Positions 1-64,000 of a stretch of 64,000 bases of DNA are shown here, piece after piece. The notes beneath the pieces were generated by a model that had not been told where the DNA came from, did not search any database, and saw only the letters and a list, made by a program, of their open reading frames with translations. Position numbers and translations under genes: made by a program. The stretch lies in assembly GCA_963676835.2 (NCBI GenBank), contig CAXXFF010000001.1, forward strand, positions 672,001 to 736,000, in the 5' to 3' direction. The stretch's first letter is position 1. The number at the start of each line of letters is the position of its first letter. The DNA is from Marispirochaeta sp. GTDB lineage: Bacteria > Spirochaetota > Spirochaetia > JC444 > Marispirochaetaceae.

Positions 1-306
1 AGCGAAGGGCGAACGGTGTTCATTCAGTTCACCGCCGACTGGTGTCTTACCTGCAAAACCAACGAGGCAACAGTCTTCTCCCGGCAGGAGGTGGACGAAC
101 TGTTCGAACGCTTTGAGGTTGTCCGCTTTTACGGAGATTTCACCAAAGGCGATAAAACAATTCAGCAGTGGATAGAAAAGTTCGGCAAGGCCGGTGTTCC
201 GGTTTATGCCCTCTACCCTCCGGGAAAAGCGACTCCTGTACTGCTGCCTGAACTTCTTACACCGGCTATTCTTGAAAATACTCTGGTTAATCAGCTGGCA
301 TGGTAA
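1..306 (+). CDS. Protein-disulfide reductase DsbD family, C-terminal thioredoxin domain (5' partial)
   Basis: Frame open from base 1; FTADWCLTCK CxxC motif and GVPVY cis-Pro loop, typical of the DsbD gamma domain. Confidence 0.8.
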   Translation, partial: SEGRTVFIQFTADWCLTCKTNEATVFSRQEVDELFERFEVVRFYGDFTKGDKTIQQWIEKFGKAGVPVYALYPPGKATPVLLPELLTPAILENTLVNQLAW

Positions 307-350
307 GCTGCCTTTAAAAAGCAGCAAAACAAGCCTCTGAACAGCTTTCG

Positions 351-379
351 TTGACTTCCCCCGGGTGTCGTGATACCGT
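351..379 (+). promoter_or_regulatory. Putative sigma70 promoter of the acyl-CoA ligase gene
   Basis: TTGACT-17 bp-TACCGT with TG extended -10. Confidence 0.5.
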
Positions 380-414
380 GATTTTAATCACATCCGGCGG
401 GAGGGCTCGAAGCA

Positions 415-2307
415 ATGAATCAGAGTGACACGTTGATTCGTCGTTTTAAAAAGACTGTTGATCTTCATGGTGAAAAACCCGCTGTTTACAGTAAAGACGA
501 TGGAAAATCATTTCAGCCCTACACCTTCTCTCAACTTTTTGAGAAAGTATCTCTTGCGGCGGCAGGTCTGGCATCAAAGGGCATAAAAAAAGGTGACCAC
601 CTTGGAATCCTCTCGGATAACCGGAAAGAATGGCTTATCTCCGACCTGGCATCTCTTACCCTGGGAGCAATCGATGTTCCCCGCGGGTCGGACAGCACCT
701 CCGAAGAGTTTGCCTATATTCTTGCCCATGCAGACTGCACTGCAGCTTTTGTGGAGAACAAGGTACAGCTCGAGAAGGTAGCCTCCCGCATGGAGGCTCT
801 CCCCCAACTGAAGTTGATAATCTCCTACGACGATCCGGGCAGCAGTGAAGTACCCGGTGTTGAAATTATCTCCTTTGAAGAACTCCTTGAGCTTGGCCGT
901 GAAGCCGGAGGAGACGAAGCATTTTTCAATTCTTCAATTGAATCATCCTCAATCGACGATGTGGTTACCCTTATTTACACCTCCGGAACCACCGGAGAAC
1001 CGAAAGGCGTAATTCTTACCAACCGCTCCTATATTTTTCAGCTGGACCGGATCTACGATCCTATTCCCATAAAAACAGGGGAACGGTTTTTCAGCGTGCT
1101 TCCTTCCTGGCACTCCTATGAACGGGCCATCGAATATATAGTAATTACCCAGGGAGCCTCGATTATCTACTCAAAGCCCATCGGATCGATAATGCTTGCC
1201 GATATGGCTGCAACCAACCCTCACTGGATGACCTCGGTTCCGAGAATCTGGGAAGCCATTCGCGCTGCGGTCCTGAGAAATGTAAATCAGGGAAGCAACC
1301 TGAAGAAAAGCCTCTTTTATTTTTTCCTCACCGTCGGACAGTCTCACTACACCCTGTTAACCATGCTGAAGGGGCTTATGCCCCAGTTCTCAAAACGGTT
1401 TATATGGCTGGACCGTATTCTGGCCTTTCTCCCTTTTATACTTCTCACACCATTCAAGCTTTTGGGCAACCTGCTGGTTTTCGGCACCATTAAGAAGAAA
1501 CTCGGTAAAAACTTCCGGGCCGGCGTCTCCGGAGGCGGCGCGCTCCCCCCTCATGTGGACCGCTTTTTTCAGGCCGTCGGTATTCGTATCCTTGAAGGAT
1601 ACGGGTTAACCGAAACCGGGCCGGTGCTTTCTGTGCGTGATTTTAATGCTCCGGTACCTGGAACAATCGGACCGCTGCTTCCGGATATTGAATACCGGCT
1701 GATAAACAGCGAAGGAGCCCTTTCCCGCCCCGGCGAAAAAGGCGTCCTTTATGTAAAGAGCGAACAGATAATGCAGGGCTACTACAAGAGGCCTGAGGCG
1801 ACAGCAGATGTATTAAAAGACGGATGGCTCAACACCGGCGACCTTGCCATAATGACCAGAAACGAAGAGTTGAAGATAATCGGCAGAGAAAAAGAGACCA
1901 TAGTTCTTCTCGGCGGAGAGAACATTGAACCCGTCCCCATTGAGGACCAGCTCGGACGCTCTGATTTTATTGACCAGGTTATGGTTGTCGGACAGGATCA
2001 GAAATTCCTAGCTGCGTTGATTGTCCCCAACATGGAAGCAGTTGAAGCCGCGGCTCAAGCCAAAGGGCTTTCCTATGTAGATGCGAAAGAGCTTCTGCAG
2101 GATCCTGAAATTATCGAAGAAGTTCATAACAGCATTCAGTCTCTGGTAAATCCCCAGAACGGATTTAAACACTTTGAACGCATTTTCCGCTTTAAATTGC
2201 TGGACAATTCCTTTGAAGCGGGAAAAGAGCTGACCCAGACAATGAAGCTGCGCCGTTCGGTGATCGATGAACTGTACAAAAAGGAAATCCGGCAGCTTTT
2301 TGACTGA
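415..2307 (+). CDS. fadD: Long-chain fatty acid-CoA ligase (AMP-binding family)
   Basis: YTSGTTGEPKG, EGYGLTET and GWLNTGDL motifs; 630 aa. Confidence 0.9.
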   Translation: MNQSDTLIRRFKKTVDLHGEKPAVYSKDDGKSFQPYTFSQLFEKVSLAAAGLASKGIKKGDHLGILSDNRKEWLISDLASLTLGAIDVPRGSDSTSEEFAYILAHADCTAAFVENKVQLEKVASRMEALPQLKLIISYDDPGSSEVPGVEIISFEELLELGREAGGDEAFFNSSIESSSIDDVVTLIYTSGTTGEPKGVILTNRSYIFQLDRIYDPIPIKTGERFFSVLPSWHSYERAIEYIVITQGASIIYSKPIGSIMLADMAATNPHWMTSVPRIWEAIRAAVLRNVNQGSNLKKSLFYFFLTVGQSHYTLLTMLKGLMPQFSKRFIWLDRILAFLPFILLTPFKLLGNLLVFGTIKKKLGKNFRAGVSGGGALPPHVDRFFQAVGIRILEGYGLTETGPVLSVRDFNAPVPGTIGPLLPDIEYRLINSEGALSRPGEKGVLYVKSEQIMQGYYKRPEATADVLKDGWLNTGDLAIMTRNEELKIIGREKETIVLLGGENIEPVPIEDQLGRSDFIDQVMVVGQDQKFLAALIVPNMEAVEAAAQAKGLSYVDAKELLQDPEIIEEVHNSIQSLVNPQNGFKHFERIFRFKLLDNSFEAGKELTQTMKLRRSVIDELYKKEIRQLFD

Positions 2308-3442
2308 ATACACCATTTTCTCAAATGATTGTGAAGGCGAGTTCCTTCATCGCCCAAACCGTTTCAAGGCGCTTATCCAGTGCGGCGAAACTCCCATAGA
2401 AGCTCACTGTGCCAATCCCGGCCGTATGCGGGAACTTCTGGTTCCCGGACGAAGCTGCATCCTGGAATACCATGAGAATAGTGAGAGAACTGCACGAAAA
2501 ACCGCCTGGTCCCTGGCGGCAGTACGCTATAATAATCATGTCATTCCCCTGAACTCCGCCGGAGCCAACCGTATTGCAGAAACGCTTATTATTCCCCGCC
2601 TCTTTCCCGGAGCTGATTCGGTAAAAAGAGAGTTTACTCTGGGATCATCCCGCTTTGATTTTCTGATTACAGAAAAGGATTCGCAAACCCTGGTTGAGGT
2701 AAAGTCCTGCAGCCTGGTTGAATACAGAACTGCAATGTTTCCCGACGCCCCTACCCAGCGGGGCGCCCGTCATGTAACAGAGTTGAAGGAAATTGCCGAA
2801 GCCGGGGACTATAAAGCATGTGTGCTCTTTGTGGTGGTTAATCCCGATGCGGACCGTCTTGTCCCGGGAATTCACACAGATCCCGCCTTTGCTCAGGCGG
2901 TGATGGATGCCTCCCCGTTTGTAAATATTCGTGCAGCGACTGTACATTGCGACAGTAATGGTTCAGTCAGGGCGGTAAATACGGAGCTTCCGGTGGATAC
3001 CAGCCCCTGCACGGCAGCGGCAATGGACACCGGAGTATACCTGGTAAAAATGTTCCTTTCTCAAAAAATTGAGGTGAAAATCGGAGCCCTGGGGATGCGG
3101 GTATTTGAGTCCGGAACCTATGTATATGCGGGCAGTGCCAAAAAAAATCTGACATCCCGGCTTAACCGGCATCTGAGAAAGCGCAAGAAAAAGCACTGGC
3201 ACATCGATTATCTGAGGGAGTATGCGGATTCTGTGGAAGGATATGCCTTGAGAACCTTAAAAGATCTGGAGTGTGTTCTGGCCGGCGATCTGGCTGAAAT
3301 TGCCGAATACGGGGTTCCCGGTTTCGGCTGCTCCGACTGCAGCTGCACAAGCCACCTGTACAAAGTACCCGACCGGCACCCCGATGATCCGATGTCACTG
3401 GAGCAGCTTGTACTGCGCTACCGGCATAGAGAGACTCTTTAA
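2300..3442 (+). CDS. sfsA: SfsA nuclease fused to a C-terminal GIY-YIG (DUF123/Uri-like) domain
   Basis: HRPNRF, HCANPGRMRELL, SRFDF, VEVKSCSL, FPDAPTQRG; C-terminus GVY..YVYAGSA..HWHIDYL..GFGCSDCSCTSHL. Start taken as TTG 2300 (ORF open from 2267). Confidence 0.85.
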   Translation: MTEYTIFSNDCEGEFLHRPNRFKALIQCGETPIEAHCANPGRMRELLVPGRSCILEYHENSERTARKTAWSLAAVRYNNHVIPLNSAGANRIAETLIIPRLFPGADSVKREFTLGSSRFDFLITEKDSQTLVEVKSCSLVEYRTAMFPDAPTQRGARHVTELKEIAEAGDYKACVLFVVVNPDADRLVPGIHTDPAFAQAVMDASPFVNIRAATVHCDSNGSVRAVNTELPVDTSPCTAAAMDTGVYLVKMFLSQKIEVKIGALGMRVFESGTYVYAGSAKKNLTSRLNRHLRKRKKKHWHIDYLREYADSVEGYALRTLKDLECVLAGDLAEIAEYGVPGFGCSDCSCTSHLYKVPDRHPDDPMSLEQLVLRYRHRETL

Positions 3443-3474
3443 CAGCTTTCTTTTACACATACCTGCTTATGTAT

Positions 3475-3918
3475 CTACATGATCATGACAAGAAAGATAC
3501 CCATGGAAATAAGGATTCCGAAAAGAAGCACCAGAATGAAGTAGTAACTCCAGTTATGAAAGCCCTTGGGTTTGTCAAAGTGCTCTTCCGCAAAGAGTTC
3601 GTAATCCTTTTCCTGCCGGGGAGCTTTCATATATTTCGGAGGAGTATCGCTGCCTTTCGGGCTGCGCCCCTGGGAAGGAGCTGTAGAGGCCGGCTCTTTT
3701 CGACCCGGACTGCGGGGATCCGGTCCGGCAGGACCATCATCCTCGGAGGCGAGGTAACCGCATTTGGGACATCCCTGGAGGAACTCTCCGGGCATACCGG
3801 TATATTTACAGACGGGGCATTTTACTGCATCAAACTTTTTCCCGCAGTGAGGACACATGTTGGCATTAAACGGTACAGACCTGCCGCAGGATTCACAGAA
3901 AAAGCGGGCGCTCTTCAT
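3475..3918 (-). CDS. Double zinc-ribbon protein with C-terminal membrane anchor
   Basis: Four CxxC pairs (CESC, CPHC, CPVC, CPKC), Pro-rich linker, hydrophobic C-terminus; GGAGAGG SD. Confidence 0.8.
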   Translation of the reverse strand: MKSARFFCESCGRSVPFNANMCPHCGKKFDAVKCPVCKYTGMPGEFLQGCPKCGYLASEDDGPAGPDPRSPGRKEPASTAPSQGRSPKGSDTPPKYMKAPRQEKDYELFAEEHFDKPKGFHNWSYYFILVLLFGILISMGIFLVMIM

Positions 3919-3952
3919 CGAATTCCTCTCCCAGTTTTATATACTTTATCAA

Positions 3953-4423
3953 TCAGACCTTCCTGTTGAAGGATTCTATCACAGAATCAGCAAAATGAAA
4001 GGCTTCGTCAAGAACCTCATCGGGTAAAATGCGGGATTCGCCCTGTTCACGGATTTCCATATCCCGGTAAAAGAGTCCATCTCCTTCGGGGAAAACCCGC
4101 TGCACCGGCTTTCCTGAGGTGTATTCAGTAATCTGTGCGGCATCAGCGGGAAGAAAGAGTATTTCATAGATAAGTTCTTTGCCGGTATATATCTGTATTT
4201 TTATTGGAACATCCGATCCCTGAGCCGACTCAAGAATTCCTTTGGCAGCATCTGTATCCCCGTCGAGGAGCCAGTAGAGCCAGGCGGGAAACAGGGAATC
4301 CTGCCCGGTATTTCCAATGATCTGAAACAGGAAGGCTGCCCTGTTCTCCCGGACAAGCTGTTTCAGCCAGAGAGACCAGGGGAACAAGGCTGTTCTGATA
4401 AGTGATGAATGCCTCTGGTTCAC
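3953..4423 (-). CDS. Hypothetical protein
   Basis: 156-aa ORF whose GTG start overlaps the stop of the upstream SpoIIE gene (GTGA). Confidence 0.55.
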   Translation of the reverse strand: MNQRHSSLIRTALFPWSLWLKQLVRENRAAFLFQIIGNTGQDSLFPAWLYWLLDGDTDAAKGILESAQGSDVPIKIQIYTGKELIYEILFLPADAAQITEYTSGKPVQRVFPEGDGLFYRDMEIREQGESRILPDEVLDEAFHFADSVIESFNRKV

Positions 4424-7400
4424 TTTCTTTGAATCGCCAGCATGGTCAGGTCGTCTTCCTGCTTATCTTCCTTCAGGTGGGTAAACCAGACATACTCGGG
4501 ATATTCATCATCCTCAATTCTGTTGCGGAAGAAACTGTAATATGCCTTAAAGTGTTTCTGCAGGAAAATGTCTATTTTTTTATCCACCTGAATCCGGTCT
4601 CGTTCGGTCGCATTAGGATCCGGAAAGAGGCGGAAGACCTTTTCAACCGCAATCAATACTGTAACCATATCTTCCGGGCTGCCTGAGAATTCAGAGAAAT
4701 CAAACTCAAGAGGCTCGCTAATTACCGTGTCGACCCGGCGTTTTAGTATATATTTTTTCCGTTGATAGGCTGTCTCAAGGATTTCACGTATCCGCTTGGG
4801 ATCAAACTCTTCAAAGGTCTCATCAACCTTAACCTCTTTGTAGCCCTTGCTGACAAACTCCTCTTCATCTCTGGACCTGATATCTTCAGGCAGATTCTTG
4901 TATTCCACTACATTGAAATTACTGTCCCTCAGAACATGCCGGCTCTCTTCCACACCGTCAGTGTATAAAAGGAGGGTATCACCGGATGTAAGAGTAAGCG
5001 AATCCTGCTCGTAAGTGATTGGGCCGAAAATAGCCGGATCCATACTTCCCGCAGCAGGGTTTTTCTGGGATAACTGAATCTCATGAACCTTGCCCTCTTT
5101 ACGTTCAAAAATATTCAGCAGGCTGTCTCCGGCATTACAGATGTAAAGCTTTCCCGTAGCCTCTTCCATGAGAATGATGATAAAAGCCGCAAACCGTCCT
5201 TTAAATTCCCGATCCACGAGGAGCTGGTTAATATTTCCTACCAGACTTGAAAGATTCAGATTAGGCTTCTTCCCGATAAGGCGGTTGAAATAACTGGTAA
5301 AAATGGTGGCTACCTCAACCATGATCAAAGCCGCAGTGACACCATGGCCGGAAACGTCACATTTTATTATTGCCCGGTAACCGTTCTGCAGATCGATATG
5401 ATCAAAATAGTCTCCGGAAAGTTCATCAGCACCCTCATAATAGCCATAAAGGTCAAGTCTCTGGTTAGAGAATGCCGCAGTTGGGAGTTTTCGTTCTCCA
5501 TATTCTTCCAGAGGCAGAAACTTCTTCTGTATCTCCTTACCAAGGGTAAGCTCTTTGGCTGATTCGGCAGCTTCAACCAGGCCATGGGTCATTTCGTTAA
5601 TTGTTTGTGCCAGACCATACAGCTCATCCCGGGTTTTTGTTTCAACCTCATGGCCCTTAAGCGCGGCCTTATCTTCGGTATCCCGGATAACCTCCACCCC
5701 CTGAATAAGCCTGCGTATAGGTACAATAATTATTGTGGCAAGAATAAGTGCTCCGACAACACCAATGGCTGCCGCAATCAGGGCTACAATGGCGGTAATG
5801 GTAATAAGAGTCCGCCGGGAAGCCAGAATCTGCTGAACAATCTCTTCTGTGGTAACTTTGAGACGTACGGTACCGCGATAGAAGTAGCCCGCCTCATTCT
5901 CATCAGTCTGCTGGCGGAAGCCAACAATGGGACGGTAGAAGGTATACTCCTCCACCCTGGGCCTAAAGGTTTCCACATCAAACACAGGGCTGCTGGCAAC
6001 AACGTTACCTGCCTCCCGGATCAGCGCCCGTCGGGAGCGGTTAAAGCGGACAACATCCTCATTCAGCTGCTGCAGACGGCGGCTGCGCTCTTCGTCGTTG
6101 TTAAAATCGGGAAAGCGGCTGCTGATAAACTCACGCTGGGAGGCATTTATGGGGATATTTCTGTTGAGCGACTCCAGAATAAGCTGTTCCTGCTGCATAT
6201 CACGGATATCGCTCTCAATAGCGCCCATCTCCTCACTGAGCATGGTGTCTACACTCTCGGCAAGCTCCGTTTCGGCCCCGGTAAGATCGTCCTTATATAC
6301 GGATCTCCCATAGAAAGGAGTTACAAGGACATCAAAACGATCGCGATAGGAAGAAAGCTCATCTGCATTTATAAGGGCAAAGGTCCGGGGAGCATCTTCC
6401 GCTGCATTTTTTGCCCGGTAATCGATACGAATCTCCCCGGTGAGGGAATCCAACAGACCTGCAGGATCAGAGGCGGCCCAGAGGGCATGCTTTTCGCCGT
6501 TGGGATCTGCCGCTGAACGTCCGGTAATGGTTACCCCGGTGGCATCACTCATGGCTTCAACCTGGGATACAAGAGAAAGAATTGTTTCCTGATCATTGGA
6601 ATCGATGGGTTCCTGGGCACCTACAGACAGGCTCTCCAGGAGCAGTGCCGCCCGGCTTGAGAGTCCCTCGGCAAGGGTCTTCTGTCTGCTTTCTATCATG
6701 TAGTAGCCGAGAGAGACGGCTACCATCATTACAACGATCAGTATCAGCAGTGTTATCAGCAGTACGAACTTAAGCCGCAGCCCCAGGCCTCTCTTTCTCA
6801 TATCTTTCATCCTCGATTTAAAATCTGTGCTGCTTATACTCCGTCCGGCAACAATGGCGGCTATGTCCCGGCGGATTACGGCGCCCTCAGCAATAACTCC
6901 CCGGATTTTAACTACCGTTACAAGCAGTGCAAGTGCAAGTCCCGCAAGAAGCATTATGGTAACCAGGCTGTTTATGGATATACTCAGCCTGTTTTCGGTA
7001 AAAATCCTGAATTTTGAGGGAGGCCGGTAGGTAAAATCACCGAACTTGACTACACCGGAGGGTTCAAAATAGATCTCCGATGGGGCCCACTTCAATCCGC
7101 GACGGGGGTGCTCAATACCCAGTCGGTAATTGCCTTCTTCAATATCCTGAACGGTGAAGTTGCTGATCAGCCTGTCGCTGTCGATATCGAAGAAGCCCTC
7201 CCCTGCGGGGAACCGGTAATCGTAGGGTTCCCTGCCGTCCATATCCAGTACAACAGCAGAAATAAGACCGCCGTCTAGGTATCCCCGGCCCTGAATGGTC
7301 AGCTGAGTGCTGCCGACTTCATCCCGGTCCGCCCGGACCCGGTCTATTATGGTAACCGGAATATACTTGTTAAGCCTGAATATGAAAGGCGTAGGGGCAC

Positions 7401-9300
7401 TCATGTTGCCCACTCCGTCCAGGGCGGAAGCGGAGATCATCCAGGTACCGTTATCCCTGTTATAGAACGAGACTTCGGGACTGCGGGTAATAATTCTTTC
7501 CGGAGGAGAAGGCACCCTGGTTCCTTCATAGGCGACCTCCCGGCCGGAGGAACTTAGCAGGGTAAAGGTATAGGAGTATCCGCTGGTATCCTCTTCAGGG
7601 GGAGCCAGCCAGTTGAGAGTCATGGTATTGGAGAGCATGTAACCCCGTTCATCCAGTTCGAACTCGGGGAACTGAGGCGGTGACGGCGGCGTTGTGTCCC
7701 GGACAATGGGCAGTACTCCCGGTTTTGACCAGTTTCCCGCATAGTCCTGGGCGATAATAATAAAATACCAGTTGCCGTCAACGGTGAGCTCTCTGGAAGT
7801 TGCCAGGGATTCATCCCGGAAGTGCTTTACCTCTTTTTCCGGTGTGTAGCCCGGAAGCCTTGAGAACATATAGCTGTAGCCGGCAATACCGGACGGATCC
7901 CGGGGCTCTGTCCAGGCTACCCTGAAGTTATCCAGAGATGCAGGCTGCCCGGCGGTGAAATTTCCTCCCCTCAAGGAAGGGACCGGAACACTTATATCCG
8001 GCCCCCGGACTACCAGGCGGCTGGAACTGATTTCATCGTTCCTGTAGGCATCACTCTCCCAGACAAGATATACACGGTTATCAAAAACTGAAGGCACCGC
8101 AAAGGCGGAACTGTTCTGCAGTGTATCTACCGTAAGGTAGTCGTATCCGGAGGTGCTGTCATAATACCAGTCCAGGCCAGCTCCGGGCAGGGTTCTCCCT
8201 TCAGCGAGGCGAACCTGCATGGCCTGCTCACCCCCTTCATACCAGCTGACAAAAAAACGTCCGTCCGCCTGAACAAAGCGGGGACTGATACTGTCCCTGT
8301 TGCTGTTAAGCCGGGAGACATTCAGAATATTTCCGCCTGTACCCAGTTCGGATAGATAGATATTGCGTACCCGGGACCGGCCGCTCCTCCGTTCCCAGGT
8401 GAGAAAAAGTCTGCTGCCGGTGGAATAGAGGGAGGGGCGCTGGTTATCGTAATATTCCCAGCCCGGCTCATTCCCCAGGCCGTAGGTCTCATTGAAGGAG
8501 GTCAGCAGTAAAGGTGTTGTCCAGCTTTCCCCCCTGTCGGAGGTGGATGTGAGATAAAGCTGATAGGTTGAGGGGGGATTACCGCCGGACCCGCCCATCT
8601 TGAAGGCCTGAAAAACCACATAATCGGTGCCGTTGAAGGATGCAAGGGTGGGAAGATAGGTTTCCCGGAGGTTTGTATTGTCCCGCACCAGGGGCTCAAA
8701 GGAGCTCCAGCTGCGGCCGTCAAGGGAAGAACTGTAAAAAATCCCCAGGTATCCGCCGCCGTTGTTCACCGCCCCGGCATCCCGGGAGACAAAGAGCATC
8801 AGCCCCCCGTCGGCGGCTGCATAGAGCCGTGGAGCAACCACCGCCTGCAGCGGCGTCGCTGCAGAACCGATCCTGAATGCTCTTCCGGCGGATGCGGAAA
8901 AGCGGTAAATACCGACGGTGTTCTGTCCTTCCGCAACGGCAATCAGCACGGATCCGTCGGGCTGTACCAGCAAAGATGAGATGGGCGTCTCCGCTCCGGT
9001 AAAAGGAAAGGGACCGAGGACATCCCGAAAGTTTTCCCACTCAATTCCGTCGCTGCTGAAAGAAATACTGATATACGCATTTCCCCGCTGTTCGCCGGAA
9101 AACTCATATCGGTGGCTGAGAACGGTCAGTCCTTCCGCAGACGAACCGAACTGGGGAAAGCGGGGATTGGCAAGATCGAGATTACGGGGAGTTTCCCAGT
9201 AGATACGTTCCTGGGCGTAAACGCCTGTTGCGGAGAAAACAGACAGGAGGCTCAGGAGCAGCAGGGTAATCAGCTTTTTGACCATTCTTTTTTCCAGCAT
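4420..9300 (-). CDS. Large membrane sensor: periplasmic BNR/Asp-box and Ig/Fn3-like region, HAMP, PP2C/SpoIIE phosphatase
   Basis: Signal peptide; Asp-boxes SSDGIEW, SLDGRSW, SDRGESW; TM helices; HAMP (PIRRL..DELYGLAQTINEM); GDYFD, DVSGHG, YTDG, DDLT. Confidence 0.9.
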   Translation of the reverse strand: MLEKRMVKKLITLLLLSLLSVFSATGVYAQERIYWETPRNLDLANPRFPQFGSSAEGLTVLSHRYEFSGEQRGNAYISISFSSDGIEWENFRDVLGPFPFTGAETPISSLLVQPDGSVLIAVAEGQNTVGIYRFSASAGRAFRIGSAATPLQAVVAPRLYAAADGGLMLFVSRDAGAVNNGGGYLGIFYSSSLDGRSWSSFEPLVRDNTNLRETYLPTLASFNGTDYVVFQAFKMGGSGGNPPSTYQLYLTSTSDRGESWTTPLLLTSFNETYGLGNEPGWEYYDNQRPSLYSTGSRLFLTWERRSGRSRVRNIYLSELGTGGNILNVSRLNSNRDSISPRFVQADGRFFVSWYEGGEQAMQVRLAEGRTLPGAGLDWYYDSTSGYDYLTVDTLQNSSAFAVPSVFDNRVYLVWESDAYRNDEISSSRLVVRGPDISVPVPSLRGGNFTAGQPASLDNFRVAWTEPRDPSGIAGYSYMFSRLPGYTPEKEVKHFRDESLATSRELTVDGNWYFIIIAQDYAGNWSKPGVLPIVRDTTPPSPPQFPEFELDERGYMLSNTMTLNWLAPPEEDTSGYSYTFTLLSSSGREVAYEGTRVPSPPERIITRSPEVSFYNRDNGTWMISASALDGVGNMSAPTPFIFRLNKYIPVTIIDRVRADRDEVGSTQLTIQGRGYLDGGLISAVVLDMDGREPYDYRFPAGEGFFDIDSDRLISNFTVQDIEEGNYRLGIEHPRRGLKWAPSEIYFEPSGVVKFGDFTYRPPSKFRIFTENRLSISINSLVTIMLLAGLALALLVTVVKIRGVIAEGAVIRRDIAAIVAGRSISSTDFKSRMKDMRKRGLGLRLKFVLLITLLILIVVMMVAVSLGYYMIESRQKTLAEGLSSRAALLLESLSVGAQEPIDSNDQETILSLVSQVEAMSDATGVTITGRSAADPNGEKHALWAASDPAGLLDSLTGEIRIDYRAKNAAEDAPRTFALINADELSSYRDRFDVLVTPFYGRSVYKDDLTGAETELAESVDTMLSEEMGAIESDIRDMQQEQLILESLNRNIPINASQREFISSRFPDFNNDEERSRRLQQLNEDVVRFNRSRRALIREAGNVVASSPVFDVETFRPRVEEYTFYRPIVGFRQQTDENEAGYFYRGTVRLKVTTEEIVQQILASRRTLITITAIVALIAAAIGVVGALILATIIIVPIRRLIQGVEVIRDTEDKAALKGHEVETKTRDELYGLAQTINEMTHGLVEAAESAKELTLGKEIQKKFLPLEEYGERKLPTAAFSNQRLDLYGYYEGADELSGDYFDHIDLQNGYRAIIKCDVSGHGVTAALIMVEVATIFTSYFNRLIGKKPNLNLSSLVGNINQLLVDREFKGRFAAFIIILMEEATGKLYICNAGDSLLNIFERKEGKVHEIQLSQKNPAAGSMDPAIFGPITYEQDSLTLTSGDTLLLYTDGVEESRHVLRDSNFNVVEYKNLPEDIRSRDEEEFVSKGYKEVKVDETFEEFDPKRIREILETAYQRKKYILKRRVDTVISEPLEFDFSEFSGSPEDMVTVLIAVEKVFRLFPDPNATERDRIQVDKKIDIFLQKHFKAYYSFFRNRIEDDEYPEYVWFTHLKEDKQEDDLTMLAIQRK

Positions 9301-9309
9301 AACCTGAGC

Positions 9310-12300
9310 TTACAGCCGTGAGTTTATCCGCTGCTGAAGATCCAGCAGTTTCGGGTTGCGGTCATTGTCGCCTTTTTGAATCAGCTGGTCAACAATAAGC
9401 TTTGCCTGAACAAAGTTTCCCTGCTGATAGGATTCCAGGGCCGACTGATACTGCAGCTGATCCGCCGCGGAGAGGATGGTGGCGGCACTGGTATCGACAC
9501 GGATTTCCAGCTGCTGCTTGAGGCTGAGATATTTCGACGGTGGATTAAAGGGGGTATACCGCGCAATAGCCCGCTGAAGTGTCTGCAGTGCTGATGCATA
9601 CTGATCCTGAATTTTATTCTGCCAGATTGAATTGGCCTCTGCATAGAGATTTTCCGCCGCCCGGATGTCCGCAGGATCCGGCTCCCGGACACGCTGTCCG
9701 GTGGCAATTTCCGCTTCGAAGATAAGATCCGCAAGGCCTGGATATGAGGGATTTATCGCCTGCAGCGCCTTGGCAAGGGAGAGGCTTTTCTGATACTCCT
9801 CGCCGTTGAAGGCGGTACGGGCCTGCTGGAACTTTTCTGCAAGGATATTATTACGGGCAGCATTTCCTTCGGTTCTCATCAATTCAATCTTTAAGAGCAG
9901 AATACCCACCTCGAGGTTCTGGGGAAAGGTATTCTGTACAGCCGCCAGCTTCTCTTCAGAGTTGGACAGCAGGCCGTCCACCCCGAAGGTCTGATTATTG
10001 GCTACCCGCTGCTCCGCCGTGAGATAATCCTCCCGGGCAAGGTTGATCAGCTGACTCATTTCCGCATAGAGAGGATCGGTCTTGGCTATATACCAGGCGC
10101 TGGAGGTATTGATGGCCCGGTCGACAAACTCTTTAAGACGTACAATTTCCGGGTTGTCCACACTATCCAGCTGACGGTGATAATCCTCCGCCCGGTCCAG
10201 CATGCGGCTGGCATCTTCAAATGCCTGCTGCCGGATAAGCCGGCGGGCTTCGGCAATTGAGGCTTCCCGCTGGGGCAGGAAGTAGTCCCGCTTAGCCTGG
10301 GCAAGTTCGGAAAGCAGAGACTGAATATCGTACCTGTCGCTGTTGGCAGCGGTTGAATCCGTTCTGCGGTCCAGGAGGTCATCGTACTCACTTTTAAGGG
10401 ACTCCAGAAAGAAATCCCTGGCCTCCCCTACGGTATTTTCTATGGCATTGGGGTTGTTTACATTAAACTGCCTGCTTTCCATCCGCTGCCGGGCTTCGTT
10501 GTAGCGCCGTTCTCCGTCCAGACGGTTCTGCCGGGCCAGTCTTATAAGTTCCGCAGCATCATTGATGCCGAGGGAAGCCCGGTCTATATGGGAACGGAGG
10601 GATCCGGAACGTTGACGGATAGCCGCAAGCCTTGCGGTAACCTGCTCCTGTGCCTGAAGCCATTCCGGCAGATTCCCCATTTCCGCGAGGAGGGATTCAT
10701 TCAGGGAAAGAACCGACCGGGCTTCATCACGGAGGGAGGTGAAAATCTCAGTGGCACGGGTTGGATACCGGGCATTGAAGGTGTCCCCCTGAAAAGAAAT
10801 CGCAGCTCCCCCAAGGGCACTGTTTGCTTCGGCTTCCGCCAGGGCAAACTCGGCCAGTTTACTGTCCAGGGGTTCTTCTGCAATACGGAGGTAGATAAGC
10901 AGAAAGTTTTCGTTACTTGAAGCAAACAGCCCCTCAATCTGGGCAAGCCGTTCATCCTGCTCGGCTGTTGCCAGCATATTTTCCGCCTCAAGCTCCTGAT
11001 CCTCAGGATATTCAATACTGCGTGCGACAATAGTATTACGGATGCGGCTTATCTCAAGCTCCTGGGCATTCAAAGTAAGCCGTGCCCGGGAAATGTCCTC
11101 AATGCTTATGGCCTCATTGGCGGCTACAGCTTCACCCTGGCTCTTCATGCTTTCCCCGAGACGGGCAAGCTCCACAGCCTCGGTACCGAAGGTCTCCATC
11201 AGTTCGGCATACATCTGCATATCCCGGTAGAAGCTGATGTATTCCGGAGCACCCGCTGCATCCGATAGGGCACGGTAATCCGGCAGAGGGCTGCCCTCTT
11301 CCGGGACGGGAGAAATCTGCCCCTGCCAGACAAGAGAAGCCCGGTTCAGTTCCCGGGCAAAATCGCTCATTTTTGCAAATCTTTCCAGAGAGGCGGTATA
11401 TTCTCCCTGACGGAAAAGATCTGCCCCTTCTCCGTAAAGGCCGTAGACACCGTCCGCCAGGGCTGTCAGTACCGCAGATGCGCCGCTGTCCCAGCGGGTA
11501 TCAAGAGCTCCGAGGATACCTTCATCCACCCCGAGTTCTTTCTCCACATTGCTCCTGCCGCGGTTCAGGATGATAAGGTAGGCAAGATGATAGATTTCAT
11601 CCTCTCCCGGTTCTGCATATTCATTGAGAATCAGCAGACGGAGTACTTCAAGGGATCGTACAGTATTCTGAACATCCCAGCGCAGCTGTGAAAGATCCCG
11701 GTAACTCGATTCAAATCCGTTGACCCACTCCCCCAGAGTTTCCACAGTAACTTCTGATGAAAATTCTTTAAGGAATGTTGTTGAAGATTCAAGGGCGGGA
11801 AGATTCTGAAGAAACTTATTTCCCAGCTGGGAAGATCTGGACCGCAGCTGTCCTGCTTCCGCCATGGCTTCGGGCTCATACTGTTTGGTTTGAAATATAT
11901 CCAGAGCAAGATCATAGCCTGAGAGGTAGGTTTCCACCGCCCCTTTATAATTCTTCTGCTCCAGCTGTGTCAGAGCAGCATCCATAAGATTGGCATGGCG
12001 GATCCTGTTGTATACGCTACCGGTTGCTTCCCGCGCCCGCACCAGGCCTTCCCGGGCATCTGCATTGGGATAGGGGTCCATCTGTTCCAGCTCTTTGATG
12101 ATTGTATAGGATTCGGAAAGGCCCGCATCATCCTGCTGCTCCAGGGCATTCTGATAGAGCGCTACCAGCTCCTCAAAGGTGCGGTTGTAGCGGTTCTTTG
12201 CCGCCCGGATTGCATTGATAAGGGACTGGGCCTCATCGAAGCGGTCGGGATAGTCTTTCATAACCTGGGCGGTAAGGCTTATGGCAAGGTTGTAGTTCTG

Positions 12301-12441
12301 CTGTTCATAGGCTGCGCGGGCCTCTGCCAGGGGATCCAGCTCCGCCTGACCGCCCGCCCACAAAGGGCCCAGAGCAAGGGTAAACATCAGGAAGAGGAGA
12401 ATATGCGCTAAATTCGGCCTAAATATCGATCTGACAACCAT
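9310..12441 (-). CDS. Exported alpha-helical/TPR-like protein
   Basis: ~1040-aa ORF, signal-peptide-like N-terminus, TPR-like repeats at both ends; start uncertain (12441 or 12465). Confidence 0.75.
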   Translation of the reverse strand: MVVRSIFRPNLAHILLFLMFTLALGPLWAGGQAELDPLAEARAAYEQQNYNLAISLTAQVMKDYPDRFDEAQSLINAIRAAKNRYNRTFEELVALYQNALEQQDDAGLSESYTIIKELEQMDPYPNADAREGLVRAREATGSVYNRIRHANLMDAALTQLEQKNYKGAVETYLSGYDLALDIFQTKQYEPEAMAEAGQLRSRSSQLGNKFLQNLPALESSTTFLKEFSSEVTVETLGEWVNGFESSYRDLSQLRWDVQNTVRSLEVLRLLILNEYAEPGEDEIYHLAYLIILNRGRSNVEKELGVDEGILGALDTRWDSGASAVLTALADGVYGLYGEGADLFRQGEYTASLERFAKMSDFARELNRASLVWQGQISPVPEEGSPLPDYRALSDAAGAPEYISFYRDMQMYAELMETFGTEAVELARLGESMKSQGEAVAANEAISIEDISRARLTLNAQELEISRIRNTIVARSIEYPEDQELEAENMLATAEQDERLAQIEGLFASSNENFLLIYLRIAEEPLDSKLAEFALAEAEANSALGGAAISFQGDTFNARYPTRATEIFTSLRDEARSVLSLNESLLAEMGNLPEWLQAQEQVTARLAAIRQRSGSLRSHIDRASLGINDAAELIRLARQNRLDGERRYNEARQRMESRQFNVNNPNAIENTVGEARDFFLESLKSEYDDLLDRRTDSTAANSDRYDIQSLLSELAQAKRDYFLPQREASIAEARRLIRQQAFEDASRMLDRAEDYHRQLDSVDNPEIVRLKEFVDRAINTSSAWYIAKTDPLYAEMSQLINLAREDYLTAEQRVANNQTFGVDGLLSNSEEKLAAVQNTFPQNLEVGILLLKIELMRTEGNAARNNILAEKFQQARTAFNGEEYQKSLSLAKALQAINPSYPGLADLIFEAEIATGQRVREPDPADIRAAENLYAEANSIWQNKIQDQYASALQTLQRAIARYTPFNPPSKYLSLKQQLEIRVDTSAATILSAADQLQYQSALESYQQGNFVQAKLIVDQLIQKGDNDRNPKLLDLQQRINSRL

Positions 12442-12613
12442 TTCTTCGCTCAGAATGTACCACATTTATCGGCATTTTTGGGGGTCTTGGTGAGCCGCTT
12501 TCATCTCCGCCGTTTTTTTGAGTACAATATAGCGGGGAAGACTTGAAAAGAGTAGATACGGGGCCGAAAATATAGAATATATCCTGTTCCGGTGGTATAT
12601 TTAGAGCACACTG

Positions 12614-13885
12614 ATGGAAAAGCCTTTCAGCGCCTTTACAGAAAAAAAACTCCTGCTTATTCTGCTTGCGGGCATCCTCTGCTTTGTCCCCTATACAGCC
12701 TCCGCAGAGGGCTTTTTCAGTTCCTACTACGACTTCGCCTCGATCTTTTCAGATCCGAATACGGGATTAACCGCATTTCCCATTCTTACGATTCCCATGG
12801 GAGGACGCTACGAGGCCATGGGTACGGCATTTACCGCCCTGGCGGATGACTTTTCCTACCTCGATGCAAATCCCGCGGCAAGTTCAAGACTGGACAGAAC
12901 CCAGATCGCCCTGGCCCATAATGCCTGGATTGCGGATACCTCCATCGACAGTGCGGTATATACGGTCCGCTACGACAAACTGGGCCTCGGTTTTGCCACC
13001 AAATTTCTCTATGTTCCCTTTACGGAATATGATGACTGGGGGGATTCCCAGTCCAGTATTTACTATTCGGAAACCCTTGCAACGGCAAATATCTCCTATA
13101 ACTTTTTCTCCGATTACTATTTTGAAGGTCTCTCGGTGGGGGCGAATGTAAAAGCTGCATACCGGAATATCCCGGAGGTTATTGAACCTGGACAGTCCGC
13201 CCTGGCTTTTATGGGAGATATCGGACTGCTGACCCGGTTCAATTTTCTTAAAAACTACCATTCCCGGGATAAAAACTTTTCCCTGGGACTGACTGCACGG
13301 AACCTCGGGATAAGTACAGACGGCGAAGCCCTGCCGAGTGAAGCATCCCTGGGAGTGGCCTACAAACCAATACGACCCCTTACGCTTACAACGGACTTCA
13401 ACTATCCCTTCAGCCTGGTACCGGATGTTCCTGCGGAATCCTGGAATATCGCCACCGGAATGGACCTGCAGATAACCGATTTCTTCGCCATGCAGAGCGG
13501 CTTCCATTACAAGGGAGGCAACCCCAGGTTTTCTCTGGGAAGCGAGCTGTTAACGGATACCATGTCGCTGAATGTAAACTACACCATGGGACTTGATACT
13601 CAGGTTTCGGCCCCCCTGGACCGCTTAAGCGTTGTCGCGTCTCTGGATATGGGTGATCGAGGCCGCTTTGAACGGGAAACGATGGCGGAAGAACAGTATA
13701 TTGCAGGACTTGAAGCCTACGCTTCGGGAGATCTCCAGAAGGCCATAGCCCATTGGGAAGCGGCCCTTGAGCTTAACCCCGATTTTACCCCCGCCAGAGA
13801 AAACATGGATACTGCCAAAAAAACCGTTGATCTGCAGCAGGATCTGATTGACATCAATACCCTGCTGGACAGCACTGAAGGCTGA
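12614..13885 (+). CDS. UPF0164 family (FadL/PorV-like) outer-membrane beta-barrel with C-terminal TPR
   Basis: Signal peptide; LTIPMGGRYEAMGTAFTALADD..ANPA..LAHNAWIAD motif; amphipathic beta-strands; TPR (YIAGLEAYASGDLQKAIAHWEAALELNP). Confidence 0.8.
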   Translation: MEKPFSAFTEKKLLLILLAGILCFVPYTASAEGFFSSYYDFASIFSDPNTGLTAFPILTIPMGGRYEAMGTAFTALADDFSYLDANPAASSRLDRTQIALAHNAWIADTSIDSAVYTVRYDKLGLGFATKFLYVPFTEYDDWGDSQSSIYYSETLATANISYNFFSDYYFEGLSVGANVKAAYRNIPEVIEPGQSALAFMGDIGLLTRFNFLKNYHSRDKNFSLGLTARNLGISTDGEALPSEASLGVAYKPIRPLTLTTDFNYPFSLVPDVPAESWNIATGMDLQITDFFAMQSGFHYKGGNPRFSLGSELLTDTMSLNVNYTMGLDTQVSAPLDRLSVVASLDMGDRGRFERETMAEEQYIAGLEAYASGDLQKAIAHWEAALELNPDFTPARENMDTAKKTVDLQQDLIDINTLLDSTEG

Positions 13886-13933
13886 TACTTTTTTACTATC
13901 TTATCGCTTTAAATTTCCAGCGTTCCTTACTTC

Positions 13934-14722
13934 CTACTTCCCCTGACTCTCTTCAAGTTTAATTCCATGATACAGAGCAAAAAGGGAGAGATCCATTTTT
14001 CTGGACCCGAACTGCCGGGAAAGGTTCTGCAGATCTCTCTCCCCGCCATCCTTTGCAGACTTCGCCAGGTCCCGAATGCGTTTCTCCTGCTTTTTCAGCT
14101 CTCTGCTGCCAAGGCGTGCCTCAATGTAGCGAAGAAGATCCGAAGCGGCTTCGGGATTAAGATGGGAATAGAAGCTGTCAGTAGGAGCAATAAGGGATTC
14201 AAGGACCTGCTGGGGGCTTTCTGTCTCAACCCGGTGAAGATTCTTCTCCACTTCATGGACAAACTGATCCTCTTCAAAGTATATGGCATCAACCTTCTGG
14301 CGAAGCTCGGCCCTCTTTCTGGATGACCAGACAGAGGAGAGATCCCTGCGGGAGAGAATAAAATAGACTGCTCCGGAAGCCCCAAGGGCAACAAGCAGCT
14401 CATCTACCATGGGAAGAGGATCCCGGATAACCAGGCTCAGAAACAGATAGGTAAACAGAAACAGACCGGAGCTTATAAGAAAACGGGGAATAAACCGGCG
14501 CTCCGCAACCCAGATCTTTACTGCCTGCTCAACCGTGCGGTAGAGCTCGTTGCGAAAATGGGTTACCGCCTCTACCCGGGGCTCACGACCGTAGAGGCCG
14601 ACAATGGTCGTATTCTCGAGAACCTGAATAATTCCTGCATTGTCCTGAAAAGGATCAAGGAAAAACGAACTCCCGTCTTTGCGGGAAATGTGAAACAGGT
14701 AAGTCTGATCTGCTTTATCCAT
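13934..14722 (-). CDS. Hypothetical membrane protein (2 TM)
   Basis: 262-aa ORF with two hydrophobic segments, own promoter directly upstream. Confidence 0.7.
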   Translation of the reverse strand: MDKADQTYLFHISRKDGSSFFLDPFQDNAGIIQVLENTTIVGLYGREPRVEAVTHFRNELYRTVEQAVKIWVAERRFIPRFLISSGLFLFTYLFLSLVIRDPLPMVDELLVALGASGAVYFILSRRDLSSVWSSRKRAELRQKVDAIYFEEDQFVHEVEKNLHRVETESPQQVLESLIAPTDSFYSHLNPEAASDLLRYIEARLGSRELKKQEKRIRDLAKSAKDGGERDLQNLSRQFGSRKMDLSLFALYHGIKLEESQGK

Positions 14723-14730
14723 ACAAATTC

Positions 14731-14759
14731 AAGTTAATTGCGGCATCATGGCTTGTCAA
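14731..14759 (-). promoter_or_regulatory. Putative sigma70 promoter, probably leaderless transcript
   Basis: TTGACA-17-TAACTT, 8 nt before the ATG at 14722, no SD. Confidence 0.6.
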
Positions 14760-15442
14760 GAATCAGATTGATCCTGACTCGAAATCTTTTCAAATATTAC
14801 CTTTACGTAATGATATACCACCATTACCGCCACTGCAGATGATATCAAGCCTGCGGGAACCGCTGCCAGATAATCAAATGTCAGAGCAGAGGAGCCCCTG
14901 GCGGCTGTCCAGATTAGAACAAAAAGAACAATCCGGGAGAACCCCTGCTCATACAGCAGGTCGCCGGTATCCCTTAAGGTAAACTCAAAGGAACTTGAAT
15001 GGGGTTCGGAAAAGGAGAAAAAACGGGAGGCAAGATACCCGGCCAGATATTTTCCCGCAAATACCCCCGCAGCGACAAGGGGAGCAGTAAGATGTACAGA
15101 GCCTGCCTGCACCCCGGCAGAAACAGCTCCGGAAGCCGCAAGCAGGGCAACCACGCAACGCCAGGCAATTCCGATACCGGCAGCGGCGATAATGAGGCCT
15201 ATAGGAACCGCTACTGCCGGATGGATTCTGGTCTCTTCCCTTCCGGAAGAGAGAAAACGAAACCAGACAGTAAGTCCGTACAGTCCATCCGCTGCAAGCA
15301 GCAGACTGCCGCTGTAAAAAGCACCCAGAAACTTTACTCCACAGCCGCTGACATCGAGGAGCAGCCAGACAAGCAGTACTATGGAACTGCGGATGCCTTT
15401 GGAAGGATCAGGCTTCAATGGACTCTCCGCCCGAATGCGCAT
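14756..15442 (-). CDS. Degenerate cation diffusion facilitator (CDF)-like membrane protein
   Basis: About 6 TM; KFLGAFYSGSLLLAADGLYGL resembles CDF TM1-2; FDYLAAV resembles the CDF TM6 start. Confidence 0.5.
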   Translation of the reverse strand: MRIRAESPLKPDPSKGIRSSIVLLVWLLLDVSGCGVKFLGAFYSGSLLLAADGLYGLTVWFRFLSSGREETRIHPAVAVPIGLIIAAAGIGIAWRCVVALLAASGAVSAGVQAGSVHLTAPLVAAGVFAGKYLAGYLASRFFSFSEPHSSSFEFTLRDTGDLLYEQGFSRIVLFVLIWTAARGSSALTFDYLAAVPAGLISSAVAVMVVYHYVKVIFEKISSQDQSDS

Positions 15443-16313
15443 CGATAAAGCTTAGAAGTTCATCTTCCTTGAAGAGCTTCGCATAATCCCTGGCAGACAT
15501 CCCCAGAGCATCCTTTATGTGAAGATCCGCCCCGGCCTCTATGAGCAGCTCGGCTATGCGGAAATTCTTCTGCCCCACCGCCAGAATAAGGGCGGTCTGC
15601 CCGTTTTTACTTTTCTGATCTATATTAGCTCCGGCCTTGATAAGCCGAATAACAATGCTTTTCATGCCCTCCGCAGCGGCATCCATAAGAGCCGTATTTC
15701 CCCGGTCATCGGAGACAGCATCAATGGAAGCCCCCCGGGAAAGCAGAAGCTTGACCACCGCCCCGTGTTTTGACCTCACCGCCAGGGAAAGTACCGGAAC
15801 TCCCTGCATATCCCGGGTATCCGGAGAGAGGCCTGCCCGGAGGAAAAGGTTTACAATACGAAGCTCGCCGCTGGTGACAGTCTTTATAAAATCATCCGCC
15901 CGCCGCCCGTGACCTGCCGCCATAAGAGCTTCGATGGCATTCCGTACCACCTCTGCGGCTTTCCACTCGTTATGGTGAACACTCCAGACAAGACGCAGCT
16001 CCTTAACTGTTTTAACCCGGGTAAGATGACTCAGGTTTTCAGGCAGATCCATGCTTCCCGTAAGGACCAGCACTTTACCGCTGCCGAGGCAGTAGCCGCT
16101 GAAGAAATCGAGACACGAGGGGATTTCCCCGGATGCAGATTTACCGGGGACCGCCATAAAATGGGAACACTCTTCAATCCACCGCCCGGCAGAAGCCCGC
16201 CAGTCTAGGGATGTATCGCAGAGCAGGTATTCAAGCCCCTCTTCCGCCAAGAGTTCTCCCAGCTTCCGTCCCTTCTCCAACTGTTGTATGCCGCAAAGTA
16301 TGCCTATCTTCAT
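15408..16313 (-). CDS. Ankyrin repeat protein
   Basis: GVPVLSLAV, GNTALMDAA, GQTALILAV, GMSARDYA repeats. Confidence 0.9.
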   Translation of the reverse strand: MKIGILCGIQQLEKGRKLGELLAEEGLEYLLCDTSLDWRASAGRWIEECSHFMAVPGKSASGEIPSCLDFFSGYCLGSGKVLVLTGSMDLPENLSHLTRVKTVKELRLVWSVHHNEWKAAEVVRNAIEALMAAGHGRRADDFIKTVTSGELRIVNLFLRAGLSPDTRDMQGVPVLSLAVRSKHGAVVKLLLSRGASIDAVSDDRGNTALMDAAAEGMKSIVIRLIKAGANIDQKSKNGQTALILAVGQKNFRIAELLIEAGADLHIKDALGMSARDYAKLFKEDELLSFIDAHSGGESIEA

Positions 16314-19300
16314 ATCCGTTTATATTCCAGTTCAAATAGTTGCATACCTCCCGGCAGGAATCAAGTGTTTTAAGTTCAAGGATTTGCAGATCATCAACCA
16401 CTATCTGATACACACCGAACTCCTCTTCCACCGTGCCGGACACCAGAAAGCCGTAGCCCCGGGCAATGGCGGCATACAGCCTGCGGTATGAGGCGGGAAA
16501 CAGAACTGTTTCAAAAATACTGTTTCTGTCTTCAAAACTTAAAAAACACATATCCTTTTTCGTACGGGTTCGAACCTCCTTGCCGGTTACCAGTACTGCA
16601 GCCAGGGAGACACTTTTTTTGTGATAATCCGGGATATCCCGGGAACTGATCAGACAGGGGGGAAGTTCTTCCGGCGGCGGCATAACCAGGAGTTCCGCCG
16701 GGTGAACCCCCGTAAGAATTCCCAGAGTGCGGGCCTGATCCCGCAGTTTCTCCTCCGGCGGATAGTCCTTGACCGCAGCGGGCACCGGAGGCAGGGCAAA
16801 AAGTTCCGGATGGCGGGAGAAATGGAAAAAATGCCAGAACAGCCCCGGGCGGTGGTCAGCCCCGGCAATGGAGTCGAGACAGCCGGAACGGATAAGCCCC
16901 CGGATATCCGCAAGAGCCGGTTCCAGCCGGGTAAGGAGATCCTGAAAATCCGCAAAGGGCCCTCTGCGGCTGCGTTCCTTCAAGAGGGCGGCAATAAACT
17001 CTCCGGAGACCCCTTTGAGCTGGGAAAAACCGGCCCGCAGCCTGTCGCCCTCTCCGCTCCGTTCCACCGTATAGGCCGACAGGCTGCGGTTTATATCCGG
17101 AGGAAGTACCTCAAATCCTTCCCGGACAACGGCATTGAGGTAGACCTGCCGGGAATAGAAGCCGCCGCCGTTATTAATTACAGAGCAGAAAAACTCCAGG
17201 GGATAACGAACCTTGAGCCAGGCAAGTCGGTAGGAAACCAGGGCGTAGGAGGCGCTGTGAGCCTTGCAGAAGGAGTAGCCCTCGAAGGAGACAATGCCTT
17301 CCCAGATTTCATCCAGGGTTTCTGCGGCAATACCCCGGGACCTTCCCCGGCGGTAGAAATCTTCCCGGAAGGACGGCAGGGAAAAGCGGCGGTCTTTTTT
17401 GGAGAGAACCTTGCGCAGTCCGTCCGCCTCGGCGGCACTGTAACCGCAGACAGCCATCACCACCCGGGAGACATCCTCCTGATAGACCATAATGCCGTAG
17501 CTTTCCCGGAGGACTTCCTCTGCATCGGGGTGCAGGGTACGGTATGAGGCGCCGCGGAGGCGCTCCAGAAACGCGGTAATATAACGGTTGGCCGCAGGCC
17601 GGATAATGGAGCTGGCTATAACCAGGTGGGTGTAATCCCCCCGGTGCATCTTCTTCAGAAGCTGCCGGGTAGCCGGGGATTCAATGTAGAACACCCCCAG
17701 GGTTCTCCCCTCCTCGATCATTTCCCGGGTTCTCTCATCTCCCAGGGGATTAAAGCTCTCCCAGTCCAGGGCCTTTTTTCCCGATGCCCTGCGCAGAGGA
17801 GCCGTAAGCTCCAGGGTATCCCGCAGAACCGCCAGGGAGCGGTTTCCCAGAAGATCGATCTTTACCAGTCCCGCATCTTCGGTCCGTCTTTCTCCCAGGC
17901 GATAAGGGGCCAGCCCAGGGGGGAGGTTGTGATATGGGTATAATCGGTAATGGGACCCGGGGTAATTACAACGCCCCCGGGATGGGTGCCAAGATGACGG
18001 GGCATACCGTAAAGCCGCCCCGCAGCAGAGGAGAGCCAGCCGGGGACCTCGGACTCTCCAAGCCGAAAGGCCTCTGCCAGGGGACCGATATCCGGTTCGG
18101 GCATCCCGTAGGCCCGGGCTGCTTCACGGAAGGCGGAGCGGGAACCGAAGGTAACATGATCGGCCACCATTCCCGCCCGCCCCGGATAGGTATCGAATAC
18201 ATACTGCAGAGTAGTCTCCCTTTCGTCCCAGGGAAAATCCACATCAATATCCGGCGGATCCTTTCGTCCCATATTGAGAAAGCGTTCAAAGAAAAGATCC
18301 CGGGCAAGGGGATCCACATGGGTAATGCCCAGCAGGTAGGAGACGATACTGGCGGCGGAGCTGCCCCGGCCGCAGGTGCGGGGACAGCGGGAAACAATGT
18401 CGTGGACCACGAGAAAGTAGCCGGCAAATCCCTTGCGGCGGATTATATTGAGCTCATAATCAAGCCTCCGGCTGATCTCCTGTGTCTCTCGGCCGAAACG
18501 GCGGCGGATTCCCCGGCGGCAGAGCTCCCGGAGCCGGGCAAACTCCTCCTCTTCCCGAAGCCCCTGAAAGGAGGGAAACACGTAGCTTCCGGAAAAAAGA
18601 GTGCCCGCCCCCTCGTCCGCCAGCAGCCGGGTCTGATAGAGGGCATCGGGAACGGCGGAAAAGAAGGCCTCCATTTCGGCGGGACTTACCCGGCGCCGGA
18701 AATCCGGCGGAAAAGCTGCAGCGGAATCCGAATTTATGGCGCGGTTGCGGTCGACCGCCCGCAGTACCCGGAAAAAGCTGCGGTCATCTTCGCTTTGCCA
18801 GAGTGCAGCATTGAGAGCTATGGGGGGAATACGGTAGCGCCTGGCGGCGGCAAGCATGGAGCGGAAAGGCAGCCCGTAAACCAGTGCGGCCCGCAGCCCC
18901 CGGATGGACCGTTGCAGCAGCTTCGGCAGAAGTTCCGGCCGGAATACCGCAACCCTGAGGCCGTCCCAACCCTCTTCCAGCAGAAGGGCTGCCGGATCGG
19001 CCCCTTCCGCTGCCCGGCGGGTAAGAATGCGGTTAATCCGGGCAAAGCCGTTTGCGTTGAGGGGATAGCAGGTAAACAGAGGCAGCCCCGCCGGATCTTC
19101 CAAAGATGATGATGAGGATGAGGATGACGGCAAAGAAGAGAACTCCACTCCGGCCAGGGGTTTCAGACCGTATCTGGCCGCCGCCCGGTAGAAGGAAGGC
19201 AGCCCATAGAGGTTTTCCCGATCCACCATTCCGACACGGACCGCCCCTTCTCCGGCAGCCCTGCGGCAGATGTCGTCAGGGGAAAAAAGACCGGATAAGA

Positions 19301-19352
19301 GGGAATAATGGCTGCGGCAGTGCACCGGCGGAAGGGGTACGTCATTCTTCAT
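16231..19352 (-). pseudogene. dnaE2: DNA polymerase III alpha-family (DnaE2-like) gene, frameshifted at ~17882 (pseudogene or sequence error)
   Basis: PHP-like HCRSHYSLL, GRGSSAAS, PPDIDVDF, HPGGVVI in ORF 17862-19352; EDAGLVKIDLLG, YQED, GYSFCKAHSASYA and OB-fold in the other frame; about 1040 aa if one base is restored. Confidence 0.85.
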
Positions 19353-19393
19353 ATACTATACATAAGTTTAGTATTAATAAAAAATGTATTCAA
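19353..19393 (-). promoter_or_regulatory. dnaE2 promoter with overlapping palindromic operator
   Basis: TTGAAT(19393-19388)-17-TAAACT(19370-19365); palindrome ATACTATACATAAGTTTAGTAT at 19353-19374. Confidence 0.6.
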
Positions 19394-19436
19394 GGAGTTG
19401 CCGGAGCATTTTGTTCATGCATAGTATATCATCAGA

Positions 19437-20951
19437 ATGATGATTTATCTGCTTATGGCACTGCCCCTGCTGCTGGTTCCGCTTATTATGCGCTTCATCC
19501 TGACCCGGCTGATTATTCTGCATGCCCGCAGGAAACTGCTGCCCCGGGAGATGCGGGAAATGGAGGCTGGCTGGGAAACCGGAGCAGCACAGGCATTTGT
19601 CGCGGCGGAGGCAACCATTCAGCGCAGACTCAAATCCCTGCTGCCGCCGGTGTATGATATCCGCGGAGATATCGAGGAGATACTGCTGGCAGCTCAGCAG
19701 AAGCAGCAGAAAAACGGAGAATCCCCGGAAGAACTCCGGTTCAGCTTCTCTATCCGGGATGCCGCGGAGGTAGGCTTACTGGCATTCAGTGATATCTACC
19801 GTCAGATAGAAGCCCACCCTCTGCTTAAACGACTGCTGAAACTGCGGCTGCGCACCCTGGTCTGGCTCAATGATTTCAGCAGGAGCTACAGCCGTATCTT
19901 CAACCGCGGTCCCCTTGCCGGGCTCATCCGCAGCCGGGTTCCCGGGCTTATACTGCGGATAATCCTGTCTCCCCTGATCGGCCTTCCCATACTGGTATTC
20001 TACCTTCTGCGATCCATGACAGCCGGGCTGATGAGCGACGGTCTGTTCCGGTATCTCTATGTGCTGGTCCTCCTGAAGATGACCTATTACGGTATCTACC
20101 TCTACGGAGGCGAGAACCCGCTTATAGCGGAAAGACTGAAGGCACTTTCCCGGAAAGACATTGTTGAAGCGGGGAAAAAGCTTGAAAAGCTGCTGAACCC
20201 CTCCGAATGGGAGGCTATTTCTCCTTCCGGAGAAGAGGCAGCGCTGCGGATGAACGCCTTCTACCGGGACGGAGGCTTTAAAACGGATTTGCCTCTGGAA
20301 GAGATTGGACAACAGGCGCAGGCAGGTTCAGAGAAGCAAAAAAAACGGGGCAGAAAACGGCGCTTCCTGCTGCGGGAGTTCAATCATCTGAAAGGTTCAA
20401 CCCTGCTTGCGGTCCGCCGGGAACTGGGGGTAAAAAAAGAGGAATACGGCATAATAGAGGGGCTCTCCAGGCTTTTTACCCTGCTTGGAGAGGTGTATCT
20501 ACCCGGAGAAAGCACCCCCATGGAACGTCTGCGGACGGAGGATCTGCTGGCTGCGGGGTACTACACATCTATTCTGGTGCTCTCAAAACTCTATTCCGCC
20601 CCGGGTCTCCGCAGTACCATGGGCAGGATCTCTGTTGATTTTGCAGTTAAGATAAGCAGCCTCAGTGAGGACGAACTGGTCAAACAGCTTTTTTTCGGCG
20701 CCCGCAGCAGCATACGCATGGCAGGAGCTGCATCAAAAATTCACCGCATAAGCAGGATGCTCCGGGGGAAATATCATCCTGCGGGATTCGCCATCAGCTT
20801 TGCTCCGCCCCTGGCGCTGGCACACATTGAACGGAATATAAAGGGAGGAATCTATCATACAGCCGGCAGGCTGATGCTGTATATCTGGGAAAAGAACTGC
20901 TTAGCGGAGCCCCCGGATATCAAAGCCGGGTATATCCGTGCCTTTGACTGA
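19437..20951 (+). CDS. Hypothetical membrane protein
   Basis: 504-aa ORF with N-terminal and internal hydrophobic segments; no recognised motif. Confidence 0.7.
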   Translation: MMIYLLMALPLLLVPLIMRFILTRLIILHARRKLLPREMREMEAGWETGAAQAFVAAEATIQRRLKSLLPPVYDIRGDIEEILLAAQQKQQKNGESPEELRFSFSIRDAAEVGLLAFSDIYRQIEAHPLLKRLLKLRLRTLVWLNDFSRSYSRIFNRGPLAGLIRSRVPGLILRIILSPLIGLPILVFYLLRSMTAGLMSDGLFRYLYVLVLLKMTYYGIYLYGGENPLIAERLKALSRKDIVEAGKKLEKLLNPSEWEAISPSGEEAALRMNAFYRDGGFKTDLPLEEIGQQAQAGSEKQKKRGRKRRFLLREFNHLKGSTLLAVRRELGVKKEEYGIIEGLSRLFTLLGEVYLPGESTPMERLRTEDLLAAGYYTSILVLSKLYSAPGLRSTMGRISVDFAVKISSLSEDELVKQLFFGARSSIRMAGAASKIHRISRMLRGKYHPAGFAISFAPPLALAHIERNIKGGIYHTAGRLMLYIWEKNCLAEPPDIKAGYIRAFD

Positions 20952-20997
20952 GCCGGAAAAACTGTCCTGCCCTTGAGAAAATGCAGAACATTTAGAT

Positions 20998-21026
20998 TTG
21001 CTGAAAACCGTTTTCATTAGTAAGAT
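20998..21026 (+). promoter_or_regulatory. Putative sigma70 promoter with internal palindrome
   Basis: TTGCTG-17-TAAGAT, 8 nt before ATG 21035; TGAAAAC-C-GTTTTCA at 21002-21016. Confidence 0.5.
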
Positions 21027-21034
21027 TAAGCTAC

Positions 21035-22471
21035 ATGAAAAGAGTAAATCTCAGAAAAACCGGCCTGTTCTTTTTCTCCACCTTTATTGTGATTATCCTT
21101 ATTGCAGCTGCTGCATCGGGTTTTCTTATTCACATTAATGAAAAGGCTTATAGAAACAGGGTTGCCCAAACTCTGGTTTCAGAGATTTCCTACAGCAGGG
21201 GTGTTATTGAAGAGGCCCTCACCGGTACTCTGGGAGACCTCCAGAGCATTTCTGTTTTTCACTGTTTTTCAAACTTTCTGGTTGAGCCCACGGATGAAAA
21301 CAGAAAAATACTTGAGGAAACCTTCATCCGCTATTCGGACATAAAAAAAATCTATGATCAGATCAGATTAATTGATCCCCTGGGAAAAGAACTTATCCGG
21401 GTGGATTATTCCGCCGACGGTGCCCATGCGATTCCGGAGGAACAGCTTCAAGATAAAAGCCAGCGTTACTATTTCAGGGAAGCCCTGAAACTTGATCCAG
21501 GTGAAGTATTTATCTCGCGGATAGACCTCAACATTGAGAACGGAGAAATCGAAACCCCCTGGAAGCCTATGATCCGTTTTTCACAGCCGGTTTACTCCCC
21601 GGTTGGAGATCTTGCGGGAATTCTGATAATCAACCTTAAAGCAGATATATTTCTGGACAAGCTCAGCCATGTGCAGGACCAGCAGAATGGTACTCTCTTT
21701 ATTCTGGTAAACTCTTCGGGTTATTACCTGATAAATTCTTTGACTCCCGAAAAAACCTGGGGATTTATGTTCGGCAATGATTTCCGCCTTCAGAATGATT
21801 TTCCCGGAGACTGGAACAGCCTTGGAGAAAGAGGCTCCGGAATACTGGCAAGTAACGAGGGACTTACTGTTTTTACGACTATAGCAGCCGGGAGGTATAA
21901 TCAGGGAGAAGATACAGAGATGAGTCTTAAAGACTGGAGAGCTCTGTTTATACTGCCGCGGACACAATTAAATAAATCACTGCGCCTCTTCACTCTGAGT
22001 GTCAGCGGAAGCGCCGGGCTGATCATCCTGCTGACAGCTCTTCTGATGTATTCCCTCTACCGCAGTTATATATCCACCATATCCTTGACCGGACAGCTTG
22101 AATATCAGCTGAAAAGTAAAGAAGAGGTAATCGATCTACTGCAGGAGACAAACAGCAAACTGCAGGATATTACCGGCAGTCTGAAGGCCGAGAAGGAAAG
22201 TCTCTATAAAAAAAGGAATGAATATCTGCAGAAACTGTCACGGGCCACCCTGCAGCATGCCGACACCCTGACCTATCAGAAACAGCTTGAAGATGAAAAC
22301 AGGCATTTGAAAGATCTTATACAGGAATATAAAAACGAACTTTCTGAGTATTTCACCATAATAATGAACACCAATGCCCGCATAGAAGGTTTTATAACTG
22401 ATCAGGAAGAGAAAGGCAGCAAACATCGGGACAAAAAGTATGAACCCCTGCATAAAAACGTGTTGAAATAA
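21035..22471 (+). CDS. dCache sensor-domain membrane protein with coiled-coil tail
   Basis: TM-YDQIRLID..GKELIRVD..LQDKSQRYYF..DLNIENG..KPMIRFSQPV-TM; no kinase, GGDEF or MCP motif. Confidence 0.8.
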   Translation: MKRVNLRKTGLFFFSTFIVIILIAAAASGFLIHINEKAYRNRVAQTLVSEISYSRGVIEEALTGTLGDLQSISVFHCFSNFLVEPTDENRKILEETFIRYSDIKKIYDQIRLIDPLGKELIRVDYSADGAHAIPEEQLQDKSQRYYFREALKLDPGEVFISRIDLNIENGEIETPWKPMIRFSQPVYSPVGDLAGILIINLKADIFLDKLSHVQDQQNGTLFILVNSSGYYLINSLTPEKTWGFMFGNDFRLQNDFPGDWNSLGERGSGILASNEGLTVFTTIAAGRYNQGEDTEMSLKDWRALFILPRTQLNKSLRLFTLSVSGSAGLIILLTALLMYSLYRSYISTISLTGQLEYQLKSKEEVIDLLQETNSKLQDITGSLKAEKESLYKKRNEYLQKLSRATLQHADTLTYQKQLEDENRHLKDLIQEYKNELSEYFTIIMNTNARIEGFITDQEEKGSKHRDKKYEPLHKNVLK

Positions 22472-22504
22472 AAAAAGCAGTCCCTGATATTTCAGAAACT
22501 GCTT
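22469..22504. terminator. Intrinsic terminator between converging dCache gene and tRNA
   Basis: AAGCAGT..CTGA-TATT-TCAG..ACTGCTT hairpin; A-tract on the left gives a U-tract on the minus (tRNA) strand. Confidence 0.65.
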
Positions 22505-22511
22505 AAAAGGT

Positions 22512-22584
22512 TAGTGGCGAAGGGACTTGAACCCCTGACCGAACGGATATGAGCCGTTTGCTCTACCGACTGAGCTACGCCACC
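22512..22584 (-). tRNA. tRNA-Met (CAT), elongator type; CCA not encoded
   Basis: GGTGGCG TAGCTCAGTCGGTAGAGC AAACGG CTCATAT CCGTT..GGTTCAAGTCC..CGCCACT A; G1-U72 pair; lacks the initiator C1 mismatch and three-GC anticodon stem. Confidence 0.92.
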
Positions 22585-22602
22585 ATCTTAAAATGTAGCG
22601 GT

Positions 22603-22631
22603 AATATAGCAACCGGTTACGGAAGTGTCAA
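22603..22631 (-). promoter_or_regulatory. Sigma70 promoter of the tRNA
   Basis: TTGACA-17-TATATT. Confidence 0.8.
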
Positions 22632-22640
22632 GCGGGTTCT

Positions 22641-22681
22641 CATATAACTCCCGCATAACTCCATATAACTCTCAGATAACT
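22641..22681. repeat. Four phased ATAACT direct repeats
   Basis: ATAACT at 22644, 22655, 22665, 22676 (spacing 11/10/11). Confidence 0.75.
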
Positions 22682-22684
22682 TTA

Positions 22685-25372
22685 TCAGGCAAGCTTTTCG
22701 TTGCGGGCAATATCCATCAGATATCTGTTCCAGCGGTTGCCGCTTAAGAACTCGAGCCTGGATGGAACATCATCGATAACCGAACTGGTACGCTGCAGGT
22801 ATTTGAGCCCCTTGCTCAGATAGGTAATCCGCTCAAGATTCTCGTCATGGGTTTCTTCTGAAATCAGGAGTGCATGGATAAGGTAGTAATAGTAGTAATA
22901 GGGATCAAGATCGCCCAGTTTTTCTTCCCGGGTTATTTTTTCAAGCAGGGACGATCCGTTTTCCACGGGATTCCCCAGCTGTTTTTCAACAAGCCAGCGG
23001 AAGGCGCTTACACAATTGAGCAGAACTCCCCGGCCCTCGGGGGAACGGAAAGCGGCATCTTCCACATTTCTGAAACCGGAATCCCAGCGATAGGACATAT
23101 ATTTGGAAGTATCCCTTGTTTCGAACTTAACCCTCTTCTGGGCACGGCGGATAACCGTAAGGGCTGATTGAAGGTCTTCTCTGAAGTAGTAGCCTTCAGC
23201 AAGGAAAAACAGAACTTCACCTGTTTTATTCAGCCTCTCAAGCATTCCGATACCGTCACGGTATTTTCCGGCATAGATCCTTGCCCGGGCAATCCAGGCA
23301 TAGAACACCGCATGGGGAACTCCCGTAAGGGTGGCCAGAGAGAGGGTCTGCCAGAGCTGATTTTCTGCCTCCTCGTATCTGCCGAGCATAAAGGCGATAC
23401 GCCCCTTTAAAAAACGGGCAAAGAGAAGGTATGGTCCGTGACACAGCCCGGGAGAAAGATCAAGGGCTTCTGAAAGATGCCGGTCAGCCCGTGAATAGTT
23501 ACCGAAAAGAAAGAGCCCCAGCGCCCGGTTTATACAGGCCCGTATGCGGTCCACAGAAGCATTACAGGTTTTGCTGCTTTCGTAAGCCAGGGCGAAATAA
23601 TCGTTCGCTTCTTCGATTCTGCCCTTTCTGAGCATTACCATACCCAGGGCATGCTGTGCTTCTGTCACACTACAGGGCTGATCTTCTCCCTGAACATCAA
23701 AAAGAAAGCTCTTGGCTTCCCGCAGTGCCTCATCGGGCAGATTCATCCTGAGAAAATTCTCAACCATCAGCACCTGCAGATGGGACGATTCGCTTAAGGT
23801 GAGATCTCCTCCCCCGCTTATCTGCAAGTCTGTATCTGTGCCCTGATCGGCAAAAACGCTGGCCATTCCTCTGGCTATGATATAATAGTCCCTGAAACGG
23901 CGGGGAAGGGATTTCAGCAGCCCGGCGACTCCGGCAGCTGCGACAGAATCCCTCCGTTCGTACACCGCATTCAGAAGAAACCGGTAATGCTCACTCCCCA
24001 GTTCGGGCCTGACTGCAGCCGCAATTGCCGCATAGTCCATCCTGTAGATTGAAGGGATCTCATCAGAGTCGGGAGAGAGAAAAGGTGCTGCCACTGACTC
24101 AGGATATACACCGGATCCATCGGGATTCTGACAGAAGTAATACCGCCAGCCCTTTAAGATACGGCCGCTGTCCACCAGGGATACAAGAAAGCTGTCTACC
24201 ATATGCTTGGCAAGACCTGTCTCATAGAGACGCATTCTCAGTTGGGAGCAGGAAAGAAAAGGAGAAAAGCGCAGTGCGAGGTTATAAACAGTTTTCTGTT
24301 CTGATGACAGATTCAACCCTTCAGGTTCTCCAGCCCCATCCCGGACTTCAGCTTTTCTGAACTCACAGAAAGAAAACTGCCCCCGTCTGCGCCTGGGAAC
24401 GCTGTCAGCTAAAAGGAGGGTATAGAGCTCACCTTTGGCATGCATGGATGAAAGAAATCCATCGGTGATAATTCTTCCAAAACGGTTAAGCTTGTCTGCG
24501 CCGGTAATTACAATACAGGGAGTATTACCTTCCCGGCGATTAACTTCCACGTAGGCTTTTATGGTTTCACCAAACCAGGCAGCCGCATCCTTCCAGGAGA
24601 AAACAGTCATTCCCCGCAGAAGTCCTTCACCGGTGGACTGCCAGCCGGCAAGAGCATCGGGATTAATACCCTTTGCCAGTGAGCTGACGGGATTAAGGCC
24701 GAAACATCCGAGATAAGCAGCCAGGCCGGACCGCCAGGGGTAATTCAGGTCGATAAGCAGAAAAGATTCTTCAGATCCGCAGAGCACAGCTGCTCTCTGA
24801 GCAAGTCTCAGCTGTTCCGCAGGAGATAGCATATGTAAAAAAACCGGCCGCCCTTCATCCTGCCCTTCCTTCCAGAGTCCGAAATGGCCGTCGATAATAT
24901 CGACATTCTCAGCGGCTGCAAGAGAATGGAGGGGTCTGTATTCCCGGGTTTCGTCCATACGCAAAGCTTCCACCCGGTAAAATCTTCCCATAGGGGAGCT
25001 CTCCACCACGGCCTCAACAACCTGAAATCCGTCGAAAGAGACAAGGAAAACATCAATCTCAGGGATGCGGCCGGTCCACTCTCCCCGGGGATCCAGGCTG
25101 AAACGGCCGCTCCGGGGAGCATAATCAAAGGCGAGAAGAAATCCGTGAAGCTTTTTTCTGTGCTCAAGAAGAAATTCATAAAAGCCATACAGACCGGTTA
25201 TGGTACTTTCAGCATCATCATCTTCGGTGTCGGAAAAAAGGATATTTCCCTGATGCGCATATTCCCCTGCCGAGGTAAGGGTTGAGAATCGTCTGAGAAT
25301 CTCCTCAACAAGCCCCGGCTTGAGACGTCTGAGATGCTGTAAATCATTAACTTCCAATAGAATACGAAACAT
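22685..25372 (-). CDS. Large hypothetical protein with C-terminal TPR repeats
   Basis: 895 aa; TPRs such as EAQHALGMVMLRKGRIEEANDYF; GAGG SD. Confidence 0.75.
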   Translation of the reverse strand: MFRILLEVNDLQHLRRLKPGLVEEILRRFSTLTSAGEYAHQGNILFSDTEDDDAESTITGLYGFYEFLLEHRKKLHGFLLAFDYAPRSGRFSLDPRGEWTGRIPEIDVFLVSFDGFQVVEAVVESSPMGRFYRVEALRMDETREYRPLHSLAAAENVDIIDGHFGLWKEGQDEGRPVFLHMLSPAEQLRLAQRAAVLCGSEESFLLIDLNYPWRSGLAAYLGCFGLNPVSSLAKGINPDALAGWQSTGEGLLRGMTVFSWKDAAAWFGETIKAYVEVNRREGNTPCIVITGADKLNRFGRIITDGFLSSMHAKGELYTLLLADSVPRRRRGQFSFCEFRKAEVRDGAGEPEGLNLSSEQKTVYNLALRFSPFLSCSQLRMRLYETGLAKHMVDSFLVSLVDSGRILKGWRYYFCQNPDGSGVYPESVAAPFLSPDSDEIPSIYRMDYAAIAAAVRPELGSEHYRFLLNAVYERRDSVAAAGVAGLLKSLPRRFRDYYIIARGMASVFADQGTDTDLQISGGGDLTLSESSHLQVLMVENFLRMNLPDEALREAKSFLFDVQGEDQPCSVTEAQHALGMVMLRKGRIEEANDYFALAYESSKTCNASVDRIRACINRALGLFLFGNYSRADRHLSEALDLSPGLCHGPYLLFARFLKGRIAFMLGRYEEAENQLWQTLSLATLTGVPHAVFYAWIARARIYAGKYRDGIGMLERLNKTGEVLFFLAEGYYFREDLQSALTVIRRAQKRVKFETRDTSKYMSYRWDSGFRNVEDAAFRSPEGRGVLLNCVSAFRWLVEKQLGNPVENGSSLLEKITREEKLGDLDPYYYYYYLIHALLISEETHDENLERITYLSKGLKYLQRTSSVIDDVPSRLEFLSGNRWNRYLMDIARNEKLA

Positions 25373-25407
25373 ATACCTCTACATTTTCGGTGCAGAAAAT
25401 CTCTTGC

Positions 25408-25437
25408 TTGACCGCAGAAAGAAAACGATGGTAGTCT
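25408..25437 (+). promoter_or_regulatory. Putative promoter of the STAS gene
   Basis: TTGACC-18-TAGTCT with TG extended -10. Confidence 0.45.
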
Positions 25438-25533
25438 TCTCAGGTGATTTTACCTGATTTTTACGCATAAGTACAAACAGTATTATCAAGCAAAGAGAGA
25501 AAAAAACCTGAGGGCACCGCACAAGGAGAATGG

Positions 25534-25887
25534 ATGGACCTTAAAATCCGTCGGGGCGCAGATGTTTACATTATTGATGTAAACGGTGAAATGGACCTGT
25601 ACAACTCCTATAAACTGAAAGAACTGATTATGAGAATGCTTGAAAAAAAAGTACGCTCTTTTGTAATAAACCTGGCCAACGTGGACTATATCGACTCATC
25701 GGGCATAGGAGCGCTGATTTTTATCTGCTCCACCATCAGAAAAATGAATCTGGATATAATGATTGCAAACATTCACGGGTCGGTGAAAAAGGTAATTGAG
25801 CTGACAAAGCTCACCAGCTACTTTCCCATAGCCGCATCCGTCCCGGCAGCCCTCAGATCCATCAAGGAACGTAATCAGGCGAACTAA
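25534..25887 (+). CDS. STAS-domain anti-sigma factor antagonist
   Basis: GEMDLYNS and VDYIDSSGIGAL (phosphorylatable Ser); AAGGAG SD. Confidence 0.92.
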   Translation: MDLKIRRGADVYIIDVNGEMDLYNSYKLKELIMRMLEKKVRSFVINLANVDYIDSSGIGALIFICSTIRKMNLDIMIANIHGSVKKVIELTKLTSYFPIAASVPAALRSIKERNQAN

Positions 25888-27134
25888 TCGAAGGAAAGTT
25901 TGGGAGGCTCTGCACCACCTTCCCATAAAGTCTCATCTTCCGGAGTCAGTGACCTGCCATAGATTGCATCAAAAAGAAAGCGGAAATCTTCCGGTTTGAT
26001 ACTTATATACTGGCAGCCGAAAAAGGTTCTGTCCCGGTCCTGAAACTTCCGCATAATCCTGGAAGAGATCACCATTTTCCGGGGTCCCATACGCAGATTG
26101 AGATCGAGATCGGAGTAGAGTACCAGCTGATCCCGGAGCCCTTCATCGGGATGGGTGAACAGCAGCCCGGAGGCTGAAATATCCAGGATCTCCGCTTCGA
26201 AGGTTTCGTTTCTTTTAAGGGCGTGTTTAAAATATCCGTGGTTTTTAAGGGTGTACACCAGCACCTTGGAAAACTGATAGATGTATTCAAAAACTTCAAT
26301 GCCCAGGCTGATATGCTCCGACCAGACATGCAGATACCCTATGACATAATCCTGGTAGACCAGAGGACAGTAGATCTGAGCCTTTATACCCTCTTCGTGG
26401 CGGGCGCGGAAACGGTTTGTCAGTTCATCTTCACTGCCGATTATCTCCGACATATTGAGGGTATAATCCCGGGAAAGCACCTGATCACGGGTTAGAATAC
26501 GTCCGCTGTTATCCGGATCCTGAACGGGAAACCCGACCTGCATGGGAGAGACGAAAACAGATTTTCCCGTGCGGGTAATGATCTCCTCTTCCCAGCCCTC
26601 GGGTCCGCGGTCCCGAAACATCTGAACCTTGTAGTTTGCCTTGAACTCCGAGAGCCTGCGGCTGACCCCGTCCATAAGCTTCTCCAGGGTATCTTCGGGA
26701 AAGCTGTCCTGATAAACCGGCTGCTCCGCCGGGTTGTACTCTTCTGTTCTGGGAAAGGTAAGCTCGAAGGTACGGTTTTCCATGGTAAAACTGACCAGAA
26801 TCCCCCGGGGCAGGGCAATCCGTTCATACTTGCGCTGCAGATTCTTGACCATCTCATCGGGAATTCGTATCTGCAGGTAATCATCCGCTTTAACCACTGT
26901 GGTGGGAAAGGTCATTACATGGCCGAAGTAGGAGAAGAAGATACGGACCTCTTCTTCCGCGGTAAAATCAGAAAAGCCGCCGTCATCGTTATACAGGACG
27001 ATGCTCTCATCTTCAACACGGAGTATTACCGCATCCCTGGTTTTCTTGAAACCGTTTATACGGATGGGCATCTTCTTTTCTGTCACATTGGTTAGAATAA
27101 ATTCTCGTTCTACCCGTCCAACGGGAGTTCCCAT
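25884..27134 (-). CDS. PilZ-domain protein (DUF1577-like), probable c-di-GMP receptor
   Basis: QRKYER (RxxxR) and LDISASG (DxSxxG) motifs flanking a GAF-like region. Confidence 0.75.
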   Translation of the reverse strand: MGTPVGRVEREFILTNVTEKKMPIRINGFKKTRDAVILRVEDESIVLYNDDGGFSDFTAEEEVRIFFSYFGHVMTFPTTVVKADDYLQIRIPDEMVKNLQRKYERIALPRGILVSFTMENRTFELTFPRTEEYNPAEQPVYQDSFPEDTLEKLMDGVSRRLSEFKANYKVQMFRDRGPEGWEEEIITRTGKSVFVSPMQVGFPVQDPDNSGRILTRDQVLSRDYTLNMSEIIGSEDELTNRFRARHEEGIKAQIYCPLVYQDYVIGYLHVWSEHISLGIEVFEYIYQFSKVLVYTLKNHGYFKHALKRNETFEAEILDISASGLLFTHPDEGLRDQLVLYSDLDLNLRMGPRKMVISSRIMRKFQDRDRTFFGCQYISIKPEDFRFLFDAIYGRSLTPEDETLWEGGAEPPKLSFD

Positions 27135-27183
27135 AATTCAGACCTCTTTACTTAAACCTTTTACTGCTGCTTCGATGACCGCC

Positions 27184-27876
27184 TCAGCCTCCCGGAAAAG
27201 CCGAAACTGCAGGAAGCGGAAAATCCATGGAAGAGAAAGGCGCAGAAATAACCTGATCCATGGTTATATCCTGTATCCGGTATTTTCCTTCCTGATCCAT
27301 TTCCGCCCAGAGAGAACCAAGAATAAACTGATTATCCCTGATTATCTTGAAGGGAGCAAGAATATTTCCGTCCTTCTCCTCAATCCTGCCGGTAAACACC
27401 GCATTCGCACCCCGGGGAAAGAGCAGAAACTGCCGGGCCAGATGATCCCGCCAGGCCGGAGCAGCAGAATCTTCAGGAAAATCTCCGACTAATAGAGAGT
27501 CCAGAAATGAGCTGATTTCATCAGGTATTTCCGCTGACAGAGGCCCGATATCATAATCAGCCCCGTCTGTCCCATGGCCCCTGTATCCCCCGGGGCCGGA
27601 TTTATCCCTGACAGCAAAGAAAGCTGGATCCTTTACTTCCATAACTGCCGTATCCGATCGGGGGACGGGCTCTTCTTCCCGTCGGGATTCTGCGGGCACC
27701 TGTCCGGTTTCCGCCGCTTGAGTATTTTCATCTTTGCCGGGTTTTGACGGAGCCGCCGGCATCTGTATCCCCTCCCCGGGAGTCCCGGCAGCTGAGACGC
27801 TGCTCTGTTTTCTGATACAGGCGGGAAAGAGGAGTAGAAGAATCAGTACCGCAAGAAGGTATCGCGCAGATCTCAC
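27184..27876 (-). CDS. Hypothetical lipoprotein
   Basis: Lipobox-like LLFPAC; start placed at GTG 27876, 7 nt after the -10 element. Confidence 0.6.
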   Translation of the reverse strand: MRSARYLLAVLILLLLFPACIRKQSSVSAAGTPGEGIQMPAAPSKPGKDENTQAAETGQVPAESRREEEPVPRSDTAVMEVKDPAFFAVRDKSGPGGYRGHGTDGADYDIGPLSAEIPDEISSFLDSLLVGDFPEDSAAPAWRDHLARQFLLFPRGANAVFTGRIEEKDGNILAPFKIIRDNQFILGSLWAEMDQEGKYRIQDITMDQVISAPFSSMDFPLPAVSAFPGG

Positions 27877-27883
27877 GGATTCG

Positions 27884-27912
27884 ATGGTAGCTTGATTCGT
27901 TTCGTGTGTCAA
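27884..27912 (-). promoter_or_regulatory. Sigma70 promoter, probably leaderless
   Basis: TTGACA-17-TACCAT; a second TTGACA lies 12 bp upstream. Confidence 0.6.
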
Positions 27913-28021
27913 AGGCTGTGTCAAAAGCCTTTTCAAAGAGCTTTCTAAAAAAACTCTCCTTAAACCTTCCTGTAAAAAGGAGACTGGACAGCAGGCATGC
28001 GGGTTGATACAATTTTCTTCT

Positions 28022-29365
28022 ATGCCGTATCAATCGAAAGAGACCAACGATTCCGGAACAAAACAGGAAACCAATACAGCAAAACAGCAGAATCGCCTGC
28101 ATATTCTCAAGCACCTGAATATTGACTATACCGAAGCAATCCGTGACCCCCTCTGGCAGAATATCTACCTTACTCCCGCCATGAAGAAACTTGTTGCCCT
28201 GGGCGAATTTCAGAAGCTCGCCGGTATCCGACAGCTTGGGCCCGCCTATCTGGTCTACCCGGGGGCAACCCACACCAGGCTCAATCACAGCCTCGGGGTA
28301 TTTCATCTGGCAAAAAGAATTATCGGAAGTATAGCCATGGACCCCCGCAGCCCCGAACTGAGCATCAGCGGAGTAAAGGCTTTTCTCTGCGCCTCTCTGC
28401 TGCATGACCTTGGCCACTTCCCCTACACCCATTCATTCAAGGATCTGCCTCTGCTTGATCATGAGGTTCTGACGGGGCAGCTGGTACTGACTCCGGACTT
28501 CAGGAAGGTTTTAGAAGAGGATGTTAAGGTGGAGCCCTACCGGGTCGCCGCCATTGTTGATGAAAACCTGGACCACCGCAATGACAACGAGGTGAAATTC
28601 TACCGCAGAATCCTTTCCGGTGTTCTTGATCCGGATAAACTGGACTACCTCAACCGGGATGCCTTTTTCTGCGGGGTTCCCTACGGCATTCAGGATACTG
28701 ACTTTTTCATCGACAAGATTGTCCCCACGGAAACGGAGCTGACCCTTGATGAGGGGGGCCTCGGATCGGTGGAGAGCCTTCTTTTTGCCAAATACCAGAT
28801 GTACCGCAGTGTCTACTGGCACCGTACCGTACGCATTGCCACGGCGATGATAAAAAAGGCGGTACTGTTAGGACTTACCGAGGGAGACCTTAGAAGCGAG
28901 GAGCTCTACAACCTGGATGACGCGGGCTTCCACAATGCCCTGACCAGGAGAAACCGGGACTACTACACCCTGGCGGAACGGGTTTTTCGCAGAAACCTGC
29001 TGAAAACCGCCTGCGAGTCCCCTTTCGATGAGAGAACCCACGGCGCTGCGGTGGATCTCTACAGACGTCTTGAGTTTGAACAGCGCATCGCCACTGAACT
29101 GCGCAGCAAATTCAGCCTTCAATTAGAAGACTGGGAAGTCATTCTGGATATCCCCGAACCGATCTCTTTCGAAGTGAATCTCAAGATTCACCATGACGGC
29201 GAGTTTGTGCCTTTCAGCGGTTCAGGCTCGGTTTTTACCCGATCTCTTGTAGAGAATTTCACCGCAAACCTGCGAAAAACCAGACTGTTCCTGCCGGAAC
29301 TGCAGGATCCCGCAGCACGGGCGGCACTGCCGGAGATTATCGATTCCGTACTGGCTTTAAGGTAA
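28022..29365 (+). CDS. HD-domain phosphohydrolase (SAMHD1-like dNTPase family)
   Basis: IRQLG..YPGATHTRLNHSLG, LLHDLGHFPYTH, DPDKLDYLNRD; ATG 28022 lies 8 nt after TGGACA-17-TACAAT. Confidence 0.9.
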   Translation: MPYQSKETNDSGTKQETNTAKQQNRLHILKHLNIDYTEAIRDPLWQNIYLTPAMKKLVALGEFQKLAGIRQLGPAYLVYPGATHTRLNHSLGVFHLAKRIIGSIAMDPRSPELSISGVKAFLCASLLHDLGHFPYTHSFKDLPLLDHEVLTGQLVLTPDFRKVLEEDVKVEPYRVAAIVDENLDHRNDNEVKFYRRILSGVLDPDKLDYLNRDAFFCGVPYGIQDTDFFIDKIVPTETELTLDEGGLGSVESLLFAKYQMYRSVYWHRTVRIATAMIKKAVLLGLTEGDLRSEELYNLDDAGFHNALTRRNRDYYTLAERVFRRNLLKTACESPFDERTHGAAVDLYRRLEFEQRIATELRSKFSLQLEDWEVILDIPEPISFEVNLKIHHDGEFVPFSGSGSVFTRSLVENFTANLRKTRLFLPELQDPAARAALPEIIDSVLALR

Positions 29366-29462
29366 CGGGGAAAAGAATATTCAGATAATGAGTGAATCTT
29401 GCAGAAGGGTGCGAAAGATATTACAGTGGGCCTTTAATGCTGCACTGCTATAAGAGAGGGAA

Positions 29463-29918
29463 ATGAAATACTCCAAACTAATGCGGGAACGGATCCAGCG
29501 GGTTAACGTACTGTTTAAAGAGCTGGGCTATGACACCTTTGACAACTCCGGAGACGAGGCTTCGTTTATCGCCGGATTTGAAAACAAGGAAGGTTCCGCC
29601 GGTGAATTCTACATCGATATGGACAATAAATTCCTGGAGATTGCCTACACCTTCTCATTTCCTCCGGCCATCGCAGCTTTCCTGCAGCGGCGTCTGGTTG
29701 ATATGCTCAAGCTCTGCTACGAATTCGGCTGTTACATCAATATAACCAAAGACGACGAAATAGCCTTTTCCATCTTCTCCAAGATCTACTTTGCGGGGCT
29801 TAACTTTTACAGCCTCAAAGAGACCCTGAAAGACTTCAACCTCTGTGTAACTGCCATAAAAGAGGCGGTGGATATACATACGGAAGAGGAAGAAGAGACC
29901 GAAACGGACGAAGACTAG
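29463..29918 (+). CDS. Hypothetical protein (possible YbjN/chaperone-like fold)
   Basis: 151-aa ORF, GAGAGGG SD, TTGCAG-17-TACAGT promoter upstream, acidic tail. Confidence 0.65.
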   Translation: MKYSKLMRERIQRVNVLFKELGYDTFDNSGDEASFIAGFENKEGSAGEFYIDMDNKFLEIAYTFSFPPAIAAFLQRRLVDMLKLCYEFGCYINITKDDEIAFSIFSKIYFAGLNFYSLKETLKDFNLCVTAIKEAVDIHTEEEEETETDED

Positions 29919-30202
29919 AACCGTTCCGAATGGATGGCTATATCATGGAGCCGTCCGGGTACCGATTCCTCAAGAAAATCGGCAATCCTCTGCATTACCT
30001 TCTCTCCCAGCTCCTTGGAGTTGGTGACATAGGCGGCGCCTATGTGGCAGAACTGCAGGGAATCCTGCAGGTCTATTTCCGCTGCAGAGACCTTGTATTT
30101 GCGGATTATTCTGTCTTTGAGGGAACGCAGAACCTGCCGCTTCTCTTTCAGAGAAGTACTGTCAGGGAGTTCTATTATGGCCTGCAGCATGGAAACTACC
30201 AC
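29915..30202 (-). CDS. DUF503 family protein
   Basis: VVVSMLQ..LP..TSLKEKRQVLRSLKDRI..KVSAAEIDLQD signature; GTG start after GGAGG. Confidence 0.85.
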   Translation of the reverse strand: MVVSMLQAIIELPDSTSLKEKRQVLRSLKDRIIRKYKVSAAEIDLQDSLQFCHIGAAYVTNSKELGEKVMQRIADFLEESVPGRLHDIAIHSERF

Positions 30203-30206
30203 CGGA

Positions 30207-31334
30207 TCAGCTTCCTCCGAGAATATCCTTGAAATCATCCATGGTAAGATCCGTGGCAAGATCTGCAGAGTCGCCGGCGGAACTGCTCTTCTCCCTGATC
30301 TTCATGGGAAGAAAAACCTCGTTATAGGCCTGTGCCAGCCGGTAGATATCATCCTCCCGGTATTCCCCGTCGGTCTTAACCTCCAGATTGTAGCCCCCTT
30401 CGGTCATTCCCCTGCGCATGACATGCACCGGATCTGAAACAGTAAGGGCAAAATGGGGACTGTAGACAAAGAGAAACATCAGGGTGAGAACGATTACCAC
30501 GGTAAAATAGAGAAGGTTATCTCGGGAAGAGAGAACATTAATCTCCCTGAGATCAAAGAAAAACTTCAGATCCCCCCGGGTATCATAATAGTAGTCTCCA
30601 GGTCCGAAAATACGGCTGTACTCATCGTTGGTATAGCGGCTGTAGATGGTGGTTTCTCCCCGCTGGAGAATGAGCAGACAGCTGTCGATTTCAGCATAGG
30701 CTGCCACCTCTGCAGGTCTTGCAGCACCAGGGGCGGAGAGGGTCTGCATAACACCGGAAAACCGTTCCTGTGCCTGATCAAAGGGAGACGGTACCCCGGT
30801 AAAACTGCCAATTAAGGTATAGGCAAACACAACAAAGACAAAGCTTGTTATGGCCAGGGTCGATATCTTTGCCACATGACGCTGGGCCATACGGGATTCG
30901 GTATTCTTAATCTGCTTGAAGATCTTGGTAATCCTCAGGAGCCTCAAAACCCGGGCAATGCGGATAGCCTTGACCACCTTGAGCACATTAAGGAATCCCC
31001 CGACGCCTGCAAACGCGCTGCCTCCGGCAACCAGGGCAAACATGGCCGGACCGGAGTTAAAGGCAAGCAGGGGTACAGAAGCCAGGAAATCAATCCAGCC
31101 CCGTTCCTTGACGATATAGTGCCCGCCCCTGCCGTCGGTAAGGGCATAATAGTAACGGGCCAGAAACTCAAGGGTAAAAAAGAGGTCAAAAACAAAACCG
31201 CTGTAGACAAGGATACGGCGGAAATCCCAGCCGAGTCCCAGAACAACAGCAAAATCCTCGAGAAAGGTCTGTATCAGAACGAGAATAATCATGAAAATCA
31301 CGATTCCCTCGAGGTACTTTTTAAGTTTTTCCAT
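30207..31334 (-). CDS. Ion_trans-type voltage-sensor domain protein with HAMP-like C-terminus
   Basis: S2 FFTLEFLAR, S3 WIDFLASVP, S4 KVVKAIRIARVLRLLRITK. Confidence 0.8.
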   Translation of the reverse strand: MEKLKKYLEGIVIFMIILVLIQTFLEDFAVVLGLGWDFRRILVYSGFVFDLFFTLEFLARYYYALTDGRGGHYIVKERGWIDFLASVPLLAFNSGPAMFALVAGGSAFAGVGGFLNVLKVVKAIRIARVLRLLRITKIFKQIKNTESRMAQRHVAKISTLAITSFVFVVFAYTLIGSFTGVPSPFDQAQERFSGVMQTLSAPGAARPAEVAAYAEIDSCLLILQRGETTIYSRYTNDEYSRIFGPGDYYYDTRGDLKFFFDLREINVLSSRDNLLYFTVVIVLTLMFLFVYSPHFALTVSDPVHVMRRGMTEGGYNLEVKTDGEYREDDIYRLAQAYNEVFLPMKIREKSSSAGDSADLATDLTMDDFKDILGGS

Positions 31335-31357
31335 ATTCAGGCTCCCTGTGCTTGACT

Positions 31358-32281
31358 CTACCAGCCGTTTTCAGCGGCAATTTTGTAAAGTTCGTCCAGA
31401 AGTTTTATATCGTATCCGAAATATTTAAAATTTCTGCGGGCCGTGTTTATCCAGCTTTTATCCTGGGTATCGGCTCCACGGTCAATCTTCATATTGCCCC
31501 GGTAGGCTCGGTACATGCTTGCGGTTACAGAAGTCAGCCGGGCGGTAGCTTCAATAAAACGGTTCTCCAGAAAGGAGACGGTGGAATTGACAGCACTGCG
31601 GTGTATCTGCTCCGGCATGGAAGGAAACTTGGAAATAAATGTTTCCACAATCCGTTCCGCCGCTGCAGCAGGTAGAAGACCGGACTGCCTGTCTGCGGTG
31701 GATACTCCGCTGGTCATACTCGCCACCAGAGGACGCATAAGCAGGCAGGTTCTTAAGACATTCACCACTTCTTCCTTACCCATCCGCAGGCGCTGCACCT
31801 TGGTCAGTTCAAAGTGTATATACTCTTTTCTCTGATAAATCTGTTCCATATACTTTTCATCACAGCGGTGAAGAATGGCATTGATGGACCCGATGAGCTC
31901 CCTGCGGGTTTCGAAATTATTCAGCGATGAAAGCAGCAGAGCCTCAAGATCCTGTTTAACCTTCGCCGCAGGCATACTCTGCTGACGGAAGAAGGAGATA
32001 AAGGACATATCAAGTTTATCAGAGACAATCTGCTTTATCAGGGGAACCGCAGTGGTATCGGTGGTTGCCGTCAGGGCCTGTATAAGAATGTTCCAGATAC
32101 GGTCCCAGTCGTAACCGGGGAAAAAGTTGGCTGAAGAGAGGGTGGGAAACAGCTGCCGGGAGTTTGCCGTGAGAAAATGGAGAACCTGCTCCTCTTTCTG
32201 AAAGGGGTTTTGATCCGCCAGGGCGGGATTTGCCAGTAGCCGGGAGATAAAAGCTTCTGCTTTGGCGGCTTCGCTGCTCAT
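31358..32281 (-). CDS. Hypothetical protein
   Basis: 307-aa ORF, co-directional with the downstream genes. Confidence 0.75.
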   Translation of the reverse strand: MSSEAAKAEAFISRLLANPALADQNPFQKEEQVLHFLTANSRQLFPTLSSANFFPGYDWDRIWNILIQALTATTDTTAVPLIKQIVSDKLDMSFISFFRQQSMPAAKVKQDLEALLLSSLNNFETRRELIGSINAILHRCDEKYMEQIYQRKEYIHFELTKVQRLRMGKEEVVNVLRTCLLMRPLVASMTSGVSTADRQSGLLPAAAAERIVETFISKFPSMPEQIHRSAVNSTVSFLENRFIEATARLTSVTASMYRAYRGNMKIDRGADTQDKSWINTARRNFKYFGYDIKLLDELYKIAAENGW

Positions 32282-32363
32282 AATAGGTCTACCTTATCCG
32301 TCTCTCCGGTTTTTTTTCTGCAAAAATCCCGGTGCTTGTGCTATTGTTTCCAACTATAGAGTA

Positions 32364-35300
32364 ATGCACCGATCAGATCTTAGCAAGGCTATTTTGATTC
32401 TCCTCTTTTTCACCTTTTTTACCCTCCTTTCGGTAAATACCGCCGCAGAAGATGAGGTACTGCTGCCGGAGGAGGAAGCACCGAAAGCCCTCTTTGAAAC
32501 AAACCTGGGAGATGCCGATGTTGATCTCTATCTTGACGGCACCTGGACCATCGACAGCAGCCTTGGTGCAGTATGGGGCACCCCGGGTCCGGTGAGTGCC
32601 GCCGTCCCCGGATTCAGCTCCGGTTTTCTCTTTGACCAGATTCCGGACCTCACTTTATCTCTCTGGCTTATGGACCGCTACTTCTTTGAAACAAGCCTCA
32701 GTGAAGACTCCGATTACAATACCTACCTCTTTGGTTATGAAGGCAAGGAGGGAGAACTCCTGCAGCATGCCAGGCTGGGGAACACCGCCACCTTTATCGA
32801 GTCCACTCCCCTGATGGAGGTTCCGGATCACCCTGCAGGCGCGCTTGGAGCTTCAGCTACCATGGAAACAGATATCAGCCGTCACGAACTGCTGCTGCGC
32901 TATCAGAAAACTTCAAGGATAAGCAGAACCTACTCGGGTACCTCCGAAATTGAAGAGCTGAATCTCGACCCGGGAGAGTACATACGGGGAAGGTATTTTC
33001 TGCTTCCCGATGAAGACATAGAGAATGCCGTGGTCTACCTGGAGGATAGCGACGGTGAGTATACCGGCGACGACGGCAGCACCTACCGGGAAGCCACGGA
33101 ATACGAAGCATCGGTCTCCGCGGAGGAGGGTTTTGTTGCCCTGACCTCCCGCCCGGCAGGCAGGGTCCTGGTCTATTACACCAAAGACAGCTATTCCGTG
33201 GGAGATTCAAATATCGGGCAGGATGCCCTTGCCGGGCTTAACGGCAGCAGCCAGCCGGACCCTTCCGCGGCGGAAGAAGATTTCTACTGGACCGCAGCGG
33301 ATTATGCAGGCATCGATTTTGATGCGGAGCTTCAGGTAACGGTGAACGGCACCACCTCCCTGCTTCTCTGGGACGGCGGGGCCTGGTCTCCCTTCGAGTT
33401 TCAGGCGGTCTATTCATCCACCGGCGCCTCTTCCGGAAGCACCGTGGAGGTTGAACTGCGGGAATCCGGCGCGGAGGAGGCAACAGCCAGCCTTGAAGGG
33501 GAATACGGATCCGGCAGCCTTACCCTGATCCCCTCCGGATTCAACCGTGCCTCCACCCGCTATCCCCTTGCAGACCTTATTCCCGAAGCCTACGGGCCTG
33601 ACAGGGAGGCCCTGCTGCCGTGGTACCTATGGTACGTGCAGGAATCCGGTACCAGCGTTATCAGTGTTCCCTCTTCGGCTATAGAAGGCACTGTACGGGT
33701 TACGGTAAACGGCAGGGAGGAAAAACGCTTTTCCCGTCTGTCCGACGGAACCCTGGAGTTCTTTTTTACCCTCTATCCCAGCGACAGCGTGGAAGTAAGC
33801 TATGAACTCCCAGACGACACTGCCTCCGGGGCGGACCTGCTCTTTATCTCTTCCAACAGCTTCAATCCTTTTCAGCGTATACCGGATCTTACTTTAAGGG
33901 CGGATCTAGGGCTGCGCTGGAATGTTGATCTTGATCAGGGCTACTCAGAGGAGTACGACCAGAGCCCGGGAAGCCTGCTGGCAACTGCCGGAGCTTCCCT
34001 TGAGAAGGAGACTGCAGGCTTTACCATAAACGGCGGCGTTTCCCTGGGGACCCACGATACCCGGGGCTACCTGCGCCTGGCAGGAATGGACACCGGGGCA
34101 ACCGGTTTTTCCATAAGCGGACACACCCTGTTTCCGGCGGCTCCTTCCGCTTCCTATGCTGCAGCAAGTCTTGGAGAACTGAGCTATACGGATTACTACA
34201 AATACCTGGATACCGGCGGCAGCAGCCTGCAGGAATATACCTGGACACCTCCATCCGATCAGGTCTACGCCTATGGCGACGGTAATCCCGTTGGGCCCTC
34301 GGTCTCCCTGGCTGAGGATGATGACATCGACGGCCGGGTCGCGGTTCTGGACTACAGCCTCGATGATGGCGAATGGGTGGGCGCCCAGATAAATGCCGGG
34401 GATACACTGGACCTTTCCGGAGCCGCGGCAGTCTCCTTCAGATACAGGCTTACCAATACAGGAGGAGGAACCCCGGCACTTATCTTCCGCGCCGGTGCTG
34501 TTTCTGAAGACATTGATGATGACGGTATACTGGACAACGAAAGCGGCGCCTATGATACCGGTTTCGACTACAACATTGCCGGTGACACTCTTTATGTAGG
34601 CGGTGGGGGAAACGGCCCCCGGGGAGAGTACGGAAACGGATCGGAAGAGACCGAGGATGCCGACGGGAACGATCTCTTAAACCCGGAAGTCAGTTCCCGC
34701 ACCGTAACCCTCACCCCGCCCTCGGGAACAAGCGTAGACGGGGTCTGGCACACCGTCTACATTCCCCTCTCCCGGGCGGAGAGAAGCGCACTTTCGTCCA
34801 CCAGGGCAGTTCAGATTCTACTGGAAAACAGCGGAGTAACCTCTTCCGGAAAGCTTCTCATCGGAGAAGTGCAGTTTCAGGGGACCGGATTTGTTCCCGT
34901 CAACACGAACACCTCCGTAAGCGAGCTCTCTGAATATGAGCTTGAAAGCGGTGAAGCACCGACACAGAAGCTCTATGCGGCCTACGATCTGGTGGATACC
35001 CGTTTTAATGACGGCAACGACGACCAGCAGGTGATGCGGATGGAATGGTCCGGAGGAGCTGCAGAAGCGGCAGGGCCCCTGAATGAGGTTCCCCTTTCCG
35101 CCTACGATACCCTGCGCTTCTACTACCGGCTGGAAGCCGCCACAGGAGATACGGAAGACATTCAGCTCGATATTGAAGGGGACGAAGGAACCTTCTCTAT
35201 CAGCCTCAATACAATCAATACTTCAACAGAATGGAGTGAAGTTGAGGTGGACCTTGCAAATAGAACAGTATCTGTCCAGGGTGATACTCCGGCATCCTCT

Positions 35301-37103
35301 ACTGTAAGCGGAAGCCGGGATATCGTCGTCAGACGGGCGCGGATAAGCACGTCCACCAGTGACGGGGTTCTTTTTCTCGACGAACTGCATCTGGCAGACC
35401 CGGTTTCCGCCGCCGATTTCGGCGTGGTAAGCAGTGCCCGCTACTCCCGTCCGGGAGAAATTCTTTCCGCAGGCGGGATACCCCTGCTGGGCAACTTCAC
35501 CTGGGCCGGAAGCTCCCGGATAGCTTCCTCCGGCTTCGGCACCGGCTTCTCCGCTGCCGACGGCCGGGTCTACCGGGTCTATCAGGAAGCGGCTTTTTCA
35601 ACCCTCTGGTCCCGGGCGGACCTGTCTCTCACTGTCAGAGAGGGAGAATCGGGAGTCGAGACAGCCGGCAGCCACAGCCTTACCATCCCGGAAAACGGCC
35701 CGGTCCAGCTGAATGAAAACTACTCCCATGAGCCATCGGGAAGCACCTTCAGCTACAGCAGGGGAGATGCCCTCAGGCTCAGCCTGCCGGGATTTTCAGC
35801 AGCCGCCGGTGCCGCAGTCTCAGGGGATGAAGAGAGCCTGACACAGACATGGACCGCCGCGGCCTCGGCAGACTCCCGCTTCATATCCCTGTCCCCCTCA
35901 CTGAGCTTCAGTAATACCCTCACGGACACGGTACTCGACCCGGAAAACTATGGTGCCGGCTGGATGAATGCAACAGAACTGCTCCTTTACCGGGAAGATT
36001 CCACCCCGGGAAGCAGAAGTGTATATCTGGATCTGCCCCTGGAGAGCACTCCCTCAAATGACCTGAATCTCTCACTGGCCTCATCAGCATCCTCGGCACG
36101 CTACGGCACGGAAGAGAGGCTGCAGCTGGACAGTATGGAAACGCTATTCTCTCTGGAAGGAGTTCTCTTTCCCATGCACCCCTACCAGCTAAAATACCTG
36201 CTCAGCTACAACCGGGATTTTTCCGGAGAATGGAGCACCGCATCTTTCAACCGGGGAGAACATGCCTTTTCCGGGGATATCTCCTCCTGGGCGGAAACTG
36301 CAGGAAGTCAGGGCTATTTTCTTACCTCCCTGCCGGGAAGAGAGATATTTTTCCAGAGTGAAAAAGACCGGTTCACAAGCGGAACCGAAGGCTTTGAAGA
36401 AGCACAGTACTCACCCTCCTTGAACCTGTCATTAAAACGGCCCTTTTCCTCCCGCTTCAGCGACCTGATCATCCCCTCAACTCTCTCCTTCTCCACCGGC
36501 AGGGACTATCTGCGGGAGTACGATACGGTAAGCAGCTCCTTCACCACCGCCACAAGTGCAACCATGACAGCGGTAAACCTCACAGGAACCATGGGTGCCT
36601 ACCCGCTGGTTTCCTGGTACGAATCGGACGAAATAATCACCTCGGTGAATGTAACAACCCTGCAGGAGGAAGAACTCGAAGTCGCCTGGAGTGCAGATAA
36701 CACCCTTCGTCTTTACGGACACGACGACGGTACCCTGAGTTTAAAGAACAGTTTCTCCTGGGATTCCGACTATAACGGCATTACATGGAACAGCAGTTTT
36801 GAGATGCGCTGGTTTCAGAATGTTGAGAATCCCCTGCAGCTGCCCCTCCCGATTAATCTTATCCCCGACGGCGATCAGCGATTACGCCATACCAGTGAAC
36901 TGGAATTCGAACTGAGTCCCGGAGATGAAAGCTGGGAGCGTTCAGGGTCACTCAAACAGTCCGGCGCCCTGCTCTTCGGCGCACAAAGCAGCATAGAAGT
37001 CTATGCCGCCTTCGGGTTTGACAGTACCGGCATGGATGGATACGACAGTTCACTTAACTTTTTTGCCCTTGAAGCGGGAATTACCGGAGTATTTTCCTTC
37101 TGA
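32364..37103 (+). CDS. Very large outer-membrane protein, SprA/Sov (T9SS translocon)-like
   Basis: Signal peptide from ATG 32364; colinear SprA-like motifs (see findings); beta-rich C-terminal half; terminal Phe (GITGVFSF). Confidence 0.65.
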   Translation: MHRSDLSKAILILLFFTFFTLLSVNTAAEDEVLLPEEEAPKALFETNLGDADVDLYLDGTWTIDSSLGAVWGTPGPVSAAVPGFSSGFLFDQIPDLTLSLWLMDRYFFETSLSEDSDYNTYLFGYEGKEGELLQHARLGNTATFIESTPLMEVPDHPAGALGASATMETDISRHELLLRYQKTSRISRTYSGTSEIEELNLDPGEYIRGRYFLLPDEDIENAVVYLEDSDGEYTGDDGSTYREATEYEASVSAEEGFVALTSRPAGRVLVYYTKDSYSVGDSNIGQDALAGLNGSSQPDPSAAEEDFYWTAADYAGIDFDAELQVTVNGTTSLLLWDGGAWSPFEFQAVYSSTGASSGSTVEVELRESGAEEATASLEGEYGSGSLTLIPSGFNRASTRYPLADLIPEAYGPDREALLPWYLWYVQESGTSVISVPSSAIEGTVRVTVNGREEKRFSRLSDGTLEFFFTLYPSDSVEVSYELPDDTASGADLLFISSNSFNPFQRIPDLTLRADLGLRWNVDLDQGYSEEYDQSPGSLLATAGASLEKETAGFTINGGVSLGTHDTRGYLRLAGMDTGATGFSISGHTLFPAAPSASYAAASLGELSYTDYYKYLDTGGSSLQEYTWTPPSDQVYAYGDGNPVGPSVSLAEDDDIDGRVAVLDYSLDDGEWVGAQINAGDTLDLSGAAAVSFRYRLTNTGGGTPALIFRAGAVSEDIDDDGILDNESGAYDTGFDYNIAGDTLYVGGGGNGPRGEYGNGSEETEDADGNDLLNPEVSSRTVTLTPPSGTSVDGVWHTVYIPLSRAERSALSSTRAVQILLENSGVTSSGKLLIGEVQFQGTGFVPVNTNTSVSELSEYELESGEAPTQKLYAAYDLVDTRFNDGNDDQQVMRMEWSGGAAEAAGPLNEVPLSAYDTLRFYYRLEAATGDTEDIQLDIEGDEGTFSISLNTINTSTEWSEVEVDLANRTVSVQGDTPASSTVSGSRDIVVRRARISTSTSDGVLFLDELHLADPVSAADFGVVSSARYSRPGEILSAGGIPLLGNFTWAGSSRIASSGFGTGFSAADGRVYRVYQEAAFSTLWSRADLSLTVREGESGVETAGSHSLTIPENGPVQLNENYSHEPSGSTFSYSRGDALRLSLPGFSAAAGAAVSGDEESLTQTWTAAASADSRFISLSPSLSFSNTLTDTVLDPENYGAGWMNATELLLYREDSTPGSRSVYLDLPLESTPSNDLNLSLASSASSARYGTEERLQLDSMETLFSLEGVLFPMHPYQLKYLLSYNRDFSGEWSTASFNRGEHAFSGDISSWAETAGSQGYFLTSLPGREIFFQSEKDRFTSGTEGFEEAQYSPSLNLSLKRPFSSRFSDLIIPSTLSFSTGRDYLREYDTVSSSFTTATSATMTAVNLTGTMGAYPLVSWYESDEIITSVNVTTLQEEELEVAWSADNTLRLYGHDDGTLSLKNSFSWDSDYNGITWNSSFEMRWFQNVENPLQLPLPINLIPDGDQRLRHTSELEFELSPGDESWERSGSLKQSGALLFGAQSSIEVYAAFGFDSTGMDGYDSSLNFFALEAGITGVFSF

Positions 37104-37231
37104 TCGGGATCATGTTCCCGGAAGAATCCTCCTTGTATATCGGATTGAGAAATTGTAGTTTAATAAAAGTGGAGTATACTTAATTATATATGGACAGCAG
37201 ATTAAACTGCGGCTGTATAAGGAGAAAGATA

Positions 37232-38548
37232 ATGGGAGAACGATCATTCCGCCTGCTTTTAGCATCAGCTTTGCTCATTATGGCATCTGCCCTGTGGGCC
37301 GAGTCCGACGGTGAAAGCGGTTTCGATTTCGGTCTCGGCATCGATATCGGTGCTGTAGGCTTTCAGGAAAACGGAGAAACCGTAGCCTACCAGAGACTGG
37401 TACTCAAGCCCGATTTCTCCATTGGTAAATTCGGTCTTGGTCTCTGGATTCCCCTGCACTACCGTTTTACCGAAGACGGTACCGATTTCAGGGAGGAAGA
37501 CTGGGAGGTTCAGGACGGCGAGTCGGCCCTTGAAAAATACCTCCCGATTTTCAGCTATATCCGCTACGGTCATAAAGGGGACGACTTTTACACAAAAATC
37601 GGCTCCATAGAAGACGGTACCCTTGGAAACGGTTTTATCATGGGGGGATATGCAAACACCCACTTTCTGCCGGATACCCGCATAATCGGCCTCAGCCTGG
37701 ATCTTGACGGAAATCTGGTTAACTTCCCCTATGTCGGGGTGGAAACCTTTGTGGGCAACCTGGCGGTAATGGATGTAATCGGCGCCAGGGTATACGCCAG
37801 ACCCCTGGCAGATACCAGCCTGCCCCTGCTTCCGGAACTCCAGATAGGCACAACCTTTGCCACCGACCGGGAACCCGATGCCCAGTATGACTTTACCGCC
37901 GGTTCCCCCGATGCGGTGCAGATGTTCGGTTTCGACCTGCGTCAGCCGATTCTGGATAATCCCGCAGTCAGCCTGGCGGCTTTCAGCGATGTGGTCTTTC
38001 AGGATGAGGCCCTGGGAGGAATGATCGGAGCCGGCGGACGCTTTGTTCAGCATATTCTCTACGGCGCCCAGATGCGCTTTCTTGGTGAGGATTTTATTCC
38101 CGTCTACTTCGACGGCCAGTACGACCTCTACCGGGAGGCCAAATACGCCGTCTACAGCGGTGCGGAGACAATTCCAGCCTATGCCGGCTGGTATGCCAGC
38201 CTCGGTTTTGCCTTTTTGCAGGACACGGTTGTTTTTCTTTCAAGCATCGAAGGAAGCTTTGCAGAACCGGAAAACGACCTGGAATATCCCCATATCAATG
38301 CCACCCTCAAAATCGGTGAAGGCCTTCTCCCGGGAATATACTTTGATGCAAGCTACGATAAGCGGGTACTCAAAAGCTGGGAAGACTTTACCACTGCGGA
38401 TAACTCTGTTATCGGGGCCGGTATAAACTATAAAACCGGCAACGCGGTGATCACCCTGGCCTACACCCTGCGCTATGATCCCGATGCCGCAGCCGGTGAT
38501 GATCCCTGGATAACCACAGCCAATCTCTCCACCTCGGTGGCATTCTGA
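37232..38548 (+). CDS. Outer-membrane beta-barrel protein
   Basis: AGGAGA SD, signal peptide, alternating hydrophobic strands, terminal LSTSVAF; paralogous to the next gene. Confidence 0.75.
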   Translation: MGERSFRLLLASALLIMASALWAESDGESGFDFGLGIDIGAVGFQENGETVAYQRLVLKPDFSIGKFGLGLWIPLHYRFTEDGTDFREEDWEVQDGESALEKYLPIFSYIRYGHKGDDFYTKIGSIEDGTLGNGFIMGGYANTHFLPDTRIIGLSLDLDGNLVNFPYVGVETFVGNLAVMDVIGARVYARPLADTSLPLLPELQIGTTFATDREPDAQYDFTAGSPDAVQMFGFDLRQPILDNPAVSLAAFSDVVFQDEALGGMIGAGGRFVQHILYGAQMRFLGEDFIPVYFDGQYDLYREAKYAVYSGAETIPAYAGWYASLGFAFLQDTVVFLSSIEGSFAEPENDLEYPHINATLKIGEGLLPGIYFDASYDKRVLKSWEDFTTADNSVIGAGINYKTGNAVITLAYTLRYDPDAAAGDDPWITTANLSTSVAF

Positions 38549-38570
38549 TTCGGACAATAAGGAGGATAGA

Positions 38571-40649
38571 ATGAAACGCCTGATAACCCTGATACCCTTC
38601 CTCATCCTGCTGGCAGCCGCCGCTTTTGCCCAGGAAACCCTGGAGCCTGTGGCCCTGCTGGAATACTATGACGATGAGTTTGAAATAGAAGTATATGATA
38701 TTGACGGAAATATGGTGGAGGAGCTCTTTTACGGCATGGAGCTTATGCCGGGAGACCGGATAAAAACCCTCTCCAGTTCCGCGGAAATCCGCCTGGATCC
38801 CAATGGTTCCATAGTGAAGCTCTCGGAAAACACCGAGTTTATTATTGAATCACTCCAGAGAGACGAACAGACAGCCAATGAGTTTACCCTCTTCGGCGGA
38901 AAAATTCGCACCGTAGCCGCCAAGATCGGCGTTTTTCAGCGCAACAACTACTCCATTCAGACCCCGTCCGCCGTTGCCGGCGTAAGGGGAACCGATTTCG
39001 GTCTGGAGGTTGTCCCCTCCCTCTCGGATGCCGCCTTCGTATTTGAAGGAGCCATCGAATACACCAGTCTGGCCACGGGCAAGGCTGTTAACCTTGGAGC
39101 CGGTCAGTTTGCCGATGCCCTGGGATCAAGCTTCGAGGCAGTGAATCTGAGCACTGAGCGGCTGGCCACTCTTTATCAGAACCTGCAGTTTACCAACCTT
39201 AATCCCGAGGAGGTTCCCGGCTATGTTGCTCCGGTGGTTAAGGAAGAAAAGAAGGCCCCGGAACCGGTGGAGGAAGCTCCTGCCGTAACTGAAGAGGAGG
39301 CTCCGGCCGAAGATAGCGCGGTAATGAACTTCCTTGCCCAGTACATGGGAATGGAAATCGGTACAGTAACCATCGATGGTGTCACCTATTCCAAACTGAT
39401 TTTGCAGCCCACCTTCAATGTGGGAAAATTCGGCATATCCCTTTACCTGCCGGTAATCTACAATACCAATCTTTTCGATCCCGATGACTGGTACCGGCCT
39501 GAAGATAACTATGAGTGGTCCTTCGGTACCGATCAGAACAGCATTGAAGACGGCACAAAAGACGCCATCCGCGACCTTGTTCTGAAGATCCGCTACATAG
39601 AATACGGCGACAACCGGGACACGGTATTCTTCAAAGTGGGCAACTACGACGATGTCACCATGGGACACGGAATTCTGATGAACCGCTTTGCCAACGATAC
39701 CGACTTTCCCGCAGTGCGCCGGGTTGGAATCAACGGCGGCGTAAACTCAAGCAAATGGACCCTTGAATCAGTAGTAAACGACCTTGCCGAACCGGAGATT
39801 ATGGGAGCCCGTATCGGCTACCGTCCCCTTGGAAGCGTCTTTCCCCTGGGATTCGGCGTCTCCTCCATTATGGATATCAACCCGGATGCGGATAATGCCT
39901 ACGGCGACCCGATACTCCTGAATCCTGCCCTGGATACGGAGTTTCCCCTGGTGGATAACGACAGCCTCTCCATTGTGGCCTATGCGGATATTGCAACCAC
40001 GGTGCCCTATTTCCGTGACAGCTACGGAACAAATGTAACTGCCGGCTGGCAGACGGATTTCTTTTATGATGATACGGCCGGAAGTTTTCTTGAAGGATTC
40101 CGCAATTACGGCTGGAATGCTGGAGTGCTCGGTAATATCTCAATCATGAGCTACAAACTTGAATACCAGTACGGTAATGGCATATTTTCAAACGGTCTGT
40201 ACGGACCAACCTACGAAAGATACAGAAATGAATACGGCTCTTATATTGCCCTAACTACCGAGTACCTTGATTTTATAGAAGATTATGAAACACAGGGAAT
40301 CTACGGTGAAGCGGGATTTGAAATTCCCAATATCCTGCTCATGGAAGCAGGATACCGCATGGCCTGGGATGATGACGGGCTCAACGGGACTGCCGACCTG
40401 TTCCATCTTCAGCTGACTGTTCCGACCATCCCCTTCATCGGCCTGAGTGCAGGACTGGGAATGGACACCGTGGGCTTTGCAGATGATATTATACACCGGA
40501 CCCTTTTTGATGAAGGCACAGCCCTCTACGGCGAACTGGTCTATCCCATTGCACCGACCCTCAAACTTGCGGCGGTGCTTACCAACTTTGTCAACGCCGA
40601 CGGAGATGCGAACTTCGCAGTCTCCATCGAAACCAGGGTGGCCTTTTAG
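38571..40649 (+). CDS. FecR-domain protein fused to an outer-membrane beta-barrel
   Basis: GDRIKT..AEIRLD.NGSIVKLSENT..QTPSAVAGVRGTDF (FecR); Pro/Glu linker; barrel ending ETRVAF. Confidence 0.8.
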   Translation: MKRLITLIPFLILLAAAAFAQETLEPVALLEYYDDEFEIEVYDIDGNMVEELFYGMELMPGDRIKTLSSSAEIRLDPNGSIVKLSENTEFIIESLQRDEQTANEFTLFGGKIRTVAAKIGVFQRNNYSIQTPSAVAGVRGTDFGLEVVPSLSDAAFVFEGAIEYTSLATGKAVNLGAGQFADALGSSFEAVNLSTERLATLYQNLQFTNLNPEEVPGYVAPVVKEEKKAPEPVEEAPAVTEEEAPAEDSAVMNFLAQYMGMEIGTVTIDGVTYSKLILQPTFNVGKFGISLYLPVIYNTNLFDPDDWYRPEDNYEWSFGTDQNSIEDGTKDAIRDLVLKIRYIEYGDNRDTVFFKVGNYDDVTMGHGILMNRFANDTDFPAVRRVGINGGVNSSKWTLESVVNDLAEPEIMGARIGYRPLGSVFPLGFGVSSIMDINPDADNAYGDPILLNPALDTEFPLVDNDSLSIVAYADIATTVPYFRDSYGTNVTAGWQTDFFYDDTAGSFLEGFRNYGWNAGVLGNISIMSYKLEYQYGNGIFSNGLYGPTYERYRNEYGSYIALTTEYLDFIEDYETQGIYGEAGFEIPNILLMEAGYRMAWDDDGLNGTADLFHLQLTVPTIPFIGLSAGLGMDTVGFADDIIHRTLFDEGTALYGELVYPIAPTLKLAAVLTNFVNADGDANFAVSIETRVAF

Positions 40650-40672
40650 AAGCCTGCTTTTTAGGAGAACAG

Positions 40673-42487
40673 ATGGAAAACCAGACCATCCCCCGGAGGG
40701 TTAAACTCCTCCGGGACGATGTGGCTCGAAAAATTGCGGCCGGCGAGGTAATCGACCGGCCGTTTTCTGTTGTCAGGGAACTTCTGGACAATGCAGTTGA
40801 TGCCGGAGCCGCATCCATTCAGGTGGATCTCTCCAAAGGCGGCATCGGCCTGATCCGGGTAAGTGATGACGGCTGCGGAATGAGCGAAGAGGATCTCAAG
40901 CTCTGCTTTCTGCCTCACGCCACCAGTAAAATCGAAACCGTTGACGACCTCTACCATACAACCAGCCTGGGTTTCCGGGGAGAAGCCCTGGGGAGTATCG
41001 GTTCCTGCGCACGTCTGCGGATTACCAGCGGCACCGACGAGAATATACGGAGACTGGTAGTTGAAAACGGGGAGCTCTCATCCCTGGAACCCTGGCGGGG
41101 CCGTAAAGGGACCACAGTCGAGGTGGAGGATATTTTCTACAACCTCCCCGGCCGCAGACGCTTTTTAAAAAGCGCCCAGTCTGAAGGAACCCTGTGCAGA
41201 ACTACATTTTTAGAGAAGGCTGTGCCCTTTCCGGATATTCAGTTCCAGCTTCTCAATGAAGGCAGCCCCAAAATGACCCTGCCTCCGGGAGACAGAATCG
41301 CCCGGGTATGCGCAGCCTATCCTTCCATCTTTCCCCGGGGCACAACTGAATCATTTTCAGAAGAGGGAACGGGCTTCTCTTTTACCGTGGTGCATGCATC
41401 CCCGGCGGTCTACCGCCGGGACAGGCGCTATATACATGTATATCTGAACAAGCGCCGTATTCAGGAGTTTTCCCTGCTGCAGGCGGTGGAATACGGTTTT
41501 TCCACGGTCCTCCCCGGCGGCAGCTACCCGGTGGCCATGCTTTTTCTGGAAGTAGACCCGGAACAGGTGGATTTTAATATTCATCCTGCCAAAAGAGAGG
41601 CAAGGATCAGGATTTTAAAGGAGATTCATCATGCGGTATCCTCATCCATTCAGCAGCATGTGAGCCGTCCTGCGAGCATAAGCAGGGGAAGCACCAGGAG
41701 CTTCAGTCAGGCCCCCACCCTTGGCGATTTCTCAGGCTTTGCCTCGGAAAAAGAGGAGAGATCTGAAGAAATAAAGAAGGCCTTCAGAGCTTTTCCAAAA
41801 GAAACCAGCAATCCTGCATCTGTCGAATACCGCCGGTACAGACAGTCTGCAGAGCCGGTACTGCCCCGATCCCACAGGCCGCCGGATGCTGCTGAAAGAA
41901 TAGACAGCTGGAAAGTAATTCCCCATAGAGAGATGCCTGCCCCGAAACCGGGAAGCAGAATCACCTATATCGGTCAGGCCTTCGAACTTTTTCTTATATG
42001 CCAGGTAGAAGAAGAACTTTTTATGGTTGATCAGCATGCAGCCCACGAGCGCATCCTCTATGAAAGATTCTCAAAGCCGGACCCCAACCCACAGGGGCTT
42101 ATGGTTCCGCTTGAAATAGAAGCCCCGGGCAGTGAGGAATACAGCAGTGGCTTACTGGAAAAACTCAAGCCCCTTGGTTTCCGCGGCCATATGGAGGGTG
42201 AGAAAATCCTCATAGAGAGTATCCCCTCCTCCTACCGTGGGGTAGAAAAAGAACTTAGCGCTTTTATAGAAGGAGCTGCGGGATCTCTGGATAATCTTTT
42301 ACGGGATCTCTATGCGGATATGTCCTGCAAGGCAGCGGTAAAAGACGGAGAAACCCTGGACCGGGTCAGCGCGGAAAGTCTTCTGGAAGAGGTTTTCAAA
42401 CTGCCCGAGCCCCGCTGCCCCCACGGCCGACCGGTCTGGTACCGCTTAAGCCGTGAAGAACTCTTTGCCTTTGTAGGACGTACCTGA
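40673..42487 (+). CDS. mutL: DNA mismatch repair endonuclease MutL
   Basis: IAAGEVI, ELLDNAVDAGA, GFRGEAL, DQHAAHERILYE, CPHGRP. Confidence 0.97.
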   Translation: MENQTIPRRVKLLRDDVARKIAAGEVIDRPFSVVRELLDNAVDAGAASIQVDLSKGGIGLIRVSDDGCGMSEEDLKLCFLPHATSKIETVDDLYHTTSLGFRGEALGSIGSCARLRITSGTDENIRRLVVENGELSSLEPWRGRKGTTVEVEDIFYNLPGRRRFLKSAQSEGTLCRTTFLEKAVPFPDIQFQLLNEGSPKMTLPPGDRIARVCAAYPSIFPRGTTESFSEEGTGFSFTVVHASPAVYRRDRRYIHVYLNKRRIQEFSLLQAVEYGFSTVLPGGSYPVAMLFLEVDPEQVDFNIHPAKREARIRILKEIHHAVSSSIQQHVSRPASISRGSTRSFSQAPTLGDFSGFASEKEERSEEIKKAFRAFPKETSNPASVEYRRYRQSAEPVLPRSHRPPDAAERIDSWKVIPHREMPAPKPGSRITYIGQAFELFLICQVEEELFMVDQHAAHERILYERFSKPDPNPQGLMVPLEIEAPGSEEYSSGLLEKLKPLGFRGHMEGEKILIESIPSSYRGVEKELSAFIEGAAGSLDNLLRDLYADMSCKAAVKDGETLDRVSAESLLEEVFKLPEPRCPHGRPVWYRLSREELFAFVGRT

Positions 42488-42490
42488 GGC

Positions 42491-44341
42491 TTAAAGCAGG
42501 GCCTCTATTTCGGCACGTTTGGGGTAATCCGGTTTTTTCTCCAGCAGTTTATTGAAGATAGACCGTGCTCCCTCTTTGTCTCCCTCGGAATAGAGCACCA
42601 TTCCAAGGCGGTAATATCCATCCCAGAAAGCAGGATCTATCTTGATCAGTTCCACCAGGGCATCCTTTGCCAGGGTGGTCTGGTCCGTTTCGATATAAGC
42701 GATGGCCAGGTTGTATCGGATAAGGGTTGCATTGGGTTTTACCGCCACGGCCTTTTTATAGTGCTTTACCGCATCGTTGTAGAGCTCCGCATGAAGATAT
42801 ACATTTCCCAGGTTGTTATTCACCTCAAGGGAGTTCGGCTCAATGTTATAGGCTGCCAGAAGATGGTCCAGTGCCTTCTCTTTCTCTCCCCGGGAATCGT
42901 AGAGTTTGCCAAGGTTTATCCGTGGTTTTACATAGTTGGGATCAAGGCGGATAGCCTTTTCGTAGGCCTGAACCGCATAATCAACATTACCCGTCAGTTC
43001 CGCAGCCTGTCCCAGGGTATAGACATACAGAGGATTATCCCCTTCAAGTTTTACCGCCTGTGCGGCTGACTCAAGGGCCGGCCCCGCCTGATTGAGCTTT
43101 ATTCGTGCCAGAGCGAGATTATAGAAAACATCCGCCCGGGTGGAATCCAAACCTGCAGCAACCTTGAAATAGGCCTCTGCATCACTGGATTTTCCCTGAT
43201 CAAAGAGGTTTATACCATGATACAGGTTGTAATTTACGTTTTCGGGATCCCTGGTCACAGCAATCTTGTAGTTTTCTTCCGCCTTTCCCAGATCGCCTTT
43301 GGCACGGTAGGCATTGGCCAGGGCAAAATAGGCTGAAACCAGATCCGGAGAATATTTAACCGTATTAGAGAAAGCCGTAACCGCCCCGGCAGGATTGTTC
43401 AGGCGGTTTTCCGTTAGCCCCAGGTTGAACCATGCCTTGGCGTAATCCCGTACCAGATACACAGCGCCTTCGAAAGACTGTTTTGCATCGCGGAACTGTC
43501 CTGCCCGGTACTGAACCTTTCCCAGTTCAAAAAGAACATCCGCATTCTCAGGATTCAGCCGGGAAGCTTCCTTGAAATGGCGGATAGCATCATCCCAGCG
43601 CCGGGTGTTGGCGTAGATATTACCCAGGGTATTGTGGGGAATCCAGAGATTGGGATCCTTCTGAATAGCCTTGTTGGCGTTGGTTACCGCTTCGTTAAGA
43701 GATGTCTGGCTTTCGGAATCTTCCCGGTAGAAGGCCTCCCCTTTCATGGCGTAGGCATAGGCAACATCGGGATCCAGCCCCAGGGCCTCATCAAAGAGAT
43801 CACGGGCCTCGGGATAGGACTCTTTTTCCATGGCAGCCACGCCCTGCTGAATCAGGCGGTTCACCTCTTCCTGCTTTTTCCGTTCAGCCTCGGTTCTTGC
43901 CGCCTCGTCTGCTTTCGGATCATACTGGGGGACGGCCTGGATCACCGGCTGGGGCACAGGCTGCTTGCTGCCGGTCTCCTTTATGGTATCACTCAAGGAG
44001 GAAAGGGATTCGGTGAGATCATCCTGCCTGGCCTTGTCCTGCTCCTGCTTATGGTTCTCTTCATCTTTTCGGGCCTGAATAACCGCATCCCGCAGGGCTC
44101 TTGCCTCCTGGTCATCGGGATTCTGCAGCAGCAGCTGGTCGATCAGATCCAGGGCTCGTTGAAACTCACCCTGTTCGTAGTATTCCGAGGCAAGCCGAAT
44201 GGTATTCCCCCGGATATCAGTGGCCTCGGTAGTTCCGGAATCACCGGATTTCCAGGGTGCCCAGACAGCAAGACCTCCAAGCAGAAGAATAAGTAAAACA
44301 GCCGCTGTGGCTGCAGCAATAATTTTCCGGTTCATAATCAA
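42491..44341 (-). CDS. Membrane-anchored TPR repeat protein
   Basis: N-terminal TM followed by more than 10 TPRs. Confidence 0.85.
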   Translation of the reverse strand: MIMNRKIIAAATAAVLLILLLGGLAVWAPWKSGDSGTTEATDIRGNTIRLASEYYEQGEFQRALDLIDQLLLQNPDDQEARALRDAVIQARKDEENHKQEQDKARQDDLTESLSSLSDTIKETGSKQPVPQPVIQAVPQYDPKADEAARTEAERKKQEEVNRLIQQGVAAMEKESYPEARDLFDEALGLDPDVAYAYAMKGEAFYREDSESQTSLNEAVTNANKAIQKDPNLWIPHNTLGNIYANTRRWDDAIRHFKEASRLNPENADVLFELGKVQYRAGQFRDAKQSFEGAVYLVRDYAKAWFNLGLTENRLNNPAGAVTAFSNTVKYSPDLVSAYFALANAYRAKGDLGKAEENYKIAVTRDPENVNYNLYHGINLFDQGKSSDAEAYFKVAAGLDSTRADVFYNLALARIKLNQAGPALESAAQAVKLEGDNPLYVYTLGQAAELTGNVDYAVQAYEKAIRLDPNYVKPRINLGKLYDSRGEKEKALDHLLAAYNIEPNSLEVNNNLGNVYLHAELYNDAVKHYKKAVAVKPNATLIRYNLAIAYIETDQTTLAKDALVELIKIDPAFWDGYYRLGMVLYSEGDKEGARSIFNKLLEKKPDYPKRAEIEALL

Positions 44342-44353
44342 ATACTCCTTGGT

Positions 44354-45076
44354 CTATTCCGCCAGTTCAATTTCTATATCAGGTTCAACAATACTCTCAG
44401 TACCGGCAGAGAGGGACTGAGTATCTTCGGTGACATCATCAAGTGAGCTCAGGACTGAATCAAGCAAAGCCTTCTGACGGGCCTCTTCCTCAAGCCTTCG
44501 GGCTTCGTCGGCAAGGGCCTTTTCCCGTTCAGCCTCAAGCAGCTGATTGAGTACCGCTATCATTTTACGTATTTCCGGCTCCTGCCTGGGCTCTGTTTCG
44601 AGGTTCAGATAGGTTGAATAATCCGTAACCGCTTTCTCGTACTGACGAAGCTCCACCCGGGAATTGGCCCTGTTAAGATAGACACCATAGTTGACAGGAT
44701 TCTCCTGAAGGGCCTTGTCATACTGCTCCAATGCATCTAAAAAACGCTCCATCTTGAAAAAGTTCCTGCCCATGGCATTATAAAAAAGGTCCTTATCCAG
44801 GGTGGCCACAGAAGCGCCCTTCTGATAAATTTCCACAGCTTTTTCCGGAGAGCCGAGCATTTCATACACATAGCCGAGGTTGCGGTAGATTCCCGGATCC
44901 TGCGGATTCTGTTCCAGGGCCGTTTTGTACAGCGGCAGAGCCTCCTCGGGCTTGTTGTACTGGAGAAGCTCGTCTGCCCGGGCCTTCGGTCCCTTCTGCT
45001 CCTGGGCGAAGAGGCCCATGGGAAGCACCACAGTAATAATTGTTACCAGAATAAGCAGATACCTGTTGATACGCAT
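44354..45076 (-). CDS. Exported TPR protein
   Basis: Signal peptide from ATG 45076 (AAGGGG SD); TPRs. Confidence 0.8.
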   Translation of the reverse strand: MRINRYLLILVTIITVVLPMGLFAQEQKGPKARADELLQYNKPEEALPLYKTALEQNPQDPGIYRNLGYVYEMLGSPEKAVEIYQKGASVATLDKDLFYNAMGRNFFKMERFLDALEQYDKALQENPVNYGVYLNRANSRVELRQYEKAVTDYSTYLNLETEPRQEPEIRKMIAVLNQLLEAEREKALADEARRLEEEARQKALLDSVLSSLDDVTEDTQSLSAGTESIVEPDIEIELAE

Positions 45077-45088
45077 CACCCCTTTTGT

Positions 45089-45117
45089 TTGACATGTTGG
45101 CAAAAAGCGATTACTCT
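45089..45117 (+). promoter_or_regulatory. Sigma70 promoter of the TPR-Mrr operon
   Basis: TTGACA-17-TACTCT. Confidence 0.6.
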
Positions 45118-45137
45118 TCTGATGTTGGAGCAACCAT

Positions 45138-46514
45138 ATGCCGGCGATAATAGTACTTATAGTAATTTTCGGAACAGCAATCGGCCTTATTACCATTTTT
45201 CTTCTCAAAACCATAATTGCGCCCAAACGGGTGGCGACTCTACAGGATTATTACCGGCAGGGTAAATACACAGCGGCTATTCGCATGGCCAAGCAAATTA
45301 TAGCAAAGGAGCCGCGCAATAGTGAAGCCCACTATATTCTCGGCCTGAGCTACATTAAAGATAATAAAACCGAGCTGGCCCTTATGGAGCTGAAAACCGT
45401 TAATCAGATCGGCCGCTTCGGCGGAGCCTGCCCGGAAGTGGATTTCCGCAAGAATATCGCCTCCCTTTACGCGAAATACGGGCAGGCAGAGGAAGCTCTG
45501 AAAGAGTACGTCCTGCTGATGAAGCAGGAACCCAATGAGCCGGACCACTACTACAATACAGCCATGCTCTTTGAAGAACGGAACAAGACAGACAGAGCCA
45601 TGGGATTCTACCGTAAAACCATAGAAGTAGCCCCGCGGCACTCCAATGCCCACTACAAACTGGGGACCCTCCTCTATCGCAATAAAAAACCGGTGGAAGC
45701 CAAGGTAGAGCTGGAAACCTCCATCAAACTTAAACCGGATAACTACACCGCCCACTTTTATCTCGGCCGGCTTCTGAAGGAGAGTCACGACTACGTCAAT
45801 GCACTCCACTCATTCGAGAAGGCCCAGAGAGACCCGGACATGAAGATTAAAGCCCTGGTTGAACGGGGCAGCTGCTACATGAGCATGAATAACTTCGACA
45901 AAGCCATAACCGAACTGGAACGGGGAGTAAAGCTCTCCCAGGATGACGGCAGCACAGAGAGCCTCTACGGACGTTATTTTCTGGCCCTCTGCTACGAAAA
46001 GCTCCGGGATATTGACATGGCTGTGGATCAGTGGGAGAAGATCTACGCGAAAAAGCCCCAGTTTAGAGATGTGGCGGAAAAGCTGAGTCAGTACCAGGAT
46101 CTGCGCACCAATGACCATATGAAAGACTACCTTACCGCATCTCCCCAGGAATTCCACGAAATTTGCCGGGCGGTCTGTTCAAAGATGAGCCTGAGAGTAC
46201 GGGACCTTAACGAAGTACCCAACGGCTGTGAAATTATTGCCGTTGACGACGATACCCGCTGGCGGAATACCAAGAAAATGCCGCGGCTGATTCACTTTTA
46301 CCGGGTTCCCGAAATGATTGCAGAGTCCACCGTACGGAGCTTCCATGAGCTTATGAAGAAGTATTCCGTACAGAGGGGAATCATGCTCTCCAGTTCAAAC
46401 TTCTCAAGAATTGCCATGGATTTTGTTGAATCCCGCCCCATCGACCTTATAGACAAGGATAAGCTTCAGGAACTTATGCAGGATATAGAACTTCCCGGGC
46501 TCCCGAAGCGCTAA
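45138..46514 (+). CDS. Membrane-anchored TPR protein with C-terminal Mrr-like restriction-endonuclease-fold domain
   Basis: TM, TPRs, then SPQEFHEIC..VRSF..RGIMLSSSNFS..AMDF..PIDLIDKDKL (Mrr_cat pattern). Confidence 0.75.
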   Translation: MPAIIVLIVIFGTAIGLITIFLLKTIIAPKRVATLQDYYRQGKYTAAIRMAKQIIAKEPRNSEAHYILGLSYIKDNKTELALMELKTVNQIGRFGGACPEVDFRKNIASLYAKYGQAEEALKEYVLLMKQEPNEPDHYYNTAMLFEERNKTDRAMGFYRKTIEVAPRHSNAHYKLGTLLYRNKKPVEAKVELETSIKLKPDNYTAHFYLGRLLKESHDYVNALHSFEKAQRDPDMKIKALVERGSCYMSMNNFDKAITELERGVKLSQDDGSTESLYGRYFLALCYEKLRDIDMAVDQWEKIYAKKPQFRDVAEKLSQYQDLRTNDHMKDYLTASPQEFHEICRAVCSKMSLRVRDLNEVPNGCEIIAVDDDTRWRNTKKMPRLIHFYRVPEMIAESTVRSFHELMKKYSVQRGIMLSSSNFSRIAMDFVESRPIDLIDKDKLQELMQDIELPGLPKR

Positions 46515-46524
46515 GCCTGCCGGA

Positions 46525-47190
46525 GTGAAAATACTCTGCGTTTCCGATCATATTGATCCCCTGGTATATTCCAACAGTATCAAAGAGCGTTTCGGCGATG
46601 TAAAGCTCGTTATTGGTGCAGGAGACCTCGACCTTGACTATTACGGGTTTATCGTCTCATCTTTGAATGTTCCACTCTGCTTTGTCTTCGGTAATCATAA
46701 CCTTAAAAAGATTCAGGATTACCGCAAAGAGTACAGGACAAATCCGGCCTGGGACTCACCCTACAGCCTGCCCCAGACCTACGGTTCCACCTATGTAGGA
46801 GGAAAGGTTGTAAAGGTAAAACACCTGCTTATTGCCGGTCTGGGGGGAAGCATGAAATATAATGCCGGGCCCAACCAGTTTTCCAATACAGGCATGATGC
46901 TCTATTCTCTGCGTATTCTTCCCAGGCTGCTGTTTAACCGCATAGTCTACGGACGCTTTCTTGACATTCTCGTTACCCATGCCCCGCCGGAGGGAATACA
47001 CGACAGGGATGATCCCTGTCACAGAGGATTCAGGTTCTTCAGAACATTTATCCGCCTGTTTAAACCGCGTTACCTGGTCCATGGACATGTTCACCTATAC
47101 GACCTCAACGCCTCCCGGGAAACCCTTGTAGACAGCACCCGGGTAGTAAACGCCTACGATCATCATGTTATAGAGATAGAGGATATATGA
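46525..47190 (+). CDS. Calcineurin-like metallophosphoesterase
   Basis: VSDH, GAGDL, FGNHN, THAPP, HGHVH. Confidence 0.9.
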   Translation: MKILCVSDHIDPLVYSNSIKERFGDVKLVIGAGDLDLDYYGFIVSSLNVPLCFVFGNHNLKKIQDYRKEYRTNPAWDSPYSLPQTYGSTYVGGKVVKVKHLLIAGLGGSMKYNAGPNQFSNTGMMLYSLRILPRLLFNRIVYGRFLDILVTHAPPEGIHDRDDPCHRGFRFFRTFIRLFKPRYLVHGHVHLYDLNASRETLVDSTRVVNAYDHHVIEIEDI

Positions 47191-48104
47191 GTCATCTGGC
47201 AGAAGAAAAAGCGCGGGACGATTTTAATAAAGCCCGTGGCAGAGCCACAATTGGTAAGGTTCTTAACTACCTGACACCGGAAAAGCAGGACCTCCTCTCC
47301 CTTCAGGATGTAAGGAAGCTTCTGAAGCCCCGTTCCGAGTCTTATAAGGGAATGAAGGCTGTACCGGTAGACAGGATCATCGGATCCGAAGGCCGCTACA
47401 AGGATTTCAACAAGGCATTTCTGCCGAAATTTGAACACAGTCGGGGACGCTGGCAGAGCATAGATAAAGCACATATTACCGATGTAATCCTTCCGCCAAT
47501 CAAACTCTATGAAATCGGCGGAGTTTATTTTGTACGGGACGGAAATCACCGGGTTTCTGTTGCCCGCCATCAGGGAGTACATGCCATAGATGCGGAAGTA
47601 ACCCGCCTTGATACCTCAATAAAAATAGAGCCCCATATGACTATTGAAGGTTTAAAGAACTCGGTTATTCTCTACGAAAAACAGCGGGTATTTAAAAACT
47701 CCGAGCTCGGAAAGGTTATACATCCCCATGAGCTCTCATTTTCCGAACCCGGCAGATACTATGAGCTTTTACGGCACATACAGGGCCACAAGTACTTTCT
47801 CAACCTGGACACAAAAGAGGAGATATCATTCTTGGCTGCCGGGCAGTCCTGGTATAAAAACCTGTACAAACCGATTATTCACGTTATTAAATCCCGCCGC
47901 TTTCACAAGCGATTCAAGGGAAGAACCCCTTCGGATCTGTATATGTGGATCATCAAACACTGGCATGAACTGAAGGAAAAATACGGCAGTGAGTATCCCA
48001 TGGAAGCGGCGGCAAAGCATTTTGCAGAAACCTACGGTCAGACACCTTTCGAAAAGATTCTCGAAAAAGCCGCAAGAATATTCGGAGACCGCAGCCGCCG
48101 CTGA
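47187..48104 (+). CDS. ParB/Sulfiredoxin-like domain protein (DUF4032-like C-terminus)
   Basis: PPIKLY..YFVRDGNHRVSVA; ATGA overlap with the upstream gene. Confidence 0.75.
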   Translation: MSHLAEEKARDDFNKARGRATIGKVLNYLTPEKQDLLSLQDVRKLLKPRSESYKGMKAVPVDRIIGSEGRYKDFNKAFLPKFEHSRGRWQSIDKAHITDVILPPIKLYEIGGVYFVRDGNHRVSVARHQGVHAIDAEVTRLDTSIKIEPHMTIEGLKNSVILYEKQRVFKNSELGKVIHPHELSFSEPGRYYELLRHIQGHKYFLNLDTKEEISFLAAGQSWYKNLYKPIIHVIKSRRFHKRFKGRTPSDLYMWIIKHWHELKEKYGSEYPMEAAAKHFAETYGQTPFEKILEKAARIFGDRSRR

Positions 48105-48140
48105 AGGCGCAGACAGTCGAAAAAAGAGAGGCAAAAGAAA

Positions 48141-48806
48141 TTAATACGGTCCTGATCCGATATACCAGCCCCGGTCGGACTCGAATTCAAAGACATACCA
48201 CTGCAGTGTCCCGCTTCCGGCGGATTTCGTATAATTCGAAGTGTCAAATATCGATGAAGGGGTCTCAAACACAGCACTGATTTCCCCTTCGCTGTTAACG
48301 GCAACACATTGATAGGGACCACCGTTACCCCTGATACTCCCGGTATCTCCTGACAACTCAAGCTCGGGAACAATCCGAAGATTCGGCTGATATTCATTCT
48401 GATCAAACTCCGGCAGATCGATATAGATTGAATCCACCGCCTCTTCGCCGCCACGGTCAATCAGCTGAAGTTTATATGCTCCCCGGGGAATTCCTGCGGG
48501 AGCTGTAAGGGCGGTACTGCCTATCCAGGTTTCGTTGTTTGCCGACCGTTTGGTCCAGTTTTCTCCGCTCAGGTGCCAGAAAAGCCGGGAGTCGGTACTG
48601 CTGAGATAAAAATCCTCAATATCCTCCACTCCGTCGGGATCCTCGGTACGGGCAAAAAAAGAGAGATATTCGCGGTATACACCATCAGCGGTATTTTTTA
48701 TCTCCAGCAGACTCCACTCCATCCCGCTGATGCGGGGTGGCTTTCCCTGACAGGCTGACACTACAAGGAGCAGAGGCAGCAGAATAAACAGAACAGACTT
48801 TTTCAT
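48141..48806 (-). CDS. Hypothetical lipoprotein
   Basis: MKK..LLLVVSAC lipobox. Confidence 0.7.
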   Translation of the reverse strand: MKKSVLFILLPLLLVVSACQGKPPRISGMEWSLLEIKNTADGVYREYLSFFARTEDPDGVEDIEDFYLSSTDSRLFWHLSGENWTKRSANNETWIGSTALTAPAGIPRGAYKLQLIDRGGEEAVDSIYIDLPEFDQNEYQPNLRIVPELELSGDTGSIRGNGGPYQCVAVNSEGEISAVFETPSSIFDTSNYTKSAGSGTLQWYVFEFESDRGWYIGSGPY

Positions 48807-49945
48807 TGAAAGGTATCCCGGTACTGCAGCAGTGAAATAAGATAGCGTTTTTTTATCCCCGTATCCCTGGCAAGCTCTCCCAGAGTAACCTCAGGATTTT
48901 CCGTACGGATATCATCAACCCTGGCGGCAATATCTTCAAGCAGATCCACCGGCATAAATACCCCGGGCTCAATCTCAAGGGCAAGACCGGTACTGCAGAG
49001 AAGGGACAGACCCTTTCCCCGGGGAGAGTCGGCAATCTTTTCTATAAGGTAGACCTCATCGTGCATCTGCTTGAGCAGACCACGGTTCATAGGGGAAAGG
49101 GATGCGCTGTAATCCCAGCTGCTGTCCAGGAGCACCCCCTCCTGAAGAGTGAACCAGCCCCGGGTCTGCAGAGCATTTACTGCATCATCAGCAACATAGG
49201 GAGGAATGGACAACAGGGAATGAACCTTGCGGCGTTCCAGGCCTCCCTCCTTTCTGGCCCCCGGCTGAAGCTGCGTCTGTGCCCATTCAAGCCAGTCATC
49301 GAGAAAAATAACGTTTCCCTCCCGGGTAACTCTTTTCAGGCGCGCTGGGGCTGCACTTTTTGCGGGAATCCACCCCTGCAGAAGCATAAGAGCTTCTTCT
49401 TTTTCTTCTTCTGCACCGGCCACTGCCTCCGGATTCCACGGAAAAACGGTGAGAGGAGTGAATGTTCCGGTTCCGATACGCTGGGATGCTCCGGGCAGCA
49501 GAGCAACGGGCTGCAGAAGCTCGAGGCGCACCGGTAAAGCTGTTTTAATGGCTGACAGGTCGGATATTTCTGACGGGAGAAGACGGCATGGTATTTTCTG
49601 TTTGTGGAAAGTAAGCTCCCCGGAAAAAGGAAGCTTAAGGTTATCTGCAGTACCGAAAAATACCCTGGAGCAGATTTCCAGGCAGTCTGCTGGAATTATA
49701 GCGTCCCCCGCCTTAAGACTGCGGCGGCTCAATCCCCGGACAGGATATAACGGGCTGCCCTTTTCAAAATATGGCCGCCCGAGGCGAAAACTCGTGAGTG
49801 ACGGCAGATGAATCCACCGCCCGCGGGAATCTTCCGGAATAAATCCGGAGAGAGCAATCATCAGATCTCCACGATGAGACTTTTGCCCGGACTTGCCTTT
49901 TCCGGAAGACTTTTTTACTGATGTAATCCGTACAGGGCCGGTCAT
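48803..49945 (-). CDS. SelB C-terminal-like protein lacking the GTPase domain
   Basis: C-terminus VTLGELARDTGIKKRYLISLLQYRD resembles SelB WH4; no P-loop; coupled to neighbouring genes. Confidence 0.5.
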   Translation of the reverse strand: MTGPVRITSVKKSSGKGKSGQKSHRGDLMIALSGFIPEDSRGRWIHLPSLTSFRLGRPYFEKGSPLYPVRGLSRRSLKAGDAIIPADCLEICSRVFFGTADNLKLPFSGELTFHKQKIPCRLLPSEISDLSAIKTALPVRLELLQPVALLPGASQRIGTGTFTPLTVFPWNPEAVAGAEEEKEEALMLLQGWIPAKSAAPARLKRVTREGNVIFLDDWLEWAQTQLQPGARKEGGLERRKVHSLLSIPPYVADDAVNALQTRGWFTLQEGVLLDSSWDYSASLSPMNRGLLKQMHDEVYLIEKIADSPRGKGLSLLCSTGLALEIEPGVFMPVDLLEDIAARVDDIRTENPEVTLGELARDTGIKKRYLISLLQYRDTFQ

Positions 49946-51084
49946 TCTGCTGCGGGCAGAGCTTCCCGGTTTTCAACCGGCCGGGCATAGGCACTCCAGG
50001 CATATTCCCTGACCTTTTCCGGCAGCCGTTTAAGACGGTTTACAATTTTCTCTTTTTCCGCCGCCGTATACTGGTCCGCATACTTGTCGGTGTTGTGCAG
50101 AATATCATAGGCGACATAGTTATTCGGCCAGAGTTTGTATCCCCGGTGAATAGCCTTGTCCAGAGCCACCGCCATATCCTTTTCGGAAGCAAACGCTCCG
50201 GAAAGGGGCTTACCGTAATGGTAGTGAACCCTGCCTTTATATCCCTTTATACCGGCATTCATACTGGCAAGATCTTCATACTTGCCCTTGGCATGGCCGC
50301 CCTTGTGCTCTTTACGGTAGAGCTCCCACGCCTTCATGCGGTCGCAGGGGTCAAACTCGTACGATACAGAGACAGGAACAATTCCATAACGATTTGCCAT
50401 TTCCGTATAGTCGACCCCGGTCTTACGGTGGCAGAGATAGAGCATCTTGAGTACCGCCGGATTGGTCCGGTCATCGCCGTTTTTGGCACGGCCTTCCCTC
50501 TGGGCAATCCAGACGGACTGCTTGTCAGCCAGGCGCGATGCTATGTAGCCTGAGAGGCGGATAGAGGATTTGAGCTGCTCCCGGGGAGGCAGTCCACGAT
50601 GAACAATAAAGCCGCGGTTGGCCCGGATAAGATCAGAAACAAGACCGTTTATAAGCAGGTTATCGCCGAAGGCAATCTCCGTAATGGGAAGATCCGCAAG
50701 GGAAAGAAAGTAGTTGATATAGGCCGGATCCAGGGTAATATCGCGGTGATTACTTATCAGCAGATAGCCCCGTCCCTTTTCCATATTCTCAAGACCATCA
50801 GCGGTAATTCCGTCGGTAGACTTTATGCGAATATGGTCGAGCACTATTCGAACAATTATATCCCGCTGAAACTGATGCACGGTTTTGATGTTACGTACCT
50901 GTTTTTTCAGATACATTATTACAAAAGGCTGAACCAGCTTGAACAGAACTTTATTCAGCTTTTTGAACTTTGCCCTGCGGACAAGTTCCAGGGCCCAGGG
51001 ATGACGGATTATCCGGTTAAGAACTTCCTGTATTTCTTCATCGTTATAGGGACGTATATCCCTGTAATCATCTTCCTGATCCAA
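49942..51084 (-). CDS. Glycerol-phosphate acyltransferase (PlsC/GPAT family)
   Basis: NHRDITLD (HX4D), AFGDNL, WIAQREGRAKNGDDRT. Confidence 0.88.
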   Translation of the reverse strand: MDQEDDYRDIRPYNDEEIQEVLNRIIRHPWALELVRRAKFKKLNKVLFKLVQPFVIMYLKKQVRNIKTVHQFQRDIIVRIVLDHIRIKSTDGITADGLENMEKGRGYLLISNHRDITLDPAYINYFLSLADLPITEIAFGDNLLINGLVSDLIRANRGFIVHRGLPPREQLKSSIRLSGYIASRLADKQSVWIAQREGRAKNGDDRTNPAVLKMLYLCHRKTGVDYTEMANRYGIVPVSVSYEFDPCDRMKAWELYRKEHKGGHAKGKYEDLASMNAGIKGYKGRVHYHYGKPLSGAFASEKDMAVALDKAIHRGYKLWPNNYVAYDILHNTDKYADQYTAAEKEKIVNRLKRLPEKVREYAWSAYARPVENREALPAAE

Positions 51085-51085
51085 A

Positions 51086-51649
51086 CTATTCTCCTTCGTC
51101 CCCGCAGCTGCCGTTCATGGAAAACAGAACGGAAAAGCGTCTGGGGTTCTTTCTGCGCCAATCCAGAAACCTGCTGAACTCATCCTCAAAATTAGGGGTG
51201 AACAGACCGGTTCCGAGTTCATGCTCTATATCCTGTTCCGACCAGAATCGTCCTTCAGAGATCTCCTCCGGGCAGGGATCCGGTTCGGTTTCGGTGACAC
51301 AGATAAAACTTGAAATCATTTCAGATTCGAAGCTGTTGTGCATAATATACCGGTACATAAAACAGGGAGAAATCTCGTCAAGCCTCAGCTCTTCATGGGT
51401 TTCCCGGTAGAGCGCATCAAGATATTCCTCACCGGCAGAAATATGCCCGCCAACAGAGGTATCCCATTTACCGGGCTGCACCTGTTTCGCCATGCTTCTG
51501 CGCTGAAGATAGAGATCTCCCGCCTGATTAAAAACAAAAAGATGTACAGCCCGATGCAGGTTTTCGGGGTTGCCATGACAGTCTCCCCGAAGCGCTGTAC
51601 CGATAACCCGGTCATTTTCATCGACCAGGTCGAGAAGCTCATCCTGCAT
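51086..51649 (-). CDS. NUDIX hydrolase (Idi-like)
   Basis: GGHISAGEEYLDALYRETHEEL Nudix box; LHRAVHLFVFN. Confidence 0.9.
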   Translation of the reverse strand: MQDELLDLVDENDRVIGTALRGDCHGNPENLHRAVHLFVFNQAGDLYLQRRSMAKQVQPGKWDTSVGGHISAGEEYLDALYRETHEELRLDEISPCFMYRYIMHNSFESEMISSFICVTETEPDPCPEEISEGRFWSEQDIEHELGTGLFTPNFEDEFSRFLDWRRKNPRRFSVLFSMNGSCGDEGE

Positions 51650-51659
51650 GATCAGAACC

Positions 51660-52643
51660 TCAGCTGATGCCTACCAGAGCTTTAATGTACTGGGAACGTT
51701 CGTATATTTCAGGATTTGCACTGGCTTCCTGACAGAGCTTGCCGCGGAAATCGTTGATACTGCTGTAGTTATGACGGGTCATCCACTCTTCAACTTCAAC
51801 GAGAATACGCTGAATGTAGCTGACACCGTTGCGGTAGAGGGTGGAACAGAGCTGGGTTGCCCGGGCGCCTACTAAAAGCTGCTTGACAACACCCTTACCA
51901 TCGTGGATTCCCGTGGCGGCGGCAAAGTGAATATCCATTTCGCCGGAAAGGAGTGCTATCCACTGCAGTGAGAGGGCCATCTCCTGGGGAACACTATACA
52001 CCTTGCCGGGAATAATCTTCATATTCTCAATATCAACATCGGGCCGGTAAAAACGGTTGAACAGAACCACGCCGTCGGCACCGTTGTTTTCAAAACGGCG
52101 GATAACATTGGCCATTCCGGAAAAATGTGAACCCACCTTCAAGGCTACCGGTACAGTTACATGCTTTTTAACTTCCTTGAGGATTTCGATATAGCGGTCC
52201 TCAATTGCCTGGCTGTTCTGATCAGCATCGCCGGGCATAATAAAAACATTCACTTCCAGGGCATCAATGCCGGCTTTTTCAAGCTTGCCCGCATACTCAA
52301 TCCAGCTTCCGGAAGTTACACAGTTAACACTGCCGATAACCGGAATGGAAACCCGGGATTTCGCCTCTTCGATAAGTTCCACGTAGGCGTCAATATGCTG
52401 GTTCTTACTGGCACTGGTAACAAAATCAAAACCGTCGGTATGAGACATATAGTTCATACTCTGCAGAAGCTCCGCAGTATCAACATTAATCTGCTCTTCG
52501 AATAGACTCTTGATAACCACTGCACCGGCACCGGCTTTCTCGCATTCTGCAATCTTATCTGCCCTGGAAGTCATACCGGAACTTGCGACAATTATCGGGT
52601 TGCGCAGGTTCAGTCCCATATAGTTTGTTGAAAGATCAATCAT
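51660..52643 (-). CDS. Dihydroorotate dehydrogenase-like flavoprotein
   Basis: LNLRNPIIVASS, VVIKS, VPVALKV, VVLFNRF, GARATQLCS; lacks the NxSCPN catalytic Cys (NVFIMP instead). Confidence 0.85.
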   Translation of the reverse strand: MIDLSTNYMGLNLRNPIIVASSGMTSRADKIAECEKAGAGAVVIKSLFEEQINVDTAELLQSMNYMSHTDGFDFVTSASKNQHIDAYVELIEEAKSRVSIPVIGSVNCVTSGSWIEYAGKLEKAGIDALEVNVFIMPGDADQNSQAIEDRYIEILKEVKKHVTVPVALKVGSHFSGMANVIRRFENNGADGVVLFNRFYRPDVDIENMKIIPGKVYSVPQEMALSLQWIALLSGEMDIHFAAATGIHDGKGVVKQLLVGARATQLCSTLYRNGVSYIQRILVEVEEWMTRHNYSSINDFRGKLCQEASANPEIYERSQYIKALVGIS

Positions 52644-52797
52644 AAATCCCCCGAATAATCAAAAATTCAGCCACAGACCGGCAGAAAACTGCTGTCCATG
52701 GTTAATCCTCATCCAGTATAAAGCCTCAAACAGGGCCTTGGAAAGGTAAAATCGTACAAAACCGGGTGAAAAGTCCGGTAAATAAAGATAAAAAGCT

Positions 52798-52829
52798 AAA
52801 AAAAGAGGCTCCGGCAATGGGAGCCCCTT
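52798..52829 (-). terminator. Rho-independent terminator of rpsU
   Basis: Minus strand AGGGGCTCC-CATTGCC-GGAGCCTCT followed by a U-tract. Confidence 0.8.
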
Positions 52830-52869
52830 CAGCACGCGCATTAGACGCGTATAAGCATATTTCCAAAAA

Positions 52870-53079
52870 TCAGTAGTTCTTGGAGGCCTGAATCTTGCGC
52901 AGTTTTTTCATCTGCTTCCGCTCCATGGCCTTTTTCTTGCGGTTTTTGATGGTGGAAGGCTTTTCAAAATATTCCCGCTTCTTCCATTCACGGATAATGC
53001 CCTCTTTCTCTACCATGCGCTTGAAACGCTTGATTGCCTTTTCCAGGGGCTCGCCTTCATCAATCTTTATATTGGCGAT
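52870..53079 (-). CDS. rpsU: 30S ribosomal protein bS21 (absent from the ORF track; ATC start)
   Basis: (M)[77 protein letters not shown] 7 nt upstream. Confidence 0.95.
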
Positions 53080-53124
53080 AGAAAATCACCTCCCTCCGCC
53101 GTAAATATACATGCGATGGCCGTA

Positions 53125-53153
53125 ATTAAAGCGGAATTCAGGGGGAGTGTCAA
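53125..53153 (-). promoter_or_regulatory. Sigma70 promoter of rpsU
   Basis: TTGACA-17-TTTAAT. Confidence 0.65.
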
Positions 53154-53202
53154 GATTACAGAAAAAGCAGCTGTACAATGTAAAAAGCAGTTATGAAACT
53201 GT

Positions 53203-54117
53203 CTATTCCAGATTAACCGCTATCTCAACCCGCCGGTTGAGGCCTCTTCCCTCGGGAGCAACTGTATCGCCGATGGTTACAGCACCACCCTTCCAGGTTA
53301 CTTCATCGATGGCTATTCCGGCACCGGCCAGGTATTCCGCCAGTGTTTCTGCTCGCAGATGGGACAGTTCCATCAACTCAGCTTCTTCATTGCTTTTGCC
53401 TGTGGGGTTGGCGTGGCCGGTAATGGATATACTTTTGTAATTGAGTTCTTGCAGTTCTTTCAAAAGAGTATCACTAAGGGTGACAAGCCCGCTTTTCTGG
53501 CTTTCCGACAGGGCTGCATCATCGGGTATAAAGTTTACAATCATTATAAGCACCCGGTTGTCGTCAAAACGGACCAGGATATCCTCCGCCCGGTAGTCCT
53601 GCAGTTTCAACTCTTTCAGACGGCGCTCGACCATAAAAGCCTGATCAACTTCCTCTGAAGAGACCTTTTCATACAGTCTGCCGCTGTCATATTCAAGCTC
53701 TTCTTCATAACGGTAGAGGGCGCTCTTTATCAGGCTGTCACCGCAGTCTTCACAGTATTTCATAAGAATCCAGTACTGATCCCCTTCCTGATACTTTTCA
53801 ACCAGCTCTGCGCCTCTCAGGGTGTTATGACCGAAGAAGGAGTCCATCTTTTCATTGGCTACTTCCCTGCCCCCGGCGGATGAGCTCTCCATGGTAATTA
53901 CCGCCTTGACCCGGCTGCAGAGCTGCATCAGGATCTCCTGCTTCGCAAGATTCGACGCTTCAACCTCACTGGCGGCATGGCCTACTCCCCAGAAAGCATC
54001 ATCCGTAAAGGGCAGACGGTCGGTCCATTCAGGGCGGTCTGCAAAGAGGAAAATGGAAGTGAAAAGAATAAAAATGACCACAAGCAGGCTTCTACACCTG
54101 TTTTTACAACTAAACAT
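53203..54117 (-). CDS. Exported OmpA-family protein with LPP20-like N-terminal domain
   Basis: RPEWT..FWGVG N-terminal domain; ITGHAN..LSHLRAET..NRRVEI OmpA-C motif. Confidence 0.85.
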   Translation of the reverse strand: MFSCKNRCRSLLVVIFILFTSIFLFADRPEWTDRLPFTDDAFWGVGHAASEVEASNLAKQEILMQLCSRVKAVITMESSSAGGREVANEKMDSFFGHNTLRGAELVEKYQEGDQYWILMKYCEDCGDSLIKSALYRYEEELEYDSGRLYEKVSSEEVDQAFMVERRLKELKLQDYRAEDILVRFDDNRVLIMIVNFIPDDAALSESQKSGLVTLSDTLLKELQELNYKSISITGHANPTGKSNEEAELMELSHLRAETLAEYLAGAGIAIDEVTWKGGAVTIGDTVAPEGRGLNRRVEIAVNLE

Positions 54118-54221
54118 TAAGAATCTCCGGCTTTTGTATCTACCTTATGCCTTTTTTACACCTTTATTTTTACACCCATTTTCAGCTCCCGTAAAGCAGG
54201 AAAGCCTACCGGAGGGTACAA

Positions 54222-55103
54222 TCAGGGGATTCGTATTACCGGACGGTTGAGAAACAGCAGGGGATCCACGGGAACACCATTAATGCGGAGCTCCCAGTGC
54301 AGGTGGGCACCGGTGGCAAGTCCGCTTATGCCGCTTTCGGCAATAATTTCCCCCTGTTCAACCCGGCTGCCTTCTGCTGCGATAAGCTTGTCCAGATGGT
54401 AATAGAGGGTATAAACACCGGGGCCGTGTTCAACAACCATGGTGTATCCGGTGAGCATTCTCTCTGCAGCAAGAACAACCTCTCCGCCGGCGGGGGCTTT
54501 TACCGGGGTGCCTACAGGAACTGCATAATCAATACCGTAATGGAGGGATCTGCTGCTTTCACCGCCGGAGTAGCGGAAAATCCTGCGGTCACCGTAGTGA
54601 CTGCTCTCCCGGGCTTCGCCCACGGGCAGCATAAATGCGGAGGATGGCGCGGCTTCTGGATTGAAGCTTGAGAGAAGTTCCCAGAGAAGCCTGGATTCCC
54701 GTGCTTTTCTGGGATCATCGCTCTGCCTTAAGGAAGACATACTGCCGTTAAGGGGGATCTCCTCAGTTATAAAATCCCGTAGAGCAAAACCGACTTCGGC
54801 TGTCTCCCTGCGGCCGTTCTCAAACTGCAGTTCCACCCTGCCTGCGGGCTCCCGGGTATCACAGGGAACAGGCAGCAGAAGCAGGCGGTGCTCCCCGGCA
54901 AGAGAAAACACCTCGCCTGTTGATAGTTTTCTATCGTCCCCGTACAGAACCGCAGAGAGAATCCCCTCATCGGCATGAGCTTTAACGGTGACCATACCCC
55001 CGGGAGAACAGAGGCTGGTATCCAGCTCCCAGGAAAAAAGCCTCAGGCTGAGGAATAGAGCAAAAACAACAACAGAAACACTTTTTGATACTGAGTTCTT
55101 CAA
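54222..55103 (-). CDS. M23 family peptidoglycan endopeptidase
   Basis: HYGIDY, YYHL, TGAHLHWE. Confidence 0.92.
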   Translation of the reverse strand: MKNSVSKSVSVVVFALFLSLRLFSWELDTSLCSPGGMVTVKAHADEGILSAVLYGDDRKLSTGEVFSLAGEHRLLLLPVPCDTREPAGRVELQFENGRRETAEVGFALRDFITEEIPLNGSMSSLRQSDDPRKARESRLLWELLSSFNPEAAPSSAFMLPVGEARESSHYGDRRIFRYSGGESSRSLHYGIDYAVPVGTPVKAPAGGEVVLAAERMLTGYTMVVEHGPGVYTLYYHLDKLIAAEGSRVEQGEIIAESGISGLATGAHLHWELRINGVPVDPLLFLNRPVIRIP

Positions 55104-55115
55104 TTGATAGCAGCC

Positions 55116-57278
55116 TTAAGATTCCGGTACAACCGGGACATTCTCTATACGTACATCCTTCGGCCGGCACAGATCGAGTACAGTTAACTGCAGGGTTTCT
55201 GCATTATTAAAGTAGTTTCTCCCCAGGCGGAAAGCCACATCCACCGTGTCCCCCACCTCAAAATCATCACCCAGCCGTGGCGCGGCATTCCAGTAAACCG
55301 CAGGCCATTTGTGGCTCCCCGATTCCAGCAGGAGTTTCAGGTGAACAACCTCTTTCCGGCCCATGGGGTCGGCGGATACAATCTTCATACCTCTGGCCAG
55401 AAACACCAGGGGCTGATTTCCCTCCCCATAGGGTTCAAAACTCTCCTGAATTTTGATCAGATCCGGATTCATATAGGAGGGAGGAAGCTCCGCATCAATA
55501 AGCAGCGACTCTTCCGGAGTCTCAACGGGGGTGATATTCTTTGCAAAGGTTCTTACCCTGTGGGAAAATGTTTCAAAATTCTCTTCGGGCATGGAAAATC
55601 CTCCGGCACAGTCATGGCCGCCGAAGTCTATAAACAGGTCGGAAAAATTCGCCATAAAATCCCGCACGTTGAAAGGCGGAGCACAGCGCATGGAGCCTAC
55701 AGCCTTGCCGTCAAAATGGGCGACAACCATGGCGGGGACCTTCATGGTATTTGAAAGCCGGGAAGCGAGAATGCCGGTAATACCCCGGTGAATCGAGCTG
55801 TCAGAAATAACCACCAGATTTTCCCCGTGCTCTTCAAGGCTTTTCTTTGTTTTGGGAAACACTTTTGCCCAGACGGTTTCCCCCAGCTTACGCCGCTCTT
55901 TGTTCAGGTTCTCAACTTCCTGAGCAAGCTCCTTCAGCTGATCTTCTTCATCCGCAAGCAGGAGCCTGACTGCGGTGTCCGGTCTTCCCAAACGGCCTGT
56001 TGCATTTATCGAAGGACTGAGCTGCCAGGATATGTCAGTGGTTCCAAGCCTCTTTCCAAGCAGGTTCTTCTGAAAAAGCAGCTCCCGAAGCCCTTTGCGG
56101 CCGGTTACGTTGAGAACCTTCAGTCCCTGACGTACGAGAATACGATTCTCATCAACCAGGGGCATAAGATCGGCTAAAGTACCCAGGGCAACCAGATCGA
56201 GACTTCCGGGGTAATCCTCCGCCAGAGACGGTGTTTTCCGGCTTACAAAGCTGCGGAACAGATTGGCCAGAACATCGATCTCTTCCAGCCCCTTCTCTTC
56301 GTACTTACCCAGCCGGCTTTTTTCACGCAGAGAGAGAAGACTGTCCCCCTTTCCCCGCAGGGAAGGAAAGGTTTTTTCTATCTCCGGCTTGAGATCATTG
56401 AGGCCGATGAGGGTATCGGGACCGAAGATTTTCCTGAGCATCCGCTCCTGAAGCTCCGCGTCATACACCAGAATTTCCTCACCTTCAAGAAAACGGTAGA
56501 GTCTGGTATCGGAAAGCCCCACCATGCCGGAGTTGAGGGTTTCGGTAATTCTTTCGGTTTCCACAAGGTTCACAAGGCGCACAGCATCGATAAAATAGCT
56601 GTCATTTCCAGGGCGTACATTCAGAAGACAGACCGACTGATTATAGAAAGGGGACCGGGAAAAATAGAGGGCCCATACAAGCTTGGAAACAACTCCGCAG
56701 CCCGCAAGATCACGAAAGGGATATCCCGAATCCTCGATCTTGGGATTGATTATGGCCACAGCCGGGGGCAGCTCTTCCGGAGGATTATGGTGATCCACCA
56801 CAATGGTCTCAATTCCCAGTTCAAGACCCCGTTCAATCTCCTGCTTATTGGATATTCCGCAGTCAACGGTAATAATAAGGGTTCCGTCCCTGCTGCCGAA
56901 ATCCTCAACGGTCTCCATATTAAGACCGTAGGGATCATCCCCCATGGGGACACGCCATTCGACATCGCCGCCGAGATTCCGCAGGGTCTGGGTTATCAGC
57001 ACCGTCGAGGTAATTCCGTCAACATCACGGTCACCGAAAACCAGGATCTTCTCACCCTCTTCAAACGCCCGGTGAATCCTGTCCACCGCATCCTCCATCT
57101 CAACAAAAAGAAAAGGATTATGGGTAAACATAAGATCATCTTCGAGAACAAACTTTATGTCTGACCGTCTGTGGAGATTTCTCCGTACGAGAATCGAAGA
57201 AAGCAGCAGGTCCAGGCCGTATTCATCGGCAACCTTGCGGACCAGCCCGCCTTCTATCTCTTTTTTTTGCCAAAGCAT
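55116..57278 (-). CDS. recJ: ssDNA exonuclease RecJ
   Basis: GDRDVDG, TVDCG, VDHH, ADLMPL..ENR, GGH; carries an internal insertion. Confidence 0.96.
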   Translation of the reverse strand: MLWQKKEIEGGLVRKVADEYGLDLLLSSILVRRNLHRRSDIKFVLEDDLMFTHNPFLFVEMEDAVDRIHRAFEEGEKILVFGDRDVDGITSTVLITQTLRNLGGDVEWRVPMGDDPYGLNMETVEDFGSRDGTLIITVDCGISNKQEIERGLELGIETIVVDHHNPPEELPPAVAIINPKIEDSGYPFRDLAGCGVVSKLVWALYFSRSPFYNQSVCLLNVRPGNDSYFIDAVRLVNLVETERITETLNSGMVGLSDTRLYRFLEGEEILVYDAELQERMLRKIFGPDTLIGLNDLKPEIEKTFPSLRGKGDSLLSLREKSRLGKYEEKGLEEIDVLANLFRSFVSRKTPSLAEDYPGSLDLVALGTLADLMPLVDENRILVRQGLKVLNVTGRKGLRELLFQKNLLGKRLGTTDISWQLSPSINATGRLGRPDTAVRLLLADEEDQLKELAQEVENLNKERRKLGETVWAKVFPKTKKSLEEHGENLVVISDSSIHRGITGILASRLSNTMKVPAMVVAHFDGKAVGSMRCAPPFNVRDFMANFSDLFIDFGGHDCAGGFSMPEENFETFSHRVRTFAKNITPVETPEESLLIDAELPPSYMNPDLIKIQESFEPYGEGNQPLVFLARGMKIVSADPMGRKEVVHLKLLLESGSHKWPAVYWNAAPRLGDDFEVGDTVDVAFRLGRNYFNNAETLQLTVLDLCRPKDVRIENVPVVPES

Positions 57279-57313
57279 CTATATACAACTCCGTAGAACT
57301 TATTACCATACTG

Positions 57314-57904
57314 TTAATCTGCCCGGCCGTGCCCGCCGAGAAGAAATGTCCCTTCCGGGTAGTACCGTGCTCCGGCGGGGGTAAGCTCGGAACGGTATAG
57401 AATAACCCGGTCTGCCTGGAACCAGGAATCTGACCCGCCGCCGATGGGGGGCAGAGTCGCCTTATCAACCACAATGCCCCGCCGTCCCCGTACCCGGGCC
57501 AGGGTAATATGGGGGCTGTAGGAAGCCTCCCGTTTTGCTAACCCTGCTTTTACCAGGGGCCCTTCAAAGATCCGGTACAGTTTCAGAAGATCACCTTTTG
57601 TATCCGCCAGATTCAGAGTAAGCCCCCGGGCCCGCTCAAAGGATGGGAAGGCCCCTAATTCTTCTGCGGTAAACTGTACCGGCTTTGCCTTTTCTGCCGT
57701 TTCTGCAAGGATACGTTGCAGATTCTTCAGCTGCAGAGGATCTGTATTACCCAGAAAATGGAGGGTAATGTGCAGTTCATACTTACCTATTAACCGCAGA
57801 TTCGGCTGTCTGATTTTACGAATCTGATTCTGCAGTGAATATACCTGTTTTTTCAGCTGTGGACTGAGTGGAAAGGCGGTAAAAAGGCGGATGGAATTAT
57901 TCAC
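57314..57904 (-). CDS. thpR: RNA 2',3'-cyclic phosphodiesterase (2H family)
   Basis: RLFTA, two HITL motifs, LYRSEL..GARY. Confidence 0.9.
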   Translation of the reverse strand: MNNSIRLFTAFPLSPQLKKQVYSLQNQIRKIRQPNLRLIGKYELHITLHFLGNTDPLQLKNLQRILAETAEKAKPVQFTAEELGAFPSFERARGLTLNLADTKGDLLKLYRIFEGPLVKAGLAKREASYSPHITLARVRGRRGIVVDKATLPPIGGGSDSWFQADRVILYRSELTPAGARYYPEGTFLLGGHGRAD

Positions 57905-58686
57905 GACTGCACTCCCGCACTGGAATAGAGATCAAAAGAGAAATAGGCATTAAAAGAACGCACTTTGCGCTGCAGGGTACTGTCCAGAACCGCAGAAAGC
58001 ATCTGTACCAGCCCCCGGGACAGTTCTCCATCCGGGACTATCTCTATAGCCCGGGAAAGGGGCAGTTCAAGAGCGCGGTCCATATAACGCCTCATGCCGG
58101 GGGATACCAGTGGATCATTCGGATCGGAGCACCCACTGCAGCAGAAACCCTCATCCTTGAGACTGACCGACGTGGTTTCATCCCGGCGAAACAGAGTCCC
58201 GCAGCGGGCACACTCATCACCGTATCCGAGAAAACCGGAATGGGCCAGAAAGCGGATAAGAAACTGAAAAACAGCACGGCGGCAGCCGTCATTGTCTGAG
58301 CGGTTAAGCAGCCTTAAGGTGCTGCGCAGAAGCCCGTAGGGATAGCTGTAATCCGGGCCGCCGCCGGCGAAGGCTGCAATCATTACCTCAGCCGTCAGGG
58401 CTGCGGCATAGCTGCGGTAAAGCTCGGCCCGGATGCCCTCATAGCTTTCAAGGACATCAATATCCGATACTTTGTACTGGTTCTTCACCGGATTACGGTA
58501 AAGCTGAATCCGTGCACTGGAATACGGGTCACTGGTACCGACAAGCCGGCTCTTGCCTTTACAGGCACCGTAGGCAACTGCTTTGAGAAGACCCAGTTCA
58601 GGGCTCAGCAGTTCCAGCTGTTTATGGTAATCCCCAAATCTGGAGGCCCGCAAAATAAGGGCTTCCGTTGCTCCGGCGCGGCTCAT
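57901..58686 (-). CDS. recO: DNA repair protein RecO
   Basis: OB-fold N-terminus (EALILRASRFGDYHK..AYGA.K.KSRL), Zn finger CARC..CSGC; start ATG 58686. Confidence 0.9.
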   Translation of the reverse strand: MSRAGATEALILRASRFGDYHKQLELLSPELGLLKAVAYGACKGKSRLVGTSDPYSSARIQLYRNPVKNQYKVSDIDVLESYEGIRAELYRSYAAALTAEVMIAAFAGGGPDYSYPYGLLRSTLRLLNRSDNDGCRRAVFQFLIRFLAHSGFLGYGDECARCGTLFRRDETTSVSLKDEGFCCSGCSDPNDPLVSPGMRRYMDRALELPLSRAIEIVPDGELSRGLVQMLSAVLDSTLQRKVRSFNAYFSFDLYSSAGVQS

Positions 58687-58695
58687 CAGGAGAGC

Positions 58696-58740
58696 ATCAT
58701 ACATCTTTCTATTGATGATTTCAATAAATCTTTGTACCTT
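58696..58740. promoter_or_regulatory. Overlapping divergent promoters of recO and lon
   Basis: Minus strand TTGAAA-17-TATGAT; plus strand TTGATG-17-TACCTT. Confidence 0.5.
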
Positions 58741-58777
58741 ATACACCCGCGAAGGATATCCATCTAATGAGGTTCCC

Positions 58778-61135
58778 ATGGCTGAACAACAAATAATACC
58801 TGCAGATCAGATTTTACCAAACAAGCTGTTTATTATTCCTCTGAACGGACGCCCCATATTTCCAGGGATTTTCACCCCCCTTATGATCTCCGGTAAAGAG
58901 GACATTGAAATTGTCAACAAGGCCTCTGAATCCAACGGCATCGTGGGTCTTGTACTCATGAAAGACGGAGAGCTTGAAAATCCCTCCGCCGGGGATCTCT
59001 TTCCGGTAGGAACCGTTGCAAAGATAGTCAAGAAGATAAATCTTCCCGACGGCGGCCTGAATATTTTTATCTCAACCCTCAAACGCTTCCGTATCAAGAA
59101 GTATATAACCGAGGAACAGCCTCTTTCCGCTGCGGTTGAGTACCTTGATGACGAGAAAGACGATACCCTTGAAGTAAAAGCCCTCTCCCGGGCCCTGCTT
59201 ACGGAAATGAAACAGCTTTCGGAGAATAACCCCATATTCTCCGAAGAAGTCCGGCTGAACATGATCAATATTGATCACCCCGGAAAGATTGGCGACTTTA
59301 TCTCCTCCATCCTCAATATCAAACGGGAAGAGCAGCAGGGGATACTGGAAACCCTTGATGTTCAGAAGCGGATGGAGCAGGTTCTTATCTATATAAAGAA
59401 GGAACAGGAACTGCTGACTATCCAGAAGAAGATTCAGCAGCAGATAAACGAGAAAATTGAGAAAAGCCAGCGGGAGTATTTTCTCAAGGAAGAGCTGAAG
59501 GCAATAAAGAAAGAGTTAGGCATGCCGGTGGATGCAAAAAGCGGAGAGTACCAGCGCTTCAGGGAAACCATCGACAGCCTGCCCCTGCCTCCGGAGGTAA
59601 AAGAGCCGGTGGAGCGGGAACTGGAAAAGTTCGCCCTCATGGATCCCAACGCTTCGGAGTTTATTGTTACCAGAAACTATCTGGATACGGTGGTCTCCCT
59701 GCCCTGGGGGGACCCCGAAGTGGAGGAGTTTGAACTTGAAGAAGCCCGTTCCATCCTCGATTCCGATCACTACGGCCTTGACGAGGTAAAAGAGCGGATA
59801 ATTGAGTTTCTGGCGGTACGGAAGCTTAAAAAAGATACAAAAGGCTCCATTATCTGTCTTGTCGGCGCTCCGGGAGTGGGAAAAACCTCCATAGGCAAAT
59901 CCATTGCCCGGGCCCTGAACAAGGAATTTTTCCGTTTCTCCGTTGGAGGAATGCGCGACGAAGCGGAAATAAAGGGTCACCGCCGAACCTATGTGGGAGC
60001 CATGCCGGGAAAAATCATCCAGGGTCTTAAAATTGTCAAATCCCGGACTCCTGTTTTCATGATAGACGAAATTGACAAGATGGGCTCAAGCTACCAGGGA
60101 GACCCCTCCTCTGCCCTGCTTGAGGTTCTGGATCCGGAGCAGAATATCGCCTTCCGGGATCACTACCTTGATCTTCCCTTCGATATATCCTCGGTGCTCT
60201 TTATAGTTACCGCCAATACACTGGACACCATTCCCCGGCCCCTTCTGGACCGGATGGAGATTATCCGGCTGTCCGGCTATATTGAGCAGGAAAAGATAGA
60301 AATTGCCCGGAAGTATATACTTCCAAAATCTCTGGCCAAACATGGCCTTAAAAAGAAGGATGTCCGTTACAACAAGACAGCCCTCTCATCAATTGCCGTG
60401 CATTATGCCCGTGAAGCGGGAATGCGTAACTATGAAAAGGCCGTGGACCGTATTTCCCGGAAGATTGCCACCAAGCTGGTTCTTAAAGAGACAGAGTCTC
60501 CGGTCAAGATCGGAGCAGAAGAGCTGGAAGAGTATCTGGGCAAGCCGGTATTTCGGGAAGACGTAAAGAAGCAGGCTGCTGTTCCGGGTACCGCCATCGG
60601 CCTTGCCTGGACCAATTTCGGCGGGGACATCCTGGTTATCGAAGCAGTCTCAAACCCGGGCAAAGAGGGATTCAGGCTGACCGGTCAGATGGGAAATGTT
60701 ATGCAGGAATCCGCAGGCATTGCCTTTACCTATGCCCGGCATATTGCCTCTCAGTACGGAATCGAGGCTTCCTGGTTTGAGACTAACCAGGTACATCTGC
60801 ATATCCCTGCCGGAGCCACTCCAAAGGACGGCCCTTCAGCGGGAATAACCATGACATCCGCCCTTATTTCCCTTGCGGCGGGAAAGAAACTCAAAGCCGA
60901 CTTTGCCATGACCGGTGAACTCTCGCTGGTGGGCAACGTCCTCCCCATCGGCGGACTTAAAGAAAAGGTTATTGCCGCCAGGCGAAACAAGCTGAAACAT
61001 ATTATAATACCCGCATCCAACGAGCGGGATCTGGATGAGATTCCGGAAAATATCCGTAAAGGAATAAGCTTTCACCCGGTGGAACGTATGGAAGAGGTCC
61101 TTGATCTGCTTCTTCCGGGGCTGAAAAAAGCTTGA
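58778..61135 (+). CDS. lon: ATP-dependent Lon protease
   Basis: LON N-domain, GAPGVGKTS, IDEIDK, PKDGPSAG, GGLKEK. Confidence 0.97.
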   Translation: MAEQQIIPADQILPNKLFIIPLNGRPIFPGIFTPLMISGKEDIEIVNKASESNGIVGLVLMKDGELENPSAGDLFPVGTVAKIVKKINLPDGGLNIFISTLKRFRIKKYITEEQPLSAAVEYLDDEKDDTLEVKALSRALLTEMKQLSENNPIFSEEVRLNMINIDHPGKIGDFISSILNIKREEQQGILETLDVQKRMEQVLIYIKKEQELLTIQKKIQQQINEKIEKSQREYFLKEELKAIKKELGMPVDAKSGEYQRFRETIDSLPLPPEVKEPVERELEKFALMDPNASEFIVTRNYLDTVVSLPWGDPEVEEFELEEARSILDSDHYGLDEVKERIIEFLAVRKLKKDTKGSIICLVGAPGVGKTSIGKSIARALNKEFFRFSVGGMRDEAEIKGHRRTYVGAMPGKIIQGLKIVKSRTPVFMIDEIDKMGSSYQGDPSSALLEVLDPEQNIAFRDHYLDLPFDISSVLFIVTANTLDTIPRPLLDRMEIIRLSGYIEQEKIEIARKYILPKSLAKHGLKKKDVRYNKTALSSIAVHYAREAGMRNYEKAVDRISRKIATKLVLKETESPVKIGAEELEEYLGKPVFREDVKKQAAVPGTAIGLAWTNFGGDILVIEAVSNPGKEGFRLTGQMGNVMQESAGIAFTYARHIASQYGIEASWFETNQVHLHIPAGATPKDGPSAGITMTSALISLAAGKKLKADFAMTGELSLVGNVLPIGGLKEKVIAARRNKLKHIIIPASNERDLDEIPENIRKGISFHPVERMEEVLDLLLPGLKKA

Positions 61136-61152
61136 TCACGACAAGAGGCAAA

Positions 61153-61977
61153 ATGAGTTTTACAAAAAGCATAGCAGCATCAATCCTCGTTCTCATGGCT
61201 GTCACCGGCTGTACCCGGTCACAGCCGGTGGTCGAAGCAGAACCCGCACCGGTGCCGATAATTCAGGACTTTTCCATTACTGCTGAAGACATGGAATACT
61301 TCACCGGCCTGCTGCAGGATCAGGAGCTGGCGGAAAAAATCACCGCATCGCCGGATGAATTCCTTGCTCTTATGAAGCAGATTATCGATGAACCTGAAGA
61401 ACTGTTCCTGCTTGCCGACAAGCAGCACGCTCTTCCTTCAGATTATATTCCAGAAGATCTGCGCCCCCTTACCGAATACCCTCTGCTCCTGAACCGTAAC
61501 GACCTGAGCCTGCGGGAAATGATAATGCCTGCGGTACTGAAGATGGACGCTGCAGCAAGGGATGACGGTATAAAACTGGTCTACTCCTCCAGCTACCGCT
61601 CCTATGAGTACCAGAAGGGGCTATTCGCCCGGCATGTACGGGAGATGGGAGAAGAGGAAGCGGCAAAGGTTTCCGCCCGTCCCGGAACCAGCCAGCATCA
61701 GTTAGGGACTACCATCGACTTCGGTTCCATCACAGATGAGTTTGCCGACACCCCCGCAGGCCGCTGGCTCTATGACCACGCGCCGGAATACGGCTTTACC
61801 CTCTCCTACCCCAGAGGCTATGAAGATCTGACTGGCTACTCCTGGGAGTGCTGGCACTACCGCTACATAGGCATTCCGGCTTCCCGGATGACTCAGGAGT
61901 ATTTCGGAGGAATTCAGCACTATTTCCTCTATTTTATCAACGACAACCTGGAATGGTTCAAGGCGCACAGGACCTGA
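61153..61977 (+). CDS. M15B D-Ala-D-Ala carboxypeptidase (VanY-like) lipoprotein
   Basis: AVTGC lipobox; SSYRS, SQHQLGTTID, ECWHYRY. Confidence 0.9.
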   Translation: MSFTKSIAASILVLMAVTGCTRSQPVVEAEPAPVPIIQDFSITAEDMEYFTGLLQDQELAEKITASPDEFLALMKQIIDEPEELFLLADKQHALPSDYIPEDLRPLTEYPLLLNRNDLSLREMIMPAVLKMDAAARDDGIKLVYSSSYRSYEYQKGLFARHVREMGEEEAAKVSARPGTSQHQLGTTIDFGSITDEFADTPAGRWLYDHAPEYGFTLSYPRGYEDLTGYSWECWHYRYIGIPASRMTQEYFGGIQHYFLYFINDNLEWFKAHRT

Positions 61978-61979
61978 AA

Positions 61980-63194
61980 ATGAGTGAACTTCTGGCTCCC
62001 GCAGGGAGCATTGAAAAACTGGGCTACGCCTACCGCTACGGTGCAGATGCGGTCTATATCGGAATCCGTAACTTCAGTCTACGGGCACGGGCGGATAACT
62101 TCCATGAAGATGAGTTTGAAGCAATCCGCAGGGTAAAAGGCGACAAAAAGCTCTATGCGGCTTTAAACATATTTTTCCACAATGAAGATCTCCTCCGTCT
62201 TCAGGAAAACCTTGATTACCTTGCTGAGTACCCCCTGGACGCATTTATTGTTTCCGATCTCGGCGCCGCATCAGTACTGAAAAAGGCTTTCCCGAAGACT
62301 CCCCTGCATCTGTCAACACAGGCAAACTGCATAAATGCCGAATCCGCAAAGGCCTACCGGGACTTCGGGTTCAGCAGGGTAATCCTCGGCCGGGAAACCA
62401 GCCTGAATGAGATTGCCGATATCCGCAAAGCTGCTCCGGATCTTGAGCTTGAAGCCTTTGTTCACGGAGCCATGTGCCTGGCTTATTCGGGACGCTGCTT
62501 TTTAAGCGCCTATATGGCCGACCGGAGCGGAAATGAAGGGCACTGTTCCCACTCCTGCCGCTGGAAGTACCGGGTGCTGGAAGAATCGGAACGCCCGGGG
62601 GAATACTATCCTGTTGAAGTGGGTGAAAACTTTACCACCATCTTATCATCCAAAGACCTCTGTATGATCGATCATCTTAAAGAGCTCAAAGATGCAGGGA
62701 TCGATTCCTTTAAAATAGAAGGGCGGATGAAATCCATCTACTATGCTGCAGTCGTTACCCGGGCCTACCGGAAAACCCTGGATGCCCTTGACGGCAAAGA
62801 GGATCCCAATCTGGAGGCCTACCGGGAAGATCTCTTTAACGTGAGCCACAGAGAGTATTCTACCGGCTTCTTCTTCGATAAATCAGATATAGAGGTACCA
62901 ACGGAACTGGTTTATCAGCGGCGCTTTGTATTTCTCGGCTCAATCCTTGAGGAAGTCGCAGACAAACCGGGTGTGTATGAACTTGATGTAAAGAACCAGA
63001 TCCTTACCAGTGACGCTGTTCAGTTTGTGGGTCCGGATATTCCCTTTATTGAAGACACACAATGGGAACTCTTTGATGAGAATATGCAGCCTGTTCAGAA
63101 GGCTGATCACAGCAAGAAGTACTTCATCCGGCCTTCGGTAAAGGTTGAGGAAGGATATATCCTCAGGAAACCTGCGGCAGTTCAGTCAGAATAG
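61980..63194 (+). CDS. Peptidase U32 family protein (TrhP-like Fe-S tRNA hydroxylation protein)
   Basis: ELLAPAG, HGAMCLAYSGRC, CSHSCR, KIEGRMK. Confidence 0.88.
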   Translation: MSELLAPAGSIEKLGYAYRYGADAVYIGIRNFSLRARADNFHEDEFEAIRRVKGDKKLYAALNIFFHNEDLLRLQENLDYLAEYPLDAFIVSDLGAASVLKKAFPKTPLHLSTQANCINAESAKAYRDFGFSRVILGRETSLNEIADIRKAAPDLELEAFVHGAMCLAYSGRCFLSAYMADRSGNEGHCSHSCRWKYRVLEESERPGEYYPVEVGENFTTILSSKDLCMIDHLKELKDAGIDSFKIEGRMKSIYYAAVVTRAYRKTLDALDGKEDPNLEAYREDLFNVSHREYSTGFFFDKSDIEVPTELVYQRRFVFLGSILEEVADKPGVYELDVKNQILTSDAVQFVGPDIPFIEDTQWELFDENMQPVQKADHSKKYFIRPSVKVEEGYILRKPAAVQSE

Positions 63195-64000
63195 AGGATA
63201 GACCTCCACGGTATTGTCCTGAAAATTGGTGAATGCCAGAAACTTCCCGTCCCCGGAAACATCCAGTCCGGTAGGCTGGTTTCCTCCGGGAATGATTTTC
63301 ACCCTAGCAAGGCTTCCGGTATCAATAACATGAACCTCGCCGTTCTCAGGACTCCGCAGGGTATAGTTTTCGGGATTATTGAGTCCCCGGCAGGAGACAT
63401 ACAGCCGGGAACCATCGGGGCTCAGATCGATGGTATTGGGATTCGGCCCGACCTGTATATCAGCAGTAATTTTGCCGGTTTCAAGATTCAGGACGTGAAC
63501 CTTCCTGCTTGCCATATTGGATATATATGCCAGGGGTTTTTGAGGATGCAGAACAATGTGCCGGGGAGCTCCTCCGGTATGAATACGACTTACAATCGTC
63601 CAGTCCTTTACAGAAAAGCGCACAATATCACCGCTTCCGAAAAAAGCGACCAGCAGCGAAGTTCCATCCCTGGAAAAAACAGTTCCCCGGGGAACCTCCG
63701 CTCCCTCCGCCGTAAGCCGAGTAATAACGCTTTCATCCCCGGCATTCAGGATTGTTACACTGTGACTCAGCCAGTTGGAAACGGCCAGAAGGGTTCCGTC
63801 AGGGGAAAATGCGAGCACCTTTGACCATTTCCCGCCGGAGGAGAAGCTATGCAGGTATTCCGCTTCCGGGGTAAAGACATGTACCATACCGGTGGTCATC
63901 TGGGAAATATAAAAGAGAGAGCCCCCAGGATTGAAAACCGCTTCAACAAATCCTTCTTGATCATCATATCCCGGCACATTAACCGTTCGGACAGTACCAT
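63186..64000 (-). CDS. YncE/YVTN beta-propeller protein (5' partial)
   Basis: Repeats such as FSPDGTLLAVSN, VGPNPNTIDLSPDG, GNQPTGLDVSGDG. Confidence 0.85.
   Translation of the reverse strand, partial: GTVRTVNVPGYDDQEGFVEAVFNPGGSLFYISQMTTGMVHVFTPEAEYLHSFSSGGKWSKVLAFSPDGTLLAVSNWLSHSVTILNAGDESVITRLTAEGAEVPRGTVFSRDGTSLLVAFFGSGDIVRFSVKDWTIVSRIHTGGAPRHIVLHPQKPLAYISNMASRKVHVLNLETGKITADIQVGPNPNTIDLSPDGSRLYVSCRGLNNPENYTLRSPENGEVHVIDTGSLARVKIIPGGNQPTGLDVSGDGKFLAFTNFQDNTVEVYPLF

Follow-up and report, generated by a model that had tools for sequence, protein, structure and literature searches.

The closest described counterpart of the locus studied here is the system of type IX secretion (T9SS) with its outer-membrane pore SprA/Sov. 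According to the accessible part of PMC10994853, the N-terminal extension of SprA binds SkpA/SprE, a near-invariant lysine of the C-terminal sorting domain (CTD) bonds to PorV, and release of the carrier in Bacteroidota needs the motor and depends on energy. In the parts of the sources available, T9SS is said to occur in Bacteroidota alone (PMC4793230, PMC10994853), with 60 of 97 Bacteroidetes possessing it and none elsewhere (PMC4793230), or in the FCB superphylum alone (PMC11205867). A 2025 paper reports, in its accessible part, that T. denticola lacks T9SS genes and that the export route there is unknown (PMC11833123), and the available portion of PMC11705866 contains no spirochaete term. 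UPF0164-type barrels of T. pallidum have been described as FadL-like nutrient transporters in PMC8407342, the accessible main text of which contains neither "PorV" nor "type IX", and a Brachyspira barrel of the PorV/PorQ family was likewise interpreted as FadL-like in the part available of 10.1101/2025.01.03.631275. No paper on a SprA homologue in spirochaetes was returned by a literature search outside which most subscription journals lay.

The window, that is, the whole stretch of 64,000 nt analysed here, contains one open reading frame at positions 32364–37103 (plus strand), which encodes a SprA-like protein of 1579 aa with the C-terminus GITGVFSF, the final residue being Phe. A TTG further upstream, at 32262, would extend the protein to 1613 aa, but the homologues start at the ATG. 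The gene was single-copy in the 4.43-Mb, 97%-complete genome, and scanning for promoters and terminators revealed nothing above shuffled sequences (4 versus 6.8; 16 versus 11.2). Residues 1–28 (32364–32447), judged by eye as a basic-hydrophobic-TAA sequence, form a probable Sec signal peptide. The predicted barrel strands 1–7 (residues 53–181; 32520–32906) were assigned from a model, and relatives match TIGR04189 positions ~71–258 in this region. Between strands 7 and 8 lies a first folded insertion (residues 182–488; 32907–33827), which was seen in the model and is present in a compact relative; it is probably an extracellular cap in the modelled structure, with its sidedness taken from strand parity. 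Weak matches to the phage distal-tail families DUF2460/TIGR02217 covered ~60–130 residues of this insertion and leave the protein unexplained. Strands 8–11 (residues 489–563; 33828–34052), predicted from the models, are followed by a second folded insertion (~residues 564–1012; 34053–35399) composed of CBM-like beta-sandwiches with acidic DxDxDG motifs, which resembles CBM11/CBM30 sandwiches in VIA structure comparison (Z 10–12) and is missing from the compact relatives of 1137–1146 aa. The remainder consists of predicted strands 12–36 (35400–37100), ending in Phe, assigned from the model up to residue 1228 and by homology beyond it; all these features are on the plus strand.

The motifs listed in the first-pass annotation of this DNA were all located in the translation, in the order given there: FDQIPDLTL from F90, YEGKEGELLQHARLGN at 125–140, YQK..TYSG..EYIRGRYFLL, IEGTVRVTVNG..VEVSYE, RGYLRLAGMD near 567–576, AGAVSEDIDDDG, TEDADGNDLLN, and WHTVYIPL..LSSTRAVQILL. 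Several of them coincide with invariant or near-invariant columns among 29 homologues, in which Q92, D95, Y125, E131, N140, G442, G450, G568, and G711 were nearly or fully invariant. These 29 proteins, the query included, were collected by a word-based search at E ≤ 3e-35, and five of them carry organism names, Spirochaetales, Spirochaetaceae or Treponema, in agreement with the spirochaete origin proposed earlier. When 301 genomes sampled across the phylum were searched with a profile built on these relatives, 145 were found to carry the family; a profile of the N-terminal half matched 3073 clusters at E ≤ 0.001, and among 10 distant clusters examined, one was named Leptospiraceae and one Hydrogenedentota. 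Judged by the 29 proteins and 3073 clusters at these thresholds, the gene is not a chance reading frame.

Several observations were made on the relatives and their surroundings. Compact SprA-like proteins of 1137–1175 aa, found in genus g2 (L064–L071, L045), lack the second cap insertion and keep all 36 predicted strands. In many genomes of family f2, dinB is directly upstream of the SprA-like gene, and at L049:7596–13850 (genome G233) a single open frame of 2084 aa spans both genes. Frames of 1900–2110 aa also occur in several relatives, which suggests recurrent in-frame read-through or fusion. A gene for a membrane protein is upstream of dinB in several loci, and its homologue sits elsewhere in the present genome. 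An M23 peptidase gene was observed near the SprA-like gene, mostly just upstream, in 8 of 20 loci of distant families (L035–L038, L040, L041, L052, L054).

The SprA-like protein itself gave no match in Pfam, NCBIfam or PDB sequence searches; it matched neither PF14349 nor TIGR04189 above the 200-bit cut-off, the best relative scoring 145.5 bits, and a search of the genome with TIGR04189 returned no match, this gene included. The direct match to SprA profiles that the first-pass annotation proposed to look for was thus not obtained from Pfam, NCBIfam or TIGR04189. Seven of the 29 close relatives touched TIGR04189 weakly (best E 0.0054). Among 20 fetched homologues, hand-chosen across families, nine matched TIGR04189 in 3–5 stretches with E values of 5e-18 to 1e-42 and scores of 64–146 bits, under the 200-bit cut-off, and these nine also matched the family profile (E 2e-45 to 1e-84); the 11 homologues lacking a TIGR04189 match were mostly the closer ones. 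A further lead, and no more than that, comes from the ESM Atlas, where SprA_N is annotated in 12% of the members of a 0.95 cluster. SprA was never reached by PDB sequence or profile searches with the SprA-like protein, A1, A2, A3, and L037; it was reached through family profiles and folds only, at a sequence identity of 10–13%.

Structure prediction also connected the protein to SprA. Residues 29–1228, modelled with 49 sequences (pLDDT 85.7, pTM 0.73), retrieved the SprA chains 8GL8, 8GL6, 6H3I, and 6H3J as the top Foldseek entries (E 6e-38 to 6e-24, TM 0.42–0.58), the next non-SprA entry having an E of 1e-8 and a TM of 0.07; in VIA, 1002 of the 1200 residues were aligned to SprA 133–1825 (Z 18.6, rmsd 8.0). 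A natural relative of 1137 aa from genome G015 was modelled nearly whole (pLDDT 84.9, pTM 0.57) and aligned to SprA 131–2401 over 922 residues (VIA Z 21.9, rmsd 7.4; Foldseek E 1e-14), compared with a Z of up to 16.7 over fewer than 300 residues for generic porins. In this compact relative, whose model has a pTM of 0.57, cap-like insertions were seen in the predicted barrel and 36 long strands were counted by hand from DSSP; these map in order onto the 1579-aa protein, strand 12 loosely, the full length not being folded in one piece. None of LptD, the fimbrial ushers, and the TonB receptors qualified as the best match, with a TM(query) of 0.09–0.16 and ~250–390 aligned residues versus 0.33–0.58 and 780–1000 residues for the SprA chains. 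The link to SprA is thus indirect and structural, and a remote SprA/Sov homologue is supported by the intermediate sequences, two independent models, and the 36-strand count. The SprA homology claimed by the first-pass annotation was thereby supported: of the checks it had suggested, the strand count gave 36, Foldseek placed SprA chains first, and the search for a better match to LptD or TonB-dependent receptors found none, SprA being far ahead.

A candidate cargo was found outside the window, as a gene for a protein of 4564 aa with a signal peptide (G000:C2:198172–211866, minus strand); it answers the earlier proposal that the genome be searched for CTD-like substrates. TIGR04183 matched the genome four times (E ≤ 1), and one of these matches was located at the very end of this protein (residues 4491–4562), with 22.8 and 23.1 bits, just at the cut-off, whereas a scan of the whole protein reported FlgD_ig and no TIGR04183. 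The protein therefore combines a signal peptide with a C-terminal sorting domain of borderline score. The best PDB sequence matches of the CTD were FlgD proteins, ahead of any solved T9SS CTD, and proteins of OmpA type contain internal repeats with the same Ig fold. Another three proteins with FlgD_ig repeats, 818–851 aa long and with OmpA-type ends, are encoded at G000:C2:758454–760910, C3:577152–579623, and C2:407295–409850, and the one of them that was scanned has an Lsa66-like end. Ten cargo-family genes from other genomes encode proteins of 1329–5739 aa with a hypervariable, repeat-rich body and a conserved end; the mean column identity of the CTD was 62% over 76 sequences, and usually one such gene was present per genome in the class. 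A GTDB scan returned 458 cargo relatives; spirochaete titles were on 75 among the 80 matches listed, and the closest relative among the matches listed was from Ca. Marispirochaeta associata (64%).

Within the class, the distribution of this giant protein followed that of the pore. The 301 genomes searched with the pore profile were also searched with a cargo profile made from the C-terminal 330 residues. In the class, this profile matched all 37 pore-positive genomes (E ≤ 3e-59), 10 of which had been in the cargo query alignment, and none of the 18 negatives; in genus g8, pore and cargo were both found in the same 11 of 16 genomes. Over the phylum, 114 genomes had both, 31 the pore alone, 7 a weak cargo match alone, and 149 neither, and all the pore-only and weak-cargo-only genomes fell outside the class. 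The independent profile TIGR04183 matched 30 of 33 pore-positive versus 4 of 28 negative genomes in a hand-chosen panel, the 28 negatives still being negative with a second pore profile. These counts are given with no p-value, since related genomes are not independent. On a marker tree, the pore/cargo state needed five changes, four of them forced by starred branches, one negative being a long branch. The tree was built from one fast-evolving barrel gene, present in 29 of the 37 positives and 8 of the 18 negatives (the other 10 negatives lacked it), because housekeeping markers adjoined the tree gene in just 5 of 37 loci. Two control barrels broke the pore pattern, one being present in 37/37 positives and 8/18 negatives and the other in 10/37 and 0/18. 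These data bear on an alternative in which the protein, derived from SprA, would serve as a channel for import or lipid handling with the help of its CBM-like caps, the co-occurrence reflecting a shared lifestyle. It would account for the resemblance of the second insertion to CBM11/CBM30 sandwiches (Z 10–12), for the FadL-like interpretation of PorV-like barrels (accessible parts of PMC8407342 and 10.1101/2025.01.03.631275), and for the M23 peptidase genes near the pore gene in 8 of 20 loci, but compact relatives without the CBM-like insertion still keep the cargo, and the exact joint loss inside one genus is not followed by the two other barrels; such a channel is considered quite unlikely, the least probable of the alternatives weighed here.

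A candidate carrier, overlooked in the first-pass annotation as was the giant CTD protein, is encoded in the window at 12614–13885 (plus strand), not adjoining the SprA-like gene. This PorV-like (UPF0164) barrel of 423 aa, with a C-terminal TPR arm, scored 84.6 bits against NF033709 (cut-off 90) and 183 bits against PF03687 and did not match PF19572; three weaker PorV-like genes are located elsewhere in the genome. The complex of the CTD with one of these four candidate carriers, the 423-aa barrel, was modelled with a score of 0.89, the best of three controls scoring 0.00. Among 157 solved complexes, 116 attained the mark for this score, as did 2 of 215 mismatched pairs; the runs showed at least 84% contact agreement and a partner pLDDT of at least 86. 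Since PorV-CTD complexes have been solved (8GL6, 8GL8), the score may echo those complexes and shows likeness rather than binding of this pair. The modelled interface consists of the hatch and loops of the barrel, and the near-invariant Lys94 of the CTD contacts carrier residues 136–137 in the complex model, Phe136 being invariant in 17 sequences; this is reminiscent of the lysine that bonds to PorV in PMC10994853. Genes of the PorV family were detected in 33 of 33 pore-positive and also in 18 of 28 pore-negative genomes, the latter pointing to another role for them or to persistence. Divergent from the PorV-like gene, a protein of 1051 aa with no family match is encoded at 9310–12465 (minus strand); its homologue occupies the same position at 10 of 20 loci, one pore-negative genome included, and it is a candidate periplasmic partner. 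At G000:C1:651529–654558 (minus strand; L241), two weak PorV-family barrels of 386 and 381 aa flank a gene for an acidic, lipoprotein-like protein of 215 aa.

In other lineages, a CTD gene is often located directly before a PorV-like gene (e.g. L197–L199, L201). The 2.9-Mb genome G004 has 53 CTD matches and 30 PorV-family matches, and tandem CTD and PorV-like genes such as those of L201 apparently form one-cargo-one-carrier pairs, to judge from gene order. The giant CTD protein might instead be a static envelope component, a permanent barrel partner serving as plug, cap or scaffold and not as substrate. Usually one cargo-family gene occurs per genome in the class, unlike the many substrates of Bacteroidota, and the CTD is unusually conserved (62% mean column identity over 76 sequences), both as would be expected of such a partner. 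Its signal peptide and its adhesin-like architecture, a hypervariable repeat body with a conserved end in proteins of 1329–5739 aa, argue otherwise, as do the modelling of the CTD onto the PorV-like barrel and the many CTD genes of other lineages (53 in G004), often beside a PorV-like gene. A static role is accordingly regarded as improbable, though slightly less so than the import channel.

Searches for the motor, hub, and sortase of T9SS gave few signals. GldN was not matched in any of 33 pore-positive genomes at E ≤ 0.001, the intended positive control G301 also lacking a match, and GldM yielded nothing over the cut-off in the same number of pore-positive genomes, with one fragment of 23.8 bits, the control G301 being likewise silent. 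For GldL and GldK, matches in five genomes were partial and far below the cut-off in searches with no working positive control; the PorU profile matched with its CTD part alone in five genomes, and PorP was not found in the present genome and gave weak matches in one of five. As regards SprE/PorW, SkpA, PPI, and Plug, the window genes gave generic TPR matches to NF052312 and nothing else. The earlier statement that no PorK/L/M/N-like genes were recognised in the window therefore extends to the genome, in which none was found over the cut-off. Equally diverged motor copies would be missed, since the pore escapes its own profile TIGR04189 and the GldM and GldN controls were silent; whether the GldLM motor is truly absent is judged to be evenly balanced. 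A complete but highly diverged T9SS, with pore, carrier, and CTD as proposed here and GldK/L/M/N beyond the reach of the profiles, is a less likely possibility, which overlaps with the main reading because pore, carrier, and cargo are common to both. It is in keeping with a pore unseen by its own profile in this genome, so that equally diverged partners would be missed, with the lack of a responding positive control for GldM and GldN, and with the energy-dependent release described for Bacteroidota in the accessible part of PMC10994853. Opposed to it are the lack of GldN and GldM matches in 33 genomes, including some whose pores match TIGR04189 strongly, and the partial GldL/GldK matches, far below the cut-off, in five genomes.

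Two co-directional genes follow the SprA-like gene on the plus strand. The first, at 37190–38548, encodes a probable outer-membrane barrel of 452 aa, found in 10 of 37 pore-positive and 0 of 18 negative genomes and adjacent to the pore gene in 6 of the 10; the second, at 38571–40649, encodes a 692-aa protein with a FecR domain joined to a paralogue of the 452-aa barrel. They were rejected as required parts of the system, being present in just 10 of 37 pore-positive genomes. The paralogous barrels (37190–40649) matched Leptospira ImpL63 weakly (NF047543, E 4.5e-6) and were paired in 9 of 55 genomes. Elsewhere in the genome (G000:C1:65244–69500, minus strand; L240), a protein of 1418 aa consists of a PorV-like barrel, at least six FlgD_ig/CHU_C repeats resembling type B CTDs, and an OmpA domain. 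Its barrel part occurs in 45 of the 55 genomes in the class, as a fusion in some and as a free protein in others. This protein could anchor a barrel of the outer membrane to peptidoglycan in the manner of PorP-PorE, but as a part of the system it was set aside because it is also present in 8 of 18 pore-negative genomes. On the minus strand of the window, a DnaE-like gene (PHP/Pol III alpha, recognised by eye; 16231–19352) appears split into two ORFs of 496 aa at 17862–19352 and 16231–17721, possibly by a frameshift.

Taken as a whole, the SprA-like protein probably serves as the pore in a pared-down, T9SS-like export system and would work as SprA does, passing the giant CTD protein to the PorV-like carrier and thence to the surface. 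The SprA-type fold with folded caps, the 36 predicted strands, and the joint presence and absence with the giant protein form its computed basis, while the docking step, sideways exit, display on the surface, and energy supply are drawn by analogy from the SprA mechanism (accessible part of PMC10994853). Of the uncharacterised large-pore export or assembly system suggested by the first-pass annotation, the SprA-type pore is thus supported, and the export function would follow by that analogy. In this scheme, the giant protein would cross the inner membrane by Sec, and its CTD would enter the barrel from the periplasm and bind the hatch and loops of the PorV-like UPF0164 barrel docked at a lateral opening. 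Carrier and cargo would then exit sideways; since no PorU sortase domain was found in the five genomes searched, the cargo probably stays attached to the carrier, acting as an adhesin or a coat at the cell surface. The energy for release is the least certain step. As a guess, with the motor absent, release may draw its energy from the long repeat passenger as it folds outside the cell or, alternatively, may be driven by an unrelated periplasmic link via the TPR arm of the carrier.

These findings point to an undescribed route of protein export in bacteria that are not known to possess one. We tentatively suggest, as a proposition somewhat more doubtful than not, that roughly half of the Spirochaetota possess a T9SS without a motor, in an ancestor-like or reduced form, with a 36-strand SprA-type pore and a UPF0164 carrier, which in this class would be dedicated to one giant surface protein released without a GldLM rotary motor; the 1137-aa form would then be a minimal SprA, and the "FadL-like" barrels of treponemes would act as carriers of CTDs or represent remnants of such carriers. 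With pore, carrier, and cargo now named, the export idea is directly testable. A version without GldLM, if true, would test the claim of motor-dependent carrier release and bear on the evolution of T9SS, and the compact relative, half the size of SprA, is a convenient structural target. The results also offer an alternative reading of UPF0164/FadL-like barrels and bear on how spirochaetes place large proteins on their surface.

Among known systems, SprA of Flavobacterium johnsoniae (6H3I, 6H3J, 8GL6, 8GL8)/Sov comes closest in structure, with a match that runs in order along almost the entire chain. Both proteins have folded cap insertions, SprA with 36 strands (accessible part of PMC10994853) and the SprA-like protein with 36 predicted. 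They differ in that the SprA-like protein has 1579 aa against the 2319 positions of TIGR04189, shares 10–13% identity with SprA, gives no direct profile match, belongs to another phylum, and lacks the long N-terminal extension, the alignment beginning at SprA residue ~131–133; its relatives are as short as 1137 aa, without the second insertion. LptD, fimbrial ushers, and TonB-dependent receptors are also large outer-membrane barrels but rank lower in the fold lists. As in T9SS with type A cargo, there are an Ig-like sandwich at the C-terminus, in which a lysine close to the end is conserved, a PorV-family barrel, and a predicted CTD-barrel complex, whereas the CTD is FlgD_ig-like with a borderline TIGR04183 score, the carrier is a UPF0164 protein with a TPR arm, and there is mostly one cargo. 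Unlike T9SS, none of GldK/L/M/N, PorU, and PorP was found over the cut-off in searches lacking a responsive positive control. The system is not classed as T9SS, since the pore scores below the curated SprA cut-off and the motor and sortase searches of the genome came back negative. The carrier resembles the treponemal FadL-like/UPF0164 barrels TP0548, TP0859, and TP0865 in its PF03687 domain, hatch, and C-terminal helical/TPR extension; those barrels are presented as importers of hydrophobic nutrients in the accessible part of PMC8407342, whereas the family member studied here models as a CTD carrier.
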